Sequence record: MH560358
DNA length: 64,000 nt
Source of the DNA: Escherichia virus KFS-EC
Reading direction: 5' to 3' (one strand)
The position numbers were made by a program, and so were the translations under genes. Of this stretch, positions 1 to 64,000 are shown one piece after another (the first letter of the stretch is position 1; each line of letters opens with the position of its first letter). The notes below the pieces were generated by a model. The model was given only the letters and a program-made list of their open reading frames with translations, was not told where the DNA came from and did no database searches.

Positions 1-16
1 GGTTGCAGATGACCTT

Positions 17-2566
17 ATGTGGAGTAATACCGCAAACTATTTCGATGACCCGACCGCACGAAATCTTGATAAATTTGGGGCATTTCGTACTAATGATATG
101 GATGGTCATCTAGCACTTGCTTTGCATATTCCCCATCCTAGCGGTATAAATCATGCTCGTGGGTTTGATTTTACTTATGGTTCTAACGTTGTTCCTACTG
201 TAAAAACCTATGGTTATAACGCTGATGGTGTATTGGCATATTCATATCGCATGTATCACGAAGGTGATAAGCCTAGTCCGTCAGAATTAAATGTATACAG
301 CAAACAAGAAGTAGACCGGATGTTCCAGAAGACCATCAACTTTGGTGTAGAAACTGGATGGTTTAAAATTGCTACCGCCTTTATTCCGCAAAATGATGGA
401 CGTAGCTTGAAAATTAGATTGATTGGTGGAAGTGGGTGGAACGTAGGACAAACTGGACAATGTAATATTATTGAACTTGTTATAAGGACTAGCAACGGTT
501 CGCCTAAAGGAATTAACTTTGTTGCGTATCATCATGTTTCTGGTTACGAAAATCAATTTTGTGCCATTAATACAGGTGATGACACTTATGATATCTATGC
601 ATATTACTTCGAATTTACTAATATGGTAATGGCTGAATATCAAGCGTCCAGCGGTGTTAATTTAACTGTACTTGATCGACCTGAATATGTCGGCGAAAAA
701 CCTGTAGCTGATCATATCTATGATGCATATACAATATACTCCTTTAACAGTTTCAGTAACCGTGGAACGTTAAATTTTGCTGGAAACCCTCAAGGCCAAT
801 ATGACATTGAGCATTTGAACGTGCAACAAACTAACAGCAAAAAGATGTTGCGTCGCTTCCGTAGTTCTGGTCCTGCCACTATCTGGCATGAGACAGTTGA
901 TGATAACCAGTATCGTCTTGCTACTGGATACGAAGATACAAATCAGGAATTATTGCTGACAGCAACATCCGGGTTACATGTCAAGAAATTAACATTGGAT
1001 GGCGGTGTCACTGGAAATTCTGGTATTGATATTCGTCGAGGACCAAACGAATCAAGCCATTTTAATTTCATGGATTATCGCACTGGACAAGATGTTCGTA
1101 ATGGTTGGTTTGGTTTTGGTGATGGAACAACCAAAGATTTTATTTGGTGGAACGATAACGGTCAAAACTCTATAAACCTGATTGAAGACGGTGAATTACA
1201 TATTACTGGCGGTAGAGGCCAGAAAATTGTAATGAATAGCGAAGTTGCATTATCTGAAAATGCTCGTTTGGCTGTTAAAGGTGGCAATTATGGCTTAATT
1301 TTTAGAAATGATGGCGTTGGCTTCCATATTCTTACCACAGATCTCGGTGATTCATTTGGACCGTGGAATACTCGTAGACCATTCAGCTATGATTTTGCGG
1401 ACGGTGGATTGTATTTAGGTGGTACTGCAACCGCTCGTTGTTTGCATCTGGGAATTGATGGTAGCACTCGTCTCGAAGACAACCTTTTCTTTAAAGCTGG
1501 TTCTCGTCAATCTATGGACTATATGGAACTAGTCCATTGGGGGGCAAGCAATACAGGTCGAAATAACGTTTTAAGTCTTCGTGACTCAAAAGGATTTTTC
1601 GCAGAATTTGAACGATTGGGTGATGATACCATTAAAAACACCTTCTTCGGGAAACTTAAAGTTAATCGTGGTTCTGACGCAATCGTCATGAATGCCGAAA
1701 CGGGTGATTCGTCTATATATTTGCTGGGTACTTGTGCTGATAATAACAACTGGTATATCGGTAAAGGTGGTGCTGATAATGGATTAGCGTTCTATAGCTA
1801 TGCTACTAATGCTGCTATCAATATTACAAACGCTGGTGATATCGCGCTAAGTCCAAAAGGTGTCGAAATGACTCATGTCAATAACGTTCGATTCTATGTT
1901 CATGGTGAACGTTGGACTGCTAGCCAATCTGGAGGCTGGGGCGATCAATGGGGATTAGAAGCGCCGATATTTGTCGATCATGGTTATGTTGGACCAGATA
2001 GCTATTATCCAATTATTAAAGGAAGAAGTTTAATCACCAATCAAGGGTATACAACTGCCGTCGATTTTGGTCTTCGTCGTGTTCCTCAAAATTGGGGGCA
2101 AGCTATTATTCGTGTTGGATCTGCGGATGCATCGCCAGCGGCTGGTCATCCTCAAGCTGTATTCGAGTTCCATCATGATGGTACTTTCTATTCTCCTGGT
2201 AATGGTAACTTTAACGATGTTTATATTCGTTCCGATGGTCGTCTGAAAATTAATGTTGAAGATTACGAAGAAAATGCGGTGGATAAGGTAAATAAACTCA
2301 AAGTTAAAACCTACGATAAAGTTAAATCTCTTAATGACCGAGAAGTTATAGGTCATGAGATTGGTATTATCGCACAGGATTTACAAGAGGTATTACCGGA
2401 AGCTGTTAAAACCGCAAAAATTGGTGGTCTTGATAACCCAGAAGAAATTTTAACAATTTCAAACTCCGCAGTGAACGCGCTTTTAATTAAAGCGGTCCAA
2501 GAAATGAGCGAAGAAAATAAACTTCTTCGTGAACGTCTTGCTGCAATTGAAGCTAAATTAGGGTAA
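17..2566 (+). CDS. tail fiber protein, 3' portion (gp37-like long tail fiber distal subunit) with C-terminal intramolecular chaperone domain; 5' end lies outside the window
   Basis: 849-aa ORF open to window start; last ~130 aa (DKVKSLNDREVIGHEIGIIAQDLQEV... then coiled coil) fit the tail-fiber/endosialidase intramolecular chaperone pattern; sits just upstream of holin t as gene 37/38 does in T4. Confidence 0.6.
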   Translation: MWSNTANYFDDPTARNLDKFGAFRTNDMDGHLALALHIPHPSGINHARGFDFTYGSNVVPTVKTYGYNADGVLAYSYRMYHEGDKPSPSELNVYSKQEVDRMFQKTINFGVETGWFKIATAFIPQNDGRSLKIRLIGGSGWNVGQTGQCNIIELVIRTSNGSPKGINFVAYHHVSGYENQFCAINTGDDTYDIYAYYFEFTNMVMAEYQASSGVNLTVLDRPEYVGEKPVADHIYDAYTIYSFNSFSNRGTLNFAGNPQGQYDIEHLNVQQTNSKKMLRRFRSSGPATIWHETVDDNQYRLATGYEDTNQELLLTATSGLHVKKLTLDGGVTGNSGIDIRRGPNESSHFNFMDYRTGQDVRNGWFGFGDGTTKDFIWWNDNGQNSINLIEDGELHITGGRGQKIVMNSEVALSENARLAVKGGNYGLIFRNDGVGFHILTTDLGDSFGPWNTRRPFSYDFADGGLYLGGTATARCLHLGIDGSTRLEDNLFFKAGSRQSMDYMELVHWGASNTGRNNVLSLRDSKGFFAEFERLGDDTIKNTFFGKLKVNRGSDAIVMNAETGDSSIYLLGTCADNNNWYIGKGGADNGLAFYSYATNAAINITNAGDIALSPKGVEMTHVNNVRFYVHGERWTASQSGGWGDQWGLEAPIFVDHGYVGPDSYYPIIKGRSLITNQGYTTAVDFGLRRVPQNWGQAIIRVGSADASPAAGHPQAVFEFHHDGTFYSPGNGNFNDVYIRSDGRLKINVEDYEENAVDKVNKLKVKTYDKVKSLNDREVIGHEIGIIAQDLQEVLPEAVKTAKIGGLDNPEEILTISNSAVNALLIKAVQEMSEENKLLRERLAAIEAKLG

Positions 2567-2573
2567 TTGGAAA

Positions 2574-2591
2574 GCGGGGAGAAATCTCCGC
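2574..2591 (+). other. stem-loop (GNRA-type loop) just after tail fiber stop; no T-tract
   Basis: gcggggagaaatctccgc forms a 7-bp stem with GAAA loop 8 nt after the stop codon; not followed by a U-run, so probably an RNA stability/processing structure rather than a terminator. Confidence 0.3.
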
Positions 2592-2604
2592 TAAGGATTC
2601 TTAT

Positions 2605-2928
2605 ATGGGATATTGGGTAAGTAGTGAAATTAATACTAAAATCGATGCTTTAAAATGGCATGTATTTGATATTCCTAACGGCTATGGTACTGCTCGTGCT
2701 GGTGTCGCTGTAATGCGTCATAATGCTGGTGGTGGGTGGTCTGATGCACATATTAACGTAGATGGTTTGACCGTTGCTCGTCGTCGTGGTGGGACCAATT
2801 GGGGATCTACTATAAATTCGTTTGTTCCTGCTGGCTGCACCGTCTCCTTTGGTTTAGGGGGTGAAGGTGGTGACTCAGAATTGCTTTTGCATGGCTTTTG
2901 TGTGTCTGGAAGTCATAAGGGGTCATGA
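2605..2928 (+). CDS. hypothetical protein, Gly-rich, in the position gene 38 occupies in T-even phages
   Basis: 107-aa ORF with AAGGA 8 nt upstream of ATG; co-directional with tail fiber gene. Confidence 0.4.
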   Translation: MGYWVSSEINTKIDALKWHVFDIPNGYGTARAGVAVMRHNAGGGWSDAHINVDGLTVARRRGGTNWGSTINSFVPAGCTVSFGLGGEGGDSELLLHGFCVSGSHKGS

Positions 2929-3087
2929 TTGGGGACAGATCCATTCTTGTATTGTGCCGCAGGGAGTAACGATCACGGTAACTACAAACAGGGGTATTTC
3001 CCATCTTCGTTATAGACGCTTGAGCAACCGTTAAAAAAAGAATTAAGGAAAACTCCCAGGGAAGGGAACTACTAAGGAGAAACGGCT

Positions 3088-3306
3088 ATGGTCTATAATA
3101 TCGTCATTGGTGCTTTGTCTAATTTCGGAATGAAACTATTGTCAAAGTTAATTAGTGAAAAGATGCTCACTAAAATTTTCTTCTATTGCGCTCGTCGTCT
3201 TGCGGCTTATACCAATACGCCAATTGATGATCGTTTTGTGGAAGAACTTTATAAGGAGTTTAATAAAGATCAGTCAGAAGATAGCAACGAGCAAAATAAA
3301 AAATAG
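3088..3306 (+). CDS. hypothetical small protein
   Basis: 72-aa ORF with strong RBS (AAGGAG, 7 nt spacing). Confidence 0.45.
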   Translation: MVYNIVIGALSNFGMKLLSKLISEKMLTKIFFYCARRLAAYTNTPIDDRFVEELYKEFNKDQSEDSNEQNKK

Positions 3307-3361
3307 TGATAGTCAAGTACCTAAATAAGAGTACACTGTCATAGTTATCTTAGGGCATTAT

Positions 3362-4018
3362 ATGCAAGTTTCTGAAAAAGGGAAAGACTTTTCTATCTCA
3401 AATGTCCTGCGCGCTATTTTCACAACTAAAAGCACGGAGTTGCTCGTACTTCGTGTTTTTGCTGCCGTCGTGTTGTCCATATTAGCATTTGTCGTTTATA
3501 GTAAAAACGAGTTATTTGCGCTTTATAAAGAGACTCGTTATGAGACTTATGCTCACGTTCTCCAGGTAGAGAAAGACCGCAATTTTGATAATGCAGCACA
3601 GGAGCAGTTACAGATAGTTCATGTGTCGGCTGATGCCGATTTTTCTGCTGTTTTTAGTTTTCGTCCGAAAAACCTAAACTATTTTGTTGATTTGGTGGCA
3701 TATGAAGGAAAGTTACCGCATACAATCGATGAAAAAAATTTAGGCGGATTCCCTATCAATAAAACGAGTGAAGAATATCGTAGGCATCTTTTAGGTAAAT
3801 CCTATTTTACCGATAAAGATTTCCAGTATATTCCATCAAGAGAAAAGAAATTAGAGAGTATCGATATAGGGGTTATGTATTCTTGTCCTATATTCAATCT
3901 CGACAATGTCTATTCTGGTAGTATCTCCATTGCATGGAAGAATAAACCGGATATTGACATTGAGAATTTAGATACTCTTTGCAATCAATCTGCCAGAATC
4001 CTCGGAAGGATTAGATAA
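3362..4018 (+). CDS. t: holin (T4 t-type, class III holin)
   Basis: 218 aa, same length as T4 T; single N-proximal TM segment; extended identity to T4 holin (EQLQIVHVSADADFSAVFSFRPKNLNYFVDLVAYEGKLP, SCPIFNLDNVYSGSI, ARILGR). Confidence 0.92.
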   Translation: MQVSEKGKDFSISNVLRAIFTTKSTELLVLRVFAAVVLSILAFVVYSKNELFALYKETRYETYAHVLQVEKDRNFDNAAQEQLQIVHVSADADFSAVFSFRPKNLNYFVDLVAYEGKLPHTIDEKNLGGFPINKTSEEYRRHLLGKSYFTDKDFQYIPSREKKLESIDIGVMYSCPIFNLDNVYSGSISIAWKNKPDIDIENLDTLCNQSARILGRIR

Positions 4019-4024
4019 CTTAAA

Positions 4025-4056
4025 GGGGAAGCCTTTCGGCCTCCCCTTCTTTTTAT
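4025..4056. terminator. bidirectional rho-independent terminator between convergent late (plus) and early (minus) units
   Basis: ggggaagcc-tttc-ggcctcccc hairpin followed by ttctttttatt; sits between holin stop (4018) and end of minus-strand ORF (4053). Confidence 0.65.
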
Positions 4057-4301
4057 TGGCGCATAGAAGCCCCTGAATCACATTTTGACGCTGTATGATG
4101 AAAACAGGTAGCGTACCAGTCATCGGCTTGTTTGTCTTCGTCAGAAAACGCGTAATTGCGTTGTATGCCGTTTTCTACTTTGACCAGTGCAATAGCTGTT
4201 TCTGGAAGATCAATCAATCGGACAAAATCACCATCTTCCCACTCTACACGAGCAATATCATAGCCCATCTCAAAGTATACAATCGCTTGTTCTAATTTCA
4301 T
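4053..4301 (-). CDS. hypothetical protein (82 aa)
   Basis: ORF in track; start overlaps stop of upstream gene (4298); last gene of minus-strand unit before terminator. Confidence 0.5.
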   Translation of the reverse strand: MKLEQAIVYFEMGYDIARVEWEDGDFVRLIDLPETAIALVKVENGIQRNYAFSDEDKQADDWYATCFHHTASKCDSGASMRQ

Positions 4302-4627
4302 TCTGGAAACTTCCCGTAAACATTCTCTGCCAGCTTACGTGCATCTTTTACAATATCTTTCATATAATGACTATAATTTTTAGCTAGATCAATGATGCAA
4401 TCAACAAAGAAGTAATAGCGTCGCAGTGCTACCAGCTCAACATCTTCAAGATGACCATTTTCTCCAATCGCTGAAATATGTTTAAATTCCTTTCGGATCG
4501 CGTCCATCGCTACATTAACTTCTTTTATAATATCTTTCGTATTATATGCACCTCGACTAATCAAAATTTTGGTTAGGTCTTCTGCTTTTTCGTGAAAGTT
4601 GTCAATTTCAAACTCGATCATAATCAC
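4298..4627 (-). CDS. hypothetical protein, paralog of 4736..5068
   Basis: 109-aa ORF; C-terminal ...KDIVKDARKLAENVYGKF resembles ...TKIVDEARIMTENIFGKF of the neighbouring gene. Confidence 0.5.
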   Translation of the reverse strand: MIMIEFEIDNFHEKAEDLTKILISRGAYNTKDIIKEVNVAMDAIRKEFKHISAIGENGHLEDVELVALRRYYFFVDCIIDLAKNYSHYMKDIVKDARKLAENVYGKFPE

Positions 4628-4735
4628 CTCTCATAATTTCACGCTGTTGTTTCAACATTTTTTCGTGGTTTGCTAATTCTATACCTTGTAATAGCATAAC
4701 CAGTGCAATTTTCAATGATTCATCATCTTTCATAA

Positions 4736-5068
4736 TCAAAATTTACCGAAAATATTCTCTGTCATAATTCTTGCTTCGTCGACTATTTTCGTCATGTTCA
4801 TGGTGTAGTTATGATCATTTAGTGCCTTAATGACAACGAGCAAGGAATCTAAAAACACTCGATATCGGGTATATTCTACGCTATTTGTGAATACCGATGT
4901 TTTCTCTACTTTATCGATCAGATAGCCTAAAGCCGATAGCGCCTCGTTTACTTCCCTTGTTACTTTATCGGCGCTAAACAACACCGGATAAAGACGCGGT
5001 GTGATTAACCGCGCTGCCTCTTTCAATTCGGTCGCTTTCCATGATTCATATTTGTCATAGTTAAACAT
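4736..5068 (-). CDS. hypothetical protein, paralog of 4298..4627
   Basis: 110-aa ORF; shared C-terminal motif with the adjacent gene. Confidence 0.5.
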   Translation of the reverse strand: MFNYDKYESWKATELKEAARLITPRLYPVLFSADKVTREVNEALSALGYLIDKVEKTSVFTNSVEYTRYRVFLDSLLVVIKALNDHNYTMNMTKIVDEARIMTENIFGKF

Positions 5069-5080
5069 TGTATAGTCTCC

Positions 5081-5413
5081 TTACAGATGAAAACCTGTTA
5101 CGATCACCGCGTCGATCATACCGCTAGGAATAAACGGTTCGCCCTCTTTTATTTCAACTTTGAATTGATGCCATTTCGCTAATACTTCTTCCGGTACACC
5201 CAGCGATTCGGCGTCTGCTTTAGTTTCATCCATAATCCAACTAGGCTGCATGAGAGCATAGTTTACATAGTCCATTTCTGGGGTCATGTCATCAATGTTA
5301 ATATATTTGCAGTTGACGCGTTTCAGAATTTCAAATTCTTTATTATCAACCTGTACCATGTATAATTCAGTAGTTTCTGGAATCAGTTCCCACACAATCA
5401 GTACATTTTTCAT
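5081..5413 (-). CDS. hypothetical protein
   Basis: 110-aa ORF, tightly packed co-directional. Confidence 0.5.
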   Translation of the reverse strand: MKNVLIVWELIPETTELYMVQVDNKEFEILKRVNCKYINIDDMTPEMDYVNYALMQPSWIMDETKADAESLGVPEEVLAKWHQFKVEIKEGEPFIPSGMIDAVIVTGFHL

Positions 5414-5421
5414 AGTTCACC

Positions 5422-5790
5422 TCACTTAACAAAGATTTTCTTTAATGCTTTCAGGATCGTTGCTTCCGGCGCTTCTTCCGGTGGAGGAAGCAATTCTACC
5501 ACTTCCTCTTCCAACTCGATATAGTCTACCAGATATTCTACATAGAATGCAAGTGCTTCCATGAAATTAGATGCTACATCCGATTCACCACACGCGCCTA
5601 CATGCATTGTATAAACATCACTGCGATCAAGTTTGTGGATGCTTCCAAGATAGTTTCGGTTATACCAGACTTCCCACACTTTCAACTTTCCGGTTTTGGT
5701 TGCTGTTTTATAATCGGTTTCGTAATGATGCAATTGACGTTGCAAATCATTGATAATAACACATTTTTCGTAATTGTTTTGAATTTCCAT
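5422..5790 (-). CDS. hypothetical protein with acidic Pro-rich C-terminus
   Basis: 122-aa ORF. Confidence 0.5.
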   Translation of the reverse strand: MEIQNNYEKCVIINDLQRQLHHYETDYKTATKTGKLKVWEVWYNRNYLGSIHKLDRSDVYTMHVGACGESDVASNFMEALAFYVEYLVDYIELEEEVVELLPPPEEAPEATILKALKKIFVK

Positions 5791-5800
5791 GATGTAATCC

Positions 5801-5992
5801 TCACTTATCGTTAAGAAGTTCTAAAACTTTCTGTCGTACTTTGTCAATATTAGTTGATTCAAAAACTGTACGGTATCCCCAGCTTTGACCGTATGAGCGG
5901 TTGCAATCTCCATATCCCCATTGTTCAACCTGATAGTATTCAAGGAATGGGTGCTGCCGAACTATGATACCATCGCGATTAAAAATTACCAT
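5801..5992 (-). CDS. hypothetical small protein
   Basis: 63-aa ORF. Confidence 0.4.
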   Translation of the reverse strand: MVIFNRDGIIVRQHPFLEYYQVEQWGYGDCNRSYGQSWGYRTVFESTNIDKVRQKVLELLNDK

Positions 5993-6015
5993 AATATAAT
6001 CCTCACGTCAACAAC

Positions 6016-6297
6016 TTATTTTCGGTTGTACTTCTGCCACTTTCGGTAATACTGCTTGTAAAATTGTTTTGCGTTTTCACCATCTTTACTATACATGTTA
6101 TCTACCATCAAGTCAATAAGACCTCCCGGTGTCTGGTAGTTCCCCGCTCGGATAAGTTCTTTAATTAAATTGTCCTGATGATCTTTGTATACTACGTTAA
6201 TGATGGTCTTTTCTGCTTTCTTCGTCCCGATCATCCGGTGATTAGCTTTCATCGCATCCCACCAATCTTTTGTGATCTTCATGTTATTGAATTGCAT
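6016..6297 (-). CDS. hypothetical protein
   Basis: 93-aa ORF. Confidence 0.45.
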   Translation of the reverse strand: MQFNNMKITKDWWDAMKANHRMIGTKKAEKTIINVVYKDHQDNLIKELIRAGNYQTPGGLIDLMVDNMYSKDGENAKQFYKQYYRKWQKYNRK

Positions 6298-6308
6298 AAT
6301 TTAACCTC

Positions 6309-7067
6309 TTACTTGCAAACGTATTGATCTACATCAATTGCGCCACCGAATGTAGGATGACGTTTTTCGAATCGAATAGTTCCGTCGTTTGGTTCGAAAA
6401 CGGAGTATTCATATAGATCTTTCTTGCCAACATTCTTATAAAACCCGCCTTTAGTCATAACGGTTTCTTGTACGTTTGCTTTGTGTACGTTGTATTCATC
6501 AATGTATACAAAATCAACCATCTTCCCATTTTTAATTGTTACTTTAAGATCTCCTGGTTGGTTTCCATATTTTGCATACAGTGGGGCTTCTTTAATTTTG
6601 GTGGAAATTCCATCTTTCATACTCCACTCATAACGAACGGTGCATTGATAGGTAAAAGTTTCGACCTTCGGTTCTTCTACAACTTTTGCTTCCTGTTTCG
6701 GTTGTTCTTCGTCAACCTTCGCAGAAGTCTCTGAATCGCTTTCCGACGCAGTTTCTTCTTTAGGTAATACATTCATCAAGTTTTGAATTTGAGCGTTATA
6801 TACAGCCTCCAGTGGCTGAATCTGCCCGATATTGATCATTGTATCACGAACAGTTTTATTCCAGTTGCGTTGCTCTTGTTTAAGCGACAGATCAATCTTA
6901 ACAGCCTTAACATATACTTCATGAAGTTTAGAATCCAGTGCGGAGATTGACTCATTGGCACAAATAAACTTCTCTGATTTGGTAGTGGCTTTAGCGCAAT
7001 CAAAGGACGCAGCATTAGCACCGAAAGCAGTAGCAGAAAGAACGATAGCAGCGATAATGTTTTTCAT
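6309..7067 (-). CDS. secreted two-domain protein; N-terminal domain resembles the LprI/DUF1311 lysozyme-inhibitor-like fold
   Basis: Signal peptide MKNIIAAIVLSATAFGANA; then FDCAKATTKSEKFICANESISALDSKLHEVY...QRNW (CxxAxT...E..IC...LD..L..Y...Q..W pattern), acidic linker, ~110-aa C-terminal domain; RBS GAGGAA. Confidence 0.6.
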   Translation of the reverse strand: MKNIIAAIVLSATAFGANAASFDCAKATTKSEKFICANESISALDSKLHEVYVKAVKIDLSLKQEQRNWNKTVRDTMINIGQIQPLEAVYNAQIQNLMNVLPKEETASESDSETSAKVDEEQPKQEAKVVEEPKVETFTYQCTVRYEWSMKDGISTKIKEAPLYAKYGNQPGDLKVTIKNGKMVDFVYIDEYNVHKANVQETVMTKGGFYKNVGKKDLYEYSVFEPNDGTIRFEKRHPTFGGAIDVDQYVCK

Positions 7068-7095
7068 AATATATTCCTCAATGTTTTGTCTTGAT

Positions 7096-7130
7096 GGGAG
7101 TATCTTACTACTCCCTTAATCCGGTGTCAA
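7096..7130 (-). promoter_or_regulatory. early sigma70-type promoter with stem-loop over -10 (PeSL-like)
   Basis: minus strand TTGACA-17 bp-TAAGAT; GGGAGTA/TACTCCC inverted repeat encloses the -10; upstream of 6309..7067. Confidence 0.55.
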
Positions 7131-7137
7131 CTACTTT

Positions 7138-7293
7138 TTAAATTTCTTCTACAGTAAAGTCTTCAATGTTGTTGTGCTCGGAGAACGTTGCCAGACCAGC
7201 ATTCCATGCATCATCCTCAGAGAAGAATACACCGTAACGTTCATATCCTTTAGCGCCTTCAAATTTAATCATTAATTTGTGAGTATGTTTCAT
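7138..7293 (-). CDS. hypothetical small protein (51 aa)
   Basis: ATG at 7293 preceded by GGAG RBS; longer track ORF (to 7356) runs through the promoter so the internal start is used. Confidence 0.45.
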   Translation of the reverse strand: MKHTHKLMIKFEGAKGYERYGVFFSEDDAWNAGLATFSEHNNIEDFTVEEI

Positions 7294-7324
7294 TTTGATT
7301 CTCCTTCGTTGTCTTGATGGGTTT

Positions 7325-7354
7325 AGTATAGGGGATCGCCGATCCCCTGTCAAC
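7325..7354 (-). promoter_or_regulatory. early sigma70-type promoter with palindromic spacer (PeSL-like)
   Basis: minus strand TTGACA + GGGGATCGGCGATCCCC (17-bp perfect palindrome) + TATACT. Confidence 0.6.
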
Positions 7355-7363
7355 ATCTATTTT

Positions 7364-7576
7364 TTAATTTTTACCCGCTCGTGCATTAATACGCATTTTC
7401 TGCATAGCCATGATCTGGCTTACTGCTTCTTCTTTACGTTCTTGCGTGATAACGTGACCAGATTCCGCAAACTCTCCCGCAACTTCTTCTACGATCTCGC
7501 GAACTTGAGAACGTCCAAAGATGCGGTTTCCTTCGTAGCTCATAAATTCAGTCACTACTTGCTCAATAGATTTCAT
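7364..7576 (-). CDS. hypothetical small protein (70 aa)
   Basis: ATG at 7576 with GGAG RBS; track ORF N-terminus overlaps promoter. Confidence 0.45.
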   Translation of the reverse strand: MKSIEQVVTEFMSYEGNRIFGRSQVREIVEEVAGEFAESGHVITQERKEEAVSQIMAMQKMRINARAGKN

Positions 7577-7595
7577 GTGATTCTCCTTTCGTTTG

Positions 7596-7634
7596 GTATG
7601 GGAGTATAATACTACTCCCATTTCTTTACGTCAA
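7596..7634 (-). promoter_or_regulatory. early sigma70-type promoter with stem-loop over -10 (PeSL-like)
   Basis: minus strand TTGACG-17-TATTAT with GGGAGTA..TACTCCC inverted repeat around -10. Confidence 0.55.
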
Positions 7635-7637
7635 CAA

Positions 7638-7799
7638 CTATTTTAAATTATTTTCGACCTTCACCCATTCCGCGTATTCTTGCGCGGCTACTTTCGGATT
7701 TAGTCCGTCTTCGTACATTGCATCAAGTAATTCTTTGTCGGTGGGCTTATACCCTAGATAAGCCTCCACCTGATTTTTCCAAATTTTATACCAGTTCAT
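7638..7799 (-). CDS. hypothetical small protein (53 aa)
   Basis: internal ATG at 7799 (MNWYKIW...) chosen because the upstream gene ends at 7804. Confidence 0.4.
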   Translation of the reverse strand: MNWYKIWKNQVEAYLGYKPTDKELLDAMYEDGLNPKVAAQEYAEWVKVENNLK

Positions 7800-7803
7800 A
7801 TTA

Positions 7804-8076
7804 TCACCAATCAAGAGCGCGTGTCTCTGCGTCTTCCCATGCTTGATCCATAACAGCCTTGAAAACATATTCTAGAGTATCATCTTTAGAGAATCCGAAG
7901 ACTTTAGACGGAATATCTTCGATTGCTACTCCCGCAACTTCTGCATTACGCGCTTGGCAATAATGCAACTCTAAGTTATCGAGATAGCGACCGCCTAATT
8001 TCTCCATATCATCCCAGCATTTCCAGTAACCTACTTTATTTGCAATTGCTAACACTTTGCTGTTTTCGTTGCTCAT
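7804..8076 (-). CDS. hypothetical protein (90 aa)
   Basis: ATG at 8076 downstream of promoter at 8107..8136. Confidence 0.45.
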   Translation of the reverse strand: MSNENSKVLAIANKVGYWKCWDDMEKLGGRYLDNLELHYCQARNAEVAGVAIEDIPSKVFGFSKDDTLEYVFKAVMDQAWEDAETRALDW

Positions 8077-8106
8077 CTTTGATTCTCCTTTTGTTTGGTA
8101 TGTGTG

Positions 8107-8136
8107 TATTATGCGAGGCTGGATTCGTGAAGTCAA
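8107..8136 (-). promoter_or_regulatory. early sigma70-type promoter
   Basis: minus strand TTGACT-18-ATAATA directly downstream of terminator hairpin. Confidence 0.5.
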
Positions 8137-8139
8137 CAA

Positions 8140-8176
8140 CTTTTTAAAATAAAAAAGCCGACCACAAGGATCGGCT
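8140..8176 (-). terminator. rho-independent terminator (minus strand)
   Basis: AGCCGA tccttgtgg TCGGCT hairpin followed on the minus strand by TTTTTTATTTT; after stop of 8187..8582. Confidence 0.6.
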
Positions 8177-8186
8177 TAATAATCAG

Positions 8187-8582
8187 TTACTTACTAAATT
8201 TCTTTTTGGCTTCGTCTACCGCATGAGATGCCAGTACCGCAGCCGCATGTGCACTTTTATCTGTGTTGCAGAGAACGCCCAGATAAACATCACGCCAAAG
8301 TTTAATCATCTCGTAGATCATATCAATATCATTTTCTTGTTTGTTGGCGATGCTATTCGTCGTTATCTGGTAAGGTAACGGCTTGATCTGTACTGGTTCC
8401 GCCATCGGGCTAATCGGTTTCGGATCAGTCATAATAGGTGCTGTTGTGGGTGGTGTTTTCCATACATCATTATTCCACGGTTTAATCGTTGTGTCGTAAA
8501 GTTTATAAGGATTTTTGTCTGGGTCAACCATCCATGCATGATGAGTACCCAAACCATTTGAAGTGATGCGTCGTTCAGTCAT
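8187..8582 (-). CDS. hypothetical protein, Pro-rich central region
   Basis: 131-aa ORF. Confidence 0.5.
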   Translation of the reverse strand: MTERRITSNGLGTHHAWMVDPDKNPYKLYDTTIKPWNNDVWKTPPTTAPIMTDPKPISPMAEPVQIKPLPYQITTNSIANKQENDIDMIYEMIKLWRDVYLGVLCNTDKSAHAAAVLASHAVDEAKKKFSK

Positions 8583-8784
8583 ACTTTCCCTCCAAAAATT
8601 CTTTCATCAAATAGTCTATCGTTGCTCTGTGTTCTGGTGTGTTTGTTATCTCTGCTAACTTATTCAGAGATTCAATAGTGATCCGGTTGGCTTCTTCCAT
8701 AGTCTCAACGACCATTGGCACAATCTTTTTATTGTTGTACACAAATGCAATATAACCGCCTTCTGGATATTCTTTCATAATCAA
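8575..8784 (-). CDS. hypothetical small protein
   Basis: 69-aa ORF overlapping both neighbours by 4-8 nt (translational coupling). Confidence 0.45.
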   Translation of the reverse strand: MIMKEYPEGGYIAFVYNNKKIVPMVVETMEEANRITIESLNKLAEITNTPEHRATIDYLMKEFLEGKYD

Positions 8785-10142
8785 CCCTTCTTAAGTTCTT
8801 TAAGATCTTTCTTATATTCCTTCATTGCGGTCGTCTTTGTCCAATACTCATATTCACTATGATGTTTATCGGCATCTTTGACCAGTCGATCATACTCTTC
8901 TTGAGTAACGCTATATAATGGCATAGAAACTAGCTTATCGGCGTATGGACGCAGTTTTTCATGTCCATTTATGGATTGCATTACCTCGGCCTTTTTCTTG
9001 CCCTGTAGCTCGATTTCGCCCTTAATTACGCGATCGATAAATTCGGCTTTAGCCATTGCATAATTGTATGCTTCCAGCGTTTCCGCTTGCATCAATTCAA
9101 TGCGTTTATCGACATACCCTAATCGGATTTCGACGAATCGACGGATCAGATCGCTCGCTTTCTCGAATACTTCTACTAAACCACGTTCGTTAACTACTAC
9201 GATATTCTGGGCTACTAACTGCGTTAGTTTAAAATCCTTCATGATTTGCTCATGTCGAGCGGATTCATCTTCGCTTTTGAAATAATCGCGTTTCAGTGTT
9301 ACTTCAAATCTGAATCCGTCCTTAGAGCAACGGTCATTATACGATACAATCAGATCTTTTTCTTCCAGTGCATCCAGTACCGCTACATATTCTTCACGGT
9401 CGAACTTATAAGGAACTTCTGATATTGTCAGTTTAGTCTTGCCGTTTAGTTCATATGTACCCTCAAGAATCACACCATCGCGATCATCTCGCGGGATAAC
9501 TTTACCTGTGAATTTCGGGAATTGAACACTAGGTTCTTTATCCAGTTTTCCGGCAAGTGCTAGCTCTGTGCATTCAATAAGGCTTTCCAGTGAATGCGGT
9601 AAAATGTCAGTTTTATACCCTGTAGCAATACCACTAATACCATTAGCCAATACCATTGGCACAACTGGCAAGTAGAAAGCTGGCGGGATGTGTTCCAGAT
9701 CTTCGTGCTTAGGTGCGCAATTCATATCTTTATAGATTTTAAAGAAGTTTTCATGCACACGAGCAAAGATATAACGTGCCGCACCTGCTTTCTGGACTAA
9801 ACGCGATCCGAAGTTACCTTGACCGTCAAGCAGTGGAGTATTATTGCTCCATGTATTCGCCATGAGTGATCCGGCTTCTACGGCATTAGTTTCCCCGTGG
9901 TGATAACCCAACTCAGCAACACCAGATCCAATATCTGCCATCTTACGGAATTTCTTACGGTCGCCTTTACTCTTTTGCAAAGCACATTCCATAACAAAGC
10001 GTTGCACTGGTTTAAGTCCGTCTACCAATTGAGGAATCCCGCGTTCCTCGGCAGAATAGATCGCATATTCCTTAGCTTCATTATGTACAATGCTTTCAAG
10101 GCTGCGGTAAGTAACTGATTTATTCATCTTCACCTCATACAC
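8781..10142 (-). CDS. 52: DNA topoisomerase II medium subunit (GyrA-like), T4 gp52 homolog
   Basis: 453 aa (T4 gp52 about 442); GyrA-type N-terminal motifs (LKPVQRFV, active-site region); conserved position near rIIB. Confidence 0.88.
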   Translation of the reverse strand: MYEVKMNKSVTYRSLESIVHNEAKEYAIYSAEERGIPQLVDGLKPVQRFVMECALQKSKGDRKKFRKMADIGSGVAELGYHHGETNAVEAGSLMANTWSNNTPLLDGQGNFGSRLVQKAGAARYIFARVHENFFKIYKDMNCAPKHEDLEHIPPAFYLPVVPMVLANGISGIATGYKTDILPHSLESLIECTELALAGKLDKEPSVQFPKFTGKVIPRDDRDGVILEGTYELNGKTKLTISEVPYKFDREEYVAVLDALEEKDLIVSYNDRCSKDGFRFEVTLKRDYFKSEDESARHEQIMKDFKLTQLVAQNIVVVNERGLVEVFEKASDLIRRFVEIRLGYVDKRIELMQAETLEAYNYAMAKAEFIDRVIKGEIELQGKKKAEVMQSINGHEKLRPYADKLVSMPLYSVTQEEYDRLVKDADKHHSEYEYWTKTTAMKEYKKDLKELKKG

Positions 10143-10497
10143 GCTTACAAATCACATTCTTTACTTTATCAGATTTATCAGCCCAATCCAATAGCCATTT
10201 TAACGGAAGGATTGAAACAATAAACGGGGCAGCAATCAAAGCAAACATGATACACCGGATAATCAGGAAAGCGCAAGTAACAAAGCTAGCGATACTGATC
10301 CCGACAAAACAAAATACCATAGAAAACAGAGTAATGATATAGAAAGGCCAGAATACCCACTCCCGCATCTTAACGCCTTTGTATTCTCTGAATTGCTTAA
10401 AATCTACAAACAACTCTCGGATAGACGCATACAGGACCGAAAAATCATCTTTCATTGCTCTGAATGAGCAATCTTCTATTTTAGAATGACCTAGCAT
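10135..10497 (-). CDS. hypothetical membrane protein
   Basis: 120 aa with two strongly hydrophobic segments. Confidence 0.5.
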   Translation of the reverse strand: MLGHSKIEDCSFRAMKDDFSVLYASIRELFVDFKQFREYKGVKMREWVFWPFYIITLFSMVFCFVGISIASFVTCAFLIIRCIMFALIAAPFIVSILPLKWLLDWADKSDKVKNVICKRV

Positions 10498-10499
10498 TA

Positions 10500-10793
10500 T
10501 TAACCGCCTTTCATCATTGATACTGGAATTGTTTTCTGATTTGTGTATAATTGGCCTACTTCAATTTTTTCTTGAATCACCACGACGTTACAATATCCAC
10601 TGTCTTTAAGTTTTCTGATAATGACTCGCTTTTGTTCGTCGGTAATAGGATTGACTGTTCTCACCAATTCACCGCAAATAATAGCACCATCTTTACAATT
10701 ACCAGTAACTTTCATGCTACGACCGTGAACAACAACCACGTCACCGTAAATCACATTTTCGTCGTCGTATTTGGTAATAACCGTTACCGTCAT
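10500..10793 (-). CDS. hypothetical protein
   Basis: 97-aa ORF; RBS AGAGGGAA; preceded by hairpin ggccgcgcaaagcggcc (10814..10830). Confidence 0.5.
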   Translation of the reverse strand: MTVTVITKYDDENVIYGDVVVVHGRSMKVTGNCKDGAIICGELVRTVNPITDEQKRVIIRKLKDSGYCNVVVIQEKIEVGQLYTNQKTIPVSMMKGG

Positions 10794-10838
10794 AATGTAT
10801 TCCCTCTAAGAAAGGCCGCGCAAAGCGGCCTATGTTGA

Positions 10839-11165
10839 TTATTGTTCTACAGTATAGCCGTTGTTTTCAAGCCATGCAATAACAATCTTTTCACCAATTT
10901 CATCGAGCATTTCATCAGCGCCATATTCTTTGATGAAAATCGATGGATCATTATTGCTTACTACGTGCTGGATCACAACATGTTCAGGAATTGCGTCTAG
11001 CAGTTCGCTATGATCATACTCATTAACGATATCTTCAACACTAACACTATTAACCAAATCAACATCATCCATAGTCACAGTAACGCGACCGGACGGACGA
11101 AGTGAATATTGGCTACTTTCAACTTCAACATGTGCACTTTCGCAAGTAACTTTCATATCAACCAT
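10839..11165 (-). CDS. hypothetical acidic protein
   Basis: 108-aa ORF. Confidence 0.5.
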   Translation of the reverse strand: MVDMKVTCESAHVEVESSQYSLRPSGRVTVTMDDVDLVNSVSVEDIVNEYDHSELLDAIPEHVVIQHVVSNNDPSIFIKEYGADEMLDEIGEKIVIAWLENNGYTVEQ

Positions 11166-11179
11166 AATTAATTCCTCTG

Positions 11180-12172
11180 TTAGTAATGGCTAAAACCTTC
11201 GGTTACATCTTCAACCACATAGTAACGATGACAGCGCATTTTGGCATTCGCATAATCTTTCGGAATACTTACAACATGACGCGGATCAACTTTACATTTA
11301 ATGATTCGGCCTCTTCCACCGCCATAGTGCGGAATATAGTGTTTCGCTGCAACGTGGAGGCCATTAGAGCAAGTGCGATCATCATCTGGGTCCACGTCTT
11401 TACGCTTCATTTTAACCGTGCGCCCTGGGCTATTATCAAACGTATGCGTAAAGAAATCTTTATAATCAACATCAACACGTTTCCATGCATAGAAACAACC
11501 ATCTTCCCCGATCTCAATGTCGTTGTGCTCTAAGAAGTCAAACAGACGATCTACGGCCTTACGGCTAGGGTTTTTCTTGCACTTCTCAAAGAAGTTCAGA
11601 TAGTGCGTATATGGCTTATTCTCTTTAATCGACTCCACAACTCGACGAGTCAGATTATTATCAAGAACAATATTATGATAATACACAATACCATTTTCGA
11701 TACGGAAAGCGCCGTGATAATATACTTCAACCGCTTTCTTAATGTCAATCAGCGTAATTGCTTTAATAAAATCATTCTGCTTAACCGCTTCCAGTGCTTC
11801 ATTAAAGTTAACATGTGATGGATCAGCAGTATAAACAATGTCACCACATGTAATAGTAATAAACTTAGTTGAGGCTATGGCTACGATTTTTGAGGAAGTA
11901 GTCACGGGCTTTTTTGCGCGTTCACCGCCTTTTCCTTTACTGGTTTTACGGCGTGCTTTACGTTTTTCTAGTGCCTTGCGACCTTCCGCTACTGCGTCTT
12001 TCTGAATCAGTAATACGCGGGAAGCAGTACGACGAGATACACCAAATGCTGCCGCAAGTGCTTCGCGGGTAGTAAACTTACCTTCGCCCCACTGTTTAGC
12101 CAGTTTGATTTGTTTTTCAGAATCCAGGCATTGAACGTTACGGTCAGAGACGGTGATTTTTGCTTTAGTCAT
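11180..12172 (-). CDS. rIIB: rIIB protein
   Basis: Strong similarity to T4 rIIB (SRLFDFL, FDNSPGRTVKMKR.DV.PDDDRTCS.GLHVAAKHYI.HYGG.RGRI.KCKV.PR.VVSIP.DY.NAKMR); start taken at ATG 12172 with AGAGGA RBS 9 nt upstream. Confidence 0.92.
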   Translation of the reverse strand: MTKAKITVSDRNVQCLDSEKQIKLAKQWGEGKFTTREALAAAFGVSRRTASRVLLIQKDAVAEGRKALEKRKARRKTSKGKGGERAKKPVTTSSKIVAIASTKFITITCGDIVYTADPSHVNFNEALEAVKQNDFIKAITLIDIKKAVEVYYHGAFRIENGIVYYHNIVLDNNLTRRVVESIKENKPYTHYLNFFEKCKKNPSRKAVDRLFDFLEHNDIEIGEDGCFYAWKRVDVDYKDFFTHTFDNSPGRTVKMKRKDVDPDDDRTCSNGLHVAAKHYIPHYGGGRGRIIKCKVDPRHVVSIPKDYANAKMRCHRYYVVEDVTEGFSHY

Positions 12173-12234
12173 AGTATTCATTCCTCTATTAGTTGGGCGA
12201 CTATCGCCGCCCGATTCACATCATTATACCAGAA

Positions 12235-12366
12235 TTATTTTGCTTCGACAACCTTGCGGATTGTGCGGTCTGATACATTATAGATTCGTGCCAGTTCGCC
12301 TTTAGTCAAGCCGCGAGCGTATTGTTTACGGATGGTTTCTTTCTGGATAGCGGTCAGTTTAGTCAT
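12235..12366 (-). CDS. unannotated small helix-turn-helix protein (43 aa) between rIIA and rIIB, resembling the rIIB N-terminal segment
   Basis: MTKLTAIQKETIRKQYARGLTKGELARIYNVSDRTIRKVVEAK; GAGGTGA RBS 4 nt from ATG; aligns with rIIB residues ~20-60 (EKQIKLAKQWGEGKFTTREALAAAFGVSRRTASRVL); below the 60-aa track cutoff. Confidence 0.5.
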   Translation of the reverse strand: MTKLTAIQKETIRKQYARGLTKGELARIYNVSDRTIRKVVEAK

Positions 12367-12377
12367 AATATCACCTC

Positions 12378-14486
12378 TTAAAATTTAACATTCTTAACCA
12401 GTTTCATAAAGTCTTGTGCGCGTTTGTCATTATGCAGAATACGATACCAGTTATCTACAATATCATACAGTAACGGGCTATTCTCTTTAAACTTCGCACA
12501 AACTGCTTTAATTCGTTCGTTTGCTACCGTGAATTTTTCATCACAAATCTTTTTAGTTTCTTCGTCCATAATCCAACGAGTACGAAGGAGTAACTTGGAA
12601 ACCTCTTTATTATAATGACGACCGTACAGTCTGTCAATAAATTCTGGAACACAGCGTTCTAGTTCATCGTCATGAAACAACATAGTGATCACACCCAGAT
12701 ATTCGCCATACCCCAGATGATTGGTCTTAACCTTCTTAGCCAGACCAGCCAGCTTACCGCAAACAAATTCTAGCGCACATTCCAATTGTTCGTCAACGAG
12801 ATATTTTTGTGTCTCGTTTCGAGTAATAATATACTTTGTTACCCCGAAGTAGTCAAGCGCCGTGTGTAATGTATTTTCACTATGGATCGATTTACGACTA
12901 CGGCTTTCGAATGCATCACCTACGCGGAACATGTGCAAGCCTGATAACTCGCGAATCTCTGCCGCTTTCATGTGATGGCTGGTTTTATGCCAATTGTCAC
13001 CAATCTTTTCCATAATATACACGTTAGGCAGCTTGGGAGTAGCTTCACGTTGTGTACGCTCGGTCTTTTCCGGTTTAACTGCTTTAGCACGCAGATCATC
13101 GGCCTCAGACACTTTAATCACGGTCATTTCAGAATCATCATAATACTGTTTGATGTACTCGAAAGTCTCCATATGTTTTTCGTTGTTCTGACGGAACACC
13201 AGTACCTTTTTATTGATTCCGTATTCCTGGACCATGCCGTTAAGAGTCAGTGCACGCAGTTTCGGTTTATCTGTATCATCAATAAGACACGTAATATCTT
13301 CTTTATGCATCCATACAAAATGCGTAATGTTGTATTGACTGCTAACGAAAGCAGGGCGCAATTTACTGATTGTGTGACGAGTACGATACAGAGTATACAC
13401 CTGACCTTCTACGTCATTTGGCGAATCTTTACCAGCATTCACAAACTTATTATAGATTGCTACCGGATCATCCCACTGACCGATCTTACCCATCTTGCTA
13501 ATAATATTGCGTTGCGTCGATGAATACTCGCTCATAAATTGAGCAAGTTTACGCTCTGTTTTAATGTTGGCGATCTTTTCTTTAACCTTTTCCAACATCA
13601 TTTCATTGATTTCTGCAATGCGTTTTTCGATGTTCGCTTTAGTCTCAATTGACAAGTGAACTTCTTCACGCGATGGCATAAGGTCCAGATCACCCAACTC
13701 AAAATTAATGTAAATGGTCTGGTGCTGGCGGTTTACAGCTTCTAACCATGTTCCGCGAACATATTCATACGGGATCGGATACTGGATCTTACCCATGATT
13801 GCATATACTACATAGGAATCGTTATCACGCCCATTACAAACATAATAATTATCAAAGCTAGGGAAATAATTAATTTCGATTGCATTGATATTAGGTTTGT
13901 GTTCCCCAAAATGACGCAGTACAAATTGCGCTTCTCGATGCCATGTCTGAATGTCTTTTTCTTTCACCGGAATAGTGATTTTCAGACCATTGTCTTCATA
14001 GGTCGGTTCGTCGAAAATCTGCACCATTTTCGGCATCGAGTTTTGCACAAATGCCGTAAAGCCATAAGCGCGACCATTGTAATAGTTTACGATTGTAAAG
14101 GTGTCGGTATAGCTATAAGCAGATTTCGCACCTAAACCAAAAGATCCGATATAATCATTAGTCTGGTCTTTTGTTGATTCAAAGTAAACCGTAAACAGTT
14201 GTTCTAATTCTTTCTTAGACGGAATACCAGTACCATAATCACGCACAGAAAAATACGGTTCGATTGCAGTCGGTAAATGAATATCAAACGGACGATCTAA
14301 GGTTCCGGCTTCTTTGTGAGTGTCGGTAGCATTGCACGAATACTCACGGACGCAAGCACGCTCACAATATTGATAAGTGTTCTTAGAAAGCACCATAAAA
14401 GCCTTGCTACTTGCTTTCAGTGAAAAATCAACCGCACCGCTCAAGTCACTGCCAAATACTTCTTCATTATCAATATGCATTTTCAT
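12378..14486 (-). CDS. rIIA: rIIA protein (GHKL-type ATPase domain)
   Basis: 702 aa (T4 725); N-terminal histidine-kinase-like ATPase motifs (DYGTGIP, GSFGLGAKSAY); adjacent to rIIB in T4 order; RBS GAGGA. Confidence 0.92.
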   Translation of the reverse strand: MKMHIDNEEVFGSDLSGAVDFSLKASSKAFMVLSKNTYQYCERACVREYSCNATDTHKEAGTLDRPFDIHLPTAIEPYFSVRDYGTGIPSKKELEQLFTVYFESTKDQTNDYIGSFGLGAKSAYSYTDTFTIVNYYNGRAYGFTAFVQNSMPKMVQIFDEPTYEDNGLKITIPVKEKDIQTWHREAQFVLRHFGEHKPNINAIEINYFPSFDNYYVCNGRDNDSYVVYAIMGKIQYPIPYEYVRGTWLEAVNRQHQTIYINFELGDLDLMPSREEVHLSIETKANIEKRIAEINEMMLEKVKEKIANIKTERKLAQFMSEYSSTQRNIISKMGKIGQWDDPVAIYNKFVNAGKDSPNDVEGQVYTLYRTRHTISKLRPAFVSSQYNITHFVWMHKEDITCLIDDTDKPKLRALTLNGMVQEYGINKKVLVFRQNNEKHMETFEYIKQYYDDSEMTVIKVSEADDLRAKAVKPEKTERTQREATPKLPNVYIMEKIGDNWHKTSHHMKAAEIRELSGLHMFRVGDAFESRSRKSIHSENTLHTALDYFGVTKYIITRNETQKYLVDEQLECALEFVCGKLAGLAKKVKTNHLGYGEYLGVITMLFHDDELERCVPEFIDRLYGRHYNKEVSKLLLRTRWIMDEETKKICDEKFTVANERIKAVCAKFKENSPLLYDIVDNWYRILHNDKRAQDFMKLVKNVKF

Positions 14487-14500
14487 AATATAATCCTCAC

Positions 14501-14758
14501 TTAATTAAAATCTTCTTTGTCCATCTCTGCGTAGATTACATCCCACGCCCATAAATCAATAAACGCATTATATGTCACGGTGCAATCGTTGTCAATCACT
14601 TCTTTCGCATATTTCTTGATGTTTTCGTAGGAAACTTGCGGATCAATTTTGTGTTTACGAAGGTGTGCATATTCATACCTCAAACATTTCATAAACAGGT
14701 CCATCGATTTCTTTTCTCGATGACACTTGGCGATCAGAAAATCAAAACTTCGACTCAT
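14501..14758 (-). CDS. hypothetical protein (rIIA.1 position)
   Basis: 85-aa ORF directly upstream of rIIA. Confidence 0.5.
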   Translation of the reverse strand: MSRSFDFLIAKCHREKKSMDLFMKCLRYEYAHLRKHKIDPQVSYENIKKYAKEVIDNDCTVTYNAFIDLWAWDVIYAEMDKEDFN

Positions 14759-14768
14759 TTTCTACTCC

Positions 14769-14963
14769 TTATACATTTTCAATCACCCATTGCAGATGGG
14801 CTTCTGCGTCAACCAGTTCAGCGCGGCTTTTCTCTAAACACTTGCTGTATTCTTTACGTTCCCAATCAGCAATTTCGTTTTTCAGGACTTCTTCATAGTA
14901 AGCAATTACGCCTTTCAGGTCTGAAACTTTACGGCTTGCCAGTTCGATGTAATGGTTACGCAT
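14769..14963 (-). CDS. hypothetical small protein
   Basis: 64-aa ORF. Confidence 0.4.
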   Translation of the reverse strand: MRNHYIELASRKVSDLKGVIAYYEEVLKNEIADWERKEYSKCLEKSRAELVDAEAHLQWVIENV

Positions 14964-15159
14964 TTTGATTCTCCTTTGTTACTAGATAACGAATTTGGTC
15001 TTGCATTGCGATCAGTTCCCAGCGTGCTACTTTCATCATGGAAACCGACTCTTTGAACATAATATTAGCTTTTTCCTTATTCCCTGTCAAGTAGATTTCT
15101 GCAATTTTTTCACAAAATTTTTGAGTTTCTTCATTCTTAAACGGTTTCATATAAGTCAA
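14956..15159 (-). CDS. hypothetical small protein
   Basis: 67-aa ORF; first codon in track is TTG, true start may be ATG at 15150. Confidence 0.4.
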   Translation of the reverse strand: MTYMKPFKNEETQKFCEKIAEIYLTGNKEKANIMFKESVSMMKVARWELIAMQDQIRYLVTKENQNA

Positions 15160-15174
15160 CCTTTTGTTTTCGAT

Positions 15175-15209
15175 GGGGACATTATGATATATCCCCGATC
15201 CAGTGTCAA
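15175..15209 (-). promoter_or_regulatory. early sigma70-type promoter with stem-loop over -10 (PeSL-like)
   Basis: minus strand TTGACA-17-CATAAT; GGGGA...TCCCC inverted repeat spans the -10. Confidence 0.5.
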
Positions 15210-15216
15210 CAGATTT

Positions 15217-15597
15217 TTAATCTTTTTTCAGTACATCCATTACTCGCTCTGCGATCAGTTCTCGTAAGCACTGATAACCATGATATTTGATGGCAATGTC
15301 ACGCAGATCATTAACCAGTTCCCGTACTTCATGGTCTTTCAGATCGTCTCTGTATTTCGATTTAACCGTGTCTTTAGGTGGACTGTGGATAACCTGAAAA
15401 CCTTGTTCTGCAATCACTGCGGCTTCTCGCTGGCGTTCATGTTGTACTGTATTTTTGATCAGGTCTGCTTCCATGAACTTTGCCATACTCATCATCATGT
15501 TATTCTTTTTGCTCATTATTAAATCCTCATAAAAGAAAAGGGAGACTCCCATTATAGAGAATCTCCCTTGTATGTCAAGTGTTATGATTGCATCCAA
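15217..15597 (-). CDS. hypothetical protein
   Basis: 126-aa ORF immediately downstream of topoisomerase gene; start may be internal (MSKKNN...). Confidence 0.45.
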   Translation of the reverse strand: MDAIITLDIQGRFSIMGVSLFFYEDLIMSKKNNMMMSMAKFMEADLIKNTVQHERQREAAVIAEQGFQVIHSPPKDTVKSKYRDDLKDHEVRELVNDLRDIAIKYHGYQCLRELIAERVMDVLKKD

Positions 15598-17405
15598 ATT
15601 TTGCGTTGATCTGCATCTTCACTATAGAGCAAATCGAATAGCTCTTTATAGTTTTCCGGCAACGTGATGATCTCCATGACAGGATCGTTGATCACGCGAT
15701 GATAGTCTGATTCTGTGAGCGATGCTAAACCTTTGATATATCGAATGTTGTAACCTTTGATATTATCTCGGTCGTTCTCGAAATCTTCTAGGTCATAATA
15801 CCATCGAACATCATCACCTTTCTTTGGTTCCGCAATGATAATAGGTGTTTTGATAAACCGGATTCGTCCATCTTCGAACAATTCAGGCCAACGTGCAAAG
15901 AAAGAGATCAGACTAGGTTTAATAGACCCGATGCCGTCAGTATCAGCGTCAGTCATAATCGCAATATTTTTGTATTGCATAACTTCCAATGCATCAACAC
16001 CAAATTGCAAGCCAGTGATCGCCATGATGTTAAAAATTTCGGCGTTCTTAACGATCTTTGCCTCCGGTTGTTCCCACGTTGTAAGAGTTTTGCCTCGCAA
16101 CGGGAAACCGCCATGTAAATCTTGGTCACGTACAGAGATCAGATAGTTGATCGCGGAATCACCTTCCGTCAAAAACAGGGTAGTTTCTGCGTCAGTTCCA
16201 ATAAGGTTAGCTTTAACGTGTTTTGACACCTTAGCCCGTTTTGCTGCCTTTGCTGCCTTAGTCGCTGCCGCTTTATCTGCTGCCTCTTTGCGTGCCAGGA
16301 CTACAGCAATAATAGGCATGATAATGTTTTCTTTCTTCGCAATGACTTTAGCCAGCTTTTTAAAATCAAGATCAATATGACGCTTGATATCACCAGTCGG
16401 GTTAGTCAAGCGTTCTTTTGTCTGTGAATCAAAACGAAGGTTAGGCAATTCACGAACAATAAGAATACAGGTCAATCCAGATTTAACCGCAGCTTTAGTA
16501 ACATCAACCTTATATTCTTTCTTGATTCGTTTTACAATCTCTTCACAAAGATCATCTGTCACATAATCAACGTGTGTTCCCCCGTTTTTGGTAAACAGAC
16601 CGTTAGCAAAGGATACTGATTTAAAACCTTCTCCCTCGACCGCCGGAACTAGGGCAAGTGAAAAGTTTTTATCTTCAATGACAAACGGATCATCATTGTA
16701 TAGTTTAGCATAATCCTTGAACTTACTAACAATACGTTTACCATTAAACTTAAACGTGATCTTAGGAAATATTACGCTCAATGATTGCAGACGATCATGA
16801 ACAATATCTAAAACAGAGTTGTCCATCATATAACCTTCGAAGTGGTCGAAGTCTGGACAAAATGTAACCTTCGTTCCCTTCAATTTTGATGGTTTTGATG
16901 ACCATGTGACATTTTCAGCACCGTTTGTGCATTGAACGGTCATTTCTGTTTCGCCGTCACAGGTCACACCAGTAAACCAATCGCTAAAGAAATTTGATAA
17001 CGACGACCCAACACCGTTCATCCCTTGCGTTAATCGATTGGTATCATCAAAGTTAGACCCTGCTTTTGTTCGTGTCCATGCGGCTACAGGTTGCGGAATC
17101 TGCGTACCCTCTGGGGTAGTAACCATATGTTGAGGAATACCGCGACCATTGTCTGTTACCGTAACAATATTGTTTTGGATATCGACGCTAATCACATTGG
17201 CAAATTCAAAGTTAGTGCGGATCGCCTCGTCTACAGAGTTGTCGATGATCTCATCAATGATTTTAACCAGTCCTGGAACATATGAAATTTTTGTCCATTT
17301 ACCGAACAGGAAACGTTGATGTTCTTCGTAAGTTGTTGATCCTATATACATTCCTGCACGCTTAAGGACATGTTCACGATCAGATAAAATGCGAAACTCA
17401 CTCAT
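15582..17405 (-). CDS. 39: DNA topoisomerase II large subunit (GyrB-like), gp39 with the gene-60 segment fused in one ORF
   Basis: 607 aa; near-colinear with T4 gp39 (ILSDREHVLKRAGMYIGS, VPGLVKIIDEIIDNSVDE, DNGRGIP, GMNGVGSS) and continues through the region that is separate gp60 in T4; RBS GAGG. Confidence 0.93.
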   Translation of the reverse strand: MSEFRILSDREHVLKRAGMYIGSTTYEEHQRFLFGKWTKISYVPGLVKIIDEIIDNSVDEAIRTNFEFANVISVDIQNNIVTVTDNGRGIPQHMVTTPEGTQIPQPVAAWTRTKAGSNFDDTNRLTQGMNGVGSSLSNFFSDWFTGVTCDGETEMTVQCTNGAENVTWSSKPSKLKGTKVTFCPDFDHFEGYMMDNSVLDIVHDRLQSLSVIFPKITFKFNGKRIVSKFKDYAKLYNDDPFVIEDKNFSLALVPAVEGEGFKSVSFANGLFTKNGGTHVDYVTDDLCEEIVKRIKKEYKVDVTKAAVKSGLTCILIVRELPNLRFDSQTKERLTNPTGDIKRHIDLDFKKLAKVIAKKENIIMPIIAVVLARKEAADKAAATKAAKAAKRAKVSKHVKANLIGTDAETTLFLTEGDSAINYLISVRDQDLHGGFPLRGKTLTTWEQPEAKIVKNAEIFNIMAITGLQFGVDALEVMQYKNIAIMTDADTDGIGSIKPSLISFFARWPELFEDGRIRFIKTPIIIAEPKKGDDVRWYYDLEDFENDRDNIKGYNIRYIKGLASLTESDYHRVINDPVMEIITLPENYKELFDLLYSEDADQRKIWMQS

Positions 17406-17504
17406 TATTAAACCTCTTCATAACATAACCATAACTTACTGCAACCGCCACAAAGACGGCTGCAACAATCATATTAAAAATTGAGTGATTGTCAAGTATA
17501 TGAC

Positions 17505-17678
17505 TCATGACACGCGCACATTTTTATCATAGTACCCGCCATTAATCCCGCGCGGGGCAGTTAATCCCTGTTTGCATTCTTTACCACATTCAGGGCATTC
17601 TGCCTTTTCACGCTCGGAAATTTTGCGGATTTTCTGAAATTGACCGTGTTCTTCACAAGAATAATCGTATAATGGCAT
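17505..17678 (-). CDS. FmdB-family zinc-ribbon protein
   Basis: MPLYDYSCEEHG...CPECGK: two CxxC pairs in the FmdB arrangement; ATG 17678 with AAAGGGGA RBS; track ORF start (17759) overlaps dexA. Confidence 0.5.
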   Translation of the reverse strand: MPLYDYSCEEHGQFQKIRKISEREKAECPECGKECKQGLTAPRGINGGYYDKNVRVS

Positions 17679-17679
17679 A

Positions 17680-18348
17680 TTATCCCCTTTGTTTCTTAAC
17701 TGAATTTGGATCTGGATTTTCTGGTAGGTCTTCCAGACCCATAGCATAACGTTGTGCATAGATTAGCATAAGAATATCGCGAGCGCAATCATGAATTGCA
17801 TCATGTGCGATAAAACCATCTAGCGTACCCATTGGTAACGGACACTCACACATCCCGCGATGCATCAATGTACGCTCAATGGCGGTGCGAACATCTCGGA
17901 TATTCCAGAATCGCACAGGTTCAAGGCTGAACGTCTCTCGTGTATTGTGTGCACGGCGGATCATATCAACTAGTAACGGAATATCAAACGCATTACCGCG
18001 TGACCACAATACGGATTTAACCGGATCTACTCCTACGGCTTCATAGAATGCGTTAAAACGCGCTAAACCTTCTTTAGTTGATACTTCCGTACCATTTGTG
18101 ATTAATTGCTTTCTCATGCCTTCTGAGGCGGTATTCTTCCACCATTCAACCACACCATGATCAAACACCCTTACACCTTTCTGGGAAGGAATATCAAATT
18201 TTACCAGAAAGGAATTGTCAACCAGTTCTTTAAATGTAGGTGGATTGTGCGGATCTTCTTTAAATCCGATTGCCGCCATATTGATAACCGCCCCATCAGG
18301 CGGATAACCTAAACTTTCAAAGTCAATCATTAAATCCACTGGAAGCAT
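17680..18348 (-). CDS. dexA: exonuclease A (DnaQ-like 3'-5' exonuclease), DexA homolog
   Basis: 222 aa (T4 227); N-terminal MLPVDLMIDFESLG exonuclease motif I; position between 39 and dda; GGAGG RBS before ATG 18348. Confidence 0.8.
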   Translation of the reverse strand: MLPVDLMIDFESLGYPPDGAVINMAAIGFKEDPHNPPTFKELVDNSFLVKFDIPSQKGVRVFDHGVVEWWKNTASEGMRKQLITNGTEVSTKEGLARFNAFYEAVGVDPVKSVLWSRGNAFDIPLLVDMIRRAHNTRETFSLEPVRFWNIRDVRTAIERTLMHRGMCECPLPMGTLDGFIAHDAIHDCARDILMLIYAQRYAMGLEDLPENPDPNSVKKQRG

Positions 18349-18349
18349 T

Positions 18350-18589
18350 TTAAATATCCTCCGCGATGTGCCGGAATAACTCCAGATCATTTTTATCTAA
18401 CACTAGATTGCATTTGGTTGACCGATAATTGCAAACATTAATCAGTAAACTTTCCATCGCCTGTACCGACTGTACTTTATGTCGAAAAGACATTACATGT
18501 TGTGCATAATCAGCGTGAATTTTATCACGATGGAATGTTACGATGGCATCTAAACATAACAGTTTATCAATTTCATCAATAATCATCAT
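18350..18589 (-). CDS. hypothetical small protein
   Basis: 79-aa ORF between dda and dexA. Confidence 0.4.
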   Translation of the reverse strand: MMIIDEIDKLLCLDAIVTFHRDKIHADYAQHVMSFRHKVQSVQAMESLLINVCNYRSTKCNLVLDKNDLELFRHIAEDI

Positions 18590-18590
18590 A

Positions 18591-18773
18591 TCAGTAACCC
18601 CGCTTAGTGAAGTGATCTATCATGGAATTAATACAATCGGCCTCGCTGATTCCAGATATACCCCATCCGTAGTTACCCCACCTGAAATGCATGTATACAC
18701 ATTCGCCATGATACGATACTTTCACTTCGTCAAATTCTGGGATACTTCGCATAATCATAATAATATTCCTCAA
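18591..18773 (-). CDS. hypothetical small protein
   Basis: 60-aa ORF overlapping dda stop. Confidence 0.4.
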   Translation of the reverse strand: MRNIIMIMRSIPEFDEVKVSYHGECVYMHFRWGNYGWGISGISEADCINSMIDHFTKRGY

Positions 18774-20161
18774 ATATAGTCTACACGATACCGAGCACGG
18801 GTAACACCAACATATAATAACTGCATTGCCAATTCAAAGTCAACATTGTCTGTACACATGCAAGGGGTATACAGGAACACGCGGTCTACGCTGATCCCTT
18901 GTGACTTATGAATGGTGCAAGCTGGTAATGCTTTTACATTCAAGAACATACGCCTCATCGTCCAGAAGGAATCCCAATCTGGTTTAAATTTTGGATTCTC
19001 TTTCTTCATTTCGCGATATTGTCCGGCGACCGTATTCAGATAGATAGAGAAAATGTTCTTCTGACGTTGTTCTGTCAGAATGTTGATTTCTACTAAATCC
19101 GGTTTATCTGTAGTGATTCCGACTGCATCTAAACCGACTTTCTGATTTAGGATTTCTTTGTCTTCGTCATCATCGACGCTTTCCACTTTCAGAGTATAGC
19201 CTAAAACTGGTTGCGGATCTACCCCCGTGCAACGTAATGTAAATTCGCGCGGGATGACCTCTTTAACTCGGATCATCTCACCATTGTTAAAAATAACATT
19301 GGGAATCTTCTTCCCGCGTTCATCTCGCAGATATTCGATCAACGGTTCCTGAGTAACCAGAATTTCATCTACAATCACTGGTTCATCGGTGTTATAAACG
19401 CGCTTACGTACAATTTCATTGAGTTTTTCGACGCTCTTGTTAGTGTAGGCCAGAATACGGTTTTCTAGAAGGTCTTCCGGCGTTTTAACGGTTTCGAAAT
19501 AATGCTTCATAAACTCCGGCAGAGTTGAGCTATGGAATACACCCTCGTTACCGCACTGCTTTTCGAATACCCATTTACCGTTACGGACAGCGGTCGCCAC
19601 ATCAATTATTGGCGCATTAGATCGTTTAATCTCTGTAAGTTCTACATTCTGGAACCTTTCATCGGTGAAGAAAGGAGAGATCGACGTTGCACCGCTCGTA
19701 TCAACTGGTCGTAACTGGTACAGATCACCCACAGCAATAATAACAATTCGACCGTTAATACTCTTCATGAGGATATCAAATAGTTTCTTATCGACCATAC
19801 TCGCTTCATCAACAATGATGATCTGAACATCATCAAGTTTAGGAGTATCTTTTTGCTCAAATACTTGAGTGTCTTCATAGTTGGTCGGATTGAGTCGCAG
19901 AAGTGCATGTAAGGTAAACGCTTGACGGCCTACCGCCTTACTCAAAACTTTTTTAGCCTGGTGGGTAGGCGTTGCCAAAACCACACCAGTTACACCACGG
20001 CGGACCATTTCCTGAACAATGAATTTCATCATTGCGGTTTTACCAGTACCCGCCGCACCACGGACAGTTGTATGCTTCTTTTGTTCAATACGTTTCATTA
20101 GAACATCAAAAGCATGTTTTTGCCCGTCTGTTAACATATCGAAAGTTAATACTCTGCTCAT
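18770..20161 (-). CDS. dda: Dda DNA helicase (SF1)
   Basis: 463 aa; Walker A GAAGTGKT, Walker B IIIVDEASM, SF1 motifs; T4 order dexA-dda. Confidence 0.9.
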   Translation of the reverse strand: MSRVLTFDMLTDGQKHAFDVLMKRIEQKKHTTVRGAAGTGKTAMMKFIVQEMVRRGVTGVVLATPTHQAKKVLSKAVGRQAFTLHALLRLNPTNYEDTQVFEQKDTPKLDDVQIIIVDEASMVDKKLFDILMKSINGRIVIIAVGDLYQLRPVDTSGATSISPFFTDERFQNVELTEIKRSNAPIIDVATAVRNGKWVFEKQCGNEGVFHSSTLPEFMKHYFETVKTPEDLLENRILAYTNKSVEKLNEIVRKRVYNTDEPVIVDEILVTQEPLIEYLRDERGKKIPNVIFNNGEMIRVKEVIPREFTLRCTGVDPQPVLGYTLKVESVDDDEDKEILNQKVGLDAVGITTDKPDLVEINILTEQRQKNIFSIYLNTVAGQYREMKKENPKFKPDWDSFWTMRRMFLNVKALPACTIHKSQGISVDRVFLYTPCMCTDNVDFELAMQLLYVGVTRARYRVDYI

Positions 20162-20475
20162 TATCCTAAAATCCTCACCTTGCGAACACAGATAGTATTG
20201 AGTTCTCGCCGTACCCGTTCTTTTTCATATTCAGGAATTTTATATTCGATACCATCCCGAACAATTTCAGAAGACCGGATTATGCCAAATTTTCGTTTAG
20301 GTACAACCTTGTATTTCGGTTCACCCGCCAATAGACTCTCACAATAATCTATCTGATCACACATTGACGCTAACGCAGCATCATGTGTTTCGCAAGTTAG
20401 GACGCGACCCTTCGCGTCCACTGAGTATTGAAAGAATCCGTCTTTATCACGATAACATATAGCAAATACATGCAT
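20161..20475 (-). CDS. hypothetical protein
   Basis: 104-aa ORF, start/stop overlaps with neighbours. Confidence 0.5.
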   Translation of the reverse strand: MHVFAICYRDKDGFFQYSVDAKGRVLTCETHDAALASMCDQIDYCESLLAGEPKYKVVPKRKFGIIRSSEIVRDGIEYKIPEYEKERVRRELNTICVRKVRILG

Positions 20476-21230
20476 TATAAACCTACCTTCGCTTTCATCA
20501 ATTCAATCCACGACGCATCAATCGGAAGCCCGTATTTCACGCGTTCTTTTTGTGCTGGCGTTAAGTTCTCATACTTAGAAAGAGATTCAATCAAAACGCT
20601 GGTATATTTTAGCACGATTTCGGTATTGTTTGCAATAGCCTTAAGTTTTTCTTCTTTCTTGTTGATTTCGCTAAGGGCTTGCTTGAGATCTGCAATTTTC
20701 TGATAACGTTCTTCCATACGGAAGAGAGTATTTTTAATCGCTCGCTCGGCTGCCTCTGCTTTCTCCGGTTCGTTGTGCTTTTTGTGGCGCTCGATTGCTA
20801 ATTTCTTTTCTTCGATTGCTATTTCCTGATTTTTGATGCGATTCTCGTTAAGTTCGATCCACTCGATGTACTTCGCACGTAGGGTAATTTCATCATCAGA
20901 AAGTTTACCGTTAGTTCCTAGTTCCTGGATCTCTTTAAGAGATTCGATAGTGTGATTGCCACGGAAAGAATTGTATTTCCGTTTAACCGGAATTACATTG
21001 CCATCAACATATCCTAGATTGCAATCAATGCGCTCTAAGGAGAGTCCATCATCACCTTCACCGAACGCTTCACCTGAATATGCGCAATGAGTCTGACGGT
21101 AAATGTTACGCACAGTGACTAAGCTCATAGAGAAGTCTTTGTTGCGACGTGAAGCGCCAGTCATGATAGAGTTCAGACGGAAAACAACCAGCGCCAATTC
21201 TTCGTTAGATTTAAAAGCAAACAGTTTCAT
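20475..21230 (-). CDS. hypothetical protein with degenerate HNH-like N-terminal motif and C-terminal coiled coil (occupies the srd-like position)
   Basis: 251 aa; HCAYSGEAF..DGLSLERID..GYVDGNVIPV resembles an HNH core lacking the catalytic His; Lys/Glu-rich C-terminal half. Confidence 0.5.
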   Translation of the reverse strand: MKLFAFKSNEELALVVFRLNSIMTGASRRNKDFSMSLVTVRNIYRQTHCAYSGEAFGEGDDGLSLERIDCNLGYVDGNVIPVKRKYNSFRGNHTIESLKEIQELGTNGKLSDDEITLRAKYIEWIELNENRIKNQEIAIEEKKLAIERHKKHNEPEKAEAAERAIKNTLFRMEERYQKIADLKQALSEINKKEEKLKAIANNTEIVLKYTSVLIESLSKYENLTPAQKERVKYGLPIDASWIELMKAKVGL

Positions 21231-21258
21231 AATTGATTCTCCTTAGTTGGTATGTGTG

Positions 21259-21289
21259 TATTATTGTCTATCTGGTTTGTGCTGTCAAC
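21259..21289 (-). promoter_or_regulatory. early sigma70-type promoter
   Basis: minus strand TTGACA-18-ATAATA, followed by conserved leader and AAGGAGAATC RBS of 20475..21230. Confidence 0.5.
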
Positions 21290-21291
21290 AC

Positions 21292-21795
21292 TTAAATTAA
21301 AGAAAATTTGTAAATCTCTATCAGATCGCCATTACACGCGTAAACTTCCTCGATCTCATCAAGGATCATGGTCGTCCCTGTCTTGTATATGCACTCGCGC
21401 TCATCTGCCAACATAGCATACAAAGACAGTCGAGTAGTTGGATTGTCATACTCTTTAGACACCACTCGGTCAATAGCATGTTCGTAATAATTCATGCAAG
21501 GCTTGGTAGGTTTTATTGCAATAATCTTTCCTGTTGCATAAACATCGGTTGCAAAGTCCTCTGCTGTTGATTGCAGTGGCGTAAAGCTCATAGGACGCTC
21601 TACAACGAAAGAATCACCCACAATTAAGGTATCCAGCTTACGGCCTTCTCTTTTGCTCACACCGCGATACAAGGCTTCATGATGCACTAACCGCTCAGTC
21701 TTTTCGATCAATCCATTAAGGATCGACATATCGATATTTTCTTTAGAGTTCATCACTTCATCAATGATGTTAAGTTCTTCTGGTGTAAATTGCAT
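21292..21795 (-). CDS. ADP-ribosyltransferase, ModA/ModB-like (R-S-E class)
   Basis: 167 aa; motifs in order YRG, STAED (S-T-S-like) and ERE; located between dda and gene 56 as modA/modB in T4. Confidence 0.55.
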   Translation of the reverse strand: MQFTPEELNIIDEVMNSKENIDMSILNGLIEKTERLVHHEALYRGVSKREGRKLDTLIVGDSFVVERPMSFTPLQSTAEDFATDVYATGKIIAIKPTKPCMNYYEHAIDRVVSKEYDNPTTRLSLYAMLADERECIYKTGTTMILDEIEEVYACNGDLIEIYKFSLI

Positions 21796-21802
21796 AATAA
21801 AA

Positions 21803-21857
21803 AAGCCTCCAATCTTTCGACGGGAGGCATAATAAAACCATTATAGAGTAGTGTCAA
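21803..21857 (-). promoter_or_regulatory. early promoter followed by leader hairpin that includes the RBS of the ModA-like gene
   Basis: minus strand TTGACA (21852..21857)-17-TATTAT (21829..21834), then GCCUCC-12 nt-GGAGGC hairpin (21805..21828) and UUUUUUAUU immediately before the ATG at 21795. Confidence 0.45.
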
Positions 21858-21864
21858 CTAATTT

Positions 21865-22383
21865 TTAGTAGCCGCGTTCTTGACGGGCGAAGTTTTCAGC
21901 ATTTTTCAGATAGTACAGCTTGAAGATATCCTTAGCGGTTAAACCTAAGCCCAGCATTTTAATCAGCACAAAATGCCAGATATCGATCAATTCCATCGAA
22001 ATTTCGGTTTTATCGTCATCTGACAGGTCAGCAAATTTACGCGATCGTGCTTCGCCGTGGTTTTTCTTCCACACTTTAGTAATTGCGCTTGCATCTTTGC
22101 CATTTGACATGCCACCCAGGGCAACATAAAGTTCTCGTGTCTCGTCGTCGATTGCGTCATCCCACAACTTCATCCAGTCAAGGATTTCTCCACAAGTTTC
22201 CAGCTTATCAGGATGCGGCACCCACTCAAATTTATCAGCTAGTGCGACCTGTAATCCTTTTTGCATATCTAACATTACTTGCAGCGGATCTTTGCCGCTA
22301 GTGATTGCCTCGGAATACGCAATACCAGCTTTAGACATAGTTTCATCATTAACAAGACCAGCACAAGAATTAAATTCACTCAT
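21865..22383 (-). CDS. 56: dCTP pyrophosphatase (MazG-like), gp56 homolog
   Basis: 172 aa from ATG 22383 (T4 gp56 171 aa); MazG-type EExxE motifs (ELIDIWHF); longer track ORF starts upstream. Confidence 0.8.
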   Translation of the reverse strand: MSEFNSCAGLVNDETMSKAGIAYSEAITSGKDPLQVMLDMQKGLQVALADKFEWVPHPDKLETCGEILDWMKLWDDAIDDETRELYVALGGMSNGKDASAITKVWKKNHGEARSRKFADLSDDDKTEISMELIDIWHFVLIKMLGLGLTAKDIFKLYYLKNAENFARQERGY

Positions 22384-22393
22384 AATAAACCTC

Positions 22394-22957
22394 TCAAATA
22401 ACATTAAACACTGCAAATTCACCGTGATACTTATACGCATAGTCATTATATACTATTGCGGCGTCTATTTCTAGGTCAAATTGTCCTATATAGACTTTAT
22501 TTCCTTCATTGTCCCTTATCTGGGCGACCCATTTACCCGAACGACTATTATAATGCACTCCTTTAAAATTGCTAGTTTTAGTTTGGTTATTTCTTCTCAT
22601 ATTTTGGGTATTCTGTTTTTGTGTCGCCTCTCTTAAGTTTGGAGGGTCGTTGTTTTCTGGATTCCCGTCAATATGGTCAATGACAGGTGGGCAATACCCA
22701 TGCTCTAAGAAGAATACTATTCTATGCACAAGCTCAAAATATTGTTTTCCTTCAAAAGAAAACGAGACTTTTAGGTGTCCGGCTGTGACTTTAGATACCT
22801 TTACTATATCACCAACCTTATAAAACTGGCCTTCTTTCGTCGTTCGGCTTGCTTTGCTGTTTGTTTTATGAATCAATATACCACTTTCGTGTCTATATCT
22901 TCGACGTATTTCATCCTTTAGTTCATCGCTCCATTCTTTGGCTTTCCTTACCCTCAC
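22394..22957 (-). mobile_element. free-standing homing endonuclease gene, HNH nuclease plus AP2 DNA-binding domain
   Basis: 187 aa; HNH core IDHIDGNPENNDPPNLREATQKQN; AP2-like FKGVHYNSRSGKWVAQI...YIGQF; GTG start with GAGGG RBS; inserted between genes 56 and 61. Confidence 0.75.
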
Positions 22958-22974
22958 AATACAACCCTCATTAA

Positions 22975-24003
22975 TTAAAATTTACAATATTTCATAAACC
23001 GCATTTTAGCCATCAGACCTTGTACGGTGTTCTCTTTGATATATTCCATGATCTGGTCGCGTGTAGCGCCCTCGTCCTGAATCATGGCGTTAACGTCTTT
23101 AGAATGCCACGGGCAACGGTCCCACAATACAATCTTTTCCCCTGCATTGATAAACTTTTCCAGTCGGTGCATTGTATCGGCAGACCGTGGTTCCGCATCA
23201 AGTACAAACACTCGCTGGTCTGGGAAAGGGATTTCATCTAATCCCAAAGTACCGCCAGTAATTGCACACCCGTTATCAATAAACAATGAATCGATCGGAC
23301 CTTCTAAGAAATACACTGGTTTACTCGGATCGGCGCGTTCAAGACCATAGACCTTACTCGCTAACTCGTGAGTTTTAATCGTCATATATTTGGTCTTTCC
23401 GTAATCCTTTCTCAATGCTCGCCCCTGAATGGATTCTATCTTGTTCTCGCGGTTAAAGATAGGAATCACTAAACGTGGTTCAGGTTGTGGATTCTTGAAA
23501 GTATCAGCCTTAATGTGATTTGCTACCTTTTGCCATTCTCTCGTGAAATACAGAAGATCCCATTTATCGTGAGGGATGCAACGATCACTGACATACTTTA
23601 TTATAGGATGATTAGCCGGAAGAGTATCTAATCTCTCGCAGAAAGGCAATGTTTGCACTTTCTTAATCTCCGACTTTTCTACCTTTTTCAGTGGCTTGAA
23701 CGTGGTGTTCTTGTGGTCGCCTTGTTCCTTCCGTCGTTCCATAAGCCATTCCCTGAATAGGTCCGGCTTATACTGTTTGAGAAATTCACCTAACGGCTGA
23801 TTGTAGTTACAGTTGAAACAGCCGCAACGCAAACTATCCTTATAGGTATAGATACGGAATCGCGCTTGAGTATGATTTTTCTTTGAGTCACCGCAGATCG
23901 GACAACTACAGACCAGCGTAAATGAGCTAGTATGCAACCGTTTAAAATTTCGTTCGCCGTATATGGCTTTTTCCGCTATTTCATAATCTGCGTAGTAAAT
24001 CAT
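22975..24003 (-). CDS. 61: DNA primase, gp61 homolog
   Basis: 342 aa (same as T4 gp61); N-terminal zinc ribbon CPICGDS...CFNC; TOPRIM region. Confidence 0.88.
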   Translation of the reverse strand: MIYYADYEIAEKAIYGERNFKRLHTSSFTLVCSCPICGDSKKNHTQARFRIYTYKDSLRCGCFNCNYNQPLGEFLKQYKPDLFREWLMERRKEQGDHKNTTFKPLKKVEKSEIKKVQTLPFCERLDTLPANHPIIKYVSDRCIPHDKWDLLYFTREWQKVANHIKADTFKNPQPEPRLVIPIFNRENKIESIQGRALRKDYGKTKYMTIKTHELASKVYGLERADPSKPVYFLEGPIDSLFIDNGCAITGGTLGLDEIPFPDQRVFVLDAEPRSADTMHRLEKFINAGEKIVLWDRCPWHSKDVNAMIQDEGATRDQIMEYIKENTVQGLMAKMRFMKYCKF

Positions 24004-24012
24004 AATAACCTC

Positions 24013-24216
24013 TTATAGCTCAAATTTCATGAAAGTTCCTACACTTTCATTTTCATTCTCTCCGTTTTCATCTAAGCCAAATTTGTAGACACTACCATCT
24101 GGCGATGTGTAAGAGAATACACGAAAACGGCCTACCGAATCAAGTTCTGTAAATTCATATTCTTTTCCGGCTTCAAAAAGTGCATATGTGCTTTTAAGAC
24201 ATTTCATCGTAATCAT
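24013..24216 (-). CDS. hypothetical small protein
   Basis: 67-aa ORF; ATG overlaps the stop of the small membrane ORF upstream (ATGA). Confidence 0.45.
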   Translation of the reverse strand: MITMKCLKSTYALFEAGKEYEFTELDSVGRFRVFSYTSPDGSVYKFGLDENGENENESVGTFMKFEL

Positions 24217-24371
24217 TTAAGCGCCACCGACAACAGAATGAGAACTACACCAACATACATTGTGATCTCGGATAACTTTTCTGTTTTTGTTTTGTGTCCA
24301 GATAATCCGAAAACAACAACACCGATAATAGCGGACAGCAAGCCAACGATAAACATGATGATACTAAGCAC
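24213..24371 (-). CDS. unannotated small membrane protein (about 52 aa, two hydrophobic segments)
   Basis: GTG 24371 (AAGGAG 7 nt upstream) or ATG 24356; VLSIIMFIVGLLSAIIGVVVFGLSGHKTKTEKLSEITMYVGVVLILLSVALK; stop overlaps next ATG; the overlapping plus-strand track ORF 24238..24594 is antisense. Confidence 0.4.
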   Translation of the reverse strand: MLSIIMFIVGLLSAIIGVVVFGLSGHKTKTEKLSEITMYVGVVLILLSVALK

Positions 24372-24536
24372 CGTCTTTCTCCTTTTTGCGTTTTTCTTTA
24401 CCCGCTACACTAGGTCCACGATTGGTAATAGATCCGCTCGTTTCACCTGCTGCGATCTTCTCAGGATTGCCGCCAGCATCGCCAGTGGTCATATCTTCTT
24501 TGAGTTTATTTTCTTCAACAAACTGTTTAAATCCAA

Positions 24537-24914
24537 TCATAGAATAATCTCTTTCAGTAAGTCAACAATCTGGTCTTTCGTCAGTTTATCCTGATTCTCT
24601 ACAATCTTGATAACACAAGCATTAACATCTTTTCGAGTCACGCGGGAGATCGTTTTAATACGATGAAACGGTTCGTAGAAATATACTGCTTCATTATAGA
24701 GCGCAGCAATTTTTCGACGCATTTGATCTTTATCTGACAAGAAAACAAGTGCTGTTTTATGACCTTCTACACCCGCCACGTTATATAGTTCAGCAACACC
24801 CCAGCGACCTTCCGGTTCAATCATTCCGGCGTGTTTACCGTCGATAAAAATAAGAATATCTCCGTTGAATGCGGTTTTGAATGCTACATCTTCCGGCGTA
24901 ATCATATTTTTCAT
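24537..24914 (-). CDS. hypothetical protein
   Basis: 125-aa ORF. Confidence 0.5.
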   Translation of the reverse strand: MKNMITPEDVAFKTAFNGDILIFIDGKHAGMIEPEGRWGVAELYNVAGVEGHKTALVFLSDKDQMRRKIAALYNEAVYFYEPFHRIKTISRVTRKDVNACVIKIVENQDKLTKDQIVDLLKEIIL

Positions 24915-24944
24915 AATATAGTCTCCTTAGAGTTTCATTATAGA

Positions 24945-25580
24945 TCAAGCGAATGTAGAAAGCAAATGTTTTGTTTCTTTCAGTTGTCGTTCAAGATCTT
25001 TGCGTTTCTCTTTAAGTTGCATTTTAGCATTATTTCGCTGTTTTTCAACATCTTTATCAATACTCTTATTCCAGTTATCAATATCAGAATAAGTTGGCAT
25101 ACCCAATTCTAGACCTAATGCGGTTGGATACAAGGTAACAGTCCATAAACCGCTAATCTTCTTAAATAGGTCGGGGTGTAGTGTACTATCTACATCTTCC
25201 GGTGTCAACTCTTTTTCTTCTTTCAGTGGTGGGATCTCGTCATATGGTTCCAGTGCATTTACTTTAATGTCAGATACCTCATCAAAGAATCCGCGTACAT
25301 CCGCAGGAAATACACAAGCAATTTCCCAACCGTGATCACGCAGAGAAGTAATATTTTTCACTCCCCCACCATGTGTGATGATTGATGTGACATTGCCATC
25401 AAGGTCCACCGAATTTACGAGAAATGGCTTATCGTCTGTCAGATCATTATAAAACTGTGCTTCGGCTGTAGTCATCTCCAGAAACAGATCTCGGATCGGA
25501 CGACCATCAGGTGCGTTACCTTCCTTGAGAGTATAAAAGCGACTTACGATCCATTTTGGCGGTAAAGCATTAGCGATCAT
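24945..25580 (-). CDS. hypothetical protein with C-terminal coiled coil
   Basis: 211-aa ORF directly downstream of gene 41. Confidence 0.5.
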   Translation of the reverse strand: MIANALPPKWIVSRFYTLKEGNAPDGRPIRDLFLEMTTAEAQFYNDLTDDKPFLVNSVDLDGNVTSIITHGGGVKNITSLRDHGWEIACVFPADVRGFFDEVSDIKVNALEPYDEIPPLKEEKELTPEDVDSTLHPDLFKKISGLWTVTLYPTALGLELGMPTYSDIDNWNKSIDKDVEKQRNNAKMQLKEKRKDLERQLKETKHLLSTFA

Positions 25581-25630
25581 GTTATATCTCCTATCAAATC
25601 ATTCACCAGCGCCCCGCAGGGCGCATTTTA

Positions 25631-27043
25631 TTAGAAAGTCATGTTATTTGCTAGCTCGTCGAGTTTTTCTCGTTTCTCGGCTTGCTGTGCGCTTTGTGGT
25701 TTAACCTGTGCATTCTCCTGATCTGCGATCTGGTTTGGGACTTCATACCAACGCTGATTGCCTTTTTTCACACCAACGTTAAACCGTGAATAATAGTTCT
25801 TATCACCGTAACGAGACTTGATCTGCTTCATGAGTTGGACGCCCATTTTAGCCAGGTCTTCGGTTTCGATAACACCCAACATAAAGTCGGCAGTAGCCGG
25901 AAGACCTGCCGATTCAGCGGTATCACTCATGTTAAGGTCGGAAGCATCCCAACCCGCGCGGGTAGTCTGTGCCGCAGTCCAACCAACAACATCCCACTTA
26001 ACAAAAAATCCTCGCAGTTCTTCCGCAATCGCCTTAACTAGTGTGTAACTATTTTCAGAGTATACACGCAAGCGAGACGATGCGCAAATCCCAAGATAGT
26101 CAACAATCACAACATCAGGTTTAAACTGTTTCTTGAGTCGCAATTCATTCATTAACGCCTCAAAGTGATTGGAGTTCGCGCCACCAGTCGGATACTGCTT
26201 GATCATCAATTTTCCAACCGGACGATCTCCGTTCTTCTTATTCTTAACCCGCTTCATACGTGCGGAATATTCCGCAAAAGAAACATTACCATTATCCAAT
26301 TCATCTAATGTAATGTCAAGCAAGTTTGCGTCAATACGTTTGGCTACGACATGCTCTGCCATCTCCATTGAGATATACAATACATCATAACCACATTCCA
26401 TATAATCCGCAGCAAGAGAACACAGTCCAAGCGATTTGCCAACGTTTACACCAGCAAGCAACACATTTAGCGTTTTTCTTTCCGCCCCTCCTTTCGTGAT
26501 TTTATTCAACATCGGCAGCTTAAATGGGATCTTATTCGCCTTAGTCTGATATAACAGGAATCGTTTTTCAAAGTCATTAAACCAGTCATGACCTACATCA
26601 GAATCAAACGTAATGGATAGTGCTTCCTGCATAATTTCAGGAATAGCGCCCTCACTAGGCAATTTCTTATTCTGTTTCTCTTTTGGTAGTTGTGCGTTCG
26701 CCTGAATCTCTAGCGCCCGTGACATTGCATTGTACATAGCACGGTCACGAATAAATTTTTCGGTTTCCTTCATTAACCAATCAAGGTCTTCCGGTGTATT
26801 CTCCAGCGAATCGAGAAGAGTTTTAGCCCCTTCATATGTTGTCTGATTGCCTCTCTCCTTGTCTAAAGCAATCTGTAATGCAGTTGGCGTAGGAATATTG
26901 GAATATTCGTCTACGTGCTTTTTAATCAGCTTATAAATCAGTTTTTCTTCGTCTTCGGTGAAGTAGTCCGCTTTAAGGTGAGGCCATACATTCGTAAAGA
27001 ATGCGCCATTGTAAATCAACTGTGAAAAGATAGTTTTAATCAT
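25631..27043 (-). CDS. 41: replicative DNA helicase (DnaB-like), gp41 homolog
   Basis: 470 aa (T4 475); Walker A GVNVGKS, RecA-fold helicase motifs; position between uvsX/40 and 61. Confidence 0.9.
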   Translation of the reverse strand: MIKTIFSQLIYNGAFFTNVWPHLKADYFTEDEEKLIYKLIKKHVDEYSNIPTPTALQIALDKERGNQTTYEGAKTLLDSLENTPEDLDWLMKETEKFIRDRAMYNAMSRALEIQANAQLPKEKQNKKLPSEGAIPEIMQEALSITFDSDVGHDWFNDFEKRFLLYQTKANKIPFKLPMLNKITKGGAERKTLNVLLAGVNVGKSLGLCSLAADYMECGYDVLYISMEMAEHVVAKRIDANLLDITLDELDNGNVSFAEYSARMKRVKNKKNGDRPVGKLMIKQYPTGGANSNHFEALMNELRLKKQFKPDVVIVDYLGICASSRLRVYSENSYTLVKAIAEELRGFFVKWDVVGWTAAQTTRAGWDASDLNMSDTAESAGLPATADFMLGVIETEDLAKMGVQLMKQIKSRYGDKNYYSRFNVGVKKGNQRWYEVPNQIADQENAQVKPQSAQQAEKREKLDELANNMTF

Positions 27044-27357
27044 ACGTAGCCCCCAACTACACGCATAACAAAGGTCTTGAGTTTATACCAGAAAGTTTCT
27101 TTTTTCAACTTTTCTTCTGCTTCTTTGATCTGCGCGGTTAACGCCTTAATGACGTGTGGATATACCACATCACGATCTGACGGCGTGGAGTAGTCGACCA
27201 CAATACCTTTAGTGTCTGGATCGTATTCAACATTATGAATATAGACAATATGATGTTCTCCCTCTTCATCAACAATTATCAGTTCCTGAATAACTGTCTT
27301 CATTGCTTCTTGAATCAAGCTGTGTGCTTCTTCTAAACTTGTTGGTTTCTTATCCAT
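27040..27357 (-). CDS. hypothetical protein in the gene-40 position
   Basis: 105-aa ORF, ATGA overlap with gene 41; called by position only. Confidence 0.45.
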   Translation of the reverse strand: MDKKPTSLEEAHSLIQEAMKTVIQELIIVDEEGEHHIVYIHNVEYDPDTKGIVVDYSTPSDRDVVYPHVIKALTAQIKEAEEKLKKETFWYKLKTFVMRVVGGYV

Positions 27358-27398
27358 AATATAATCCTCTCAGTCAAAATATCATTTTACTACTTTAA

Positions 27399-28148
27399 TT
27401 ATTCTATGTCAACAAATTTCCAATTTGGAAAGTCTGGACTCATACAACGACGCCGAACGGTTCCGCGCTCGTTTCCTAGTACCTTAGATACTTCCGATAC
27501 AGATTTATAAATCACACCATCAACAAATACAGCCTTTCGGTCTTTCCTGTTTTGGTTTTTGCTCTTTTCTCTTCTGGCTTCTACGTTATCCGAATCATTC
27601 CATTGTCTCTTTGCTGTCTCTCTGGAAGATATTGCCTTTTGTTCTTTAACAATATCTTTAACGAGTTGTTCTTGTCCTGTTATCTTCGCCCACACATTAA
27701 CAGACTGGATAGCATTAGCCTCACTCATTCCCCAGCGTTTGCCGGATATATTCTTACGACGCACGCGTAGAAATTCGTTAAAGACTTCTTCGCATTGGTG
27801 CATATAATCACGAAATCCATATTTCTTAGCCCATGCCTCTTTAATTGCATCAGACATATTTTCGGCAATACGTCTACGCATCCATGCATACTCCTTATTA
27901 TTGCGACCGTGACTGGTCATGCACATCATACGCGAAGCCATAATAAGACCCACATGTTTAGGATACATTTTAGCTAAAAGTAGATGTGCTGTAAAGTGTT
28001 CCTCTGGAGTCAATGGAACGAGATTTTCGTGGTCATCGGTTCCACCCATACAACGTGGTTTAACGTGATGGATCTCTACATATCCGGTCGGCTTCTCGCG
28101 GGTTCTTGCTCGTTCAATCAATTTTTCGTAATGTGCTTTGTAGTTCAT
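27399..28148 (-). mobile_element. free-standing HNH homing endonuclease gene
   Basis: 249 aa from ATG 28148 (GGAGGA RBS); HNH core YVEIHHVKPRCMGGTDDHENLVPLTPEEHFTAH; basic C-terminal DNA-binding tail; inserted between gene 40 position and uvsX. Confidence 0.75.
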
Positions 28149-28163
28149 GTGATCCTCCATATG

Positions 28164-28183
28164 AAAAAGGGGCATAACGCCCC
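28164..28183 (-). terminator. rho-independent terminator after uvsX
   Basis: minus strand GGGGCGUUAUGCCCC hairpin followed by UUUUU, 16 nt after uvsX stop. Confidence 0.55.
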
Positions 28184-28199
28184 TTAACTGTCACTGATA

Positions 28200-29270
28200 T
28201 TATGCTAACATATCTTCGATTTCTTTGTCAACTGCTTCGTCGCTGATAATCTGGCCTAACTGATAATGATCGTTGATTGCTTTCTGGAAGTGCTCATTGG
28301 TCAGTAGAGGTTTCCAGAACTCCACACTGTCAGTGTCTTTTGCACGCACCTTGCGGTCTTCAACTTCCATTTCTCCGGTCTCCTCGTTAAGAATAGCGCG
28401 AGAATACCAGCCATTTGATGGTTTAACTACCCAACCCAACTCCACCGCAAGATCCAGCAATCCAGAATAAGGATCGATGCCACCACTAAACGTTACGCTA
28501 ATCGGGAACTTTGATCCCTCTCTAACCGTTCGTGATTTCTCGGCTTTCAGAATAAAGTCATAACCCGTAACCTCGGTTCCTTCTTTCTGCTGGCGACGCC
28601 CAATGATGAAAATTTCATTGGAAGAGTAAACGCCACCAGTACCGCCACCCATGATATCTTTCGGGTAAAGATCCATTGAGCTATAAACGTGGTTAATCGC
28701 AATGCACGGAATATCATTCATGGTCAGATACGGCGTAATCATACGGAACAAGCCTTTAAGTGCTTTAGCTCTCGTCATATCCTGCGCCGATTTCTCATTA
28801 ATCGCGTCTTCAACTTCTTTTTTACTTGCCAAGTTACCGATTGAGTCAATAAAGATGATCACTTTATCTTCACGGGTAATTTGCTCAAGCTGGTTCATGA
28901 TCTCAAATTTAAGTTCTTCGATGTTCTTGATTGGAACGTGCACCACTCGATCAGGATCTACACCCATAGATGACAGATACGCGGAAGTAATGCCAAATTC
29001 TGAATCAAAGAACAAACAAGCCGCATCTGGATTCTGTTTCATGTATGCACTAACACAAGTTAATCCCATGTTTGATTTAAAGTGCTTAGACGGACCAGCA
29101 AAGAAAATCAGACCAGATTGAAAGCCTTTTTTAAGATCACCAGAAAACGCAATATTCAGCATCGGGTTCTTAGTGCGAGTATTTGTTTTTTCGTTAAAGA
29201 AGCTGGATTTAGACAGTACCGCAGTAGTTTTCAGGGTAGAGTTCTTTTTCAGTTTTTCCAGTACAGACAT
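28200..29270 (-). CDS. uvsX: UvsX recombinase (RecA-like)
   Basis: 356 aa; RecA-fold Walker A (GPSKHFKSN) and conserved core; T4 order 41-40-uvsX. Confidence 0.88.
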   Translation of the reverse strand: MSVLEKLKKNSTLKTTAVLSKSSFFNEKTNTRTKNPMLNIAFSGDLKKGFQSGLIFFAGPSKHFKSNMGLTCVSAYMKQNPDAACLFFDSEFGITSAYLSSMGVDPDRVVHVPIKNIEELKFEIMNQLEQITREDKVIIFIDSIGNLASKKEVEDAINEKSAQDMTRAKALKGLFRMITPYLTMNDIPCIAINHVYSSMDLYPKDIMGGGTGGVYSSNEIFIIGRRQQKEGTEVTGYDFILKAEKSRTVREGSKFPISVTFSGGIDPYSGLLDLAVELGWVVKPSNGWYSRAILNEETGEMEVEDRKVRAKDTDSVEFWKPLLTNEHFQKAINDHYQLGQIISDEAVDKEIEDMLA

Positions 29271-29281
29271 TATTAATACCT

Positions 29282-29509
29282 CTATTCAGTTAATCCGTAA
29301 TACTTTAATTGCTTCATTGTTATTCGATCTTTGTAGTGCTCTTGAATTAACTTTTTCATCACATCAACATCGATCGTCACAAATACTTCGTTGCTGTGAT
29401 TTCCGTGAACTTTCTTGAAATGCTCTATGCCTTCCTCACGTTCACGTTTAATCTTTTCAATGTCTCTCATAATATATTTCTCACATTGGCGGGTATCGTA
29501 ACCCAACAC
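29282..29509 (-). CDS. hypothetical small protein
   Basis: 75-aa ORF between DNA polymerase and uvsX (where beta-gt/42/imm sit in T4). Confidence 0.45.
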   Translation of the reverse strand: MLGYDTRQCEKYIMRDIEKIKREREEGIEHFKKVHGNHSNEVFVTIDVDVMKKLIQEHYKDRITMKQLKYYGLTE

Positions 29510-29531
29510 CCGCCATTATACACACTTTATC

Positions 29532-32210
29532 TTAAATGTCAAACAGGTCCGTAAGCGATGCCACCTTTTCATATTGCAGCTTTGCAGCCGTGGTAATGTT
29601 CTCCAGTGGTTTGACGAAAGTCTTATTAAACAACAAAGGCCAGTCCAACCACTTCAACACCTCTGATTCAATTTCTGGAGGAATACGAGTACCAGACAAC
29701 CAACCAAAACAGATTTCTCCAAACGGATTTCGATCTTTAAGCGGTACAATCATAACCTTCTCGCCTTCACGAATCGGATCTAGTCCGAATTTTCGAGCAT
29801 TACGATTATAACACAATACACTCTTAACCGCATACGGACAACCCTTAATCGGATACCCGTTTGAATCGCTGTATTTCTGTAGGTTGTTTGCAGATGATAC
29901 CGCAGCAACATCAAGATAGTCAAGTTTTCTAAATTCTTGCTCAAAAATACCGTAGTATTCCTGCAATGACTCTTCACCTTCCTGCAACATACGGCGAATA
30001 CATTCTTTCAGTGATTTCTGACATGCTTTAGGGGTGGAGCTACGTTGCGTTTCCAAGCCCATGATTTTTAGCTTAGGTTCAGCAAAGCGCGTTCCTTCCA
30101 TATCCCAAACATTAAGAGCATAACGCTTTTTGCCAGTCCAGAATCCACCGATACCCGCAGATTTCAACGGAGGACCAGCAATTGCCTCACGGTCCATAAA
30201 CATCAAGTGCTCATAGTTATTCATGTACTCGCATAACTCGCGATATCCCTTGTCGATAATAGGTTCCATCCGATGTTTACCGAAATTATCAAGGAAGTCA
30301 ACAAGTTTTTCGGTATCGTCGAAACGATCTTCCCCGCCAACCTTATCAACAACATTGTTAACCAGCACATAAACGGAGTCAGTATCACAATAACGAACAT
30401 ATGCAAAATCGGTTGTTCCGCAAAGCTCGTTTAAGTATTCGTTAATCTTACGCTCAATCCACTGAATTGCAAGCTGACCAAACAAGGTGATCGCACTAGC
30501 GTTACGGAGATCATAAAAACGGAATTTAGGATTCCCCAACGCACCATAAAGGGAGTTGATCAAAACTTTTCGAGAAAGCTGGTTTGTATTGCACAAGATC
30601 GACTCGTCTTTACATTCTTCCAGCAATTTCTCTAAGGCATCTTTACTTAATTCAGAAAGCATCGATTTAAACGCTTCATCAAAGTCGTGACGCACTTCAA
30701 CGCTATAGCTAATGGTTCCCCCATAAACATGATTTTCATCGTGTAGAATCGCTTTACAGAGTTCAGCATTGCGATCACATGCCAGCATCATATTTTTGTA
30801 CTGCTTGCGCTGGTCGAATACCTTTTTAATCTCAATCGGTACGATACCATGAATATCTTTTCGATACATCCACCCGTTAGGCGAGCAAGAATACTCATCG
30901 CTCGGACGCGGGGCAGTTTTATTGATATACTCGTGCATCGGTGCAGCATCAAAAGATCCAGCGATTGTTTCCGGCGAAATGTTAACCTGACGGATGATTG
31001 ATGGATACAGACTTGTTAAGTCAAAGCTCATCATCCAGCGATAAGCATTAGGTACAGGTTCTTTTACAAAAGCACCTGGATAAGTCTGCTTAGGCTGTAT
31101 CTTGTTCTCCGGTACTACTTTACCCTCAGCTTTCAGAGATCCGAAAATAATAGCATCCCATACTTTCATCGGGTTATAAACATGGTTAAATTTAATCTTT
31201 GCATAGAAACATAGGCTATACACCAGATCGATAAATCCGCGCTTTTTATCAATCGCCAGCACACGATCAACGTCGCCGATGTTATAATCGATGTAAAGTT
31301 GATGGTTGTCATCACGCAATTTCTTTAACGGACCGTCATAATCAACCTTACCGATTCCTGTCTCATATTCAGCAACATAATCTAATGCATATGTTGGTTG
31401 AGTCGTAAAGCTAAATTTCTTGTACAGGTCAATATAATCAAGGCTTTCGATCCCCATGATCGTAAATGCTTCACGCTCGTTGCCAAAATCATCCTGTGAG
31501 ATTCGGGATTTAATCTTACCGCACGGGCTTAGACGGGTAGCGGTTCTACTTCCGAACTTATTACTGATACGCTTAATGATATATGGAATATCGAATGTTT
31601 CTGTGTTCCAGCCAGTGAAACCAACTGGTCGGTTTTCCTCAAAGAATCGGATGTATTCTAACAGCAATTCATCTTCTGTATCATAGACATTATAAACAAC
31701 GCGCTCTACAATATCTGGACGAAGAATGGATTTGCTTGCTTCCCAAGATTCACCGTTTTTTCCTTTCAAGTCAAATACAAAGAAACGATCATGTACGGAA
31801 TCATAATGCGTAATTGCATCGATAGGATATTTCGCTTCTTCTGGTTTAGGAAATTCCGGTGCAGTGACCTCAATATCAACCCAGGATACACGGATTTTAT
31901 TTCGGTCATATCGAATCTCACCTTTATATGTATCGGACAGATAGGAGATGATAAAATCATCCATCCCTAGTGCCTCCTGCCCCATTTCTCCCATCTTTTT
32001 ACGCCATTTGTTGGCCTCGTTCATAGATGGGAATTTTTTAGCAATGCAAGGCTTGCCATAGATATCTTTATAATTCGTAACCATACCAGGCGCGGCATGA
32101 TGAAATAAAGTTGGCGTATATTCAACGTAACGCTCTTGTTCTTGTCCAGCATCATCAATATAACGCTCGTAGATCTTATCACCTACTCGCTCACATGACA
32201 GAAAATACAT
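29532..32210 (-). CDS. 43: DNA polymerase (family B), gp43 homolog
   Basis: 892 aa from ATG 32210 (AAGGAG 8 nt upstream); extensive colinearity with T4 gp43 (FPSMNEANKW, DIEVT, YSCSPNGWMY, SLYPSIIRQVNISPET, NSLYGALG, CDTDSVYV). Confidence 0.95.
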   Translation of the reverse strand: MYFLSCERVGDKIYERYIDDAGQEQERYVEYTPTLFHHAAPGMVTNYKDIYGKPCIAKKFPSMNEANKWRKKMGEMGQEALGMDDFIISYLSDTYKGEIRYDRNKIRVSWVDIEVTAPEFPKPEEAKYPIDAITHYDSVHDRFFVFDLKGKNGESWEASKSILRPDIVERVVYNVYDTEDELLLEYIRFFEENRPVGFTGWNTETFDIPYIIKRISNKFGSRTATRLSPCGKIKSRISQDDFGNEREAFTIMGIESLDYIDLYKKFSFTTQPTYALDYVAEYETGIGKVDYDGPLKKLRDDNHQLYIDYNIGDVDRVLAIDKKRGFIDLVYSLCFYAKIKFNHVYNPMKVWDAIIFGSLKAEGKVVPENKIQPKQTYPGAFVKEPVPNAYRWMMSFDLTSLYPSIIRQVNISPETIAGSFDAAPMHEYINKTAPRPSDEYSCSPNGWMYRKDIHGIVPIEIKKVFDQRKQYKNMMLACDRNAELCKAILHDENHVYGGTISYSVEVRHDFDEAFKSMLSELSKDALEKLLEECKDESILCNTNQLSRKVLINSLYGALGNPKFRFYDLRNASAITLFGQLAIQWIERKINEYLNELCGTTDFAYVRYCDTDSVYVLVNNVVDKVGGEDRFDDTEKLVDFLDNFGKHRMEPIIDKGYRELCEYMNNYEHLMFMDREAIAGPPLKSAGIGGFWTGKKRYALNVWDMEGTRFAEPKLKIMGLETQRSSTPKACQKSLKECIRRMLQEGEESLQEYYGIFEQEFRKLDYLDVAAVSSANNLQKYSDSNGYPIKGCPYAVKSVLCYNRNARKFGLDPIREGEKVMIVPLKDRNPFGEICFGWLSGTRIPPEIESEVLKWLDWPLLFNKTFVKPLENITTAAKLQYEKVASLTDLFDI

Positions 32211-32242
32211 AATATAAACTCCTTCACTTACGAAAGACACTC

Positions 32243-32281
32243 ATTATAGGGGAATCGACCTAGTTTGTCAATACCCCTATC
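32243..32281 (-). promoter_or_regulatory. early sigma70-type promoter for gene 43 with inverted repeat enclosing the -35 box
   Basis: minus strand TTGACA-17-TATAAT; ATAGGGG ... CCCCTAT arms flank the -35 and spacer. Confidence 0.55.
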
Positions 32282-32292
32282 CCATCAGTATC

Positions 32293-32655
32293 TTATCGCC
32301 CGATTTGATATTTCTCTATCAGTGTCCATTCTTCTTTCTGTTTGAAAGACAGTACACGGAAATTATTAACTTCGGTCGTTTCAAAATCACTATCAATCAG
32401 GGTACACAGATTCCACTGCGCCAGAAGTTTTGCAATGTTATTGCGGCGTAATTCATCTTCCCACGTCATTTTAACACTACGACCATCTAATTTCAACAAC
32501 TCCTTGAAATGAACGATGTAATAGCGCCCCTTCTTCTGGAGAATATGACAAGACTGATACAGTGTCTTGTCTCGATTGTTGGCAATGCCGCAGCGGGTTA
32601 AAGTCTCCTTAATTTTAAGGAAGTTTTCAGGACTAATCAAATTAATTTCAATCAT
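32293..32655 (-). CDS. regA: translational repressor RegA
   Basis: 120 aa; high identity to T4 RegA (KETLTRCGIANN.DK.LYQSCHILQKKG.YYIVHFKE, NNFRV.SFKQK). Confidence 0.93.
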   Translation of the reverse strand: MIEINLISPENFLKIKETLTRCGIANNRDKTLYQSCHILQKKGRYYIVHFKELLKLDGRSVKMTWEDELRRNNIAKLLAQWNLCTLIDSDFETTEVNNFRVLSFKQKEEWTLIEKYQIGR

Positions 32656-32656
32656 T

Positions 32657-33235
32657 TTACCACCTTTCTATAATCTTTTTAAGTCGTTTCCTTTCTGTCT
32701 GATTCTTAGTAACACCCGCCAAAAGTTCATCGGTCGCATACGGTTTAATGTGCTTCAATAACTTGTCCATATATCCCTTTTCATTAGCCAAATCGAGATA
32801 AAACCGGGCGTCATCCATATTTACACAATATGCTTTCGCCACTGCCATTAAAACCAATTTTTGGTCCAATTCTTCTGTTAGTTTAGCCCATTTACCGTAT
32901 CGTTTCCCCTTAGAAATACTCTGTAAGAGATAATCAAAATGCATTTGATCTGGGAGGCCATGACCGATTAAATTCATCACATACGCGCTATATAGGCAAT
33001 CTGCGTGCTGGGAAAGAGCGGTGTTAATCCATCTCTGGTTATATGCAGAATTGTTTCCCACATTAACGCGCTGTTTATCTAAGGTGATATGATCCATCAG
33101 AGCAAATAATGCATTGTCGGTTTTCTCGGTGAATGTGTCAGCTAATTCAGACACCTTTTCCCAATCACGAGAGCGCCATGCAATTTCATGCTCGTTTAAT
33201 TGTGTATCATCTTCACCGAAAAATTGACCTAACAT
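32657..33235 (-). CDS. 62: clamp loader small subunit, gp62 homolog
   Basis: 192 aa (T4 187); conserved position between regA and 44. Confidence 0.75.
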   Translation of the reverse strand: MLGQFFGEDDTQLNEHEIAWRSRDWEKVSELADTFTEKTDNALFALMDHITLDKQRVNVGNNSAYNQRWINTALSQHADCLYSAYVMNLIGHGLPDQMHFDYLLQSISKGKRYGKWAKLTEELDQKLVLMAVAKAYCVNMDDARFYLDLANEKGYMDKLLKHIKPYATDELLAGVTKNQTERKRLKKIIERW

Positions 33236-34224
33236 TATACGAACTCCAATTCAACCATTAATTGCATTAACAAAAAGACAATGTGAATCTCTTTATCAGC
33301 CGCGTGCGCAAACATCTGATTATTTTCACCGATAATCTCAGTGAGACGAATAATAGAAGCTGGCTTAACTTGAGTATACAACTCAGTATAAAGTTTCTTG
33401 ACAAATTGAGCGTATGTATTGGTATATCGCGGTGCAAGTTTACGCACATTAGCAAACTGTTTAGTTTTAAGTGCTTCCACCACATCGGTTACTTCGGTAT
33501 TGCTACTTTCGATAACCATGCTCAATACGCCAGCATCAATTTTACCGTGTTTAGCGTAGCGGTCCAAAAGTTTCATTACGCGTCGGAAGTCTGGGAAGTT
33601 CTGCTTAACCAGTTCCGCTAATACGCGCATTTCTTCGACTGGCACACCTTCTTTATCAAGAATTGCTTTACACCGGACGATCATTTCTTTCATCATGCGA
33701 AGCTGATCATCTTTAGTCGGAGATCCAAACGTGATGGGGTCAAATCGAGATCGTAACGCTGGGATAATACCTTCTAGATCGTTTGCTGTGATAATGAATG
33801 TCACGTTGTTTGAGTATGCCTCAGAGAAACTACGCAAGTGTCTTTGAGCGTCAGCCAACCCAGCTCGGTCATACTCATCGATAATAACAACTTTGCCTTT
33901 TTCTCTTTTTTCTTCATCGAGTGATACACTCTGCGCAAAGCGTGTAATCTCATCGCGGATAAAATCAATCTTACAATCTGCGCCGTTAACAAACAGATAA
34001 TCAACACCCACATCTTCGCAAAGCGCCTTAGCAACGGTTGTTTTACCAGTACCTGGCGATGGGCTATGCAGGATCATAGAAGGGATTCGGCCTTGCTTAA
34101 CAATCTGCGCGAAGATCTTTTTATCTGCTTCCGGCAGAATACATTCAGAAATTGATTTCGGACGGTATTTCTGTTCCCACTGAAACTCATTTTCATTAAC
34201 ACTCAGCATATAATCACCTCTCAC
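33235..34224 (-). CDS. 44: clamp loader ATPase subunit (AAA+), gp44 homolog
   Basis: 329 aa; Walker A SPGTGKTT, Walker B IIDEYD, SRF-like arginine finger region. Confidence 0.9.
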   Translation of the reverse strand: MRGDYMLSVNENEFQWEQKYRPKSISECILPEADKKIFAQIVKQGRIPSMILHSPSPGTGKTTVAKALCEDVGVDYLFVNGADCKIDFIRDEITRFAQSVSLDEEKREKGKVVIIDEYDRAGLADAQRHLRSFSEAYSNNVTFIITANDLEGIIPALRSRFDPITFGSPTKDDQLRMMKEMIVRCKAILDKEGVPVEEMRVLAELVKQNFPDFRRVMKLLDRYAKHGKIDAGVLSMVIESSNTEVTDVVEALKTKQFANVRKLAPRYTNTYAQFVKKLYTELYTQVKPASIIRLTEIIGENNQMFAHAADKEIHIVFLLMQLMVELEFV

Positions 34225-34274
34225 AAATTACATCATTAAAACGGGGAGTATTTACACTCCCCACAAACATTATA

Positions 34275-34964
34275 TTAGTCGGTGTAGCTGGAGTCAAGGT
34301 CACACGCGATCATATAAGATACGGTTTCACTTGCCAGCCATACAGCCTTACGGCGAGTGAAGCTCAGTTTGTAATCGCCGAAGTCAGTAGCAACCAGTTT
34401 CATGTTATCTTTACGAATAAAGAAATGGAAGTCGGCGGTTCCGGCATATTCGCCCATGTCAAGACAAAACATCTCATTAGGATTATTTTTGTCAATCTCT
34501 TCCCAACCTTTGATCATCAGACGACCATCAATCGGTAGAAATTCAAGGCGATCCACTTTAAGCTGATTGCTCATTTTCATAAGCTGTTTCAGATCGTCGT
34601 TGCTCAGTTCGTAATCTACATCGCTTGCAGGTGGAGTAACTCGGCCTTTCGGTGATACGATAGCAGCAGAACTAGCACCAGGATAATTAATTTTCAGACG
34701 ATCATTAGACACACGAATGTTTCCGGTGCGGTTATCAACCGTAATATCTGCTTCATCGCCCACCAGATTCAGAATGCCCAGGAAAGAGTTAAGATCATAG
34801 ATCCCGATTTCGTGTTCCAGTTCTTGATTCAGAGTCGCTTCACCATATACAACGTTTGTCATGTTTTTGGTGATTAGGACGTTTCCTTTTTTCAGGATGA
34901 TACCTGGGTTAATAGCGGAAAAGTTTTTCAGGGTAGCAATGGTTTCTTTAGTCAGTTTCATCAA
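34275..34964 (-). CDS. 45: sliding clamp, gp45 homolog
   Basis: 229 aa (T4 228); N-terminal MKLTKETIATLKNF..INPGI matches T4 gp45 MKLSKDTTALLKNF..INSGI. Confidence 0.88.
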   Translation of the reverse strand: MMKLTKETIATLKNFSAINPGIILKKGNVLITKNMTNVVYGEATLNQELEHEIGIYDLNSFLGILNLVGDEADITVDNRTGNIRVSNDRLKINYPGASSAAIVSPKGRVTPPASDVDYELSNDDLKQLMKMSNQLKVDRLEFLPIDGRLMIKGWEEIDKNNPNEMFCLDMGEYAGTADFHFFIRKDNMKLVATDFGDYKLSFTRRKAVWLASETVSYMIACDLDSSYTD

Positions 34965-34991
34965 ATCACCTTTATCATGTTAATCAATTAA

Positions 34992-35390
34992 TTACGGGTT
35001 TACTTCGTGCTCATTTTGAATCTTTAGCATTCTTTCGATAAATTTTTTCTCGGCTTCCTTATCGGATGAGTGAGTATACTTCAATCCAATGTAAGCTGTC
35101 AAGTATTGTTGCAGAGCATAGACAGTAACAGGATTCTTTGCGGTCTTTTTTCCGTCGAGATATACCAGATCACCACGAACATCAAACGCAAGTTTACGAC
35201 GAATCACATTATCAACAAATTTATCTAGGACAAAATACCACTCAATACACTCTATCCCGTGACGGTAGTTCATTACATCATTATCTTTGATATAGTCAAA
35301 CGGAATATGACATAATTTACTATTTTGTAGGATGAATAGCATTTGTTCTTTTAAGCTCATACGTTTCATTCTATCACTTCCCATCAGCAA
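34992..35390 (-). CDS. hypothetical protein in the rpbA position
   Basis: 132-aa ORF adjacent to gene 45; assignment by position only. Confidence 0.45.
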   Translation of the reverse strand: MLMGSDRMKRMSLKEQMLFILQNSKLCHIPFDYIKDNDVMNYRHGIECIEWYFVLDKFVDNVIRRKLAFDVRGDLVYLDGKKTAKNPVTVYALQQYLTAYIGLKYTHSSDKEAEKKFIERMLKIQNEHEVNP

Positions 35391-35766
35391 TTGCGATCAG
35401 ACGAGTTACTACTACGCTAGCGGCTTCAATCAGCAGTTCATCAGTGTCAATCTGATAACCCTTTTCGAGAATATCTTTACCTCGAATAGTTTTAGCGCCT
35501 TTAGCAATTGAATCATCGTAATACTTGCGCATTGCCGCGATCCATTCTTTTTGCACCATATCATCAATATGCGCGTACAGTTCAAAGCGTGCTTGCTGTG
35601 GGATAACCTTCATTTTAGCTTTCTCGCTTTCCGGCATTTGTAGTACCCACGCTTTACGGATCTTGTTCATTGCTCGGTCAAATTCGAGACTGGTTTTCTT
35701 GTTCTGAATGTCTGCTACAGTAATTTTAGCCAGGTTTGCGGAAGTAGTCATAATATTAATCTCCAA
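35374..35766 (-). CDS. hypothetical protein
   Basis: 130-aa ORF. Confidence 0.5.
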   Translation of the reverse strand: MEINIMTTSANLAKITVADIQNKKTSLEFDRAMNKIRKAWVLQMPESEKAKMKVIPQQARFELYAHIDDMVQKEWIAAMRKYYDDSIAKGAKTIRGKDILEKGYQIDTDELLIEAASVVVTRLIAIADGK

Positions 35767-35781
35767 AATAAAATCAGTATA

Positions 35782-36012
35782 TCACGTTCTAAAGTTTGTT
35801 GCAACCCCAGCATCAGGGTAATCAAGTTTATCAAAGTTGGGGACCAGCATAAACTCATGATGACGACAAGACAACATTTTTGTTATGTCTTCATCGCTGT
35901 ATATGCTGTTTTTCATATCCCCCATACTAACTACATATTCTTCACCGGAATATAGATTGATTAATGTATACAATTCTAACTCCGGCTGCGTTACTCTGTC
36001 AAATGTTAACAT
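35782..36012 (-). CDS. hypothetical small protein
   Basis: 76-aa ORF. Confidence 0.4.
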   Translation of the reverse strand: MLTFDRVTQPELELYTLINLYSGEEYVVSMGDMKNSIYSDEDITKMLSCRHHEFMLVPNFDKLDYPDAGVATNFRT

Positions 36013-37696
36013 TCATTTCAGTGAATCGCCCACGTTTAACCATCTTGAGATGACGGCTAAAATCATCAGGGTTATGGTCACGATGGCTGATAATATACAC
36101 GTTATCATCTAACTTGTCAATGATGGAATCAAGTGCTTTTACGCCCTGAACGTCCGTAGCCCCATCATAAATTTCGTCGAGTACCAACAAAGAAATATTA
36201 GTACCAGATACTTTACCAGCAACATCACGCCATGTAAAGAGCATCGCAAGGTCAATACGTGCCTTTTCGCCTTGACTGAACGATGTATACGAAAACGATT
36301 CACGCCCCCGTGATTTGATTGTTTCGTTAAACTCTTCATCTAGCGTAAAGATATAATCCGCTTCCATGATATCAAGATAATACGCAATCCGATCATTGAA
36401 ATATGGAATATATTTCTTGACGATAGACGCCTTAACACCGGAATCCTTCAACATTTCTGTTACAAATCCACGGTGATATTTTTCAAGAACTAGCTTTGAT
36501 TTTTCATTAGTGATCTCTACCAGTTCGTGTTCCAGTTTAGCAAGTTCTTCGGAATTGTCAACCCTTTCTTTTTGTAATTCCTGAATTGCTTTCTGGATCT
36601 GTTTAGCCCGACCGACAGATGCCGTTAAATTCGCTCTCTGTGACTCTATAGCGCGTTTAATTTCCAAGACCTTAGTTTGTGCTGTCTGGAAAGAATTTGC
36701 TTTCTCTGCGTATTCTACGCGTTTCTCGTCAATAAGAGACAGTTTATGTTCCGCTTGTGCTTTTTGTTCGCGTACAGCCTGATCATTACCCTGAATGATC
36801 GGTTGTGTGCACGTAGGACAGATCCCGCCTTTCTCGTGCATATGGATAACACGGTCAAAGTTCTGGATCTGCGCACCAATCTGTGCGATAGCAGTATTAA
36901 TTTTAGCCAATGCCGCGCTAGGATCTTCCGGCATAACAACAGCCAATAGCTCATCTGTCAAGCGTGTTTCTTCGGCTTTAAATGCTTTAGCCGATTCTAC
37001 CTCTTTATCATACATATTCTGTAAACGCTGTAGATTCTCGGCACTCGCCTTGCTAGCGTCTTCGATGTACTTTTTATGAGTATTGATTTGTTGCTGAACG
37101 TGATTAGCTTTCATTTCCTGCATTTGGATATTCTGGGTAATCTCGCGCACATACGCTTTATTCAGTTTATCCATTTCGCCTAGAGTAGCAATATCAAGCA
37201 AATCCTCGACCAGTTTACGGCGACCCGCTGCCGGAAGACTCATAAACGGAACATAACCAGCAGTGCCTAAAACAACGATCTGTTTAAAGCTGGCTAGGTT
37301 CATTCCTATGATACCTTCAAAATATTCCTGAAAGTCTTTGGTGCTTGCGCTCTCGTCGATCTTTTGACCGTCGCGATGCACTTCGAATACTTCCGGTTTT
37401 TGACCACGTTTGATATAAAACTCTTTCCCGTCCAGATCAAACCAGACTTCGACTAACAGTTTCTTTTTGTTGACGCTGTTAATCAATTGGCCTTTCTTGA
37501 TACTACGAAACGGTTTACCGAACAACACAAAGCAAAGCGCCTCGATCATTGTTGATTTACCAGCACCGTTAACACCAGTGATTAGTGTCTTTTTGAATCC
37601 GTCTAGCTGAATCTCAACAGGTTCAGCACCCACGCTCATTATATTTTGATAGCGCAAGGTTTTAAAATTTAACTTTGCCATTAATCCACTCCGCAA
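35999..37696 (-). CDS. 46: recombination endonuclease subunit (SbcC/Rad50-like), gp46 homolog
   Basis: 565 aa (T4 560); Walker A GVNGAGKST, long coiled-coil with CPTC zinc hook, C-terminal signature/D-loop. Confidence 0.9.
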   Translation of the reverse strand: MRSGLMAKLNFKTLRYQNIMSVGAEPVEIQLDGFKKTLITGVNGAGKSTMIEALCFVLFGKPFRSIKKGQLINSVNKKKLLVEVWFDLDGKEFYIKRGQKPEVFEVHRDGQKIDESASTKDFQEYFEGIIGMNLASFKQIVVLGTAGYVPFMSLPAAGRRKLVEDLLDIATLGEMDKLNKAYVREITQNIQMQEMKANHVQQQINTHKKYIEDASKASAENLQRLQNMYDKEVESAKAFKAEETRLTDELLAVVMPEDPSAALAKINTAIAQIGAQIQNFDRVIHMHEKGGICPTCTQPIIQGNDQAVREQKAQAEHKLSLIDEKRVEYAEKANSFQTAQTKVLEIKRAIESQRANLTASVGRAKQIQKAIQELQKERVDNSEELAKLEHELVEITNEKSKLVLEKYHRGFVTEMLKDSGVKASIVKKYIPYFNDRIAYYLDIMEADYIFTLDEEFNETIKSRGRESFSYTSFSQGEKARIDLAMLFTWRDVAGKVSGTNISLLVLDEIYDGATDVQGVKALDSIIDKLDDNVYIISHRDHNPDDFSRHLKMVKRGRFTEMNVNI

Positions 37697-37925
37697 TCAC
37701 ACATTCCATAATATTAAATGCTAACACATCTTCATCAATGTTGTAAACACTTGCTGCCTTCACTTTAACTAATGTGTCTCTGCGATCTGGCAGCATGATC
37801 ACATAATCCAGTGTCGCAGGATCATATGTCATAAAGGGATCAACATAAATCCCTTTATTCAATGCCAGATATTCGCGAAGACCTTCTATAACCCTGTGTC
37901 TAAGGTAGGTCATCGATAGAATCAT
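37662..37925 (-). CDS. hypothetical small protein
   Basis: 87-aa ORF. Confidence 0.4.
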   Translation of the reverse strand: MILSMTYLRHRVIEGLREYLALNKGIYVDPFMTYDPATLDYVIMLPDRRDTLVKVKAASVYNIDEDVLAFNIMECVIAEWINGKVKF

Positions 37926-38518
37926 TTTAGTTTATGTTCCTCTAAAAATTCTTCAATTTCACCTTGCAGGTCTTCCGCTTGTTGTTCCAGAATATCGCGA
38001 AATTCACCTACAGTCAAGCGATAATCACACTTCACCAGTCGATGTGGGAGAATATACCCTTTATACATTGTCTCTGACGCTTCCAGGAATACCCCACTAT
38101 GCATGACAGAGATCCAACCTGTTAACGTCAATGGAGTATTCGGAAAATAATACTTGCTGGATTGTTTCCACTGTACGAAAGCACCATATACAATCGGATT
38201 ATATTCACCAACCACACTCTTAATAATGGATTCTACTTTGTCTTTTACAAAGTCGCCAATGCCCATAGTCACCATCAATTCTTGTGGGTGAATCACTTTA
38301 AGGTAACGACGGTAGCCGTCATCATACCACAGCTTAACCACTGGCTGACCCCACATTTTAGCAATACGCGCTTTCAGATAACCATAGATCGGATTCTTGT
38401 AATATGATTGTTTTAGTGTGTACGCGTGCACCAATTCAATAAAATATTCCATTGCTATCGAATCAGGATCAGCCGCGACCATAGTCGTATTCATAATATG
38501 TTCCTCGTTCAATTTCAT
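37922..38518 (-). CDS. hypothetical protein
   Basis: 198-aa ORF. Confidence 0.5.
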   Translation of the reverse strand: MKLNEEHIMNTTMVAADPDSIAMEYFIELVHAYTLKQSYYKNPIYGYLKARIAKMWGQPVVKLWYDDGYRRYLKVIHPQELMVTMGIGDFVKDKVESIIKSVVGEYNPIVYGAFVQWKQSSKYYFPNTPLTLTGWISVMHSGVFLEASETMYKGYILPHRLVKCDYRLTVGEFRDILEQQAEDLQGEIEEFLEEHKLK

Positions 38519-38786
38519 ATTGTTTCAGGTCTTCTAAAAGTTCATCCACTGCTTGTTTCAGCACATGACGCAGCGTAAAGTAATAGCTTTCATCAAATTC
38601 TATTTCCTCGCGAGGAATAGAGCGAAACTTGCACTTAACGGTAGTATCAGTGAGTCGCTTTTCGACCATCATCCGAACTTCTTCATGCTCTTTGGAATAC
38701 CATACATCAACGGAGATCCCCTTGCGTCGAGCAAACATAGGCAATGCCGCATTAAATTCCATTACCTTTTGTGCAAGTGTTTTCAT
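38469..38786 (-). CDS. hypothetical protein
   Basis: 105-aa ORF. Confidence 0.45.
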   Translation of the reverse strand: MKTLAQKVMEFNAALPMFARRKGISVDVWYSKEHEEVRMMVEKRLTDTTVKCKFRSIPREEIEFDESYYFTLRHVLKQAVDELLEDLKQYEIERGTYYEYDYGRG

Positions 38787-39046
38787 CGTACAGACTCCAT
38801 AGACCCACGAGCAATAACATTCTGGGTAATATCAGCAACCTTACGGGATACGATGTTTGTTAGCCCCTCTTTGGTGATATTTTCACGATCAAATGGGATT
38901 TCGTCATGAGTCCACAAACCATAGTTAGACCGAAATGATAGCATATACTGACCATCTCGCACAACCTCAAATACATGAATCTTAGTGAATTTCGATAAAC
39001 CTTCGTTGATTTCTTTCAGTGCATTAGTAATCATAACAACCTCCAA
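38783..39046 (-). CDS. hypothetical small protein
   Basis: 87-aa ORF. Confidence 0.45.
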   Translation of the reverse strand: MEVVMITNALKEINEGLSKFTKIHVFEVVRDGQYMLSFRSNYGLWTHDEIPFDRENITKEGLTNIVSRKVADITQNVIARGSMESVR

Positions 39047-39088
39047 TCAATTTTTAGAGAGTATAACGGGGATTTCTCCCCGCGTCAA

Positions 39089-40114
39089 CTAACTTTTTGC
39101 GTTATTTACTTCGGCTAAAAGTTCATCAGAAATACGCTTGACCGCCGCAAGTTCTTCCGGTTCTAGGTTTTGTTCTTCCAGATATTCATAGACCATCTGA
39201 ATAGTGCTTTTAACTTCAATAACACCTGTTTCCTGTGATGCGCTACTCTCCAGTTTATGGACCACTTTTAGCTTGTGTACAACGGCCTCTAACGCGCTTT
39301 CTAACTTAGTTAATCCATTATCAGCGACCGTTGCGATAAGACGCACACTAAGCCCTTTAAATCGTTCTACATCGATTTTATCGTCTGACGGGTAAGTGAT
39401 ACGCACATGATAAGTTTTGTCATTCTGGATAAACTCTTTTTTGTGTGTATCGGTATCGAATACCCAAAAACCACGCGGATCGTTTTCGTCACCCGCCGTT
39501 AGTGTGTATGGTGTACCAATATACGTTACGTTACCGCCATCACTAATAGTATGAAAATGACCAGAAAACACTTCACGGTATTTCTTGAGGAAGTCCGCGC
39601 TATAACCTTCGGATTTTAGCCCTTTATAGAAATAGTAACCGGACAATTCCCAATGGCCTACACAATATTCGCTGAATGAGTTTTGAATAAACTCTAAAAT
39701 CTCTGATTTATTGTCATCACAAAACCACGGGAACAGATCAAATGATACACCATCAAAGGTAACTGTTTCAGGTTTATCAATGACCTTAATGCAATCATAC
39801 TGGCTTAACACTTCACGCGGTGCGTTAGGCTGGATCTTGTTTCGTTTAAACATATCATGATTCCCGACCGTGGTATAACAAGTAATACCAGCCTCTTCCA
39901 GTAACGGGATGACCTTAGTACGGTTAAATTTCATGGTTTCATGGGTAATTGCTTTTCGGCAATCAAACCAATCCCCTGTTTGAATCCATGTCTTAATATT
40001 ATGCTCTTTGGAGTATTCAACCGCTTTCTTGATGGTATCAAGAATATACTCATGCACCCACGGATCATCGCCACCGATACCAGTATGCAGATCACCTAAA
40101 AGCAAAATTTTCAT
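39089..40114 (-). CDS. 47: recombination endonuclease subunit (SbcD/Mre11-like), gp47 homolog
   Basis: 341 aa (T4 339); calcineurin-like phosphoesterase motifs (LLLGDLH, GDWFD, GNHD, GHFH). Confidence 0.9.
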   Translation of the reverse strand: MKILLLGDLHTGIGGDDPWVHEYILDTIKKAVEYSKEHNIKTWIQTGDWFDCRKAITHETMKFNRTKVIPLLEEAGITCYTTVGNHDMFKRNKIQPNAPREVLSQYDCIKVIDKPETVTFDGVSFDLFPWFCDDNKSEILEFIQNSFSEYCVGHWELSGYYFYKGLKSEGYSADFLKKYREVFSGHFHTISDGGNVTYIGTPYTLTAGDENDPRGFWVFDTDTHKKEFIQNDKTYHVRITYPSDDKIDVERFKGLSVRLIATVADNGLTKLESALEAVVHKLKVVHKLESSASQETGVIEVKSTIQMVYEYLEEQNLEPEELAAVKRISDELLAEVNNAKS

Positions 40115-40154
40115 AGTCTCTTCCTCTCTTCGTTTTCGATGCTCTCACTATATC

Positions 40155-40182
40155 ACAGAAAAATAAAAAGGGAAACCCTTTT
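40155..40182 (-). terminator. candidate rho-independent terminator upstream of gene 47
   Basis: minus strand AAAGGG-uuu-CCCUUU hairpin followed by UUUAUUUUU. Confidence 0.45.
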
Positions 40183-40204
40183 CAGAGTCTCCCTTATAAA
40201 GCCA

Positions 40205-40492
40205 TTACAGCATACTTAATACCGTTTGCCGTGTACTAATCCACATAGCAGAAAGCAGTTCTGGCGTGTGTGGCTGTTTGTAGATATCACGTAATTTTCC
40301 GATAGCGTAGATATACGCATCACGGTTATCATCGATGATAGCTTGTTCAGCCCACCGCTTAAGGCGTGCAATCTCTCGCGAGTTCTTACGCAAGATCTTT
40401 TCCGCTTTCTTAGCGGCTTTAGCCTCTAGTTCTGCTTGTACTTTGTCTACTTCATTCACCGCAATCTGGTCATGCTGTTCATCGTAAGTCAT
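40205..40492 (-). CDS. hypothetical protein
   Basis: 95-aa ORF. Confidence 0.45.
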   Translation of the reverse strand: MTYDEQHDQIAVNEVDKVQAELEAKAAKKAEKILRKNSREIARLKRWAEQAIIDDNRDAYIYAIGKLRDIYKQPHTPELLSAMWISTRQTVLSML

Positions 40493-40728
40493 GTTATTTT
40501 TCCTTCTGGGATATAGTCGATGATTAAAGAAAATTCATCTTCTGATACATTATAGCTATGTGAGATTGTACCCGTCAAGACCTCAAGATCCGGTGATTTG
40601 ATATTGCACGGATCGATAATCACCGGAACGCCGCAATCTCTCAAAAATAATTTGGCGAAATACGGCACGAGGTCAGTTTCAAACTCTGCTTCTTCCAGCA
40701 AACGGGAAATGTTAATTTTCAATCTCAT
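40489..40728 (-). CDS. hypothetical small protein
   Basis: 79-aa ORF overlapping gene 55 stop. Confidence 0.45.
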
Positions 40729-41245
40729 AAAATTGGTCCAGGCTAGGCAATTCCTCGGTCAATACATCTTCAACCTTTGGCGCTTTCGGTTTATTGACCG
40801 ATTCCTCGTAGTTGTTGATTTTATCGTAAATGTCCTGTATGAATGCCTCATCAGCAATCTGGCACATATCAGCGTCGCGTTCGTCATATACATGATGCAC
40901 AAAATATTTGTATTTTGCGGCTGTCGCTGTTCTCTCTTTTTTAATGCGCTGTACAAAAGCATTAAAGCACGCTTGCGTGATGTAAGCATGAGGATTTTTA
41001 TACTTTGTCTCGTCAAAATTAATCAAACCCTTGACCGCCGCTTCGATTCCGTCGTCGATCATTTCTTCGCGCCATGTTTGACTATAACCAGAAAAGTTAA
41101 AACGACGTGATAGATTTTTAGAGATTTGCATAATTGCTAGGCCGATTTGATCGCTCATTGGAACTTGCCGACCTTCTGCTGCAATTTGTTGTTTCCAACG
41201 GCAAATTTCTTCGTAAAGCTCTTTATTGTTTACATAATCAGACAC
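40712..41245 (-). CDS. 55: late-transcription sigma factor gp55
   Basis: 177 aa; near-identity blocks with T4 gp55 ([80 protein letters not shown]). Confidence 0.95.
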
Positions 41246-41285
41246 TTCGCACCCTCGCTATTATTTAGGAAATAACCCTTTCGGG

Positions 41286-42755
41286 CTATTCCCCATTGCC
41301 ATTATACTTTCTTTGCTTAGTTATCCACACTCTAACCATCTCTACTGATTCACCGTCAGACGGATCAAGAGTTTTTCCCTTTTTCTTCATGCGGTACTTA
41401 AATCCGTTAAATCTTGCATTCTCTTGCTCGTTAAAATCGAACATCTTTTTAAATGATTTTCGCCCTTTACGCTCACCACATTCTAGCGGAATCATTCGGT
41501 CTGTTATTACATTGGCATTAGGTAGAAACGTTTTTAGATAATCTACCAACGCCCAATCAGGAACATATAGATTAACATTCTCCTTGCTCTCGTTGTCTCT
41601 CAGGTTACAACGCAAACATAATTGAAATGCTGGTTCCAGATAATCAGACACATGACGCGCTTTCAAAAACTCATTTGTCGGGAGATCACAACTATTAGCA
41701 AGACCTTTTAAAATATCAATCTCCCATCGTTGAGGGTTAAAGCTGAACATCACAGCAACATTTTTATGATGAATGTAAGAGTTAAGACCATAAGACCCGT
41801 AAGGTATCCGCTCGCCAATACCATTTGTGCACGCTTCACGGTCCCGATTCACGGTATAAATGAAGTCATCACCACATTCATTTTTAACCATATCAACAAG
41901 ACGTTCAAAGGTATTGTTTGTTTCTGACTGGTGACGCGACCATCGTTCGGAGTCCGTCATAAGGATGATGTTAACTCTATCTGTATTTTTATACTCTTTG
42001 AAATATAGTCTGGATTCTAGCGCACTCGGAACAAAATCGCAATTTGCATAGTATCGTAGATACTTCCCGCTATATGTATCAAAGAGATTTGCACATGCTA
42101 TCGTAACCTTTTTAAAGTCTCCCCACGTACCGTGTTTGTTATCGTTCAAGAAAACAATTTTCGACCCATTCTTCCGGTGTCCTTCGTTATGTTTTACCAT
42201 AACGTTGATTTTCTTCTCTAATAACGCCTCATAAAGCCCTCTAAGAGAAGAATCGATCATATCAGTACCATCCTTTGCACTTTCTATCTTTTCTTTGATA
42301 GCGGCCTTCTCAGAGTCTTTTAGAACTAAGTTCTGTAGGCATTCCGATTCGTCGGCGATTGGTTCGCAATGCTTCGTGATAAGTTCAAGATTAGACTTAA
42401 ACGGATACTCATTAAATTCAACCAGTTGAGGAACTTCATCAATGTAAAGAGCATATTCACCAAACATTTTTGAACGTTCCATATTAGATAACGCTGTATG
42501 TGTAATGAATATCACATCAGCACCGTCTTTAACTGATTGCATTATCGACGCTTGCACTGTCTTAAGGCTTCTTAGTCTGGTGCTATCAATCAAGACAGCA
42601 CGACCGCCCATTCTTTTAAACTTATTGTAAGATTGTTCACTTAAAACACGAGATGGCGAAGCAATAACCGCTTTTTCTTTTGTCTCTAGGACGTGGGAAA
42701 GTATAGCATCAGTTTTCCCCGCCGCTGGCAATGCGATTAATGTTTCAATCTTCAT
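41286..42755 (-). CDS. P-loop NTPase of unknown function
   Basis: 489 aa; N-terminal Walker A ALPAAGKT (res 8-15) and Walker B-like LYIDEV (~res 103); remaining ~370 aa Cys/Trp-rich without recognised motifs. Confidence 0.55.
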   Translation of the reverse strand: MKIETLIALPAAGKTDAILSHVLETKEKAVIASPSRVLSEQSYNKFKRMGGRAVLIDSTRLRSLKTVQASIMQSVKDGADVIFITHTALSNMERSKMFGEYALYIDEVPQLVEFNEYPFKSNLELITKHCEPIADESECLQNLVLKDSEKAAIKEKIESAKDGTDMIDSSLRGLYEALLEKKINVMVKHNEGHRKNGSKIVFLNDNKHGTWGDFKKVTIACANLFDTYSGKYLRYYANCDFVPSALESRLYFKEYKNTDRVNIILMTDSERWSRHQSETNNTFERLVDMVKNECGDDFIYTVNRDREACTNGIGERIPYGSYGLNSYIHHKNVAVMFSFNPQRWEIDILKGLANSCDLPTNEFLKARHVSDYLEPAFQLCLRCNLRDNESKENVNLYVPDWALVDYLKTFLPNANVITDRMIPLECGERKGRKSFKKMFDFNEQENARFNGFKYRMKKKGKTLDPSDGESVEMVRVWITKQRKYNGNGE

Positions 42756-43060
42756 TAGAAACCCTTACGTCGTGCTTTCTGGCATTTCTTGATCATTTTA
42801 TCAGAAATTTCGCGCTTAGGTGCAATCTCTTTCACACCGAAAGCACTAATGCCAAATTCAGAGAGAATATATTCAACCAACAATTCACGCACACGCGATT
42901 TACCGATATTCACGCCGTTATTTTTCAGATATGTCTGGCCTTCGACTTGCATCAGATCTAAATCTGCGTCGGTAATATTGATTTCTTCCATGCGCCCAAA
43001 TCGAGAATAAACCATGTGTGCGATTGCATTGTGTACTAACATAATATATTCCTCACTCAA
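42755..43060 (-). CDS. hypothetical protein
   Basis: 101-aa ORF coupled to the NTPase gene (ATG/stop overlap). Confidence 0.45.
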   Translation of the reverse strand: MSEEYIMLVHNAIAHMVYSRFGRMEEINITDADLDLMQVEGQTYLKNNGVNIGKSRVRELLVEYILSEFGISAFGVKEIAPKREISDKMIKKCQKARRKGF

Positions 43061-43063
43061 GAA

Positions 43064-43222
43064 TTACTTAATGATACTTACTTTACCAGATCCATGACAA
43101 TGAGCGCAACACCCATCACCACGCAATCCTGTTCCGTTACAGTGTTTACACTTCTTCAACGGTAAAGTCATTATAGCAAATAAAGCAATAATGAACACCG
43201 AAACTAAATTCTCAATAATCAT
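43064..43222 (-). CDS. unannotated small protein: N-terminal hydrophobic segment plus DnaJ-type zinc finger (2 x CxxCxGxG)
   Basis: 52 aa: MIIENLVSVFIIALFAIMTLPLKKCKHCNGTGLRGDGCCAHCHGSGKVSIIK; ATG 43222 overlaps nrdH stop; below track cutoff. Confidence 0.45.
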   Translation of the reverse strand: MIIENLVSVFIIALFAIMTLPLKKCKHCNGTGLRGDGCCAHCHGSGKVSIIK

Positions 43223-43481
43223 AAATCGCCCTCAGTTCTTTATAGCCTCCAATGTGCTCGTTGTCAATGAATATCTGGGGGTATACAAACCGGAGGCTCT
43301 TTGAGTTTAGCCTCCCCGCCAGTTCTTCAATCATATCACGGTCGGGAATAATGTCAACCCCGACCTGCTTGAATACTGGTTTAAGTGTATACGGAATACC
43401 CAGATCATCCAGTAGCTTCATTGCACTAATACAACCATAACAATGATAAGCCTCTTTCGGTATACCGTATATCTCGATCAT
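43212..43481 (-). CDS. nrdH: glutaredoxin-like protein NrdH
   Basis: 89 aa; CYGC redox motif near N-terminus; adjacent to nrdG/nrdD. Confidence 0.7.
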   Translation of the reverse strand: MIEIYGIPKEAYHCYGCISAMKLLDDLGIPYTLKPVFKQVGVDIIPDRDMIEELAGRLNSKSLRFVYPQIFIDNEHIGGYKELRAIYDY

Positions 43482-43978
43482 TTCTCAGCCTTTAATCTTT
43501 CTAGTTCTTCTTCCAGTTCCTTGATCCGTTGGTCACGTTCAAAGTCACGCTGCAACTTAATGGCGAATACTCGTTTAAACTGATTGTAATCATCGATTTT
43601 AAACACTTCTTCTTCGCCATAGCGACGCACAGAAACTTCGTAGTTATTGAAGAATTGTTGCATCATTGCTTCGGATGATAGCTCTGCTGATACCACTTTA
43701 AAATATTGATCTTCTGTAGGCGAAAACCAATTACAAGCATAAAGATAAACCTTTTCATTGTCTGGACACTGGTAAGCCTTACCATCGATTTCAATCACAG
43801 AAACATATTCAGGTATACTAGATGAATCAATAGCTAAGACTTTAAACGCACGGTCCCCGATAAACTCGGAGATCACACGATTCGCATCACTGGTTGCAAA
43901 TGCTTTACGCGCTTGTTCGTTTTTCCACTGATAGGTCATACCAACAACAAACATATTACCAACCTCGCTCTTTACCAA
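43478..43978 (-). CDS. hypothetical protein, one copy of the WxxGKTYxWKD/IEIDG repeat module plus coiled-coil tail
   Basis: 166 aa; shares module with 43956..44780, 44793..45266 and 49663..50841. Confidence 0.55.
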   Translation of the reverse strand: MVKSEVGNMFVVGMTYQWKNEQARKAFATSDANRVISEFIGDRAFKVLAIDSSSIPEYVSVIEIDGKAYQCPDNEKVYLYACNWFSPTEDQYFKVVSAELSSEAMMQQFFNNYEVSVRRYGEEEVFKIDDYNQFKRVFAIKLQRDFERDQRIKELEEELERLKAEK

Positions 43979-44780
43979 TCAAAAATTCAACTTCACGACG
44001 TTTAATGTCTTCTTGAAGGTCTTTAATCTTCTGGCGATCTTGCATTATTTCGTCCATCTTGTCAAGTGCTGCGATGAAATCATCGAAACGTTCAAAGGTT
44101 TTACCTTCATTTGCTTCGCCAAATTTAACCATTGTCAGGCCGTAACGACTACTAAACAGACGTTTCAACTGTCCAACGATTTTAGAATCAGTGGTTATAA
44201 CTTCCAATTCTTCTACTTCACGAAAGAATTTTCTATCAGAATCAATAAACCAGCTAGTTCCTTTATGGTCTCTATCTTCGGTTGCGCTCATTAGAGTATG
44301 GTCTTTACCATCAATTTCAATTACATCAATTTGCCCACATGGACTAACATTTTTAACAGTAAAAGGTCTATAATTTATTGCTCGTGCAATAACATAATTA
44401 AGGTTAGATACGTTTTCAGCATAATGGCAGAAGTCGGTCATAGCATTCGCATCTTTCCAAGTATAAGTTTTACCAACTTCCCATTTCTGGGGAACTTCTT
44501 CAACTTCACGAAAGAATTTTCTATCGAATGGACTAAAGAAATATGTTGCAGTCCAAATGTCTTTTCCTGTAGCAGTTTTCGCCGTATGATAAACACCGTC
44601 TAGCTCTATTGCATTAATCCAACCGTTGCCATCAATCTCGATGATGGTAAATGGCTTGTCACCAATAGCTGCACTAATATCGCTGTTAAGTGGAGAAAGA
44701 ACACCTTCTCCGTTAGTAATAAACTCAGTTTTAGCGTTTTCGTCTTTCCAGGTGTAAGTTTTACCAATTTCCCATTTCAT
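43956..44780 (-). CDS. hypothetical protein, two tandem copies of the repeat module plus coiled-coil tail
   Basis: 274 aa; internal duplication (WEIGKTYTWKDENA...DRKFFREVEE and WEVGKTYTWKDANA...DRKFFREVEE). Confidence 0.55.
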   Translation of the reverse strand: MKWEIGKTYTWKDENAKTEFITNGEGVLSPLNSDISAAIGDKPFTIIEIDGNGWINAIELDGVYHTAKTATGKDIWTATYFFSPFDRKFFREVEEVPQKWEVGKTYTWKDANAMTDFCHYAENVSNLNYVIARAINYRPFTVKNVSPCGQIDVIEIDGKDHTLMSATEDRDHKGTSWFIDSDRKFFREVEELEVITTDSKIVGQLKRLFSSRYGLTMVKFGEANEGKTFERFDDFIAALDKMDEIMQDRQKIKDLQEDIKRREVEFLIGKERGW

Positions 44781-44792
44781 AATATATTCCCC

Positions 44793-45266
44793 TTAACCGA
44801 TTTTATCAAGTTCGTTTAATGCTTTCTCTGCTTCCTGTATAGCTTGCACCCTTTCCGGCATTTTGTCAAGAAAATCTTTCAACTCTTCAAAACTGGAGAT
44901 ATGACGCAAGGCGTTAGCACCGATAGCCGCATGTGATTTGCATTCAAAGCGGATTTTATAATTATCCATCGCCAACTTGAGAAGATCAATTAATTTAGAT
45001 TCTTCTGGAATAATAATTTCTTCAAATCTGCTACGGTCATGATCCAGAAACCAACAAGATAGACCTACATCGGTTGAACTCATATAAGTTCCATCATGAA
45101 GATAAACAGACCGCACGTATCCTTTTTTCGCATCAACCGACGCAACTTTAAACGGTAATCTCAGATATTTCAAATAATCAACATCATACCATTTAAAAAA
45201 TTGGTTTGCATCTTTTACATCTTTCCACGCATAGGTCTTACCAGCTTCCCATTCCATAATAATCAC
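44793..45266 (-). CDS. hypothetical protein, one copy of the repeat module
   Basis: 157 aa; MEWEAGKTYAWKD... same module family. Confidence 0.55.
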   Translation of the reverse strand: MIIMEWEAGKTYAWKDVKDANQFFKWYDVDYLKYLRLPFKVASVDAKKGYVRSVYLHDGTYMSSTDVGLSCWFLDHDRSRFEEIIIPEESKLIDLLKLAMDNYKIRFECKSHAAIGANALRHISSFEELKDFLDKMPERVQAIQEAEKALNELDKIG

Positions 45267-45267
45267 C

Positions 45268-45777
45268 TCAAATAATTTTCACTGGAATACTATTAACAAT
45301 CTTGTATTGTACTTGATTGTCAGACCCCCGCCACGGCTTCTTCGTTGGCATATCTTTAATATAACGCCCATCGATGAACACGTCAACTGATTCTACAATT
45401 TTTCTTTGCTCATCATTCAATTGGTCAAGGGTATAACCAGACCATAGCCAAATATCTTTATTTGGCATCCATGATTTTACTTCATCGATGATCCGCTGTA
45501 CACCCTTTAAATTGCGTTTATACAGTGGATCGCCACCTAAGAATGTTAGCCCCTGAATAAAATCAGGTCTAAGCAGATCCAGAATCAATCCCATTGTATC
45601 ATCGGTGAATGGTTCCCCGTTCTTAGGATTGAGTAGGCTAGCATTAAAGCAACCATCACATGCGTGTGAACATCCGGTAACGTAAAGGGAGACTCTCACT
45701 CCCTCACCGTTAACCATATCACAATCTTTAATATCGGCATAGCGTAGTTTGCCGTATGTATCAGAACTCATATTCAA
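45268..45777 (-). CDS. nrdG: anaerobic ribonucleotide reductase activating protein (radical SAM)
   Basis: 169 aa; radical-SAM cluster CSHACDGC; adjacent to nrdD. Confidence 0.85.
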   Translation of the reverse strand: MNMSSDTYGKLRYADIKDCDMVNGEGVRVSLYVTGCSHACDGCFNASLLNPKNGEPFTDDTMGLILDLLRPDFIQGLTFLGGDPLYKRNLKGVQRIIDEVKSWMPNKDIWLWSGYTLDQLNDEQRKIVESVDVFIDGRYIKDMPTKKPWRGSDNQVQYKIVNSIPVKII

Positions 45778-45913
45778 TTACCCCGAACTCGTTTACAATC
45801 TGCGCTTTATAGTAACCACCGCGAGATGCCAATAGATAAGCTGGGCTTAGGTATTCGTATTCACGGATTTCTACTTGTGCGTTTTCAGTTTCCCAAATCA
45901 GTAAAGTCCACAT
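45761..45913 (-). CDS. hypothetical small protein (50 aa)
   Basis: ATG 45913 with GGAG RBS downstream of promoter 45955..45984; track ORF N-terminus is read-through of the promoter. Confidence 0.35.
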   Translation of the reverse strand: MWTLLIWETENAQVEIREYEYLSPAYLLASRGGYYKAQIVNEFGVIEYEF

Positions 45914-45954
45914 ATTTGATTCTCCTGTAAAGTTGTATCTCGTCTTGATGTGTG

Positions 45955-45984
45955 TAGTATAGGGGATCTCGCGATCCCCGTCAA
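45955..45984 (-). promoter_or_regulatory. early sigma70-type promoter with palindromic spacer (PeSL-like)
   Basis: minus strand TTGACG + GGGATCGCGAGATCCCC + TATACT. Confidence 0.55.
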
Positions 45985-45988
45985 GCAT

Positions 45989-46555
45989 TTATTTAAATTT
46001 TTCGAGAGATTTCAACCACAGGCGGCCTGGTAGGTACTCTCCGGCAAACATGAAATTGTCATCTGGATAAGAACGCAGCATATTCAAAATAAACTTCCGG
46101 CACTCTTCGTAATCTTTACGTTTAAGATAAATCACATTCTCGCCAGTACCGATCACACCTTTGCTGTATCCATGCTCTTTACGCACAGACCATTGTACAG
46201 TATCCTTTTTAACCCGAATCACAACAGGTTCCCAATACCCAGCGCATCCGGCTACACCACACGAACAGGTGAGGAAGTATTGACCTTTTGCTTTGTTTTC
46301 CTCCCACCCGATATTAACCGGATGCCATTCGTGAAACAAGGCTAAAGCATCGTGTGTCTCTTCGATCTGTTTATTGTCAATTCTTACCGTAACCATCCAT
46401 ACAGGGATCTTATTTGTTGGTTCATCATCATAACATGAATCATCATAACATGAATCATCATCAATATGTTCTAATGTCATATCAACATTAATTGATTTTG
46501 CGTGTTCCAGGTGTCGTTGTGCTTTACGTTTACGGTTTAATGATTTCATAGTCAC
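45989..46555 (-). CDS. hypothetical protein (Cys-rich), contains in-frame 15-bp tandem duplication
   Basis: 188-aa ORF; DSCYDDSCYDD encoded by catcataacatgaat x2 at 46426..46455; true start may be internal. Confidence 0.45.
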   Translation of the reverse strand: MTMKSLNRKRKAQRHLEHAKSINVDMTLEHIDDDSCYDDSCYDDEPTNKIPVWMVTVRIDNKQIEETHDALALFHEWHPVNIGWEENKAKGQYFLTCSCGVAGCAGYWEPVVIRVKKDTVQWSVRKEHGYSKGVIGTGENVIYLKRKDYEECRKFILNMLRSYPDDNFMFAGEYLPGRLWLKSLEKFK

Positions 46556-46566
46556 CTCACATTATT

Positions 46567-47106
46567 TCAAAGATCGCGATATTGTACATTATGAAAATGA
46601 GAACTTGCATTACCAATATTGTAGATAACAAATTCTTCATCCGGCGCTTGCGCTACAAATTGAGTATGAGCAACCGCTACGACTTTAAAAATACGATCCG
46701 TGATCTTGTGCTTAATTTCTGCCCCTACTTCCATAGGAACATATTCATTTGTTTCTGTTTCAGTCGCAAAACAGCCATCTTCTTCATAAGCACGAACAAA
46801 TCGGTCGCAATCAGTACGCTTAACAAATTCAAGAGTATATAATTCTCGTGAATTGTCGGTATAGACCAATACAGAATTATTATGATAGCGAATCACATAC
46901 AGGTTATTATCATCGTCAATTACGCAAAAGCTACGGATTCCTTCGCCTTGACTCCAGCAGATATTAACCACCGTTCCTCTAATAAAAAAACTTTCCTTTA
47001 AATTAAAACTAGTCAATGTGCTAGCGTGCATTTTAACAACAACACCATCACCAATTTCCAGTTTACGAAGTTTAACTTCTTTGCTCAGTACACAAAACAT
47101 CATCAT
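46567..47106 (-). CDS. hypothetical protein
   Basis: ATG triplet at 47100-47106 with AGAGAGGA RBS downstream of promoter; track ORF extends to 47154. Confidence 0.5.
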   Translation of the reverse strand: MMMFCVLSKEVKLRKLEIGDGVVVKMHASTLTSFNLKESFFIRGTVVNICWSQGEGIRSFCVIDDDNNLYVIRYHNNSVLVYTDNSRELYTLEFVKRTDCDRFVRAYEEDGCFATETETNEYVPMEVGAEIKHKITDRIFKVVAVAHTQFVAQAPDEEFVIYNIGNASSHFHNVQYRDL

Positions 47107-47134
47107 ATTGTCCTCTCTTTGTTTCGATGTGAGC

Positions 47135-47162
47135 ATTATACATGAGCTAATCATGTTGTCAA
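47135..47162 (-). promoter_or_regulatory. early sigma70-type promoter
   Basis: minus strand TTGACA-16-TATAAT immediately after terminator hairpin. Confidence 0.55.
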
Positions 47163-47169
47163 CACCCCA

Positions 47170-47200
47170 AAACGAAAAAGCCGACCCTTTCGGATCGGCT
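47170..47200 (-). terminator. rho-independent terminator after nrdD
   Basis: minus strand AGCCGA..TCGGCU hairpin followed by UUUUUCGUUUU, 6 nt after nrdD stop. Confidence 0.6.
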
Positions 47201-47205
47201 AAAAA

Positions 47206-49068
47206 TTACATGTGCTTAACGCGGTTTACCATCTCGGAGTGTTTCCCGTGGTTAAATGGACGCAGATCAACAGATCCAAGATATCCACTAACGCGACGGA
47301 TAACATTCATCTTTTCCAGATTGTCATTTCCGCAATCAGGGCAAACAAAACCAGACTCGGTCGCTCTCATTTCCTTATTAGATCCGCATACATGACATAC
47401 ATCAGAAGGAGTATTAACACCGAAGTAGTGCAATTTATCCATTGCATAGTCTACTACAGTTTCAAGACCTTTCAGGTTGTTTTTCATGTCTGGGAACTCA
47501 ACATAAGAGATCATGCCACCGGACGCCAGCCAGTGATAATCTTTCTCAAAGTCGATTTTCTCAAATGGAGTGACTTTCCGGTCTACGTCAAGGTGGAATG
47601 AGTTGGTGTACCAGTCTTTATCGGTAGCACCCTTAACAATACCAAATTGCTCTCTGTCCAGTCGATTAAATCGATAGCAAAGGCTCTCGGCTGGCGTACC
47701 GTAAAGACTAAACCCAAGTCCGGTTTCATCCTTCCATTTTTCAGTATAATGACGCAAGATCTTAAGAATATGTTTACCGTATCGCTGCGCATCTTCCGAA
47801 TCAAACGGATGAACACCAAACAGGACGCTCAATACCTCATGTAAACCAATATATCCAATAGAGATACTAGCGCGACCATCTTTCAACACTTCCAAAATTT
47901 CATCGTTTTGATGAATACGGAAAAATGCACCTTCGGTATACAGTACAGGAGCAACATTGGCTTTAGCGCCTTTTAAAGCGTCTACGCGACTCATGAGCGC
48001 ATCAAAACAAATAGGCATACGATTAGCTAGCTCTTGTTCGAATAGCTCAATTCTGCGCATTACAGACGCTTTACCAGCACGACGCGCGGCAATAAGAGCA
48101 ATACGCGGAAGATTCAGAGTCACAACACCCAAGTTATTACGTCCGTCTAATACTTCTTCGCCTTTCTCATTATGCCACACACCCAGGAAGCTACGACAAC
48201 CCATCGGGCTAACCGGAACACTAGATCCGGTGATACTACGGTTATTCTTCGCAGAGATATAATCAGGGTAAAGACGCTTACTAGAACATTCCAATGCAAG
48301 TTGCTTAATGTCGTAGTTCGGATCTTCCGGTTTAAGGTTTAATCCTTCTTCTAAGAACATCACCAGCTTAGGAAACACCGGAGTGATACCATCTTTACCT
48401 AAACCTTTAGTTCGAACTTTCAGGATCGCTTTCTGAATCAGTTTTTCTTCCCAGCTAGTCCCCATACCAAATGTTAAAGTCACAAAAGGTGTTTGACCGT
48501 TGGTGGAGAACAAAGTGTTGATTTCATATTCCAACGCTTGATACCCGTCTAGCGTTTCTTTTTCTGTCTTCTCTTGTGCATAGAGAGTATCCGCTTTGAT
48601 TCCGTAGGTTTCGGCATCAGCAAGGTGTTTATGATATGTTTTCTCAACGTATGGCGCTAAAACCTGATCGATGTTTGCAATTGTGGTCCCGCCATATTGA
48701 TGACTTGCCACCTGTGCGATAATTTGAGCGGTTACAGCACAAGCAACGCCGATTGATTTCGGACTTTCGATTTGTGCGCTACCCAATTTAAAACCATTCT
48801 CTAACATGTCTTTGAGATTAACAAGACAGCAGTTAGTAAACGGCATAGCGGGTGCATAATCCATATCATGATAATGAATGTCACCGTCTACATGCGCTTT
48901 ATAGATGTGCTCAGGTAACACGGTTTTAGCAATCTGTTTAGACACAGCACCAGCAATCAGATCTCGACGTGTCGGGAATGTTCGCGCGTCTTTGTTCGCG
49001 TTCTCTTTGCTTACTTCGTTTTCTTTACCCGTTGCGATCTCTGTAATGTCTTTGATTAGTTTTTCCAT
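47206..49068 (-). CDS. nrdD: anaerobic ribonucleoside-triphosphate reductase
   Basis: 620 aa (T4 605); C-terminal glycyl-radical motif RVSGYLGS and zinc-ribbon CPDCG...C; uninterrupted (no intron). Confidence 0.92.
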   Translation of the reverse strand: MEKLIKDITEIATGKENEVSKENANKDARTFPTRRDLIAGAVSKQIAKTVLPEHIYKAHVDGDIHYHDMDYAPAMPFTNCCLVNLKDMLENGFKLGSAQIESPKSIGVACAVTAQIIAQVASHQYGGTTIANIDQVLAPYVEKTYHKHLADAETYGIKADTLYAQEKTEKETLDGYQALEYEINTLFSTNGQTPFVTLTFGMGTSWEEKLIQKAILKVRTKGLGKDGITPVFPKLVMFLEEGLNLKPEDPNYDIKQLALECSSKRLYPDYISAKNNRSITGSSVPVSPMGCRSFLGVWHNEKGEEVLDGRNNLGVVTLNLPRIALIAARRAGKASVMRRIELFEQELANRMPICFDALMSRVDALKGAKANVAPVLYTEGAFFRIHQNDEILEVLKDGRASISIGYIGLHEVLSVLFGVHPFDSEDAQRYGKHILKILRHYTEKWKDETGLGFSLYGTPAESLCYRFNRLDREQFGIVKGATDKDWYTNSFHLDVDRKVTPFEKIDFEKDYHWLASGGMISYVEFPDMKNNLKGLETVVDYAMDKLHYFGVNTPSDVCHVCGSNKEMRATESGFVCPDCGNDNLEKMNVIRRVSGYLGSVDLRPFNHGKHSEMVNRVKHM

Positions 49069-49112
49069 TGTATCACCTATGAAAAAGCGGGATTTCTCCC
49101 GCTCGTTGATAG

Positions 49113-49607
49113 TTATTTTACCAGTTCTGCTAATTCTTTTTCCGCCGCTTCCAGTTCAGCTTTCAGTTGTTTGATCTCTTGTCGCTTCTTATTAGCGGCT
49201 TCCTGCTTACTATTTCGGATAATCTGATCTAGATATGAATCCCACTCCTGAATATTTTTGATAATGTAACCGTCAACATTAATTGGTCGTAGATTCAGTA
49301 CAGCTTCCAGTTTAGTCGCAAAAACTTTAATTGCTGGGGTGAAGTATTCATATTCGTTATCTTCAAACCAATAACCTAGACTTGCATTCTCAATACGAAG
49401 ACGAAGTTTAAGATCAAGGTCTTTATCTTCGGTGTAAAGATCTTTCACCTGCCCCATCGAGCTAACAACAACTTTAAAACGAATTTTATCTACACCGCCA
49501 AAAACATCTTCAAGAATATCAGCAATTGAGCTATTAGCGCAAGATTGGTCGCTGAATGCGTCAAGATTTTCTTTAGTTACAGTATACCAAATATCTTGTT
49601 TCCACAT
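49113..49607 (-). CDS. hypothetical protein with C-terminal coiled coil
   Basis: 164-aa ORF downstream of promoter 49633..49666. Confidence 0.5.
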   Translation of the reverse strand: MWKQDIWYTVTKENLDAFSDQSCANSSIADILEDVFGGVDKIRFKVVVSSMGQVKDLYTEDKDLDLKLRLRIENASLGYWFEDNEYEYFTPAIKVFATKLEAVLNLRPINVDGYIIKNIQEWDSYLDQIIRNSKQEAANKKRQEIKQLKAELEAAEKELAELVK

Positions 49608-49632
49608 AATATAATCCTCTCGTTGTTAAGTT

Positions 49633-49666
49633 GGGAGTATTATAGCATACTCCCTTCGCATGTCAA
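49633..49666 (-). promoter_or_regulatory. early sigma70-type promoter with stem-loop over -10 (PeSL-like)
   Basis: minus strand TTGACA-16-TATAAT inside GGGAGTAT..ATACTCCC inverted repeat. Confidence 0.55.
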
Positions 49667-50841
49667 GCACTAACTTTTTTCTTTACTGCTTTCACCTTCT
49701 GGCGAATTGCTCGAATCTCTTCGATCTCTTTTTCAGTCTCTTTAACAATTTCTTTGCGATTCTGAATATCTGTATCTAGATTCTCATCGAGTTTAGGAAG
49801 CATGTCGATCAAGAACTTTTTAAAGTCTTTCAGGTTTCGGATAACAGCACCTTCACCCATTACCGCAACACCCACACCATCCGGCAGATCACCAAACAGC
49901 TTAACCAGTTCAGACAGATGATCATAGTCTTCTAATGCTTCCTCCGGTTCAGATGGCAGTTCAACAAAGTTATAACGTTCATCATTGCTGATCAAGTGAT
50001 ACCAGCAAAGCCCGAAAGATTTCGGTGTATATTCTACACCATCAATTTCAACCGCGTCAACACTTCCATAATCATCTACTTTAGTTACCTTAAATCCTTG
50101 TCCCAGCTTTTGAACAATTTCAACAACATGACTTGATACAGTTTCAGCGGTAAACCAATATGGCAAATTATGCTGATTTGGCTTGTAGCGTTCACCTACT
50201 TTAAATCTCTGACCATCCGCTTGCATAGCATGAAATTGTTGTTTCGTGATTTCCGCGAAGTATTCAAATTCGCTACCGTCAAACAAGCAATTCCATTGAC
50301 CACAAAAACGGTCCGCCTTGACGGTTTCACCTTTCGCGGTGATCATGGTAGCTGATCCGTGCAATTCTTCTTCAACTAAAAAGCCATATTCGACAAAATC
50401 AACAAGTTTCATAGCTTCTTTGTGATCTGGATCATGCTCTCCCCAGAATCTCTTAAATTCTTGCAAACCTTCTGGTGTAAACGAATAACATTTACCTTTT
50501 TCAAAGTAAGTCGGCATTGCATCCTCTTTCTTGTTCATCGCTTCGTATGCCTCTTTTGATATACGTTTAAAGTATTTGCGCTCATTGTGCATAATCATAG
50601 TAGACCAATAATAAACGATATCCTCAGCGGAATAAACTACATCTCCAGCTTCAATAGTAATAACATGACCGTGGTCATCTTTTTCTAATACTTTAAAGCC
50701 CTTTTCGACGATTTCAGCAACCCGAATATGACCACGGCGCGAAGCATCGGTCAGAATAATTGAATAGCGAGAAAAGTCTAGAAACTCATCTTTACCGCCT
50801 TCACGGAATGCATAGTAATGACCTTCAAAGAATTTAGCCAT
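49663..50841 (-). CDS. hypothetical protein with three copies of the repeat module and a coiled-coil tail
   Basis: 392 aa; modules related to those in 43478..45266; GAGGA RBS. Confidence 0.55.
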   Translation of the reverse strand: MAKFFEGHYYAFREGGKDEFLDFSRYSIILTDASRRGHIRVAEIVEKGFKVLEKDDHGHVITIEAGDVVYSAEDIVYYWSTMIMHNERKYFKRISKEAYEAMNKKEDAMPTYFEKGKCYSFTPEGLQEFKRFWGEHDPDHKEAMKLVDFVEYGFLVEEELHGSATMITAKGETVKADRFCGQWNCLFDGSEFEYFAEITKQQFHAMQADGQRFKVGERYKPNQHNLPYWFTAETVSSHVVEIVQKLGQGFKVTKVDDYGSVDAVEIDGVEYTPKSFGLCWYHLISNDERYNFVELPSEPEEALEDYDHLSELVKLFGDLPDGVGVAVMGEGAVIRNLKDFKKFLIDMLPKLDENLDTDIQNRKEIVKETEKEIEEIRAIRQKVKAVKKKVSA

Positions 50842-50866
50842 AATAGAATCCTCTCGTTGTTTATAT

Positions 50867-50901
50867 GGGAGTATCTTACTACTCCCATTTCATGCTGTCA
50901 A
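50867..50901 (-). promoter_or_regulatory. early sigma70-type promoter with stem-loop over -10 (PeSL-like)
   Basis: minus strand TTGACA-17-TAAGAT inside GGGAGTA..TACTCCC inverted repeat; near-identical to element at 7096..7130. Confidence 0.55.
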
Positions 50902-50904
50902 CTA

Positions 50905-51378
50905 CTATCTTAATCTTTGTATAAATTGTTTCTTATACTTCTTCGTGATCTCTTCTCTTGTATCAGCGTCACAATAATCGAAACCTTCTGCGTCCATAAT
51001 AGCAAGCATCTCCGCGCGTGTCAAGCGTGAAAATCGTTTTACTTTATCAACAGCATATTGAGGATGTAAATGATTGTCGGTGTAGTCTCCTTTGATGTAA
51101 TTAACATAGTTTGTAGCCCAAACAACGAAATCAGCACCTAAAGCACCAACACCAAACCGTTTAAAGTCTCCGGTCAACGATCCTTCTAGGCGGTTGCAAC
51201 ACGAATGAAGCAATCCCCTTACGCGGCCTTGCCCTTTACCATCGAGATCGTGGTCGTGGTCAAGATGGTTTTTGCTCATATCCTCAAAAAGTGGCAATTG
51301 ACAAAGGGGGCAAATGCCCCCCTGTTTTTCGAATAGTTCTTGTTTGTACTCTTTAGCACTCTTAGCAGTCAGTAACAT
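50905..51378 (-). CDS. 49: recombination endonuclease VII (Holliday junction resolvase), gp49 homolog
   Basis: 157 aa from ATG 51378 (GGAGGG RBS); CPLC...NHLDHDH...GKGQGRVRGLL...CN motif block as in T4 Endo VII. Confidence 0.88.
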   Translation of the reverse strand: MLLTAKSAKEYKQELFEKQGGICPLCQLPLFEDMSKNHLDHDHDLDGKGQGRVRGLLHSCCNRLEGSLTGDFKRFGVGALGADFVVWATNYVNYIKGDYTDNHLHPQYAVDKVKRFSRLTRAEMLAIMDAEGFDYCDADTREEITKKYKKQFIQRLR

Positions 51379-51402
51379 AAATTCACCCTCCAAAGAAGGT
51401 AT

Positions 51403-51696
51403 TTAACCATTAATCTTGTTTTTGACTACAAAGGATCGGAACTCATCAAAACCACCGATATAATCACCATTATAGAAAATCTGCGGCATGGTGGCAATAA
51501 CTTCTACCCCTGCGCGATCCTGAATATCGGCAATGATATAATCAATCTTTACCGGACGACCGTTTTCGTCCACACCATCATTAACCGGAATGTAGATGTA
51601 AGGGATCTTACGCGCTTCACAAAGGCGCTTTGCATTCTGGCAATACTTACAGTTGTAACCTTCAAAACCAAAAATTTCTACCATGTTATACCTCAA
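51403..51696 (-). CDS. nrdC: thioredoxin/glutaredoxin NrdC
   Basis: 97 aa; CKYCQNAKRL redox motif and TMPQ.F..G..IGGFD as in T4 NrdC. Confidence 0.8.
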   Translation of the reverse strand: MRYNMVEIFGFEGYNCKYCQNAKRLCEARKIPYIYIPVNDGVDENGRPVKIDYIIADIQDRAGVEVIATMPQIFYNGDYIGGFDEFRSFVVKNKING

Positions 51697-52505
51697 TCTA
51701 CGTTAGTTACATAAACTTCTTGCGTATCAGAAGACTTACCACCTGAACGATCTAGGCAATAGGTCTTATTCAACAGGACGCAGTTTAAATCATTCCGCTT
51801 GATAAAGTCAAGGAGATGATCATTTACCTTTCCCTTATGATGTGTGACATTACTGATACCAAACCGAAAACCACGCTCCATAATAGATTCTACCCACTGA
51901 TAGAATTTAATCTCTTCCTCGTCACTCCAGAACTTATTATATTCCGCAGAAGTGATAAGGTACGGCGGGTCCAAATAAACGAAATCACCTGGCAAGATCT
52001 CGATCTCGTCATAGCGACCAGACGTAAAACTGATTCGACCGTCTTTGTTTTCTTCCTTAAAATTCAGGACACGCTCTACCGCGTTTTCGTTAAAAGTCCG
52101 GCGACCAAAATTAGCATTAAATTCTCCCTTCCTGTTATGGCGGTTAATGTTGCTAAAACTGTGCTGAATCAGAACAAACAGAGATAGCGGATCTGGATTC
52201 TCGTTATACTTCTTGCGGAATGCCATATAAGAATCTTTATCATCACGAGACAAACCATTTTCGGCAATGATACGCTTGATCGTAGAAACCGGATCAGGAC
52301 ACTCGTCAATCTCTTTGTACGCGTCAATTAAGCGGTGATCATAGTCATTAGCCAGAACATCCCCTTCGACGTACAGAGACACGCTCAAGCCGCCACAAAA
52401 GGCATCAACAAAGCGGTTATAGTGCTTAGGGAAATACTTACTAACACTAGGCAATAACTTTTCCTTATTGCCAGTATAGGGAATTAAACCTAATGCTTTC
52501 TTCAT
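51693..52505 (-). CDS. dam: DNA adenine methyltransferase (Dam)
   Basis: 270 aa from ATG 52505 (TAATG coupling with upstream gene); motifs YTGNK, FVD.FCGGLSV, DFVYLDPPY, YNKFWS.EEE as in T4 Dam. Confidence 0.9.
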   Translation of the reverse strand: MKKALGLIPYTGNKEKLLPSVSKYFPKHYNRFVDAFCGGLSVSLYVEGDVLANDYDHRLIDAYKEIDECPDPVSTIKRIIAENGLSRDDKDSYMAFRKKYNENPDPLSLFVLIQHSFSNINRHNRKGEFNANFGRRTFNENAVERVLNFKEENKDGRISFTSGRYDEIEILPGDFVYLDPPYLITSAEYNKFWSDEEEIKFYQWVESIMERGFRFGISNVTHHKGKVNDHLLDFIKRNDLNCVLLNKTYCLDRSGGKSSDTQEVYVTNVD

Positions 52506-52936
52506 TATCCCTTCCTCAAATAAGTTCTCTCGATCTCTACCAGTTCGAAAAATTCTTGCCAATCACACGGAAAATTGCAGTTTCCGAAATGATCCTCTTT
52601 GTAAAGTTCTTTACCGGATGGCAGCTTAATATCTGTTACGCTGTAGTATCCGCAACAATCGCAATCACCATCTGTATATTCTGTTTTAGTCGGAATATCC
52701 ATCATTGCCAGATACAAAGGTACATCGTCTTGCTCAAAGTTCATGTAACCTTCATGGTCGAATGAAACAAAGTTATCATCGCCACCGAAAGGGATATAAT
52801 GGTCATAATCGGTTACAGGTTGACCGTGCAATTCCCATTCTACAATTTTAACATTACCACTAAACTTTATACCCATAATTTCAACAAGAAAATGAGTATC
52901 GTCAATGTAAATCTTACTAGGGGTTGGATAAACCAT
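52505..52936 (-). CDS. hypothetical Cys-rich protein
   Basis: 143-aa ORF translationally coupled to dam. Confidence 0.5.
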   Translation of the reverse strand: MVYPTPSKIYIDDTHFLVEIMGIKFSGNVKIVEWELHGQPVTDYDHYIPFGGDDNFVSFDHEGYMNFEQDDVPLYLAMMDIPTKTEYTDGDCDCCGYYSVTDIKLPSGKELYKEDHFGNCNFPCDWQEFFELVEIERTYLRKG

Positions 52937-52946
52937 TATATAATCC

Positions 52947-53243
52947 TCATATCTCAGAGAATAGAATCTCTGTTAGCTTCACTGACTGCTCTCTGAATGT
53001 TAGCGTATACTCGAAAGGAAAGTCAACACCCAACTTCAAAAGAGAATAGCCTACATCCTCTTTATGCTTATCGGTTAGGGCAATCCTAACCAATTCCCGT
53101 TGAATCTCTTTAGGCGGTGAATGGATAGTAACACGGGTATCATGCAATGTCCAGTCACCATTACGAATCAAGATTAACGGTTTATCGTCATTGAAGATCA
53201 CCGACCCCTTTCCGGTCGGTGAGTGTTTTATACTAATCATCAA
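52947..53243 (-). CDS. hypothetical protein
   Basis: 98-aa ORF. Confidence 0.45.
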   Translation of the reverse strand: MMISIKHSPTGKGSVIFNDDKPLILIRNGDWTLHDTRVTIHSPPKEIQRELVRIALTDKHKEDVGYSLLKLGVDFPFEYTLTFREQSVKLTEILFSEI

Positions 53244-53454
53244 ATTCTAAGAAATATTCTGGAACGATATACCCGTTAAAGTCATTGCACTTATAAAAAC
53301 GTGGTGCATTCAATGCTGAATGAGCATTAGTAAAGAGTTTACCCTCTAGAAACAGAATGTAATTAATAGGTCTAATACCGACAGAATCAGGGTCTAAACC
53401 TTTTTCTTTCAGTTCAGCCAGCGTTAAAACTCGGCCAGATCGTAACTTAGCCAT
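53233..53454 (-). CDS. hypothetical small protein
   Basis: 73-aa ORF. Confidence 0.4.
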   Translation of the reverse strand: MAKLRSGRVLTLAELKEKGLDPDSVGIRPINYILFLEGKLFTNAHSALNAPRFYKCNDFNGYIVPEYFLEFDD

Positions 53455-53740
53455 GATTTACCCCTAATTCATCAAGATTATGTCGCAGCATTTCAGAGTA
53501 TTTTTCTACTTCCTTGATCTTAGTGTGGATCTCCACGATCTCATCTTCACTATCAGAAAGTTTAATGGCAATTGCTAGCATGCTTTTACCAGCTTTCATA
53601 GTCTCTTTCCGTTCAACCAATAGATCCGCGTGTTTCAGTAGCAGTTCTTCACGTCGAACATAAGCAACAGTTAGAGCTTCATCAGCGATTTCTAAAGCAT
53701 TTTCAGCGACACCAACAACCATTTTACGAGTAGACAGCAT
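53447..53740 (-). CDS. hypothetical protein
   Basis: 97-aa ORF. Confidence 0.45.
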   Translation of the reverse strand: MLSTRKMVVGVAENALEIADEALTVAYVRREELLLKHADLLVERKETMKAGKSMLAIAIKLSDSEDEIVEIHTKIKEVEKYSEMLRHNLDELGVNHG

Positions 53741-53754
53741 AAATTCACCTCACA

Positions 53755-54063
53755 TTATTTCACGTTAACGCCGTCATCAATCCAGCCGACGCTATTTGGT
53801 TTAACAGTTTTACCATAGGATGCATACTTAATCAAGCATGGTTTAACATCATTATCAAATCTTCCTAAACGTACTCCCAAATCAGGAATATCCATGTATG
53901 CGGCTTTATATCCCCATGTGCCATATTCAGAATCAATCTCAACCGGACGGCCTTTAAAAGCATACACTACACCGTGACGGTCAACGATAACATAACAATA
54001 ACCAGCCGGAAGATACACAGTTTCGCCGTAAACTTTAACTGGAGTAGCAGAAGAGATAAACAT
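53755..54063 (-). CDS. hypothetical protein
   Basis: 102-aa ORF. Confidence 0.45.
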   Translation of the reverse strand: MFISSATPVKVYGETVYLPAGYCYVIVDRHGVVYAFKGRPVEIDSEYGTWGYKAAYMDIPDLGVRLGRFDNDVKPCLIKYASYGKTVKPNSVGWIDDGVNVK

Positions 54064-54132
54064 AATATAATCCTCACATCGTTCATTTGATGCGGTTATT
54101 ATATGATAACCGCATTTTCATGTCAACAGTTT

Positions 54133-54441
54133 TTAAAAATCTTCTTCCGGTTTATATCGACCGTCATCGACTGGTTTTGGACTGAATCCTTTATGCGTGC
54201 GCGGCTTCGCTTCCGGTTTACCAGCAATCATCAAACCAAAACATTTCAGCCCCTTATAACACATAACAATATCAACCACGGTCCACGTTATAGGCCATAC
54301 GATTGCAGCAATACAAAATGCTCCTGTATCGACCTCTTTGGTGTCCTTGTCGAATCTGGCGTACAAGCAGAATACTAGATACGAGATCATTGCACCAGTA
54401 GTCCAGATATAAAGCACATTAACAATATCTTGTGTTGTCAC
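54133..54441 (-). CDS. hypothetical membrane protein
   Basis: GTG 54441 with AAGGAGG RBS (5-nt spacing); two TM segments; track ORF (to 54555) would overlap the upstream gene by 100 nt. Confidence 0.4.
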   Translation of the reverse strand: MTTQDIVNVLYIWTTGAMISYLVFCLYARFDKDTKEVDTGAFCIAAIVWPITWTVVDIVMCYKGLKCFGLMIAGKPEAKPRTHKGFSPKPVDDGRYKPEEDF

Positions 54442-54451
54442 ATTATCCTCC

Positions 54452-54730
54452 TTACATGTCTTGCAGTGCATAAAAGCATTTTTCTTCATAGTCATAGAAA
54501 ATGTCAAAGTATGCTTTTTCCACATACTCGCCATTAATCCAAGCGGCAGTAACAATCAGAGTGGTCCAGTTAGATCCGCTCTCAACGGTAAAGGTTTTAA
54601 TACCCAGCTTCGCTGCCAAGTCGAACGCAAACCGGACGCAACCACGGCAGGAAGTGATATTGGAAGTTTTGATTTTAAAGCCACCGCGAGTTTTAGAAAT
54701 TTCTACTTTAGCGAAAGACAGGTTGATCAT
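54452..54730 (-). CDS. hypothetical protein
   Basis: ATG 54730 with GGAG RBS downstream of promoter 54772..54801. Confidence 0.45.
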   Translation of the reverse strand: MINLSFAKVEISKTRGGFKIKTSNITSCRGCVRFAFDLAAKLGIKTFTVESGSNWTTLIVTAAWINGEYVEKAYFDIFYDYEEKCFYALQDM

Positions 54731-54771
54731 TTTGATTCTCCTTAAGAAAGTGTGTTTCGTTTTGATGTGTG

Positions 54772-54801
54772 TAGTATAGGGGATCACCGATCCCCTGTCA
54801 A
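54772..54801 (-). promoter_or_regulatory. early sigma70-type promoter with palindromic spacer (PeSL-like)
   Basis: minus strand TTGACA + GGGGATCGGTGATCCCC + TATACT. Confidence 0.6.
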
Positions 54802-54810
54802 CAACTTTTT

Positions 54811-55140
54811 TTATGATTTTAGTGAATTAACCACTACATCAAAATGATGTACAGAGCACACCTTACGAAACACATATTCATCATGTTTCGGAATCGCCCC
54901 CAACCGCTTTATTTCGCTCGCCGACACGATAAACCGTTTATCAGGTGCATTTACCTTATATGCTTCAACAACGCACGGAAAACGCGTTTTAGAGAGTTCG
55001 GGATAGTTTTCTGACTCCATCAGGACAATGAATACCCTATTACATTGATTGTAGAATCCGGTTTTTGATTTCATCAAGTTTTCTTCTCTGTGAAATTCGT
55101 GCAATCTTCCTTTCATGATTTCGTTGGTTCTCGTCTTCAC
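54811..55140 (-). CDS. hypothetical protein (start uncertain)
   Basis: 109-aa track ORF; overlaps upstream ORF by 100 nt, so a later in-frame start (55074 or 55020) is likely. Confidence 0.4.
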   Translation of the reverse strand: MKTRTNEIMKGRLHEFHREENLMKSKTGFYNQCNRVFIVLMESENYPELSKTRFPCVVEAYKVNAPDKRFIVSASEIKRLGAIPKHDEYVFRKVCSVHHFDVVVNSLKS

Positions 55141-55381
55141 AGTTTACCCACTCAACAAGGTCTTTACCTAACTCGAAAGCCCATTCTCGGTCCTGCTTTA
55201 CGTTTTGTAGGTATGGACTTTCCGACACTCGACGAAGTGATCTTGTCGTAACAAGAATGATCCCAGGAATGTTCGGATGTTCCTTTCCATATACAATAGG
55301 ACGCGAGTCACTATCAATACCCTGTAAGAAGGTGTATCCCGAATCACTTAGGATCATATACATTTTCATTTCATCCATCAC
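55040..55381 (-). CDS. hypothetical protein
   Basis: 113-aa ORF. Confidence 0.45.
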   Translation of the reverse strand: MMDEMKMYMILSDSGYTFLQGIDSDSRPIVYGKEHPNIPGIILVTTRSLRRVSESPYLQNVKQDREWAFELGKDLVEWVNCEDENQRNHERKIARISQRRKLDEIKNRILQSM

Positions 55382-55638
55382 AGTTTCCTCAACCAGTTAT
55401 TAAAGCGAGTAAACCATGATGCTTTTCGTGCTTCTTCTTCGGCTTTGCACGCACGCAAACCACTGAAACACCATTCATAATCATCACTGAAACATGATTC
55501 AACAGGAACACCCGCATTTCGTAGTTCTCTGGTCGTTATCATGAATCCTTGACATAATGGGCGACCTTCAACAATGATAGGAAGTTTAACTTTTTCCATG
55601 AAAGTATACCCAGCACGGTCAATAATTTCAATCTTCAT
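55378..55638 (-). CDS. hypothetical small protein, MKIEIID family member 1
   Basis: 86 aa; MKIEIIDRAGYTFMEKVKLPIIVEGR...; paralog of 55657..55854 and 57973..58194. Confidence 0.5.
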   Translation of the reverse strand: MKIEIIDRAGYTFMEKVKLPIIVEGRPLCQGFMITTRELRNAGVPVESCFSDDYEWCFSGLRACKAEEEARKASWFTRFNNWLRKL

Positions 55639-55656
55639 AATATAATCCTCAATTAG

Positions 55657-55854
55657 TTATACCGCCCAGGCTTCATTTGCACGAAAACACCATTCATACT
55701 CAGGAAAATAACCTTTAATTGGTACGCCAGCTTTTTGTAGTTCCTGCGTTTCTACAAGATAATCAAGCCCATATCGACGACCTTCCACGATGATAGGAAG
55801 TTTAACGCCATTCATGAAAGAAAATCCACCATCATCAATAATTTCAATTTTCAT
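55657..55854 (-). CDS. hypothetical small protein, MKIEIID family member 2
   Basis: 65 aa; MKIEIIDDGGFSFMNGVKLPIIVEGR... Confidence 0.5.
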   Translation of the reverse strand: MKIEIIDDGGFSFMNGVKLPIIVEGRRYGLDYLVETQELQKAGVPIKGYFPEYEWCFRANEAWAV

Positions 55855-56099
55855 TTGACATTATCTCCATAGATCTTTCCATCAATATCAATTTCACCAG
55901 CGCGAACATCTAGGATAAGATGTGGTAGGTGTATGCAGTTTTCCCACCCTACGCGCTTCATTTCTTCTACGGTAACGTAAGCCCATCCGTTCGCTGTAAT
56001 AAAGTCTACTTCAACCTTGAGAGGAAAGCAAGACTTTTCTATGTCTTCGAATCCGATAATGTGTTTTGTCGTTGAATATGGAATATATCCGGTGATCAT
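55851..56099 (-). CDS. hypothetical small protein
   Basis: 82-aa ORF. Confidence 0.4.
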   Translation of the reverse strand: MITGYIPYSTTKHIIGFEDIEKSCFPLKVEVDFITANGWAYVTVEEMKRVGWENCIHLPHLILDVRAGEIDIDGKIYGDNVK

Positions 56100-56557
56100 T
56101 TTGTGATCTCCTTATACTCAACACACCATAAGCGGGTAGCCCATGATAAACGCTCATAACGCTGGCAGAAATCGGACCATAGATATTGTGCACCGTTCGG
56201 CATAGTTGAAATATGCGTTTTCTCACCTACTTTCACGAAAGAAGTATTCGATTTTGTGATCTCGACCGGAGTATATCCGAAAGCTGGTTCCAAGTCAACA
56301 TCTGAACTAAATGCTAATTTAACAGAATTTGTTTTTCTGACCGCTGTCCTGTTTCCTTCCGGGTATAACACAGCAGGTTTAGCGCCTAAGCGGATAAACT
56401 CAGTATTTTTAATGAACAGAATATCATGATAACCGTCATATTCCGACACTTCCATAGTAACAGGAAAATCGATATGTGCTAAACCTGGTAGATCTCGCAT
56501 ATCATGAAATGTAGCCATAAGCTTTTTCATTCTATATTCCTCACTCTTCTGTTTCAT
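56096..56557 (-). CDS. hypothetical protein
   Basis: 153-aa ORF. Confidence 0.5.
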   Translation of the reverse strand: MKQKSEEYRMKKLMATFHDMRDLPGLAHIDFPVTMEVSEYDGYHDILFIKNTEFIRLGAKPAVLYPEGNRTAVRKTNSVKLAFSSDVDLEPAFGYTPVEITKSNTSFVKVGEKTHISTMPNGAQYLWSDFCQRYERLSWATRLWCVEYKEITK

Positions 56558-56738
56558 TTCTTTTATATGGTACTATAACAGGATTAATACAGCAAGCACC
56601 AATTACGTTATGAGCACCACAATTTAAACATTTATAGTCATGGAACTTATTAAGGAATCGACCAAACTCATAGCCGACTAACGCCGCATGTACTTGAGTC
56701 TCGATCTCATCCATATCAGCCAATGTTTTAACCTTCAT
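56541..56738 (-). CDS. hypothetical small Cys-containing protein
   Basis: ATG 56738 with GAGGA RBS; track ORF start (56777) overlaps upstream gene. Confidence 0.4.
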   Translation of the reverse strand: MKVKTLADMDEIETQVHAALVGYEFGRFLNKFHDYKCLNCGAHNVIGACCINPVIVPYKRNETEE

Positions 56739-56748
56739 AATATAATCC

Positions 56749-57039
56749 TCAAATTGTAGTTTTGCGAAGATGGTCATTACATGCTTTTAATGCATCGGTC
56801 GCGGTGTCATAGCGAGTATTATCATAGCACCAATAACCATCTGTCAACTGATAAATTAATCCATCCTTTTTAGCTTCGATGAAAGACAATTCTTTGAAAG
56901 TTTCTACTTTCTTTGCTGATACTCCACGGTCACGGCGCTTATAGAGTTTAGCCAAAATGCGTTCAGCTTGTTCCTCTTTATCACCAGACAGATCCCAGAT
57001 GATGTTTCGGATATGCTTGATTAATTGTTCAGTGGTCAT
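56749..57039 (-). CDS. hypothetical protein
   Basis: 96-aa ORF downstream of promoter 57069..57096. Confidence 0.45.
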   Translation of the reverse strand: MTTEQLIKHIRNIIWDLSGDKEEQAERILAKLYKRRDRGVSAKKVETFKELSFIEAKKDGLIYQLTDGYWCYDNTRYDTATDALKACNDHLRKTTI

Positions 57040-57068
57040 CTTTGATTCTCCTTAGTTGGTATGCGTGC

Positions 57069-57096
57069 ATTATAGCATTGTGATTATCTTTGTCAA
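57069..57096 (-). promoter_or_regulatory. early sigma70-type promoter
   Basis: minus strand TTGACA-16-TATAAT, followed by leader ...AACTAAGGAGAATC and ATG 57039. Confidence 0.55.
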
Positions 57097-57097
57097 C

Positions 57098-57133
57098 ACC
57101 CAAAAACAAAAAAGGCTACCCCGAAGGATAGCC
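57098..57133 (-). terminator. rho-independent terminator after the gp38-like gene
   Basis: minus strand GGCUAUCC-uucg-GGGUAGCC hairpin followed by UUUUUUGUUUUUG. Confidence 0.55.
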
Positions 57134-57140
57134 CATAAAA

Positions 57141-57917
57141 TTACACGCGAGCACCGTAGATCGTGCCTACTTTATCCCAGCGTGGAGCATTACCAGTAAC
57201 GGCTTTACCAGCAGCACCACCGTTATATTCTGTACCGTTACCCTGAGTATTACATCTTCCTCCAGCAGCACCAACGTTACCGCCCGCACCGCCTGTATAT
57301 GCACTAAGAGACCCCTTACCAACAGATCCTTTACCCGGAGCGGAAATGGAGCCAGCGGTTGCACCAGAACCCATATTAGAGGAAGACCCGGCAGCACCGA
57401 ATGGGCAACCACCGCCGCCACCAAATACTAGTCGACCCCTGTTACCGCCGCCACCGCCGCCACCGCCGCCAGCGATAGCACCGTTATTTGTAATTCGTAG
57501 ACGTGTACCGATAGCGTTATTGATTGCGTTTCCACCAGCAGCGCCAGCAGCGTTACTACCACCATTACCCCCACGTCCGTAGACAGTCACACCGGAGTTA
57601 ATGATCAATGTTACATATTCGTTTGTTAACGAGCTAGGGAAGTCAAGACAAGGAACGCCAGTAGATTGGGAAACAATATTACCTGTGATAGTAATTACTA
57701 CCGGAGTAGATCCTTGTGCTTTCATCCAGTTAATAAGAGTGTCTTTATTGTAAGAGTTACTAGCACCAATGCTATAATGAATCTCTTTAGAGCGTCCGAC
57801 CATTGCCGACATATACGCCGGACGACCTAAGCGTACAGCTTGCATTGCGGCGCTCATCCACCGTTGACCAGTCTCGGACACAGCAGATGATCCTACCCAT
57901 CCAGAAGATATTGCCAT
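57141..57917 (-). CDS. glycine-rich gp38-type tail-fiber adhesin-like protein
   Basis: 258 aa; N-terminus GWVGSSAVSETGQRWMS...GRSKEI resembles the gp37-binding region of T2-type gp38 as recalled; then YGRGGNGGSN..GAAGGN, NNGAIAGGGGGGGGG and further Gly-rich blocks separated by short variable segments; GAGGA RBS. Confidence 0.6.
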   Translation of the reverse strand: MAISSGWVGSSAVSETGQRWMSAAMQAVRLGRPAYMSAMVGRSKEIHYSIGASNSYNKDTLINWMKAQGSTPVVITITGNIVSQSTGVPCLDFPSSLTNEYVTLIINSGVTVYGRGGNGGSNAAGAAGGNAINNAIGTRLRITNNGAIAGGGGGGGGGNRGRLVFGGGGGCPFGAAGSSSNMGSGATAGSISAPGKGSVGKGSLSAYTGGAGGNVGAAGGRCNTQGNGTEYNGGAAGKAVTGNAPRWDKVGTIYGARV

Positions 57918-57972
57918 AAAATTTCCTCATAAGAAAAGCCCCAATTAAGGGGGCATTGATTGATAATATTAC

Positions 57973-58194
57973 TTAGATGACCTCTGCTTCACCATCCAGG
58001 AAGAAAGACCATGTTTTGTTAGGATAGCGAAGCGCCCATGATTCAGCAGTTTTAACACCCGCTTCGAACAATTGACGGCTGGTTACTTTAGCCATACCAT
58101 CTTCGATGGCAACGTTTTCAATAATCATCGGGTACTTAGCGCCACGCATGAAACCGAAACCAGCGGAAGATTTGATAATTTTAACAGTTGCCAT
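57973..58194 (-). CDS. hypothetical small protein, MKIEIID family member 3
   Basis: 73 aa; MATVKIIKSSAGFGFMRGAKYPMIIEN...; followed by hairpin GCCCC..GGGGC + U-run (57933..57960). Confidence 0.45.
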   Translation of the reverse strand: MATVKIIKSSAGFGFMRGAKYPMIIENVAIEDGMAKVTSRQLFEAGVKTAESWALRYPNKTWSFFLDGEAEVI

Positions 58195-58234
58195 TTTTGA
58201 TTCTCCTAGAAAGTGTATCTCGTTTCGATGGGTG

Positions 58235-58264
58235 TATTATGCAATAACACCGGATCGCTGTCAA
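58235..58264 (-). promoter_or_regulatory. early sigma70-type promoter
   Basis: minus strand TTGACA-18-ATAATA with conserved leader and GGAGAATC RBS. Confidence 0.5.
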
Positions 58265-58281
58265 CACTTTCTAAGAAATTT

Positions 58282-58566
58282 TTAAACTAATCGAATATAG
58301 CCCAGAATTTCAGCACTTTTAGCCAGATCTAAAACTTCCCATTCAAGGTCTCCATAGTCATAATTTGCAACCATCAACTGACCATTTTTCATGCAGCAAT
58401 CATGAGAGAAAATTTGCCCCGCATAAACTACGATAGTGATAAACTTTCCTGATTCTGGCGGTGTGGAAGACAAAGCGACCATATGACCATTCAGCTTAGT
58501 CACCAGTGATGGAACAATAAAATTCGGGCTTACCTTAATACCGTTAAATTCGTTTGTGTCTTTCAT
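58282..58566 (-). CDS. hypothetical protein
   Basis: 94-aa ORF. Confidence 0.45.
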   Translation of the reverse strand: MKDTNEFNGIKVSPNFIVPSLVTKLNGHMVALSSTPPESGKFITIVVYAGQIFSHDCCMKNGQLMVANYDYGDLEWEVLDLAKSAEILGYIRLV

Positions 58567-58913
58567 GCCAGACCTCGCAAAATACTAATAGCATAATCAT
58601 GCTGGTTATTCATAATATCAATTGCATTGTGATAACGAGCTAAACCATCAAGGATAAATTCTTGTTTATCCTGTTTCAGTTTGGTATCACGCGCAGCCAT
58701 AAGAGCATCAAGAACAGGTCCAAAGTGATTATCTAATTCATCTTCGGTTGCAATGTTTCCTATTGCCTCGTCGATCCGTGATTCTAATGCTTGCTTTTCG
58801 TTGATCACTTGCTGGGTATATTCCAACACATCAAGAATATCGCGGGTAACGTCGCCATGATAAGGTATTCCCGCATGAAGATGATCAATTAGTCGTTGAA
58901 TGTCAATGTTCAT
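58563..58913 (-). CDS. hypothetical protein
   Basis: 116-aa ORF. Confidence 0.45.
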   Translation of the reverse strand: MNIDIQRLIDHLHAGIPYHGDVTRDILDVLEYTQQVINEKQALESRIDEAIGNIATEDELDNHFGPVLDALMAARDTKLKQDKQEFILDGLARYHNAIDIMNNQHDYAISILRGLA

Positions 58914-59248
58914 TTGTAACCCTCCTCTGAAAGCACATCCCAGATCGTTGAGTCAAGGTGCATTAAATTCCACATAATAGAGTCATAACTACCGAAGCCA
59001 GAAGTAAAAATTACATCACACTGGCGATATGTCTTATGAAAATCGGTGGCTGTCTCTGCATCAATAGGCATATCGTCACCTGAAAGCACCAGACATTTAA
59101 GAATCATAACTCTGTTAGCCGTTGGCGCTTGCTTAGTCTTTTCAGCATATTTTTCGATGATCCGTTTTGCCTTTTCTTCTTTGATACGTCCAGACCAAAT
59201 CCGGTTTCTATATTGATTCATAATAATTTCAATCACATCATTTTGCAT
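58910..59248 (-). CDS. hypothetical protein
   Basis: 112-aa ORF. Confidence 0.45.
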   Translation of the reverse strand: MQNDVIEIIMNQYRNRIWSGRIKEEKAKRIIEKYAEKTKQAPTANRVMILKCLVLSGDDMPIDAETATDFHKTYRQCDVIFTSGFGSYDSIMWNLMHLDSTIWDVLSEEGYK

Positions 59249-59447
59249 TCTTCACGGTCTCCATAATTGTTTTGTAAGCCAGTTTAAGATGGTCACCGAA
59301 AAACTTTGCGGTGTTACCCTTCGGATCGCGGAGCATGGTTTCTACGATCTCATCGGCAGTAACAATTTCTCCTTTCTTTGCTGCATGTTCTACCATATAC
59401 TTCAAAGTTTCTTCGGAAGCAAGTGCTGCGGCTACTGGATTAATCAT
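59238..59447 (-). CDS. hypothetical small protein
   Basis: 69-aa ORF downstream of promoter. Confidence 0.4.
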   Translation of the reverse strand: MINPVAAALASEETLKYMVEHAAKKGEIVTADEIVETMLRDPKGNTAKFFGDHLKLAYKTIMETVKNAK

Positions 59448-59475
59448 TTTGATTCTCCTTTGTTGTCGATGTGTG

Positions 59476-59505
59476 CATTATGCTATACCCTATTCCGGTT
59501 GTCAA
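59476..59505 (-). promoter_or_regulatory. early sigma70-type promoter
   Basis: minus strand TTGACA-18-ATAATG, followed by GGAGAATC leader. Confidence 0.5.
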
Positions 59506-59521
59506 CACCTAAAAACGAAAA

Positions 59522-59541
59522 AGCCACCCTTTCGGATGGCT
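59522..59541. terminator. bidirectional-looking hairpin terminator
   Basis: AGCCA ccctttcgga TGGCT hairpin with A-run upstream and T-run downstream. Confidence 0.5.
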
Positions 59542-59775
59542 TTTTGATTATATTTTATTCACGTCCATTTGTATAGTAGTGTTTGAATCGACCTTTGCTA
59601 AACTAGTTAAACATAGTAACCAATTCACCATCCCTTTCCAATGATAACACTTCCTCGTCTTAGACGGGTCTTCTGATTCGGCAGTAATTGAACACGCGAA
59701 AGTATGAGGAAGCCAAATAGTTGTGTTGATGCTAGTATTCTTTTACTTCTGGTATGTATCCCAATGTGACTAACA

Positions 59776-60174
59776 TTAAGCCAATCGAGTGAGTTTATAA
59801 ATTGTTTTAAAGCATAGAGCTTTGATATCGTCTAAAACGCTCTGTAACGAGCTATCAACATCATTATAAATCTCACTAGCCATTTGCGTTAACTCTTGCA
59901 AATAGGCAATTTCGCTCATCTCCTTGCGGACGACCAACGTTGGCTGATAACGACCAGTGATCCCAATATTGGTTTCAGTGAAATCATCAACCAATTCTTG
60001 CATTTCAAGATAGAACTCTTCTAGAGCCTTATGTTTTGCATAAGATCCAGGACCAGTTACTCCAAAATGCGCAGAATGCATATAAGTAACACTCATCAGA
60101 CATTCACCGATAAAGCGGTCAACTTTATTAGCTTTCCCCTCTTCGGACGTCTTTAGAAAATCAATGAATTTCAT
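59776..60174 (-). CDS. ferritin/Dps-like protein
   Basis: 132 aa from ATG 60174 (GGAG RBS); MHSAHFGVTGPGSYAKHKALEEFYLEMQELVDDF resembles the Dps HW.VKGP.F..LHE.FEE.Y helix; start overlaps stop of upstream gene by 14 nt. Confidence 0.45.
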   Translation of the reverse strand: MKFIDFLKTSEEGKANKVDRFIGECLMSVTYMHSAHFGVTGPGSYAKHKALEEFYLEMQELVDDFTETNIGITGRYQPTLVVRKEMSEIAYLQELTQMASEIYNDVDSSLQSVLDDIKALCFKTIYKLTRLA

Positions 60175-60463
60175 GTTCTCTATTCTCCATATTATGCAAC
60201 ATAACAAACTGTTGTGCGGCATATTCCCCCATAATAAAACACTGCTTAGAATCCATACATTTACTACGAGCATACATCTTCATAATATGGGCATGAAATT
60301 TCTGGCTGGTTTCAATGGAAGGAGATATTTTGTTTACATATACTATCATTGCACCGTCGAAATAATCAGTAAAGTCACCAGTTGGATCATATTGATCAGC
60401 ACTGACACTTCCGACCGCAGTCAAGCATATTGCCGCTGTTAGAGTTTTACGAATAAATGACAT
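60161..60463 (-). CDS. secreted/periplasmic hypothetical protein
   Basis: 100 aa; signal peptide MSFIRKTLTAAICLTAVGSVSA. Confidence 0.5.
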   Translation of the reverse strand: MSFIRKTLTAAICLTAVGSVSADQYDPTGDFTDYFDGAMIVYVNKISPSIETSQKFHAHIMKMYARSKCMDSKQCFIMGEYAAQQFVMLHNMENREHEIH

Positions 60464-60531
60464 AAGTCATTCCCCCAGATTTAAAATATTCAGTTATATT
60501 TATAATCTGGGGCTTTATTTATGATTAACTC

Positions 60532-61128
60532 TTAGTTGGTAGTGCCATCAATAAAATGTTTACGGCACACAGAAACATATTTATCCTCTGCACCAACTTC
60601 GATTTGAGCACCATCGCGAATAACATTACCCTCTTTATCTACACGAAGGACCATTGTTGCTTTCTTGCCACAATGACAAATACCCTTCATTTCGACCAGT
60701 TTATCAGCAAATGCCATCAATGCCGCAGATCCTTCAAATAGATTGCCCTGAAAGTCAGTGCGAAGGCCATAGCACAGTACAGGGATATTTGCATCATCAA
60801 CAAGCGCACACAAGCCTAAAACATGCTCTTTAGTCATAAATTGGGCTTCATCTACAAATACAGCATCAGGACGCCAGCGATCTGGTCTACGCTTACCTAA
60901 CGATTCACGATAAACCAAGTCGAAAAGATCATCCGATTCAGTGAAGGTGATCGCTGGAGCACTTAGACCAATTCGGGAAACAACTTCACTTTCTGAATCT
61001 CGATTATCAATCGCTGGCTTAAGAATTAATACTCGCATATCACGTTCGGTATAGTTATAAGCACTTTGTAACAGAGAAGTTGATTTGCCAGCGTTCATAG
61101 ATGCATAGTAGAAATATAATTGCGCCAT
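60532..61128 (-). CDS. tk: thymidine kinase
   Basis: 198 aa (T4 193); P-loop MNAGKST, VDEAQF, C-terminal zinc-binding CHCG...C. Confidence 0.92.
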   Translation of the reverse strand: MAQLYFYYASMNAGKSTSLLQSAYNYTERDMRVLILKPAIDNRDSESEVVSRIGLSAPAITFTESDDLFDLVYRESLGKRRPDRWRPDAVFVDEAQFMTKEHVLGLCALVDDANIPVLCYGLRTDFQGNLFEGSAALMAFADKLVEMKGICHCGKKATMVLRVDKEGNVIRDGAQIEVGAEDKYVSVCRKHFIDGTTN

Positions 61129-61421
61129 TAATTAATCTCCAAAAATCCAGCAAGACCTAAACCGATATAAGTCCAGATACCAATAAAAAAGATGTTAATG
61201 CTCATGGCAAGGATAAACCCTTTTAGCGTTTTAGGATATCCAACCCAATATTCCAGACCATCTTCTAACCGGATCAGTTTATTGCCCTGAGAGTCCATAT
61301 CGACTACAACATGTTTATTTCGAGATTGCAATAGATATTGTTTTACAATCTCTACACCCGCCATAATAACAATAACGAAAATAAAAGTCCACACAACAAG
61401 ATTAATGATAGTCTCAAGCAT
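61128..61421 (-). CDS. hypothetical membrane protein
   Basis: 97 aa with N- and C-terminal TM segments; stop overlaps tk start. Confidence 0.5.
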   Translation of the reverse strand: MLETIINLVVWTFIFVIVIMAGVEIVKQYLLQSRNKHVVVDMDSQGNKLIRLEDGLEYWVGYPKTLKGFILAMSINIFFIGIWTYIGLGLAGFLEIN

Positions 61422-61656
61422 TTTCTATCACCTCCACCCAATCAGGTGTTTCCTGAAAGACTCCTTCACCTTCATGATGGTCGCAACCTTTATTGCTGCA
61501 ATACATCCACCAATCCCACATTCCCCACGGTAAACGCTGCATATCGTCGTTACAGCAAGTGAAGATGATAGGCCAACCACATCTACCACAACGGCAGTTT
61601 TCCTTCATGTGAGCGGTATTAGGCTTCTTCATAGATGACTCCAATATAATCGACAT
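61414..61656 (-). CDS. hypothetical Cys/Trp-rich protein
   Basis: 80-aa ORF; CRCGRCGW and CSNKGCDHH clusters. Confidence 0.45.
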   Translation of the reverse strand: MSIILESSMKKPNTAHMKENCRCGRCGWPIIFTCCNDDMQRLPWGMWDWWMYCSNKGCDHHEGEGVFQETPDWVEVIENA

Positions 61657-61859
61657 TTACATTTAGGGCAATGCGGTTCTTTAATATAATACCCGTCTGT
61701 CTTTGGAACACTAACAGGAGCGGTTTTTATATTGTATTCAATGAAACAACGAAAACAAGTTACGTTTTCTACAGACTGACGTTTCACCCAATCACCGGAA
61801 TATAGATCATTTTTATTTGTCATATTCAACCACCACAATGTTAATGTCTGGAGTAGCAA
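61629..61859 (-). CDS. hypothetical zinc-ribbon protein
   Basis: 76-aa ORF; CFRC...CPKCKC. Confidence 0.45.
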   Translation of the reverse strand: MLLQTLTLWWLNMTNKNDLYSGDWVKRQSVENVTCFRCFIEYNIKTAPVSVPKTDGYYIKEPHCPKCKCRLYWSHL

Positions 61860-62268
61860 TATTAATGATCTCTTCTACACATTCCCACTCAAGGCCACCG
61901 ATACCGCAACCGATTTTAGGAATATAGAAAGGCTGTATAGCACCCTCAAAAACATCATTGAGAGACTCAAATCCTTTCAGGATAGCACCATATTCAGCAT
62001 TTGGACCCGGTCGGAATTGGGTATAGAGATTCACCCCGCACCAGTTATAACCATTAACTTGATGCGTCCAGACACTAAACCCACCCAGCTTTTCGACCTT
62101 ACCGCGAGAAGTTTGCTTGTCAATCTCTAACGCTTGCGGGAACTCTTTCGCGATCTTCGCAGCAATACCAGCGCCCATAGTATGAAAACAATTACAACCA
62201 TGAATTAAATGACCGTTTCCTTGTTTAAACAGGGCGATGAGATCGCCCTTTACAGTATCAATAATCAT
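61813..62268 (-). CDS. macro-domain protein (ADP-ribose binding/processing)
   Basis: 151 aa; HGCNC...MGAGIA...G.....GG matches the macro-domain N-terminal signature. Confidence 0.6.
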   Translation of the reverse strand: MIIDTVKGDLIALFKQGNGHLIHGCNCFHTMGAGIAAKIAKEFPQALEIDKQTSRGKVEKLGGFSVWTHQVNGYNWCGVNLYTQFRPGPNAEYGAILKGFESLNDVFEGAIQPFYIPKIGCGIGGLEWECVEEIINIATPDINIVVVEYDK

Positions 62269-62283
62269 AATATAAACCTCACA

Positions 62284-62643
62284 TTAGTCACGGGAAGACA
62301 ACCCAGCCATAAAACGGCTTAACAGTGTGTCGCGATAAGCAAAGCATAATTGCTTATCAGGGGCAGTATCACACAGGTTACGTTTTGTTTTAGCAAAGCT
62401 GGCAATACTCAGATCCCACGCTCGATTTTTTCGTTTTTCGTCTCGACCTTGTTTGTATGCTTCATCAAGTTCGAGCGCGATAAAATCACTACACATGTTA
62501 TCATCATCACAGAAAGTTTTAATGATCTTTTTGTTGATCTCAAATCCTTTGTATTCGAACTTTGGATAAGGGCGCTCATTACTAGCAAGCGCACCAGCAG
62601 AGAACATCATAGCAATCATAGCAATTATTGTCAACTTTTTCAT
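62284..62643 (-). CDS. secreted/periplasmic hypothetical protein
   Basis: 119 aa; signal peptide MKKLTIIAMIAMMFSAGALA; four Cys. Confidence 0.5.
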   Translation of the reverse strand: MKKLTIIAMIAMMFSAGALASNERPYPKFEYKGFEINKKIIKTFCDDDNMCSDFIALELDEAYKQGRDEKRKNRAWDLSIASFAKTKRNLCDTAPDKQLCFAYRDTLLSRFMAGLSSRD

Positions 62644-62650
62644 ATATTCC

Positions 62651-63241
62651 TCAATAGCGTTTAGTCTTAAGAATGCCTTTACTCTTTAGATGGTTAGCCT
62701 TTTTTAGTACGTCATCAGCATAACCTAATCCGGCTTTATAGTTCCATCCAGCATTGTAAGAAGCTAGCGCGAGTCTGATATTACCGTTTCGAATATCCAG
62801 CCAGTATGCTAACTCATCCATCGCGTAGAATGCAGAAACCTCGCGATTCATGATAAAGTTGATAGTCTGGCGATCACTCATTTTAACACCGCGCTTTGCA
62901 TTTTTCGCTTTCACCGTTTTAAGGTAATTTTGAAATAATCCATAAGCATGATGATTTTTCTTTGGTGCTAAGTTTGCACCCGCGCTTGATTCTTGCCATG
63001 CGATACCCGCCAGGATGTGACCTAAACCCTTTCCGTTATAGCGAATATTCGGATGGTACTTTTTCAACTTACCGCTTTTCTCGAATTGCTCGCCGTATTG
63101 ATAGGCGAAATGTAAATTATCTAGTTGGTGTGCTGTAAAGTTGTCTATCGGCGCTTTTTTGATCGGTGCGCTAGTCGATGCGTGTGTAGCACCAACGGCT
63201 AGTGACAGACTCAATACTATCGCTTTTAGAACTTTTAACAT
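62651..63241 (-). CDS. secreted lytic transglycosylase (SLT domain)
   Basis: 196 aa; signal peptide MLKVLKAIVLSLSLAVGATHA; SLT motifs GIAWQESS, GLFQ, AYNAG. Confidence 0.7.
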   Translation of the reverse strand: MLKVLKAIVLSLSLAVGATHASTSAPIKKAPIDNFTAHQLDNLHFAYQYGEQFEKSGKLKKYHPNIRYNGKGLGHILAGIAWQESSAGANLAPKKNHHAYGLFQNYLKTVKAKNAKRGVKMSDRQTINFIMNREVSAFYAMDELAYWLDIRNGNIRLALASYNAGWNYKAGLGYADDVLKKANHLKSKGILKTKRY

Positions 63242-63326
63242 TAATTTCTCCTGTTTGGCTTAACTTTCTGATTCCATAATATAGCCCTATCACCAGAAAG
63301 TCAAGCATTAATTTAACCAATTTCCA

Positions 63327-63749
63327 TTATTGGTCTACCTTCAAAACAACAGCCGACATTTTACCCGCCAGTCGTTTTGGATTCTCTATAATCATTCGGC
63401 AGCATAGACCGTGATATGGCTTACCATCTTCGATTAGATCTACTGTCATCCCGATCCACATGTTACCGTCAGTAATTTCTAATCGATTAGGTCGGTCTTC
63501 CATTTTCAGGAAGTCGAAGATCTCCGGCAAACGAGTTTCTATCTTATTGAATAGTTCCATTGTCTTATGTTCATCGATATGACGATCGGTTAGACGGTCG
63601 ATCATATGCGGACTAAAGCGAATGAAAATATACTCACCATAACCATCATTCAAGCACTTTTCTTTGATCTGCGCATTGGTTTTGCGCATTTCGGTTTCGA
63701 AGAATCTACGCAGCTTACTACGGCGAACATGTACGTTAATTGTTTCCAT
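63327..63749 (-). CDS. regB: site-specific RNA endonuclease RegB
   Basis: 140 aa from ATG 63749; VRRSKLRRFFE near N-terminus and RLEITDGNMW...CRM...RL.GK block resemble T4 RegB as recalled; T4 order tk-(vs)-regB. Confidence 0.65.
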   Translation of the reverse strand: METINVHVRRSKLRRFFETEMRKTNAQIKEKCLNDGYGEYIFIRFSPHMIDRLTDRHIDEHKTMELFNKIETRLPEIFDFLKMEDRPNRLEITDGNMWIGMTVDLIEDGKPYHGLCCRMIIENPKRLAGKMSAVVLKVDQ

Positions 63750-63753
63750 TTTA

Positions 63754-63981
63754 TTATCCTTTCTTAAACAAATTGCGAAGCCAGTATACAAACGGGATTT
63801 CTTTAAACTTGAATTTCTCTATAGTTAATTCTTTAGTAGCAAGATGAATACCATAAGCATCATGTGTCACGATATGCCATTTTCTATAGTCCAAATGTGA
63901 ACAACCGTCTGGATCTAGGTTAATAAGAGTTTCTCGCTCACTAGGATTATTTTTCCACAATTTTGTAATAGGATCGCACAT
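63754..63981 (-). CDS. hypothetical small protein
   Basis: 75-aa ORF, start close to window edge. Confidence 0.4.
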   Translation of the reverse strand: MCDPITKLWKNNPSERETLINLDPDGCSHLDYRKWHIVTHDAYGIHLATKELTIEKFKFKEIPFVYWLRNLFKKG

Positions 63982-64000
63982 AATTCGACCTAGCGTACCA

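Follow-up and report, generated by a model that had tools for sequence, protein, structure and literature searches.

A small gene between rIIA and rIIB of an RB49-like coliphage is predicted to encode a free-standing homologue of the RIIB N-terminal helix-turn-helix

The DNA analyzed in this study, referred to as the window, is a stretch of 64,000 nucleotides from Escherichia virus KFS-EC (sequence record MH560358), an RB49-like (Krischvirus) T4-type coliphage. Over the region 11100..12700, the window matches 57 public phage genomes, all of them Krischvirus, at a DNA identity of 97-99%. The genes on the minus strand are arranged in the order topoisomerase large subunit, several small ORFs, rIIA, a 43-codon ORF, rIIB, three small ORFs and topoisomerase gp52 (Table 1), and no transposase, nuclease or recombinase gene is located next to the 43-codon ORF. 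In the first-pass annotation of this DNA the gap between rIIA and rIIB had been given as 196 bp, a value which places the start of rIIB at the ATG at 12181. As the Shine-Dalgarno sequence AGAGGA fits the ATG at 12172 instead, which is also the start chosen in every public annotation, the gap is 205 bp.

Table 1. Positions of genes and signals at the rIIA-rIIB junction of the window.
Feature	Position	Strand	Basis
Candidate promoter of the small ORF, in the 3' end of rIIA	12609..12637	-	perfect TTGACA-17-TATAAT, 12/12; consensus scan
rIIA CDS	12378..14486	-	named rIIA in the annotation of relatives
rIIA stop codon TAA	12378..12380	-	read from sequence
Shine-Dalgarno sequence of the small ORF, GAGGTGA	12371..12377	-	4 nt before the ATG; read from sequence
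43-codon HTH gene, orthologue of RB49ORF272c, phrog_15481	12235..12366	-	ORF, profile and fold evidence
Candidate early-type rIIB promoter, PeSL half	12223..12251	-	TTGTCG-17-TGgTATAAT, 10/12 with TG; consensus scan
Stem-loop GGGCGGC-GATA-GTCGCCC, PeSL half	12195..12212	-	7-bp stem, loop GATA
Shine-Dalgarno sequence of rIIB, AGAGGA	12182..12187	-	9 nt before the ATG at 12172; read from sequence
rIIB, 330 aa	11180..12172	-	relatives annotate the 330-aa start

The 43-codon ORF is present and translates as originally described, giving the product MTKLTAIQKETIRKQYARGLTKGELARIYNVSDRTIRKVVEAK of 4.9 kDa, with a net charge of +7 and a pI of 10.4. Its ATG follows the rIIA stop codon after 11 nt (GAGGTGATATT). 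The strong ribosome binding site noted earlier is there as well; it does not overlap the rIIA stop codon, however, as GAGGTGA (12377..12371) directly abuts the TAA (12380..12378). The ORF had also been considered to be unannotated, which does not hold for the public records, since nearly all public relatives carry it as an annotated ORF, among them RB49 (RB49ORF272c, AAQ15476.1 in record AY343333), GEC-3S (YP_009118959.1) and GoldenSnicker (WWD12813.1). Its label is 'hypothetical protein' in about 50 relatives, and the copy of W115 is listed as 'DNA binding HTH domain protein'. Among the PHROG families the ORF matches phrog_15481, to which no function is assigned, with an E-value of 3e-34. A literature search for this ORF or for the helix-turn-helix (HTH) architecture of rIIB yielded no paper, the searches with the term 'rIIB' being swamped by Fc-gamma-RIIB.

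In the 57 Krischvirus records the small protein is highly conserved, with an amino acid identity of at least 99% in 52 records and of 95-99% in the other five; these cultured relatives are too similar to each other to be informative on selection. When 5.8 billion proteins were searched with the small protein, by way of a word index that misses rIIB modules in fused form, only five clusters were returned, all of them 43 aa in length and with identities ranging from 98 to 69%. By way of the contigs of these clusters and of diverged rIIB proteins, an ORF of 43-45 codons was identified between rIIA and rIIB in four more independent lineages, all uncultured and metagenomic (L005, L006/L007, L009/L010 and L011). 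Their distance to the window is illustrated by an identity to its rIIB of 54% in L005, 63% in L009/L010 and 59-60% in L011. In the four lineages the orthologous ORFs start 4-16 nt past the rIIA stop codon, and a Shine-Dalgarno sequence is located at the matching position in L005, L006, L009 and L011. Scans of the IMG/VR and JGI metagenomes revealed no new lineage with a free ORF. A further candidate, L021, was rejected, as it encodes an unrelated XRE-type protein in a high-GC phage.

Among the five lineages, the pairwise pS values of 0.53-0.86 are saturated, compared to pN values of 0.07-0.24 (Nei-Gojobori), so that pairwise dN/dS of the ORF is approximately 0.06-0.27 or lower and nonsynonymous changes are 4-15 times rarer than synonymous changes. 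For the same genome pairs the small protein is 84-86% identical versus 59-63% for rIIB, and hardly any variation is seen at residues 21-41, which extend from helix 2 through the turn to helix 3. Judged by this substitution pattern, the small ORF is a real gene under purifying selection. Conservation in relatives, which had been suggested as a check on the ORF, is thereby borne out both by the Krischvirus records and by the four diverged lineages. Since the -35 box of the downstream promoter overlaps the last five codons, the conservation of the C-terminus may in part reflect regulation and not the protein; this overlap cannot explain the conservation pattern, however, as only the last few codons are affected.

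These data also bear on the earlier suggestion that the ORF might be a remnant duplication, i.e., a non-functional leftover of a duplicated or recombined rIIB 5' end, the conservation of which merely reflects promoter DNA or the close kinship of the phages. The conservation among the 57 cultured relatives, at 94-100% DNA identity, indeed carries little weight alone, and the -35 box does overlap codons 39-41. Nevertheless, a remnant appears highly improbable: the four diverged lineages have retained frame, length, start, stop and Shine-Dalgarno sequence although synonymous sites are saturated, the conservation is strongest in helices 2 and 3 and thus beyond the codons that overlap the promoter, and the ORF is better conserved than rIIB itself. 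Decay is therefore disfavoured, and purifying selection on a functional gene is the reading that we follow below.

The designation of the product as an HTH protein is supported. CENP-B_N (PF04218) was the sole Pfam family to match the ORF over its threshold (26.0 bits, cut-off 21.2), and AF2 modeling predicted a three-helix bundle with a pLDDT of 90.7 and helices at residues 6-18, 22-28 and 33-41. The match to CENP-B_N reflects the general HTH class only, since the rIIB-module profile described below scores about 48 bits. Sigma-70 region 4 (PF04545) scored 21.1 bits and thus below its cut-off of 24.1, and many other Pfam HTH families similarly scored just under their thresholds. In Foldseek, the best superposition of the model was obtained with the HTH of the IstA transposase (TM 0.79, rmsd 1.0 A), and this structure as well as the further neighbours, CENP-B, gamma-delta resolvase and LuxR-type proteins, are DNA-bound HTHs; as the domain is very small, all E-values were above 0.1 and these neighbours indicate the fold class only. 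The PDB sequence search with the ORF gave no significant relative (best E = 0.2). A profile search against 1.84 billion representatives mostly retrieved unrelated proteins with 4-7 tandem HTH repeats along with generic HTHs. The ORF has its fold class in common with small stand-alone phage HTH proteins and with families such as CENP-B_N PF04218, HTH_23/28 and HTH_7, and relatives elsewhere occur as free-standing forms of 49-60 aa and as multi-repeat arrays; its specific affinity is nevertheless to the rIIB module, for which the bit score is about double that of the best Pfam HTH family.

The kinship with rIIB is evident from several comparisons. When the phage collection was searched with the peptide by tblastn, the matches outside Krischvirus were the 5' ends of rIIB genes, from Jiaodavirus and from other T4-like phages of Klebsiella, Enterobacter, Erwinia and Escherichia. 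An HMM was built from 90 distinct N-terminal modules, taken from 120 rIIB proteins and including no member of the small-ORF family. This HMM matched the ORF with 48.1 bits (E 4.5e-14) and ranked it at the top of 1319 six-frame segments of the window, ahead even of the window's own rIIB with 42.5 bits. An ORF of 43 codons is not significant by itself, yet its top rank with the rIIB-module HMM argues for more than chance. Similarly, hhalign related the ORF family to the rIIB modules with a probability of 99.4% (E 2e-21), and phrog_609 (RIIB) matched residues 3-42 of the ORF at the profile positions of the rIIB N-terminus. Based on these profile comparisons, the small ORF and the HTH segment at the N-terminus of rIIB proteins are homologous.

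The first-pass annotation had stated that the peptide aligns with the HTH-like segment near the N-terminus of rIIB. This is correct at the level of profiles and families, but not in a pairwise comparison with the resident rIIB, against which BLASTP found nothing (E = 26) and for which the HMM of the ORF family gave an E-value of 1.3; in the family alignment the ORF and the rIIB module of the window share 12 of 40 residues (30%). Alignment with the rIIB N-termini of relatives, which had been suggested as well, gave higher identities, namely 47% for PKO111 (Jiaodavirus), 49% for P0090, 42% for Bp7 and 37% for T4. As the ORF is closer to canonical modules (47-49%) than to its own rIIB (30%), the data do not support its origin by recent copying from the 5' end of the resident rIIB. 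The resident rIIB possesses an N-terminal HTH of its own, located at residues 15-56 (12005..12130), which is the more divergent one. According to AF2 (mean pLDDT of 88.8 for the entire rIIB), its helices at 18-29, 36-43 and 47-56 are predicted with a pLDDT above 90. The chain continues with a long helix at 58-78 and a basic linker, modeled as disordered, at 81-92, before the conserved core domain begins. The divergence was apparent with an HMM from which the whole ORF-bearing clade was excluded: the small ORFs scored 47-55 bits (that of the window 49.0), whereas the fused rIIB modules of the window, P0007 and P0008 reached only 25-29 bits. It might be tempting to conclude that the free copy replaces a degenerate fused copy. 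This is not general, however, since the rIIB of L005 retains canonical modules, which score 50.6, 40.2 and 34.0 bits.

Taken together, the ORF and the N-terminal HTH of T4-type RIIB (T4 rIIB residues ~4-47, at the beginning of the classical 'B' cistron) belong to one sequence family and have in common the motif L-T-x2-Q-K-x2-I-x3-Y/F-x2-G-x-T/S-K-x-E/L-L-A-x3-G/N-V-S-x-R/D-T-I-x-R-V as well as, according to the models, a similar three-helix fold. They differ in that the ORF encodes a separate polypeptide of 43 aa with its own Shine-Dalgarno sequence and stop codon and without a fused RIIB core, in that the resident rIIB carries another, divergent HTH in fused form besides it, and in charge: the ORF is more basic than most fused RIIB HTHs, the ORF family having a net charge of +6/+7 (pI 10.4) versus a median of +3 for the fused rIIB modules. 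Due to the absence of a covalently linked core domain, the product does not belong to RIIB as defined by PF26926 (Phage_T4_rIIB) and phrog_609. Since the reading frame ends at 43 codons and a stop codon, a promoter and a hairpin intervene before rIIB, we regard the product as a homologue of one RIIB domain and not as RIIB.

A comparison with T4 indicates where the small gene is positioned. In T4, the rIIA stop codon is followed by 11 nt (TAAGGAAAATT) and then by the ATG of rIIB; as the ORF of the window also begins 11 nt past the rIIA stop codon, the small gene occupies the place of the T4 rIIB 5' end. In almost all T4-like phages, T4 included, the module forms the N-terminus of rIIB, and most rIIBs have a single N-terminal copy. 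The arrangement varies, however. The rIIB of L005 (459 aa) contains three tandem copies of the module in addition to the free ORF, other rIIBs possess additional HTH-like repeats of a different type, and a homologue of the rIIB core in L023 (32% identity, E 4e-38) has no N-terminal HTH but a C-terminal one instead, the helix-turn-helix of which is identical to that of the small ORF at 13 of 17 positions. The free gene was found only between rIIA and rIIB. Complete fission, i.e., an rIIB without HTH beside a free HTH, was not found in any instance; of two candidates, P0053 is cut by the end of the contig, and P0047 has neither a canonical HTH nor a free ORF. The module is evolutionarily mobile and yet stays with the rIIB core, and its occurrence in N-terminal or C-terminal fusion, in multiple copies or free, but always beside the rIIB core, suggests by a Rosetta-stone type of argument that the ORF works together with rIIB. 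With regard to its origin, the start at 11 nt past the rIIA stop codon, as in T4 rIIB, makes it most likely that the 5' HTH module of an ancestral rIIB was duplicated and that the first copy was cut off as a cistron of its own. Given that only 40 residues are available for comparison, the 5' end of a foreign rIIB might alternatively have been captured by recombination.

Between the small ORF and rIIB, two further elements are located. The first-pass annotation had placed a stable hairpin between the ORF and the rIIB Shine-Dalgarno sequence, and it lies exactly there; while its position and stability were described correctly, the description was incomplete, as the hairpin was read without the promoter with which it forms a PeSL. 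The small ORF contains the -35 box of this promoter, TTGTCG (12251..12246), within its codons 39-41, and the extended -10 box, TGgTATAAT (12231..12223), follows downstream. The same -35 and -10 boxes are annotated in the record of GEC-3S, and L005 has TTGTAG-17-TATAAT at the matching place. The hairpin begins 10 nt past the -10 box and is followed by AGAGGA and the ATG of rIIB. Folding of the intergenic segment yielded -17.9 kcal/mol (z = -2.4), and in the four orthologous loci (L005, L006, L009 and L011) hairpins of 7-9 bp occur at this place which are similarly rich in G+C but differ in sequence, with z from -1.6 to -4.6; the -10 box resides inside the hairpin loop in L006 and L011. The hairpin of the window is followed by AACTAATAGAGG and hence by no T-run, and it is absent from the output of the terminator scan; its interpretation as a Rho-independent terminator of the classical type was therefore rejected. 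Rfam returned no family for 11900..12800.

PeSL, promoter-early stem-loop, cassettes are known from RB49 and phi1 (Arbiol et al. 2010, PMC2839356; Comeau et al. 2014, PMC4122927). By its architecture, the element at 12195..12251 is such a cassette, as it consists of a sigma70-like early promoter and a stem-loop of a G-run and a C-run, followed by the Shine-Dalgarno sequence and start of the next gene. It is one of 17 composites of promoter and hairpin on the minus strand of the window; none is present on the plus strand, and 20 shuffles yielded 0-1, with about 0.15 expected. Compared to the described PeSLs, the element has a weaker -35 box (TTGTCG), which is situated inside a coding sequence, and its stem-loop is located past the -10 box instead of between the boxes or over the -10 box, although the two overlap in L006 and L011. 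Promoter and terminator/attenuator activities have been measured for PeSL193/192, 206/205 and 211/210 only (PMC2839356), and neither rIIA nor rIIB is mentioned in the main texts of PMC2839356 and PMC4122927. A transcript from the promoter at 12223..12251 would be expected to start near 12216, which would place the hairpin at its extreme 5' end; in transcripts coming from rIIA, the same hairpin would be 3'-terminal or internal. A second promoter candidate, the perfect consensus match within the 3' end of rIIA (Table 1), has a -10 box (12614..12609) which ends 242 nt upstream of the ATG of the small ORF, and all five lineages have a strong promoter-like site at a distance of 190-370 nt upstream of their ORF.

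A further possibility is that the ORF and rIIB are joined into a single protein by translational bypass over the 62-nt gap, as in T4 gene 60, in which case the HTH would be an N-terminal domain of rIIB. An 8-nt direct repeat, AAGCAAAA, is in fact located at the end of the ORF and again at codons 3-5 of rIIB, with the stop codon and the hairpin between its two copies. However, the repeat is not conserved, being 7 nt in L006 and at most 5 nt in L005, L009 and L011, the length of the gap varies from 52 to 78 nt, the hairpin is located about 23 nt past the stop codon and not at a take-off site, and rIIB has its own conserved Shine-Dalgarno sequence and ATG as well as its own promoter. As conserved take-off and landing codons are lacking and the gap is variable, bypass of the gene 60 type was rejected; its likelihood is close to nil.

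We propose that the small ORF is probably a functional early gene of the RB49-like rII locus, a one-domain HTH copy of the rIIB N-terminus which acts together with RIIA and RIIB. With a length of 43 aa there is room for one HTH only and no other domain is possible. In this model, the ORF would be transcribed together with rIIA and/or from the promoter within the rIIA 3' end, and would be translated from its own strong Shine-Dalgarno sequence, probably coupled to the termination of rIIA. The PeSL stem-loop might dampen read-through from upstream, and the PeSL promoter would restart transcription for rIIB, with the hairpin then forming a protective 5' end of the rIIB transcript. The small protein is envisaged to supply the canonical HTH activity of the rIIB N-terminus in trans, most likely nucleic-acid binding, together with RIIA and RIIB; the HTH fused to the resident rIIB would have drifted from the canonical type. 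Both the nucleic-acid binding and the concerted action with RIIA and RIIB are inferred. A lone HTH monomer of 43 aa usually binds DNA only weakly.

The reading as a putative 'small DNA-binding regulator', which had been offered in the first-pass annotation, is viable. In a stricter form, the protein would be an independent regulator which tunes early transcription by binding to phage or host promoters, with the tie to rII reflecting domain ancestry only. Such a role might be indicated by the near-matches to the Pfam families Sigma70_r4, HTH_28, Mor and Phage_antitermQ and to the PHROG families 'late transcriptional activator' and 'transcriptional regulator', by the high positive charge of the small protein and by the -35 box of the rIIB promoter inside the ORF, with the PeSL promoter, which overlaps the 3' end of the ORF, or other early promoters as examples of targets; in addition, rIIB itself is listed among phage-specific transcription factors (Iyer et al. 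2021, PMC7824862). We consider an independent regulator to be plausible but less likely. All of these family matches are below the curated cut-offs, and the match to the profile of rIIB N-termini (48 bits) is far stronger. No free copy of the gene was found outside the rIIA-rIIB junction, and in its fusions, be they N-terminal, triple or C-terminal, the module remains in physical linkage with the rIIB core. Moreover, there is no conserved operator-like repeat, the intergenic sequences of the five lineages differing except for the promoter hexamers.

A different role may be envisaged from phage defence. Interest in RIIB has been renewed by the observation that it triggers gasdermin/CARD (PMC10312443) and Tmn (PMC13001434) defences, which would place the rII locus under arms-race pressure. 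Accordingly, a free copy of the RIIB N-terminus might act as an anti-defence decoy or modulator which titrates the sensor or masks RIIB. RIIB alone is sufficient to trigger the Lysobacter gasdermin/CARD system (PMC10312443) as well as Tmn (PMC13001434), and such pressure would fit the variation of the HTH module in copy number and arrangement. However, the sole mapped determinant of Tmn activation is residue 219, which belongs to the core domain rather than to the HTH (PMC13001434), and those phages that escaped the gasdermin system were null mutants (PMC10312443). The ORF is also highly conserved, whereas a target of diversifying selection should vary, and nothing ties the N-terminal HTH to sensing, so that a decoy appears quite improbable. 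A copy of the RIIB N-terminal HTH that acts together with RIIA and RIIB is the function we favour for the small protein.

The genes encoding RIIA and RIIB were the first to be mapped at fine scale, and the mode of action of the two proteins is still debated. From the work of Champe and Benzer in 1962, with r1589, and of Crick and colleagues in 1961, the N-terminal segment of T4 rIIB is reported to be dispensable for the classical rII phenotype and for growth on lambda lysogens. The ORF and its HTH nature are already known from public records, and PeSL is a described element. According to the searchable literature, what appears to be new is that the ORF belongs to the family of rIIB N-terminal modules, that its position is equivalent to that of the rIIB start in T4, and that the rIIB module is a unit which can be separated and rearranged. 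RB49ORF272c and phrog_15481 can hence be named 'RIIB N-terminal-domain-like HTH protein', and the krischvirus rIIA-rIIB spacer can be annotated as a gene plus a PeSL instead of as empty intergenic DNA. We regard this as useful for annotation and as a lead for rII biology that can be tested, rather than as a surprise of kind. The analysis shows that RIIB has in its N-terminal HTH a strongly selected unit which can be separated, as it occurs free in RB49-like phages, triplicated in one lineage and moved to the C-terminus in another. It might further be speculated, if only tentatively, that this HTH is an autonomous trans-acting module which in the RB49 clade has become a separate RII subunit. 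If this was true, its rearrangement into free, single, triple and C-terminal forms would reflect selection on the tethering of RII to nucleic acid. The genetics of T4 would have missed such a function, since T4 has the module in fused form and does not require it on the hosts used for testing, and RB49ORF272c would then provide a clean genetic handle on rII function that has been missed in six decades of T4 genetics.

Within rIIA, upstream of the small ORF, lies a sigma70 promoter of perfect consensus (see table), and in the diverged uncultured lineages L005, L006, L009 and L011 the orthologous ORF likewise has strong promoter-like sites at a distance of 190-370 nt upstream. The significance is uncertain, as similar sites occur about once per kb on the minus strand. 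We also located sigma70-like promoters paired with stem-loops of 6 bp or more throughout the window, and 17 such composites were found on the minus strand and none on the plus strand, while 20 shuffled controls yielded 0-1. In several of them the hairpin loop contains the -10 box, and the 17 composites agree with the description of the PeSL (promoter-early stem-loop) elements of RB49 and phi1.

Two in-frame ATGs, at 12181 and 12172, are available to rIIB, and only the latter has a usable Shine-Dalgarno spacing (AGAGGA, then 9 nt). The mechanically called 333-aa rIIB ORF is three codons too long. The residues preceding the rIIB HTH carry the motif (K/G)-(I/L)-I-T-x-S-D-R-N-V-Q in four of the five lineages that possess the small ORF (the window, P0007, P0008 and the L006 rIIB); L005, T4 and the remaining rIIBs examined lack this motif. 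Two copies of the 8-nt direct repeat AAGCAAAA flank the PeSL spacer in the window, and this repeat is not conserved at the orthologous loci. It could be due to chance, or it could be the trace of an event which split the cistrons of the small ORF and rIIB.

Coordinates of the features described (composites by their first -35 base)
Feature	Position	Strand	Remark
sigma70 promoter, TTGACA-17-TATAAT	12609..12637	-	within rIIA CDS; 242 nt ahead of small ORF
Promoter + stem-loop composites 1-9	62634, 59575, 54801, 54126, 49666, 45984, 39088, 34297, 29542	-	first -35 base
Promoter + stem-loop composites 10-17	26319, 17495, 15578, 15209, 14595, 12251, 7634, 7353	-	first -35 base
rIIB start region	12170..12187	-	SD AGAGGA and two in-frame ATGs (12181, 12172)
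Extension ahead of rIIB HTH	12131..12172	-	rIIB residues 1-14; conserved motif
Direct repeat AAGCAAAA, 8 nt	12238..12245 and 12159..12166	-	small ORF end; rIIB codons 3-5
L005 rIIB, 459 aa (P0009)	L005 4685..6064	+	ENA ERZ27260015 k141_60519
L023 rIIB-core homologue, 426 aa	L023 1313..2593	+	JGI contig Ga0272441_10032161

At its N-terminus the L005 rIIB bears three HTH modules in tandem (residues 5-42, 58-99 and 146-183), the second and third of which look like a recent tandem duplication, and a free 43-aa ORF is present upstream in addition to these fused modules. In some long rIIBs of 367-433 aa (P0079, P0102, P0048, P0091, P0096, P0111) the canonical module is preceded by a second kind of short HTH-like repeat, present once or twice, with the approximate consensus K-x-G-R-G-x-(V/L)-A-x2-L-x-I-x2-S-x-A-R-(K/R)-x-I-E. 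Evidently, small modules of DNA-binding type make up a variable array at the rIIB N-terminus. The top non-phage matches to the small-ORF profile, P0126-P0131 and P0133, consist of 4-7 tandem 40-aa HTH repeats with the same motif as the small ORF (LT..Q...I...Y..G.S..ELA..YGVS..TI..I). Residues 2-232 of the rIIB-like protein on metagenomic contig L023 align with residues 94-321 of the window rIIB (32% identity, E 4e-38). This protein lacks the N-terminal HTH and has in its place an acidic linker and a C-terminal HTH, the helix-turn-helix of which, AELARAYNVSDRTIRRI, is identical to the small ORF at 13 of 17 positions; its domain order is a permutation of that of RIIB.

Follow-up and report, generated by a model that had tools for sequence, protein, structure and literature searches.

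A promoter-embedded hairpin before modB in an RB49-like phage: a probable PeSL-type cassette predicted to separate modB expression from upstream transcription

RB49-like phages are known to carry PeSL (promoter-early stem-loop) cassettes, with ~50 reported per RB49 or phi1 genome (Arbiol et al. 2010, PMC2839356; see also Comeau et al. 2014, PMC4122927). The stem-loop of these cassettes was assigned a role as a terminator or attenuator of transcription arriving from upstream, with activity shown for one of them, PeSL211/210, and a further role in recombination and modular shuffling was also proposed (PMC2839356). At the modB locus of RB49, Nolan et al. 2006 listed an early promoter, Pe:9496 (9446..9496), which overlaps a terminator at 9430..9453, 'modB<--56' (10 bp, TransTerm confidence 100; PMC1524935 and its supplement). 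In T4, the long RNAs of e, soc, 49, and I-TevI hide the Shine-Dalgarno (SD) sequence and/or AUG, and an internal promoter situated in the DNA of the 5' strand gives rise to short RNAs that are translated (Uzan & Miller 2010, PMC3014915). ModA and ModB have been reported as toxic or lethal on expression in E. coli (PMC2988021, PMC3014915), and ModB is under active study as an enzyme that joins RNA chains to host proteins (PMC10468400). The element described here belongs to these known kinds, namely PeSL cassettes, intrinsic terminators, and T4-style promoter-internal locks on the ribosome-binding site (RBS). The overlap of the modB terminator and promoter is already on record for RB49 (Nolan 2006), and there is little new in it for the window analyzed here.

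That window, a 64,000-nt stretch of Escherichia virus KFS-EC (MH560358), comes from a Krischvirus, i.e., an RB49-like T4-type coliphage. The locus is syntenic with RB49, and the TB34, SAP, and AV108 phages share 98.7% identity with it across the 1.3 kb surrounding the cassette. On the minus strand, the gene order is primase 61, an HNH-AP2 homing endonuclease, dCTPase 56, a 167-a.a ModB-like gene, srd, a Y01A-family gene, and dda. Gene 56 is the upstream source of transcripts entering the cassette, and the srd promoter cassette forms the far-side boundary of the modB module (Table 1). The endonuclease gene (22394-22957, minus strand), which has HNH and AP2 domains and separates primase gene 61 from gene 56, also occurs in TB34 and G2494 but not in RB49 or Makalu003, while JSE and G37-3 carry a different endonuclease gene, in the opposite orientation, between gene 56 and the modB promoter. 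The Srd homologue (20475-21230, minus strand) matched PHROG 1400 (4e-73), and its residues 24-167 additionally matched PHROG families annotated as HNH endonuclease (2e-12), endonuclease (3e-11), and endonuclease VII (3e-5), which hints at a nuclease-like fold in this homologue of the 'anti-sigma decoy'.

The 167-a.a protein is an ADP-ribosyltransferase of the ModA/ModB type, as the first-pass annotation had proposed. It matched PHROG 832 'RNA polymerase ADP-ribosylase' (1e-20), and in an alignment with T4 ModA and ModB the R, S, and ExE catalytic positions are kept, with R73, G74, S99, E171, and E173 (T4 ModB numbering) invariant. The mod genes of other genera show ~29% identity to it (tblastn), and searches of Pfam and NCBIfam with the transferase returned no match. 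The gene is annotated as modB in Krischvirus records, and the Krischvirus ModB proteins in GenBank (n = 57) are all 99-100% identical.

Between the stop codon of gene 56 and the start codon of modB lies a compact arrangement of promoter, hairpin, and U-tract (Table 1). The full hairpin reads GCCUCC-C-GUC-GAAA-GAU-U-GGAGGC, followed by U6AUU, and was confirmed on the minus strand before the modB ATG with a minimum free energy (MFE) of -15.0 kcal/mol, an ensemble frequency of 0.90-0.95, and a z-score of -3.9 to -4.1; 200 dinucleotide shuffles yielded no structure as stable. The loop had been described as 12 nt long, and 12 nt do separate the two arms; they do not form a plain loop, folding instead into a mismatch and three further pairs (G.U, U-A, and C-G) closed by a GAAA tetraloop. 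The GGAGG of the 3' arm was likewise correctly singled out as the sole SD of modB, being the only purine-rich motif 5' of the ATG, and in the fold all five of its bases are paired and the AUG is unpaired. Among the 93 window genes with a recognizable SD, modB is alone in having every base of that SD paired within a structure whose free energy is -14 kcal/mol or below. An Rfam search of the cassette region returned no match.

Table 1. Positions of the cassette features, neighboring genes, and related hairpins (window coordinates unless another locus is named)
Feature	Position	Strand	Basis and remarks
Gene 56 (dCTPase/dUTPase)	21865..22383	-	Pfam dUTPase_2, PHROG 173; dCTPase in TB34 and RB49 records
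gp56 stop	21865-21867	-	Sequence; then AAAATTAG before the -35
-35 hexamer TTGACA	21852..21857	-	Promoter scan; invariant in Krischvirus (n = 10); minus_35_signal in GEC-3S
-10 hexamer TATTAT	21829..21834	-	Promoter scan; GEC-3S annotation; within RB49 model Pe:9496; invariant in Krischvirus (n = 10)
GCCTCC, hairpin 5' arm and promoter discriminator (-6 to -1)	21823..21828	-	Sequence, fold, sister-promoter pattern
Predicted transcription start, C21822 or G21821	21821..21822	-	Sigma-70 geometry, sister promoters, RB49 model end (RB49 9446)
Hairpin inner part CGTCGAAAGATT	21811..21822	-	C.U mismatch, GUC/GAU (three pairs), GAAA tetraloop
GGAGGC, hairpin 3' arm	21805..21810	-	GGAGG (21806-21810) is the sole modB SD
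U-tract T6 then ATT, terminator tail and spacer to AUG	21796..21804	-	T6 at 21799-21804
modB ATG	21793-21795	-	Sequence
modB-like ADP-ribosyltransferase gene, 167 a.a	21292..21795	-	PHROG match, alignment, tblastn
srd promoter cassette TTGACA-17-AATAAT	21260..21288	-	Promoter scan; corresponds to RB49 Pe:8927
Shared short-leader cassettes	21259-21231, 8107-8080, 57068-57040, 7605-7580, 59476-59450	-	
First-mod-gene hairpin, T4	13125-13166		L016 3626-3667
First-mod-gene hairpins, other loci	L017 ~856, L018 ~811, L019 ~166, L020 ~796, L021 ~300		
First-mod-gene hairpins, further loci	L022 ~255, L023 ~288, L024 ~213, L025 ~255		

The early promoter noted at first reading was also recovered, as a sigma-70-type TTGACA-17-TATTAT that scores 11/12 with a 17-nt spacer in the promoter scan, and the GEC-3S annotators had independently picked the same two hexamers. 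Its counterpart in RB49 has a modest HMM score (11.3 vs. 28.9 for the neighboring srd promoter). What was not supported is the placement of the hairpin in the leader of this promoter's own transcript. The -10 hexamer ends at 21829 and the hairpin 5' arm begins at 21828, i.e., the stem starts 1 nt past the -10, so the 5' arm constitutes the promoter discriminator. Transcription by E. coli RNA polymerase begins 6, 7, 8, or 9 bp past the -10 in 8, 55, 29, and 7% of cases, respectively; the enzyme favors a purine following a pyrimidine, and is shifted downstream by pyrimidine-rich discriminators (Yu et al. 2017, PMC5730371). Since positions 6-9 past the modB -10 are C, C, G, and U, the start is expected under this preference at G21821 or C21822.

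The sister promoters of the window follow the same pattern. Of 24 sigma-70-type promoter-plus-ORF cassettes on the minus strand, 14 read '-10, N6 ending in C, then AT', placing an A at position 7 after a C-rich discriminator, as can be seen by comparing TATTAT gcctcc CG tcgaaag (modB) with CATAAT gtcccc AT cgaaaac (the sister cassette at 15209). Because the sister promoters share it, the modB 5' arm can be read as the C-rich discriminator typical of this promoter family. Similarly, the RB49 promoter model has its 3' end close to the predicted start, within the terminator hairpin. When folded, RNAs starting at 21823, 21822, or 21821 reach just -1.1 to -2.8 kcal/mol, with the SD unpaired, and the predicted leader of the promoter's own transcript is 26-27 nt long. 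From this geometry, we infer that the own-promoter RNA most likely starts inside the hairpin, at one of the two predicted positions, and lacks the 5' arm. A literature search found no published 5'- or 3'-end mapping (including Term-seq and 3'-RACE) for any Krischvirus.

For RNA arriving from upstream, the only RNA predicted to contain both hairpin arms, the element has the look of an intrinsic terminator, as had been suspected. The hairpin lies 36 nt past the upstream same-strand stop codon; its stem of 6 + 3 pairs is rich in G+C and capped by a GNRA tetraloop, and U6 follows it. In addition to the TransTerm prediction in RB49, two GenBank records label it 'terminator', and the Makalu003 record places the RBS inside the annotated terminator. 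The built-in terminator scan missed the site due to its loop limit of 3-8 nt, and an RNAfold-based scan recovers it. Nine sites in the window have a T5 run behind a hairpin of -14 kcal/mol or below, compared to 0.95 +/- 0.9 in 20 dinucleotide shuffles, an approximately nine-fold enrichment. By these comparisons, the modB hairpin did not arise as a random match. On upstream-derived RNA, the hairpin and U-tract are thus predicted to act as an intrinsic terminator. The TB34 record (OX001802.1 95994-96026; L001 2173-2205) annotates the terminator on the strand opposite the genes, where no T-tract follows the stem, and this looks like an annotation slip.

Taken together, we consider it probable that the element is a composite PeSL-type promoter/terminator cassette that isolates modB expression from upstream transcription. 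Polymerases arriving from gene 56 would transcribe the whole hairpin and U6, and most would terminate at ~21797-21803; in any RNA escaping termination, the modB SD would be kept locked in the -15 kcal/mol stem. A polymerase recruited at TTGACA/TATTAT would instead start just past the 5' arm, and because the resulting 26-27-nt leader cannot form the hairpin, this RNA would neither terminate nor hide its SD, and modB would be translated. Synthesis of the ADP-ribosyltransferase would then depend on its own immediate-early promoter alone, with no contribution from later long RNAs crossing the region. The attenuation or translational gating suggested in the first-pass annotation would hence survive for gp56-derived RNA, on which we infer both the extent of termination and the block to translation from the fold, and not for the promoter's own transcript; as the gating applies to gp56 read-through RNA, it is not self-attenuation. 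Besides the modest promoter score in RB49 and the weak covariation described below, some points count against this explanation: a C-rich discriminator and a G-rich SD are naturally complementary, such that part of the pairing could be incidental, and efficient termination would leave the SD lock adding little in this phage.

The cassette shares most of its features with described PeSLs. It has a sigma-70 consensus early promoter with a spacer within the 16-18 bp used to define them, an A/T-rich stretch that includes the stop codon of the upstream gene (...GGCTAC TAA AAATTAG TTGACA), a stable stem-loop over the promoter region, which fits the published subclass with a stem-loop downstream of the -10, and the SD and ATG of the downstream gene at its 3' end (GGAGG-N10-ATG), although the SD is atypically inside the stem. 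It also belongs to a repeated family, with more than 20 sister cassettes in the window, many of which have stem-loops between or over the hexamers, and sits at boundaries of insertion, deletion, or replacement (gp56 and modB allele swaps and endonuclease insertions). It differs from PeSLs in the order of its arms, the C-rich one leading, and in using the SD of its own gene as the 3' arm, whereas most sister cassettes have their SD (AAGGAGAATCAAA) well downstream of the stem-loop and unpaired, and in that it precedes a conserved host-takeover gene rather than an ORFan.

Three other window cassettes have a stem-loop downstream of the -10, at 34297-34230, 29542, and 17495, all on the minus strand. 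The stem of the 34297 cassette (GGGGAGUG-UAAA-UACUCCCC) begins at position 7 past TATAAT and, unlike that of modB, could form the extreme 5' end of the RNA made from its own promoter, where it might act as a 5' stabilizer. In the 29542 cassette, no U-tract follows the stem. A short leader of almost the same sequence, A-U-A/C-C-A-A-(A)-C...AAGGAGAAUCAAA-AUG, recurs in many minus-strand cassettes of the window (Table 1); by its sequence, this appears to be a promoter-plus-5'UTR module repeated before unrelated genes.

Compared to an ordinary Rho-independent terminator, which the element resembles in having a G+C-rich hairpin followed by a U-tract on the strand of the upstream gene, the modB hairpin differs in overlapping the discriminator and SD of the next gene, with a release site at ~+20 to +25 from the start of that gene's promoter. 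Leader attenuators and riboswitches likewise place a terminator-shaped hairpin between promoter and start codon, here with the SD in the stem, but the modB 5' arm is upstream of the predicted start, and there is no alternative fold, leader peptide, or ligand- or protein-binding fold. The logic resembles that of the T4 e, soc, 49, and I-TevI genes: the modB SD is paired in a stable helix on long transcripts, and promoter geometry, sister promoters, and the RB49 model predict a modB start past the hairpin 5' arm. In these T4 genes, the internal promoter is of the late type (TATAAATA), so that their lock postpones expression to late infection. No late promoter of this type was found in the gp56-modB intergenic region, in which the promoter is of the early sigma-70 type; in Krischvirus and the other genera described below, the internal promoter of modB is early, and expression would be limited by the lock to the immediate-early phase. 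The Krischvirus version further differs from the T4 genes in adding a U-tract, and should also terminate.

At least eight further T4-like genera were seen to have a comparable hairpin at their first mod gene, pairing the -10/discriminator region with the SD/AUG, with different sequences and no U-tract. The set comprised T4, JS98 (Dhakavirus), Gelderlandvirus, Mosigvirus, Kanagawavirus, Marfavirus, two Karamvirus phages, and Klebsiella phage K65 (Table 1). Fold energies of the long form, taken over the minimal -10-to-AUG segment, range from -15 to -24 kcal/mol (z -3.5 to -7.4), with K65 as the exception: its segment gives -5.2 kcal/mol (z -0.3), and only a wider window brings it to -15.3. The RNAs expected from the promoters themselves (start 7 nt past the -10) fold at 0 to -3 kcal/mol. 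In T4, the fold energy of TATGAT agcttctgaagtatac GGAGG ctatc ATG is -18 to -21 kcal/mol (z -4.8 to -5.7); in its helix, AUGAUAGCUUCUG (the last five -10 bases and the discriminator) pairs with CGGAGGCUAUCAU, which runs from the SD to the first two bases (AU) of the start codon.

Within those loci, the second mod gene, srd, and most other neighbors reach -3 to -11 kcal/mol, and the second mod gene and srd lack the hairpin; in the Kanagawavirus locus, two neighboring genes (-14.6 and -16.5) come near its mod gene (-16.9). Across the first 50 kb of T4, the modB start region ranks second of 87 (-18.0, median -5.0), alongside gene 49 (-16.3) and I-TevII (-15.8), for which translational locks have been documented or predicted, and among the 15 genes that have an early promoter close by, its start-region fold is the strongest. 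An RNAalifold analysis of eight genera found compensatory changes in two of 12 consensus pairs and a covariation term of ~0, with JS98 and Marfavirus mis-registered by MAFFT, and both arms are also constrained by the -10, SD, and AUG. Given this covariation of ~0, the case across genera is built on recurrence and fold energy.

A bearing on the T4 start site comes from a published modA-modB qPCR primer, whose 3' end falls exactly at G13149, and from the same source's report that the modA-modB transcript lacks an NAD cap, in keeping with a G start (bioRxiv 10.1101/2024.04.04.588121). G13149 is position 8 past TATGAT, beyond the 5' strand of the hairpin. That the primer ends at the predicted +1 G is suggestive of the start, although the primer would also work on a longer RNA. 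Outside Krischvirus, where the U-tract is lacking, the hairpin would be a pure translational lock. It is conceivable that a promoter-embedded anti-SD hairpin is a conserved control of modB across Straboviridae, leaving none but own-promoter RNA translatable and confining a toxic ADP-ribosyl/RNAylating transferase to the first minutes of infection, and that the Krischvirus version evolved into a terminator; we advance this tentatively, as a finely balanced proposal that we stop short of favoring. We found no published account of the promoter/SD hairpin of the first mod gene in a search that stopped short of the older T4 and RB49 papers, and we claim no priority.

Two further T4 genes stood out in the control scan (L028). 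The start of gene 39.1 (5595) has the strongest start-region hairpin of that scan (-18.2 kcal/mol, 14/16 paired), and the start of dmd (20553), just downstream of an early promoter, is 15/16 paired at -11.9 kcal/mol; both may be further cases of the same lock. In the phiC120 phage (L026 703-837), a 135-nt ORF keeps the full Mosigvirus mod1 promoter, hairpin, and first codons, and is apparently, judging from its sequence, a truncated first mod gene with a surviving control region.

Across 10 Krischvirus sequences, the -35, the -10, and both hairpin arms are invariant, and sequences differ only in front of the -35, within the 5' portion of the spacer, at the mismatched base, and in the number of Ts in the T-tract (5-7). 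The sole variant in the stem region is a U21811 to C change at the mismatch in L006, an IMG/VR contig. With both arms invariant in all sequences, no covariation within Krischvirus could be assessed, and a scan of metagenome and viral contigs with the modB 5' pattern recovered only four loci and no new variants. In recombination, too, the cassette resembles a PeSL. Compared to RB49, the intergenic region is 100% identical, primase 61 98.8%, and modB 99%, whereas gp56 is only 72% identical (DNA); this 72% allele (21911-22383, minus strand) ends at ~21911, ~45 nt before the gp56 stop, and identity is 99-100% onward through modB. Gene 56 looks, from this sequence pattern, like a clean single-gene replacement. 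L006 (IMGVR_UViG_3300005711_000037, 801-1304) carries a divergent modB allele (71% DNA and 75% protein identity; window ~21750-21300) flanked by intergenic promoter cassettes 94-97% identical to those of the window. Despite allele swaps on either side, the 160 nt around the cassette are 94-100% identical.

Such mosaicism could point to a role of the cassette in DNA, as a recombination linker in PeSL-mediated modular shuffling, with the stem-loop as a target or by-product. Mosaic boundaries do flank the cassette (gp56 to ~21911 and the L006 modB allele), homing-endonuclease genes have been inserted 3 nt upstream of the modB -35 in JSE and G37-3, and a role of this kind is the one proposed by Arbiol et al. 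(PMC2839356). It is nonetheless compatible with functions in RNA, and leaves unexplained both the use of the SD as a hairpin arm and the pairing of promoter and SD by unrelated sequences in other genera; as the main explanation we find it quite improbable. Somewhat better placed, though still unlikely, is the view that the hairpin is simply the terminator of the gene-61/56 unit, overlapping the next promoter by chance, with the SD as 3' arm an incidental economy of sequence under no selection for a role in translation. The TransTerm prediction, the annotated terminators, and the many comparable terminators in the window fit this view, and a C-rich discriminator is a family trait, so complementarity to GGAGG comes easily. 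It sits poorly with an SD fully paired in a strong stem at only one of the 93 window genes, with the promoter-SD/AUG hairpin found without a U-tract at the homologous position in the other genera checked, and with a T4 modB hairpin as strong as the locks of gene 49 and I-TevII.

The remaining readings both need the 5' arm in the promoter's own transcript. In the one nearest to the first-pass annotation, the hairpin of the own-transcript leader attenuates ~25 nt from the start and/or masks the SD of a toxic enzyme. The hairpin, U-tract, and SD overlap are real, the toxicity or lethality reported for ModA and ModB in E. coli (PMC2988021, PMC3014915) would fit, and a perfect TATAAT in the spacer (21845-21840) would bring the start to near A21833, upstream of the hairpin. 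We rejected this alternative -10, which has a -35 match of only 3/6 and is lost in FL20 (TATCAT) and JSE, whereas TTGACA-17-TATTAT is invariant. With TATTAT, a start at 21828 or higher would lie 0-1 bp past the hexamer, outside the 6-9 bp range. Moreover, one fold dominates the cassette RNA (0.90-0.95 of the ensemble) and no alternative (antiterminator) fold was found, Rfam gave no match, there is no leader peptide, and a constitutive terminator 25 nt into the transcript would simply kill the promoter, making this reading very improbable. Lastly, 5' stem-loops stabilize some mRNAs, and the hairpin could in principle protect the 5' terminus of the modB mRNA against RNase E or RegB. The modB SD does contain GGAG, the RegB target motif (PMC3014915); however, the start predicted from promoter geometry leaves the 5' arm out of the transcript, and the hairpin would block the transcript's own translation. 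This protective role was rejected on the promoter geometry and is, to our mind, barely credible.

For this window, the promoter/terminator cassette that we prefer turns an apparent attenuator into one already catalogued. The conserved association of a lock with modB is a modest, testable addition. If true, such a lock would explain the restriction of the enzyme to a short time window, and mutation of the 5' arm would offer a simple handle on the effects of ModB made later; it would also extend the 'promoter inside hairpin' principle of T4 from late to early promoters.

What the first reader, a model, noticed from the sequence alone, without database searches (positions are those of the whole stretch)
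22394..22957. Free-standing HNH-AP2 homing endonuclease inserted between genes 56 and 61
HNH nuclease core with an AP2-type DNA-binding domain, GTG start, wedged into an 11-nt and 18-nt gap between conserved genes. This is typical of a mobile homing endonuclease, and the insertion site may mark a recombination hotspot.
Basis: partly seen in the sequence, partly recalled or inferred. Interest (0 to 1): 0.4.

Follow-up and report, generated by a model that had tools for sequence, protein, structure and literature searches.

The report
Free-standing HNH-AP2 homing endonuclease gene
This is an ordinary selfish "homing endonuclease" gene, of a well-described HNH-AP2 type, sitting between the primase and dCTPase genes of an RB49-like coliphage; most close relatives lack it and have a clean empty site, and public records already annotate it.

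Summary
An intact 187-codon ORF with a GTG start lies at 22394..22957 on the minus strand, between gene 61 (primase) and gene 56 (dCTPase) of a Krischvirus (RB49-like T4-type phage). The gaps are 17 and 10 nt, not 18 and 11. Its central region matches I-HmuI-type HNH nucleases with the catalytic residues in place. Its C-terminal domain is AP2, by sequence and by a confident predicted structure. The other 48 records that span the junction, including RB49 and Phi1, are insert-free where inspected, with a 14-nt spacer. Over about 10 kb of flank, all 9 differences fixed between 7 carriers and 6 empty-site phages lie within 133 bp on the gene-56 side. All 9 are synonymous or intergenic. Diversity among carriers is lowest over the insert and gene 56, while both flanks are recombinant mosaics. 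This fits homing with co-conversion and a target near the start of gene 56. Cleavage and homing were not tested. HNH-AP2 homing genes in RB49-type phages were described in 2004-2010, and GenBank already labels this gene a homing endonuclease. It is ordinary, with low interest.

The parts
22394..22957 (-). Homing endonuclease ORF (187 aa, GTG start, TGA stop)
   Evidence: It is intact in all 7 carriers.
22733..22957 (-). N-terminal region (residues 1-75): one helix plus beta-hairpins. Residues 46-75 align with the N-terminal beta-sheet DNA-binding region of I-HmuI.
22601..22732 (-). HNH (beta-beta-alpha-metal) nuclease core, residues 76-119. D94, H95, N107 and N116 align with I-HmuI residues 74, 75, 87 and 96.
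22403..22570 (-). AP2 DNA-binding domain, residues 130-185: three beta-strands (134-137, 142-148, 154-160) and a helix (163-181)
22958..22974 (-). 17-nt spacer after the gene 61 stop codon. The GAGG at 22966-22969 is the gene-56 Shine-Dalgarno in empty-site phages; here it sits 8 nt before the endonuclease GTG. The left edge of the insert is after 22966.
22384..22393 (-). 10-nt spacer GAGGTTTATT carried by the insert. It gives gene 56 a replacement Shine-Dalgarno 6 nt before its ATG.
22255..22387 (-). Tract of 9 substitutions fixed in carriers versus empty-site phages: Ser2 TCA>AGT, Leu10 CTG>CTT, Asn12 AAC>AAT, Asp13 GAC>GAT, position 22255 and two spacer positions. All are synonymous or non-coding. 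I read it as a co-conversion tract and/or a target-site immunity variant.
21865..22383 (-). Gene 56 (dCTPase), the downstream neighbour and most likely target gene. It occurs as two alleles in Krischvirus; the insert is found only with the window-type allele.
22975..24003 (-). Gene 61 (DNA primase), the upstream neighbour. Its last 66 nt are invariant in all 13 genomes compared.

Best explanation
A free-standing, promoter-less homing endonuclease gene of the HNH-AP2 class is inserted in the 14-nt spacer between genes 61 and 56 of a Krischvirus. Shown: it is a 577-bp cassette that takes over the gene-56 ribosome-binding site for its own GTG start and brings a replacement site for gene 56, so the 61-56 operon stays intact. 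Shown: the protein has an I-HmuI-like N-terminal sheet, an HNH core with the catalytic Asp-His...Asn...Asn residues in place, and a C-terminal AP2 DNA-binding domain. Inferred: in a mixed infection with an insert-free relative, the enzyme recognises a site at or near the 61/56 junction, most likely in the first 40 bp or so of gene 56. It then nicks or cuts that site, and I-HmuI-type HNH enzymes are typically strand-specific nickases. Recombinational repair using the carrier genome as template then copies in the cassette together with the adjacent start of gene 56. Inferred: the carrier is protected by the insertion itself and by the linked synonymous changes in gene-56 codons 2-13. Inferred: expression is kept low by read-through transcription from gene 61 and the weak GTG start.
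For: Domains and catalytic residues. Presence or absence among relatives whose flanks are 91-99% identical, with a precise 577-bp difference. All 9 differences fixed between 7 carriers and 6 empties, among 1241 variable columns in about 10 kb, fall at 22255-22387, and none falls in gene 61. The Ser2 codon swap TCA>AGT changes three bases and cannot be reached through single synonymous steps. This points to import from a diverged donor allele rather than mutation in place. Nucleotide diversity among carriers is 0.0042 in the insert and 0.0077 in gene 56, against 0.030 in gene 61 and 0.013-0.027 elsewhere. The block 21999-23040 has one parsimony-informative site, while both flanks show four-gamete violations, so the block sits on recombinant backgrounds. 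The insert has GC 0.372 and GC3 0.33, against about 0.43 and 0.43-0.46 in its neighbours. Within the gene, carriers differ at 5 synonymous and 3 non-synonymous sites, the latter all in residues 10-36, and every copy is intact. Relatives about 48% identical sit in other tight junctions next to replication genes: after the topoisomerase gene, between rpbA and gene 45, and upstream of gene 47 in RB49. Reciprocally, the window is empty where RB49 carries its own HNH-AP2 gene. Literature: the HNH-AP2 class of homing genes is reported in RB49, RB43, RB16 and JSE (PMC1524935; PMC2993671 Table 5). Gene 56 is already a known homing target in T4, cut by SegF (PMC2988022 Table 1).
Against: There are no biochemical or genetic data, so cleavage, target site and biased inheritance are all inferred. 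Carriers are few (6 of 54 database genomes, 0 of 3 IMG/VR junction matches). All carry the same gene-56 allele type. One ancestral insertion spread by ordinary recombination would therefore give much the same pattern. The Pfam AP2 score is just below the curated cut-off. I found no late promoter and no RNA structure hiding the ribosome-binding site, so nothing regulatory points to controlled expression. The selection signal within the gene rests on only 8 substitutions.
Confidence: 0.75

Rival explanations
1. An inactive or decaying relic. The gene entered one ancestor once and has since been passed on vertically and by ordinary homologous recombination. The enzyme no longer drives its own spread.
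For: Only 6 of 54 related genomes carry it, always with the same gene-56 allele type and the same junctions. The nearest other relatives are below 50% identical, so there is no sign of recent movement to other sites or genera. Many T4 mob genes are of unproven activity (PMC2988022 Table 1).
Against: All 7 copies are intact, the catalytic residues are conserved, and substitutions are mostly synonymous at 5:3. Diversity is lowest over the insert, and the linked tract stays sharply delimited despite recombination on both sides. That is what active drive or a very recent spread predicts.
Confidence: 0.15
2. A domesticated nuclease or DNA-binding protein kept for the phage's benefit. It might exclude co-infecting relatives, attack satellites or host DNA, or regulate transcription through the AP2 domain.
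For: Homing-type nucleases can give marker exclusion and have been linked to phage-satellite conflict and anti-defence effects (PMC10448857; PMC13096335). AP2 domains are transcription factors in plants.
Against: Its sporadic distribution among near-identical phages argues against a needed function. Its position, size and architecture are those of the mobile family. Nothing regulatory was found around it. Exclusion of relatives is in any case a by-product of homing, not a distinct mechanism.
Confidence: 0.07
3. The gene is ancestral at this site and the insert-free relatives lost it by deletion.
For: Presence/absence data alone do not give direction.
Against: The six empty sites read through are identical to one another. 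Two of them (RB49, Sf20) carry a gene-56 allele 24% diverged from the other four. They keep one tight 14-nt spacer with a functional Shine-Dalgarno. Repeated independent deletions would not be this precise. The insert is lower in GC than its surroundings and less diverse than its flanks.
Confidence: 0.03

Closest known systems
The same gene in Escherichia phages vB_EcoM_G2494 (QBO62982.1), phiS, ELT3, AV108, vB_Eco_TB34 and vB_Eco_SAP
   Same: 98.4-98.9% amino-acid and 99.0-99.3% nucleotide identity. Same position between genes 56 and 61, with the same junctions. Annotated there as HNH or homing endonuclease.
   Different: The window copy has 4 private substitutions: R25S and three synonymous changes. 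No record reports any experiment on it.
HNH-AP2 homing endonuclease class of T4-related phages (RB49ORF040c; RB43, RB16 and JSE members)
   Same: Same size (about 185 aa), the same HNH_3 plus AP2 architecture, and a free-standing position in tight junctions next to replication or recombination genes (PMC1524935; PMC2993671 Table 5).
   Different: Only 38-47% identical, and each sits at a different site. RB49ORF040c lies upstream of gene 47, where this window is empty. The target specificity is therefore presumably different.
I-HmuI (PDB 1U3E), the intron-encoded HNH homing endonuclease of Bacillus phage SPO1
   Same: The N-terminal sheet and the HNH core align with the catalytic residues conserved. 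By analogy this enzyme is probably a monomeric strand-specific nickase.
   Different: I-HmuI is encoded in an intron and ends in helical and helix-turn-helix DNA-binding modules. This protein is free-standing and ends in an AP2 domain.
T4 free-standing homing endonucleases: Mob (HNH) and SegF (GIY-YIG, targets gene 56)
   Same: Promoter-less cassettes between essential genes that spread with co-conversion of flanking markers. SegF shows that gene 56 is a recurrent target (PMC2988022).
   Different: SegF is a GIY-YIG enzyme inserted downstream of gene 56, between soc and 56. Mob proteins have other C-terminal domains, not AP2.

Membership tests
HNH / His-Me finger nuclease, I-HmuI-like (Pfam HNH_3) | Sequence match above the curated family threshold | tested here: met
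   HNH_3 scores 51.2 bits against a cut-off of 24.8, E=9e-14. I-HmuI matches at E=1.2e-05.
HNH / His-Me finger nuclease, I-HmuI-like (Pfam HNH_3) | Catalytic His (general base) plus Asp/Asn metal ligands and the structural Asn | tested here: met
   D94, H95, N107 and N116 align with I-HmuI residues 74, 75, 87 and 96. They are invariant or nearly invariant in 12 homologues. The roles assigned to the I-HmuI residues come from my own knowledge of the published structure.
HNH / His-Me finger nuclease, I-HmuI-like (Pfam HNH_3) | Beta-beta-alpha-metal fold | tested here: met
   The AlphaFold2 model has mean pLDDT 87.3, with strands 93-95 and 108-110 and helix 113-118. The top Foldseek PDB hit is I-HmuI, probability 1.00.
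HNH / His-Me finger nuclease, I-HmuI-like (Pfam HNH_3) | Metal-dependent DNA cleavage or nicking | not testable with these tools
   Needs purified protein.
AP2 DNA-binding domain | Sequence match to the family | tested here: inconclusive
   Pfam AP2 scores 29.9 bits against a cut-off of 33.3. However, phmmer hits WRI1, ERF096 and AtERF1 AP2 domains at 9e-08 to 4e-04.
AP2 DNA-binding domain | Three-stranded antiparallel sheet packed on a C-terminal helix | tested here: met
   The model has strands 134-137, 142-148 and 154-160 and helix 163-181. It superposes on 1GCC at 2.0 A over 61 residues, with TM 0.78 normalised to the target.
Free-standing homing endonuclease gene | Intergenic, not inside an intron or intein, with neighbouring genes left intact | tested here: met
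   It lies between the gene 61 stop and the gene 56 start. Both neighbours are full length and each has a Shine-Dalgarno.
Free-standing homing endonuclease gene | Sporadic presence with precise empty sites in close relatives | tested here: met
   6 of the 54 records that span the junction carry it. The empties differ by exactly 577 bp.
Free-standing homing endonuclease gene | Flanking markers linked to the gene (co-conversion tract) | tested here: met
   All 9 fixed differences lie within 133 bp on the gene-56 side. There is a diversity trough and a haplotype block on recombinant backgrounds. This is a population signature, not an observed conversion event.
Free-standing homing endonuclease gene | Site-specific cleavage of the insert-free allele and resistance of the carrier allele | not testable with these tools
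   Needs a cleavage assay on RB49-type and window-type junction DNA.
Free-standing homing endonuclease gene | Greater than input inheritance in mixed infections | not testable with these tools
   Needs phage crosses.

The most novel reading that the evidence does not exclude
The enzyme's target is the translation-initiation region and first 13 codons of the dCTPase gene. Repeated homing here has replaced gene 56 alleles wholesale, producing the two alleles 24% apart with an edge 38 nt from the start codon. The 61/56 junction would then be a nuclease-defined boundary of genetic exchange in Krischvirus. The AP2 domain would read the G/C positions that the carrier allele has changed to A/T.
Probability: 0.25. 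Interest if true: 0.35.

Novelty: already known. Interest (0 to 1): 0.15.

Why it matters
It matters little for discovery. The class (HNH-AP2 homing genes in RB49-type phages) was described in 2004-2010, and public records already annotate this exact gene at this exact site. There is some practical value. Natural carrier and empty-site phages with 97-99% identical flanks make a ready donor/recipient pair for measuring homing by an AP2-guided HNH nuclease. None of these enzymes from T4-like phages has a mapped target, as far as the papers I read show. The linked-substitution tract narrows the search for that target to about 45 bp. For annotating this window it explains a low-GC gene and warns that gene 56 and its surroundings are mosaic.

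Tried and rejected
1. I looked for further copies of this family in the window by tblastn. There are none: the best other hit has E=1.1 and lies inside gene 47, so it is chance.
2. I looked for control elements. There is no T4-type late promoter TATAAATA within 37 kb of the gene. Sigma-70-like sites are not enriched (11 found, 7.2 +/- 2.9 expected). One such site, TAGAAA-17-TATAAT at 22473-22445, lies inside the 3' end of the ORF and could feed gene 56, but it is only a consensus match. No RNA hairpin hides the start region (z = -0.24).
3. I searched 5.8 billion proteins for intermediates between 50% and 98% identity that would show recent movement elsewhere. None turned up; only 11 hits came back, partly because of the word-index limit.
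4. I scanned IMG/VR for the carrier-type gene-56 start. There were no matches, against 3 for the empty junction.
5. I tried to read Magnani et al. 2004 (PMC520932). It is not held, so I cite it only through PMC1524935 and PMC2993671.
6. I rejected a packaging-associated HNH role. T4-type terminases do not use one (my own knowledge), and the gene is absent from most relatives.

Full report
**What is there.** The window is a Krischvirus, an RB49-like T4-type coliphage. A 2.3-kb segment around the finding matches 75 phage records, the best at 98.8% identity. On the minus strand the gene order is primase gene 61 (22975..24003), the ORF in question (22394..22957) and dCTPase gene 56. The true start of gene 56 is the ATG at 22383. 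The mechanical ORF list extends it to 22446. The ORF has 187 codons and starts at a GTG, the first possible start after an in-frame stop. The next in-frame ATG is at codon 120. A GAGG lies 8 nt upstream. The spacers are 17 nt and 10 nt.

**What the protein is.**
- Pfam gives HNH_3 at E=9e-14 (residues 76-117) and AP2 at E=7e-07 (residues 130-179). The AP2 score is 3.4 bits below the curated cut-off.
- PHROG 99 'HNH endonuclease' matches residues 11-183 at 1e-44.
- Against solved structures, residues 46-125 align with the homing endonuclease I-HmuI (1U3E, E=1.2e-05). Residues 109-185 align with plant AP2 domains (WRI1 9e-08, ERF096 1e-04, AtERF1 2e-04).
- D94, H95, N107 and N116 align with I-HmuI residues 74, 75, 87 and 96. 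In the published I-HmuI structure, as I recall it, these are the metal ligands, the general base and the structural Asn. They are invariant or nearly so among 12 homologues.
- An AlphaFold2 model (mean pLDDT 87.3, pTM 0.77) shows an N-terminal helix and hairpins, a beta-beta-alpha core, and a three-stranded sheet plus long helix.
- The best Foldseek PDB hits are I-HmuI and AP2 domains. AtERF1 superposes at 2.0 A over 61 residues, with TM 0.78 normalised to the target.

**Is it an insertion?** Yes.
- 54 phage records cover at least 80% of a query spanning the 56/61 junction. Six of them carry the ORF at this site: G2494, phiS, ELT3, AV108, TB34 and SAP. Their inserts are 99.0-99.3% identical in nucleotides to the window's.
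- All 34 insert-free relatives listed, including RB49, Phi1, GEC-3S and the very close OZ035808 and MIZ6, span 1723-1725 bp instead of 2301.
- On the gene strand the empty site reads TAA-TTAATGAGGTGAAT-ATGTCAGAATTT.
- The occupied site reads TAA-TTAATGAGG[GTTGTATT-GTG...ATT-TGA-GAGGTTTATT]-ATGAGTGAATTT.
- The cassette thus uses the former gene-56 Shine-Dalgarno for its own GTG and supplies a new GAGG 6 nt before the gene-56 ATG. Both neighbours stay intact.
- The insert has GC 0.372 and GC3 0.33. Its neighbours have about 0.43 and 0.43-0.46.

**Evidence bearing on mobility.** I aligned about 10 kb around the site from the window, the 6 carriers and 6 empty-site phages.
- Of 1241 variable columns, only 9 are fixed between carriers and empties. 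All 9 lie at 22255-22387, the first 129 nt of gene 56 and the spacer, and 8 of them lie within 43 bp. None is in gene 61.
- The coding changes are all synonymous: Ser2 TCA>AGT, Leu10 CTG>CTT, Asn12 AAC>AAT, Asp13 GAC>GAT. The Ser swap changes three bases and cannot arise by single synonymous steps. The start of gene 56 in carriers therefore most likely came in with the cassette from a diverged donor.
- Nucleotide diversity among carriers is 0.0042 in the insert and 0.0077 in gene 56. It is 0.030 in gene 61 and 0.013-0.027 in other neighbours.
- Between 21999 and 23040 there is one parsimony-informative site. Informative sites are dense on both sides and give all four gametes; sites 23041 and 23116 are one example. 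A conserved block of about 1 kb holding the cassette therefore sits on recombinant backgrounds.
- Another region (18300-18800) groups the window, G2494 and AV108 with the empty phage OZ035808, against the other carriers.
- Within the gene, carriers differ at 5 synonymous and 3 non-synonymous sites. The non-synonymous ones are all in residues 10-36, and every copy is intact.
- These patterns are what homing with co-conversion predicts, and the asymmetry points to a target on the gene-56 side. They are population signatures. One recent insertion spread by ordinary recombination would look similar.

**Family context.**
- The nearest other relatives are 38-49% identical. They sit in comparable tight junctions next to replication or recombination genes. 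Examples are next to gene 46 in RB16 and Klebsiella phages, after the topoisomerase gene in a metagenomic contig, and between rpbA and gene 45 in another.
- RB49's own HNH-AP2 gene, ORF040c, lies upstream of gene 47. The window is empty there, with the junction at 40111-40115. So the two phages each have an HNH-AP2 gene where the other has none.
- Nolan et al. 2006 report HNH-AP2 homing genes in RB49 and RB43 and cite Magnani et al. 2004 (PMC1524935). Petrov et al. 2010 list an 'HNH-AP2' column: RB49 1, JSE 2, RB43 3, RB16 6 (PMC2993671, Table 5).
- In T4, gene 56 is the target of the unrelated GIY-YIG endonuclease SegF (PMC2988022, Table 1). The dCTPase gene therefore attracts homing genes repeatedly.

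**Recombination hotspot?**
- Gene 56 is dimorphic. RB49 and Sf20 differ from the window type by 24% across 21919-22345, yet are nearly identical to the window across most of gene 61 and most other flanking bins.
- The upstream edge of the divergent block is 38 nt from the gene-56 start, next to the insertion site and the linked tract.
- By the identity bands, about 35 records appear to have the RB49-type allele and 17 the window type. All carriers have the window type.
- This fits the view that nuclease genes sit at boundaries of genetic exchange (PMC10448857). I did not test breakpoint enrichment formally.

**Expression.** I found no late promoter, no enrichment of sigma-70-like sites and no structure masking the start. 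The gene looks like a promoter-less cassette read through from gene 61, with a weak GTG start. Several T4 seg and mob genes are arranged the same way (PMC2988022). This is inference.

**Verdict.** The element is an ordinary member of a described class, and six GenBank records already annotate it as an HNH or homing endonuclease. Endonuclease activity, target site and biased inheritance are untested. Interest is low.

Noticed in passing
window 27399..28175 (-): A second, unrelated free-standing homing-type gene (258 aa) lies between gene 40 and uvsX. It has an HNH motif (Pfam HNH, E=0.002, below the cut-off) and a C-terminal I-TevI-type DNA-binding domain (E=2.7e-06). Of the 12 relatives compared, only Shigella phage Sf20 has matching sequence here, and it annotates an HNH homing endonuclease at that position.
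   Followed up: partly
window 24004-24012; L016 6212-6775 (TB34) and L008 6212-6775 (SAP): Phages TB34 and SAP carry another 564-bp homing-type gene (NUMOD4 + HNH_3 + helix-turn-helix, no AP2) just upstream of gene 61. Their primase gene is therefore bracketed by two such genes. The window has only a 9-nt spacer there.
   Followed up: partly
window 40111-40115: This is the empty site for RB49ORF040c, the HNH-AP2 gene that RB49 carries upstream of gene 47. 565 bp of RB49 are missing here, with clean flanks 95-99% identical.
   Followed up: yes
window 21919-22345: Gene 56 (dCTPase) occurs as two alleles 24% apart within Krischvirus, with sharp edges inside the gene. Most of the neighbouring gene 61 is nearly identical between the same phages.
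   Followed up: partly
window 18300-18800: A block about 28% divergent lies over the small ORFs between dexA and dda. It splits the 13 genomes into two groups that cut across carriers and empties.
   Followed up: no
window 20475..21230 (-): The Srd-like anti-sigma factor gene (PHROG 1400, 4e-73) also gives weaker matches to HNH / endonuclease VII phage families (2e-12 to 3e-05). This hints at a nuclease-derived fold.
   Followed up: no
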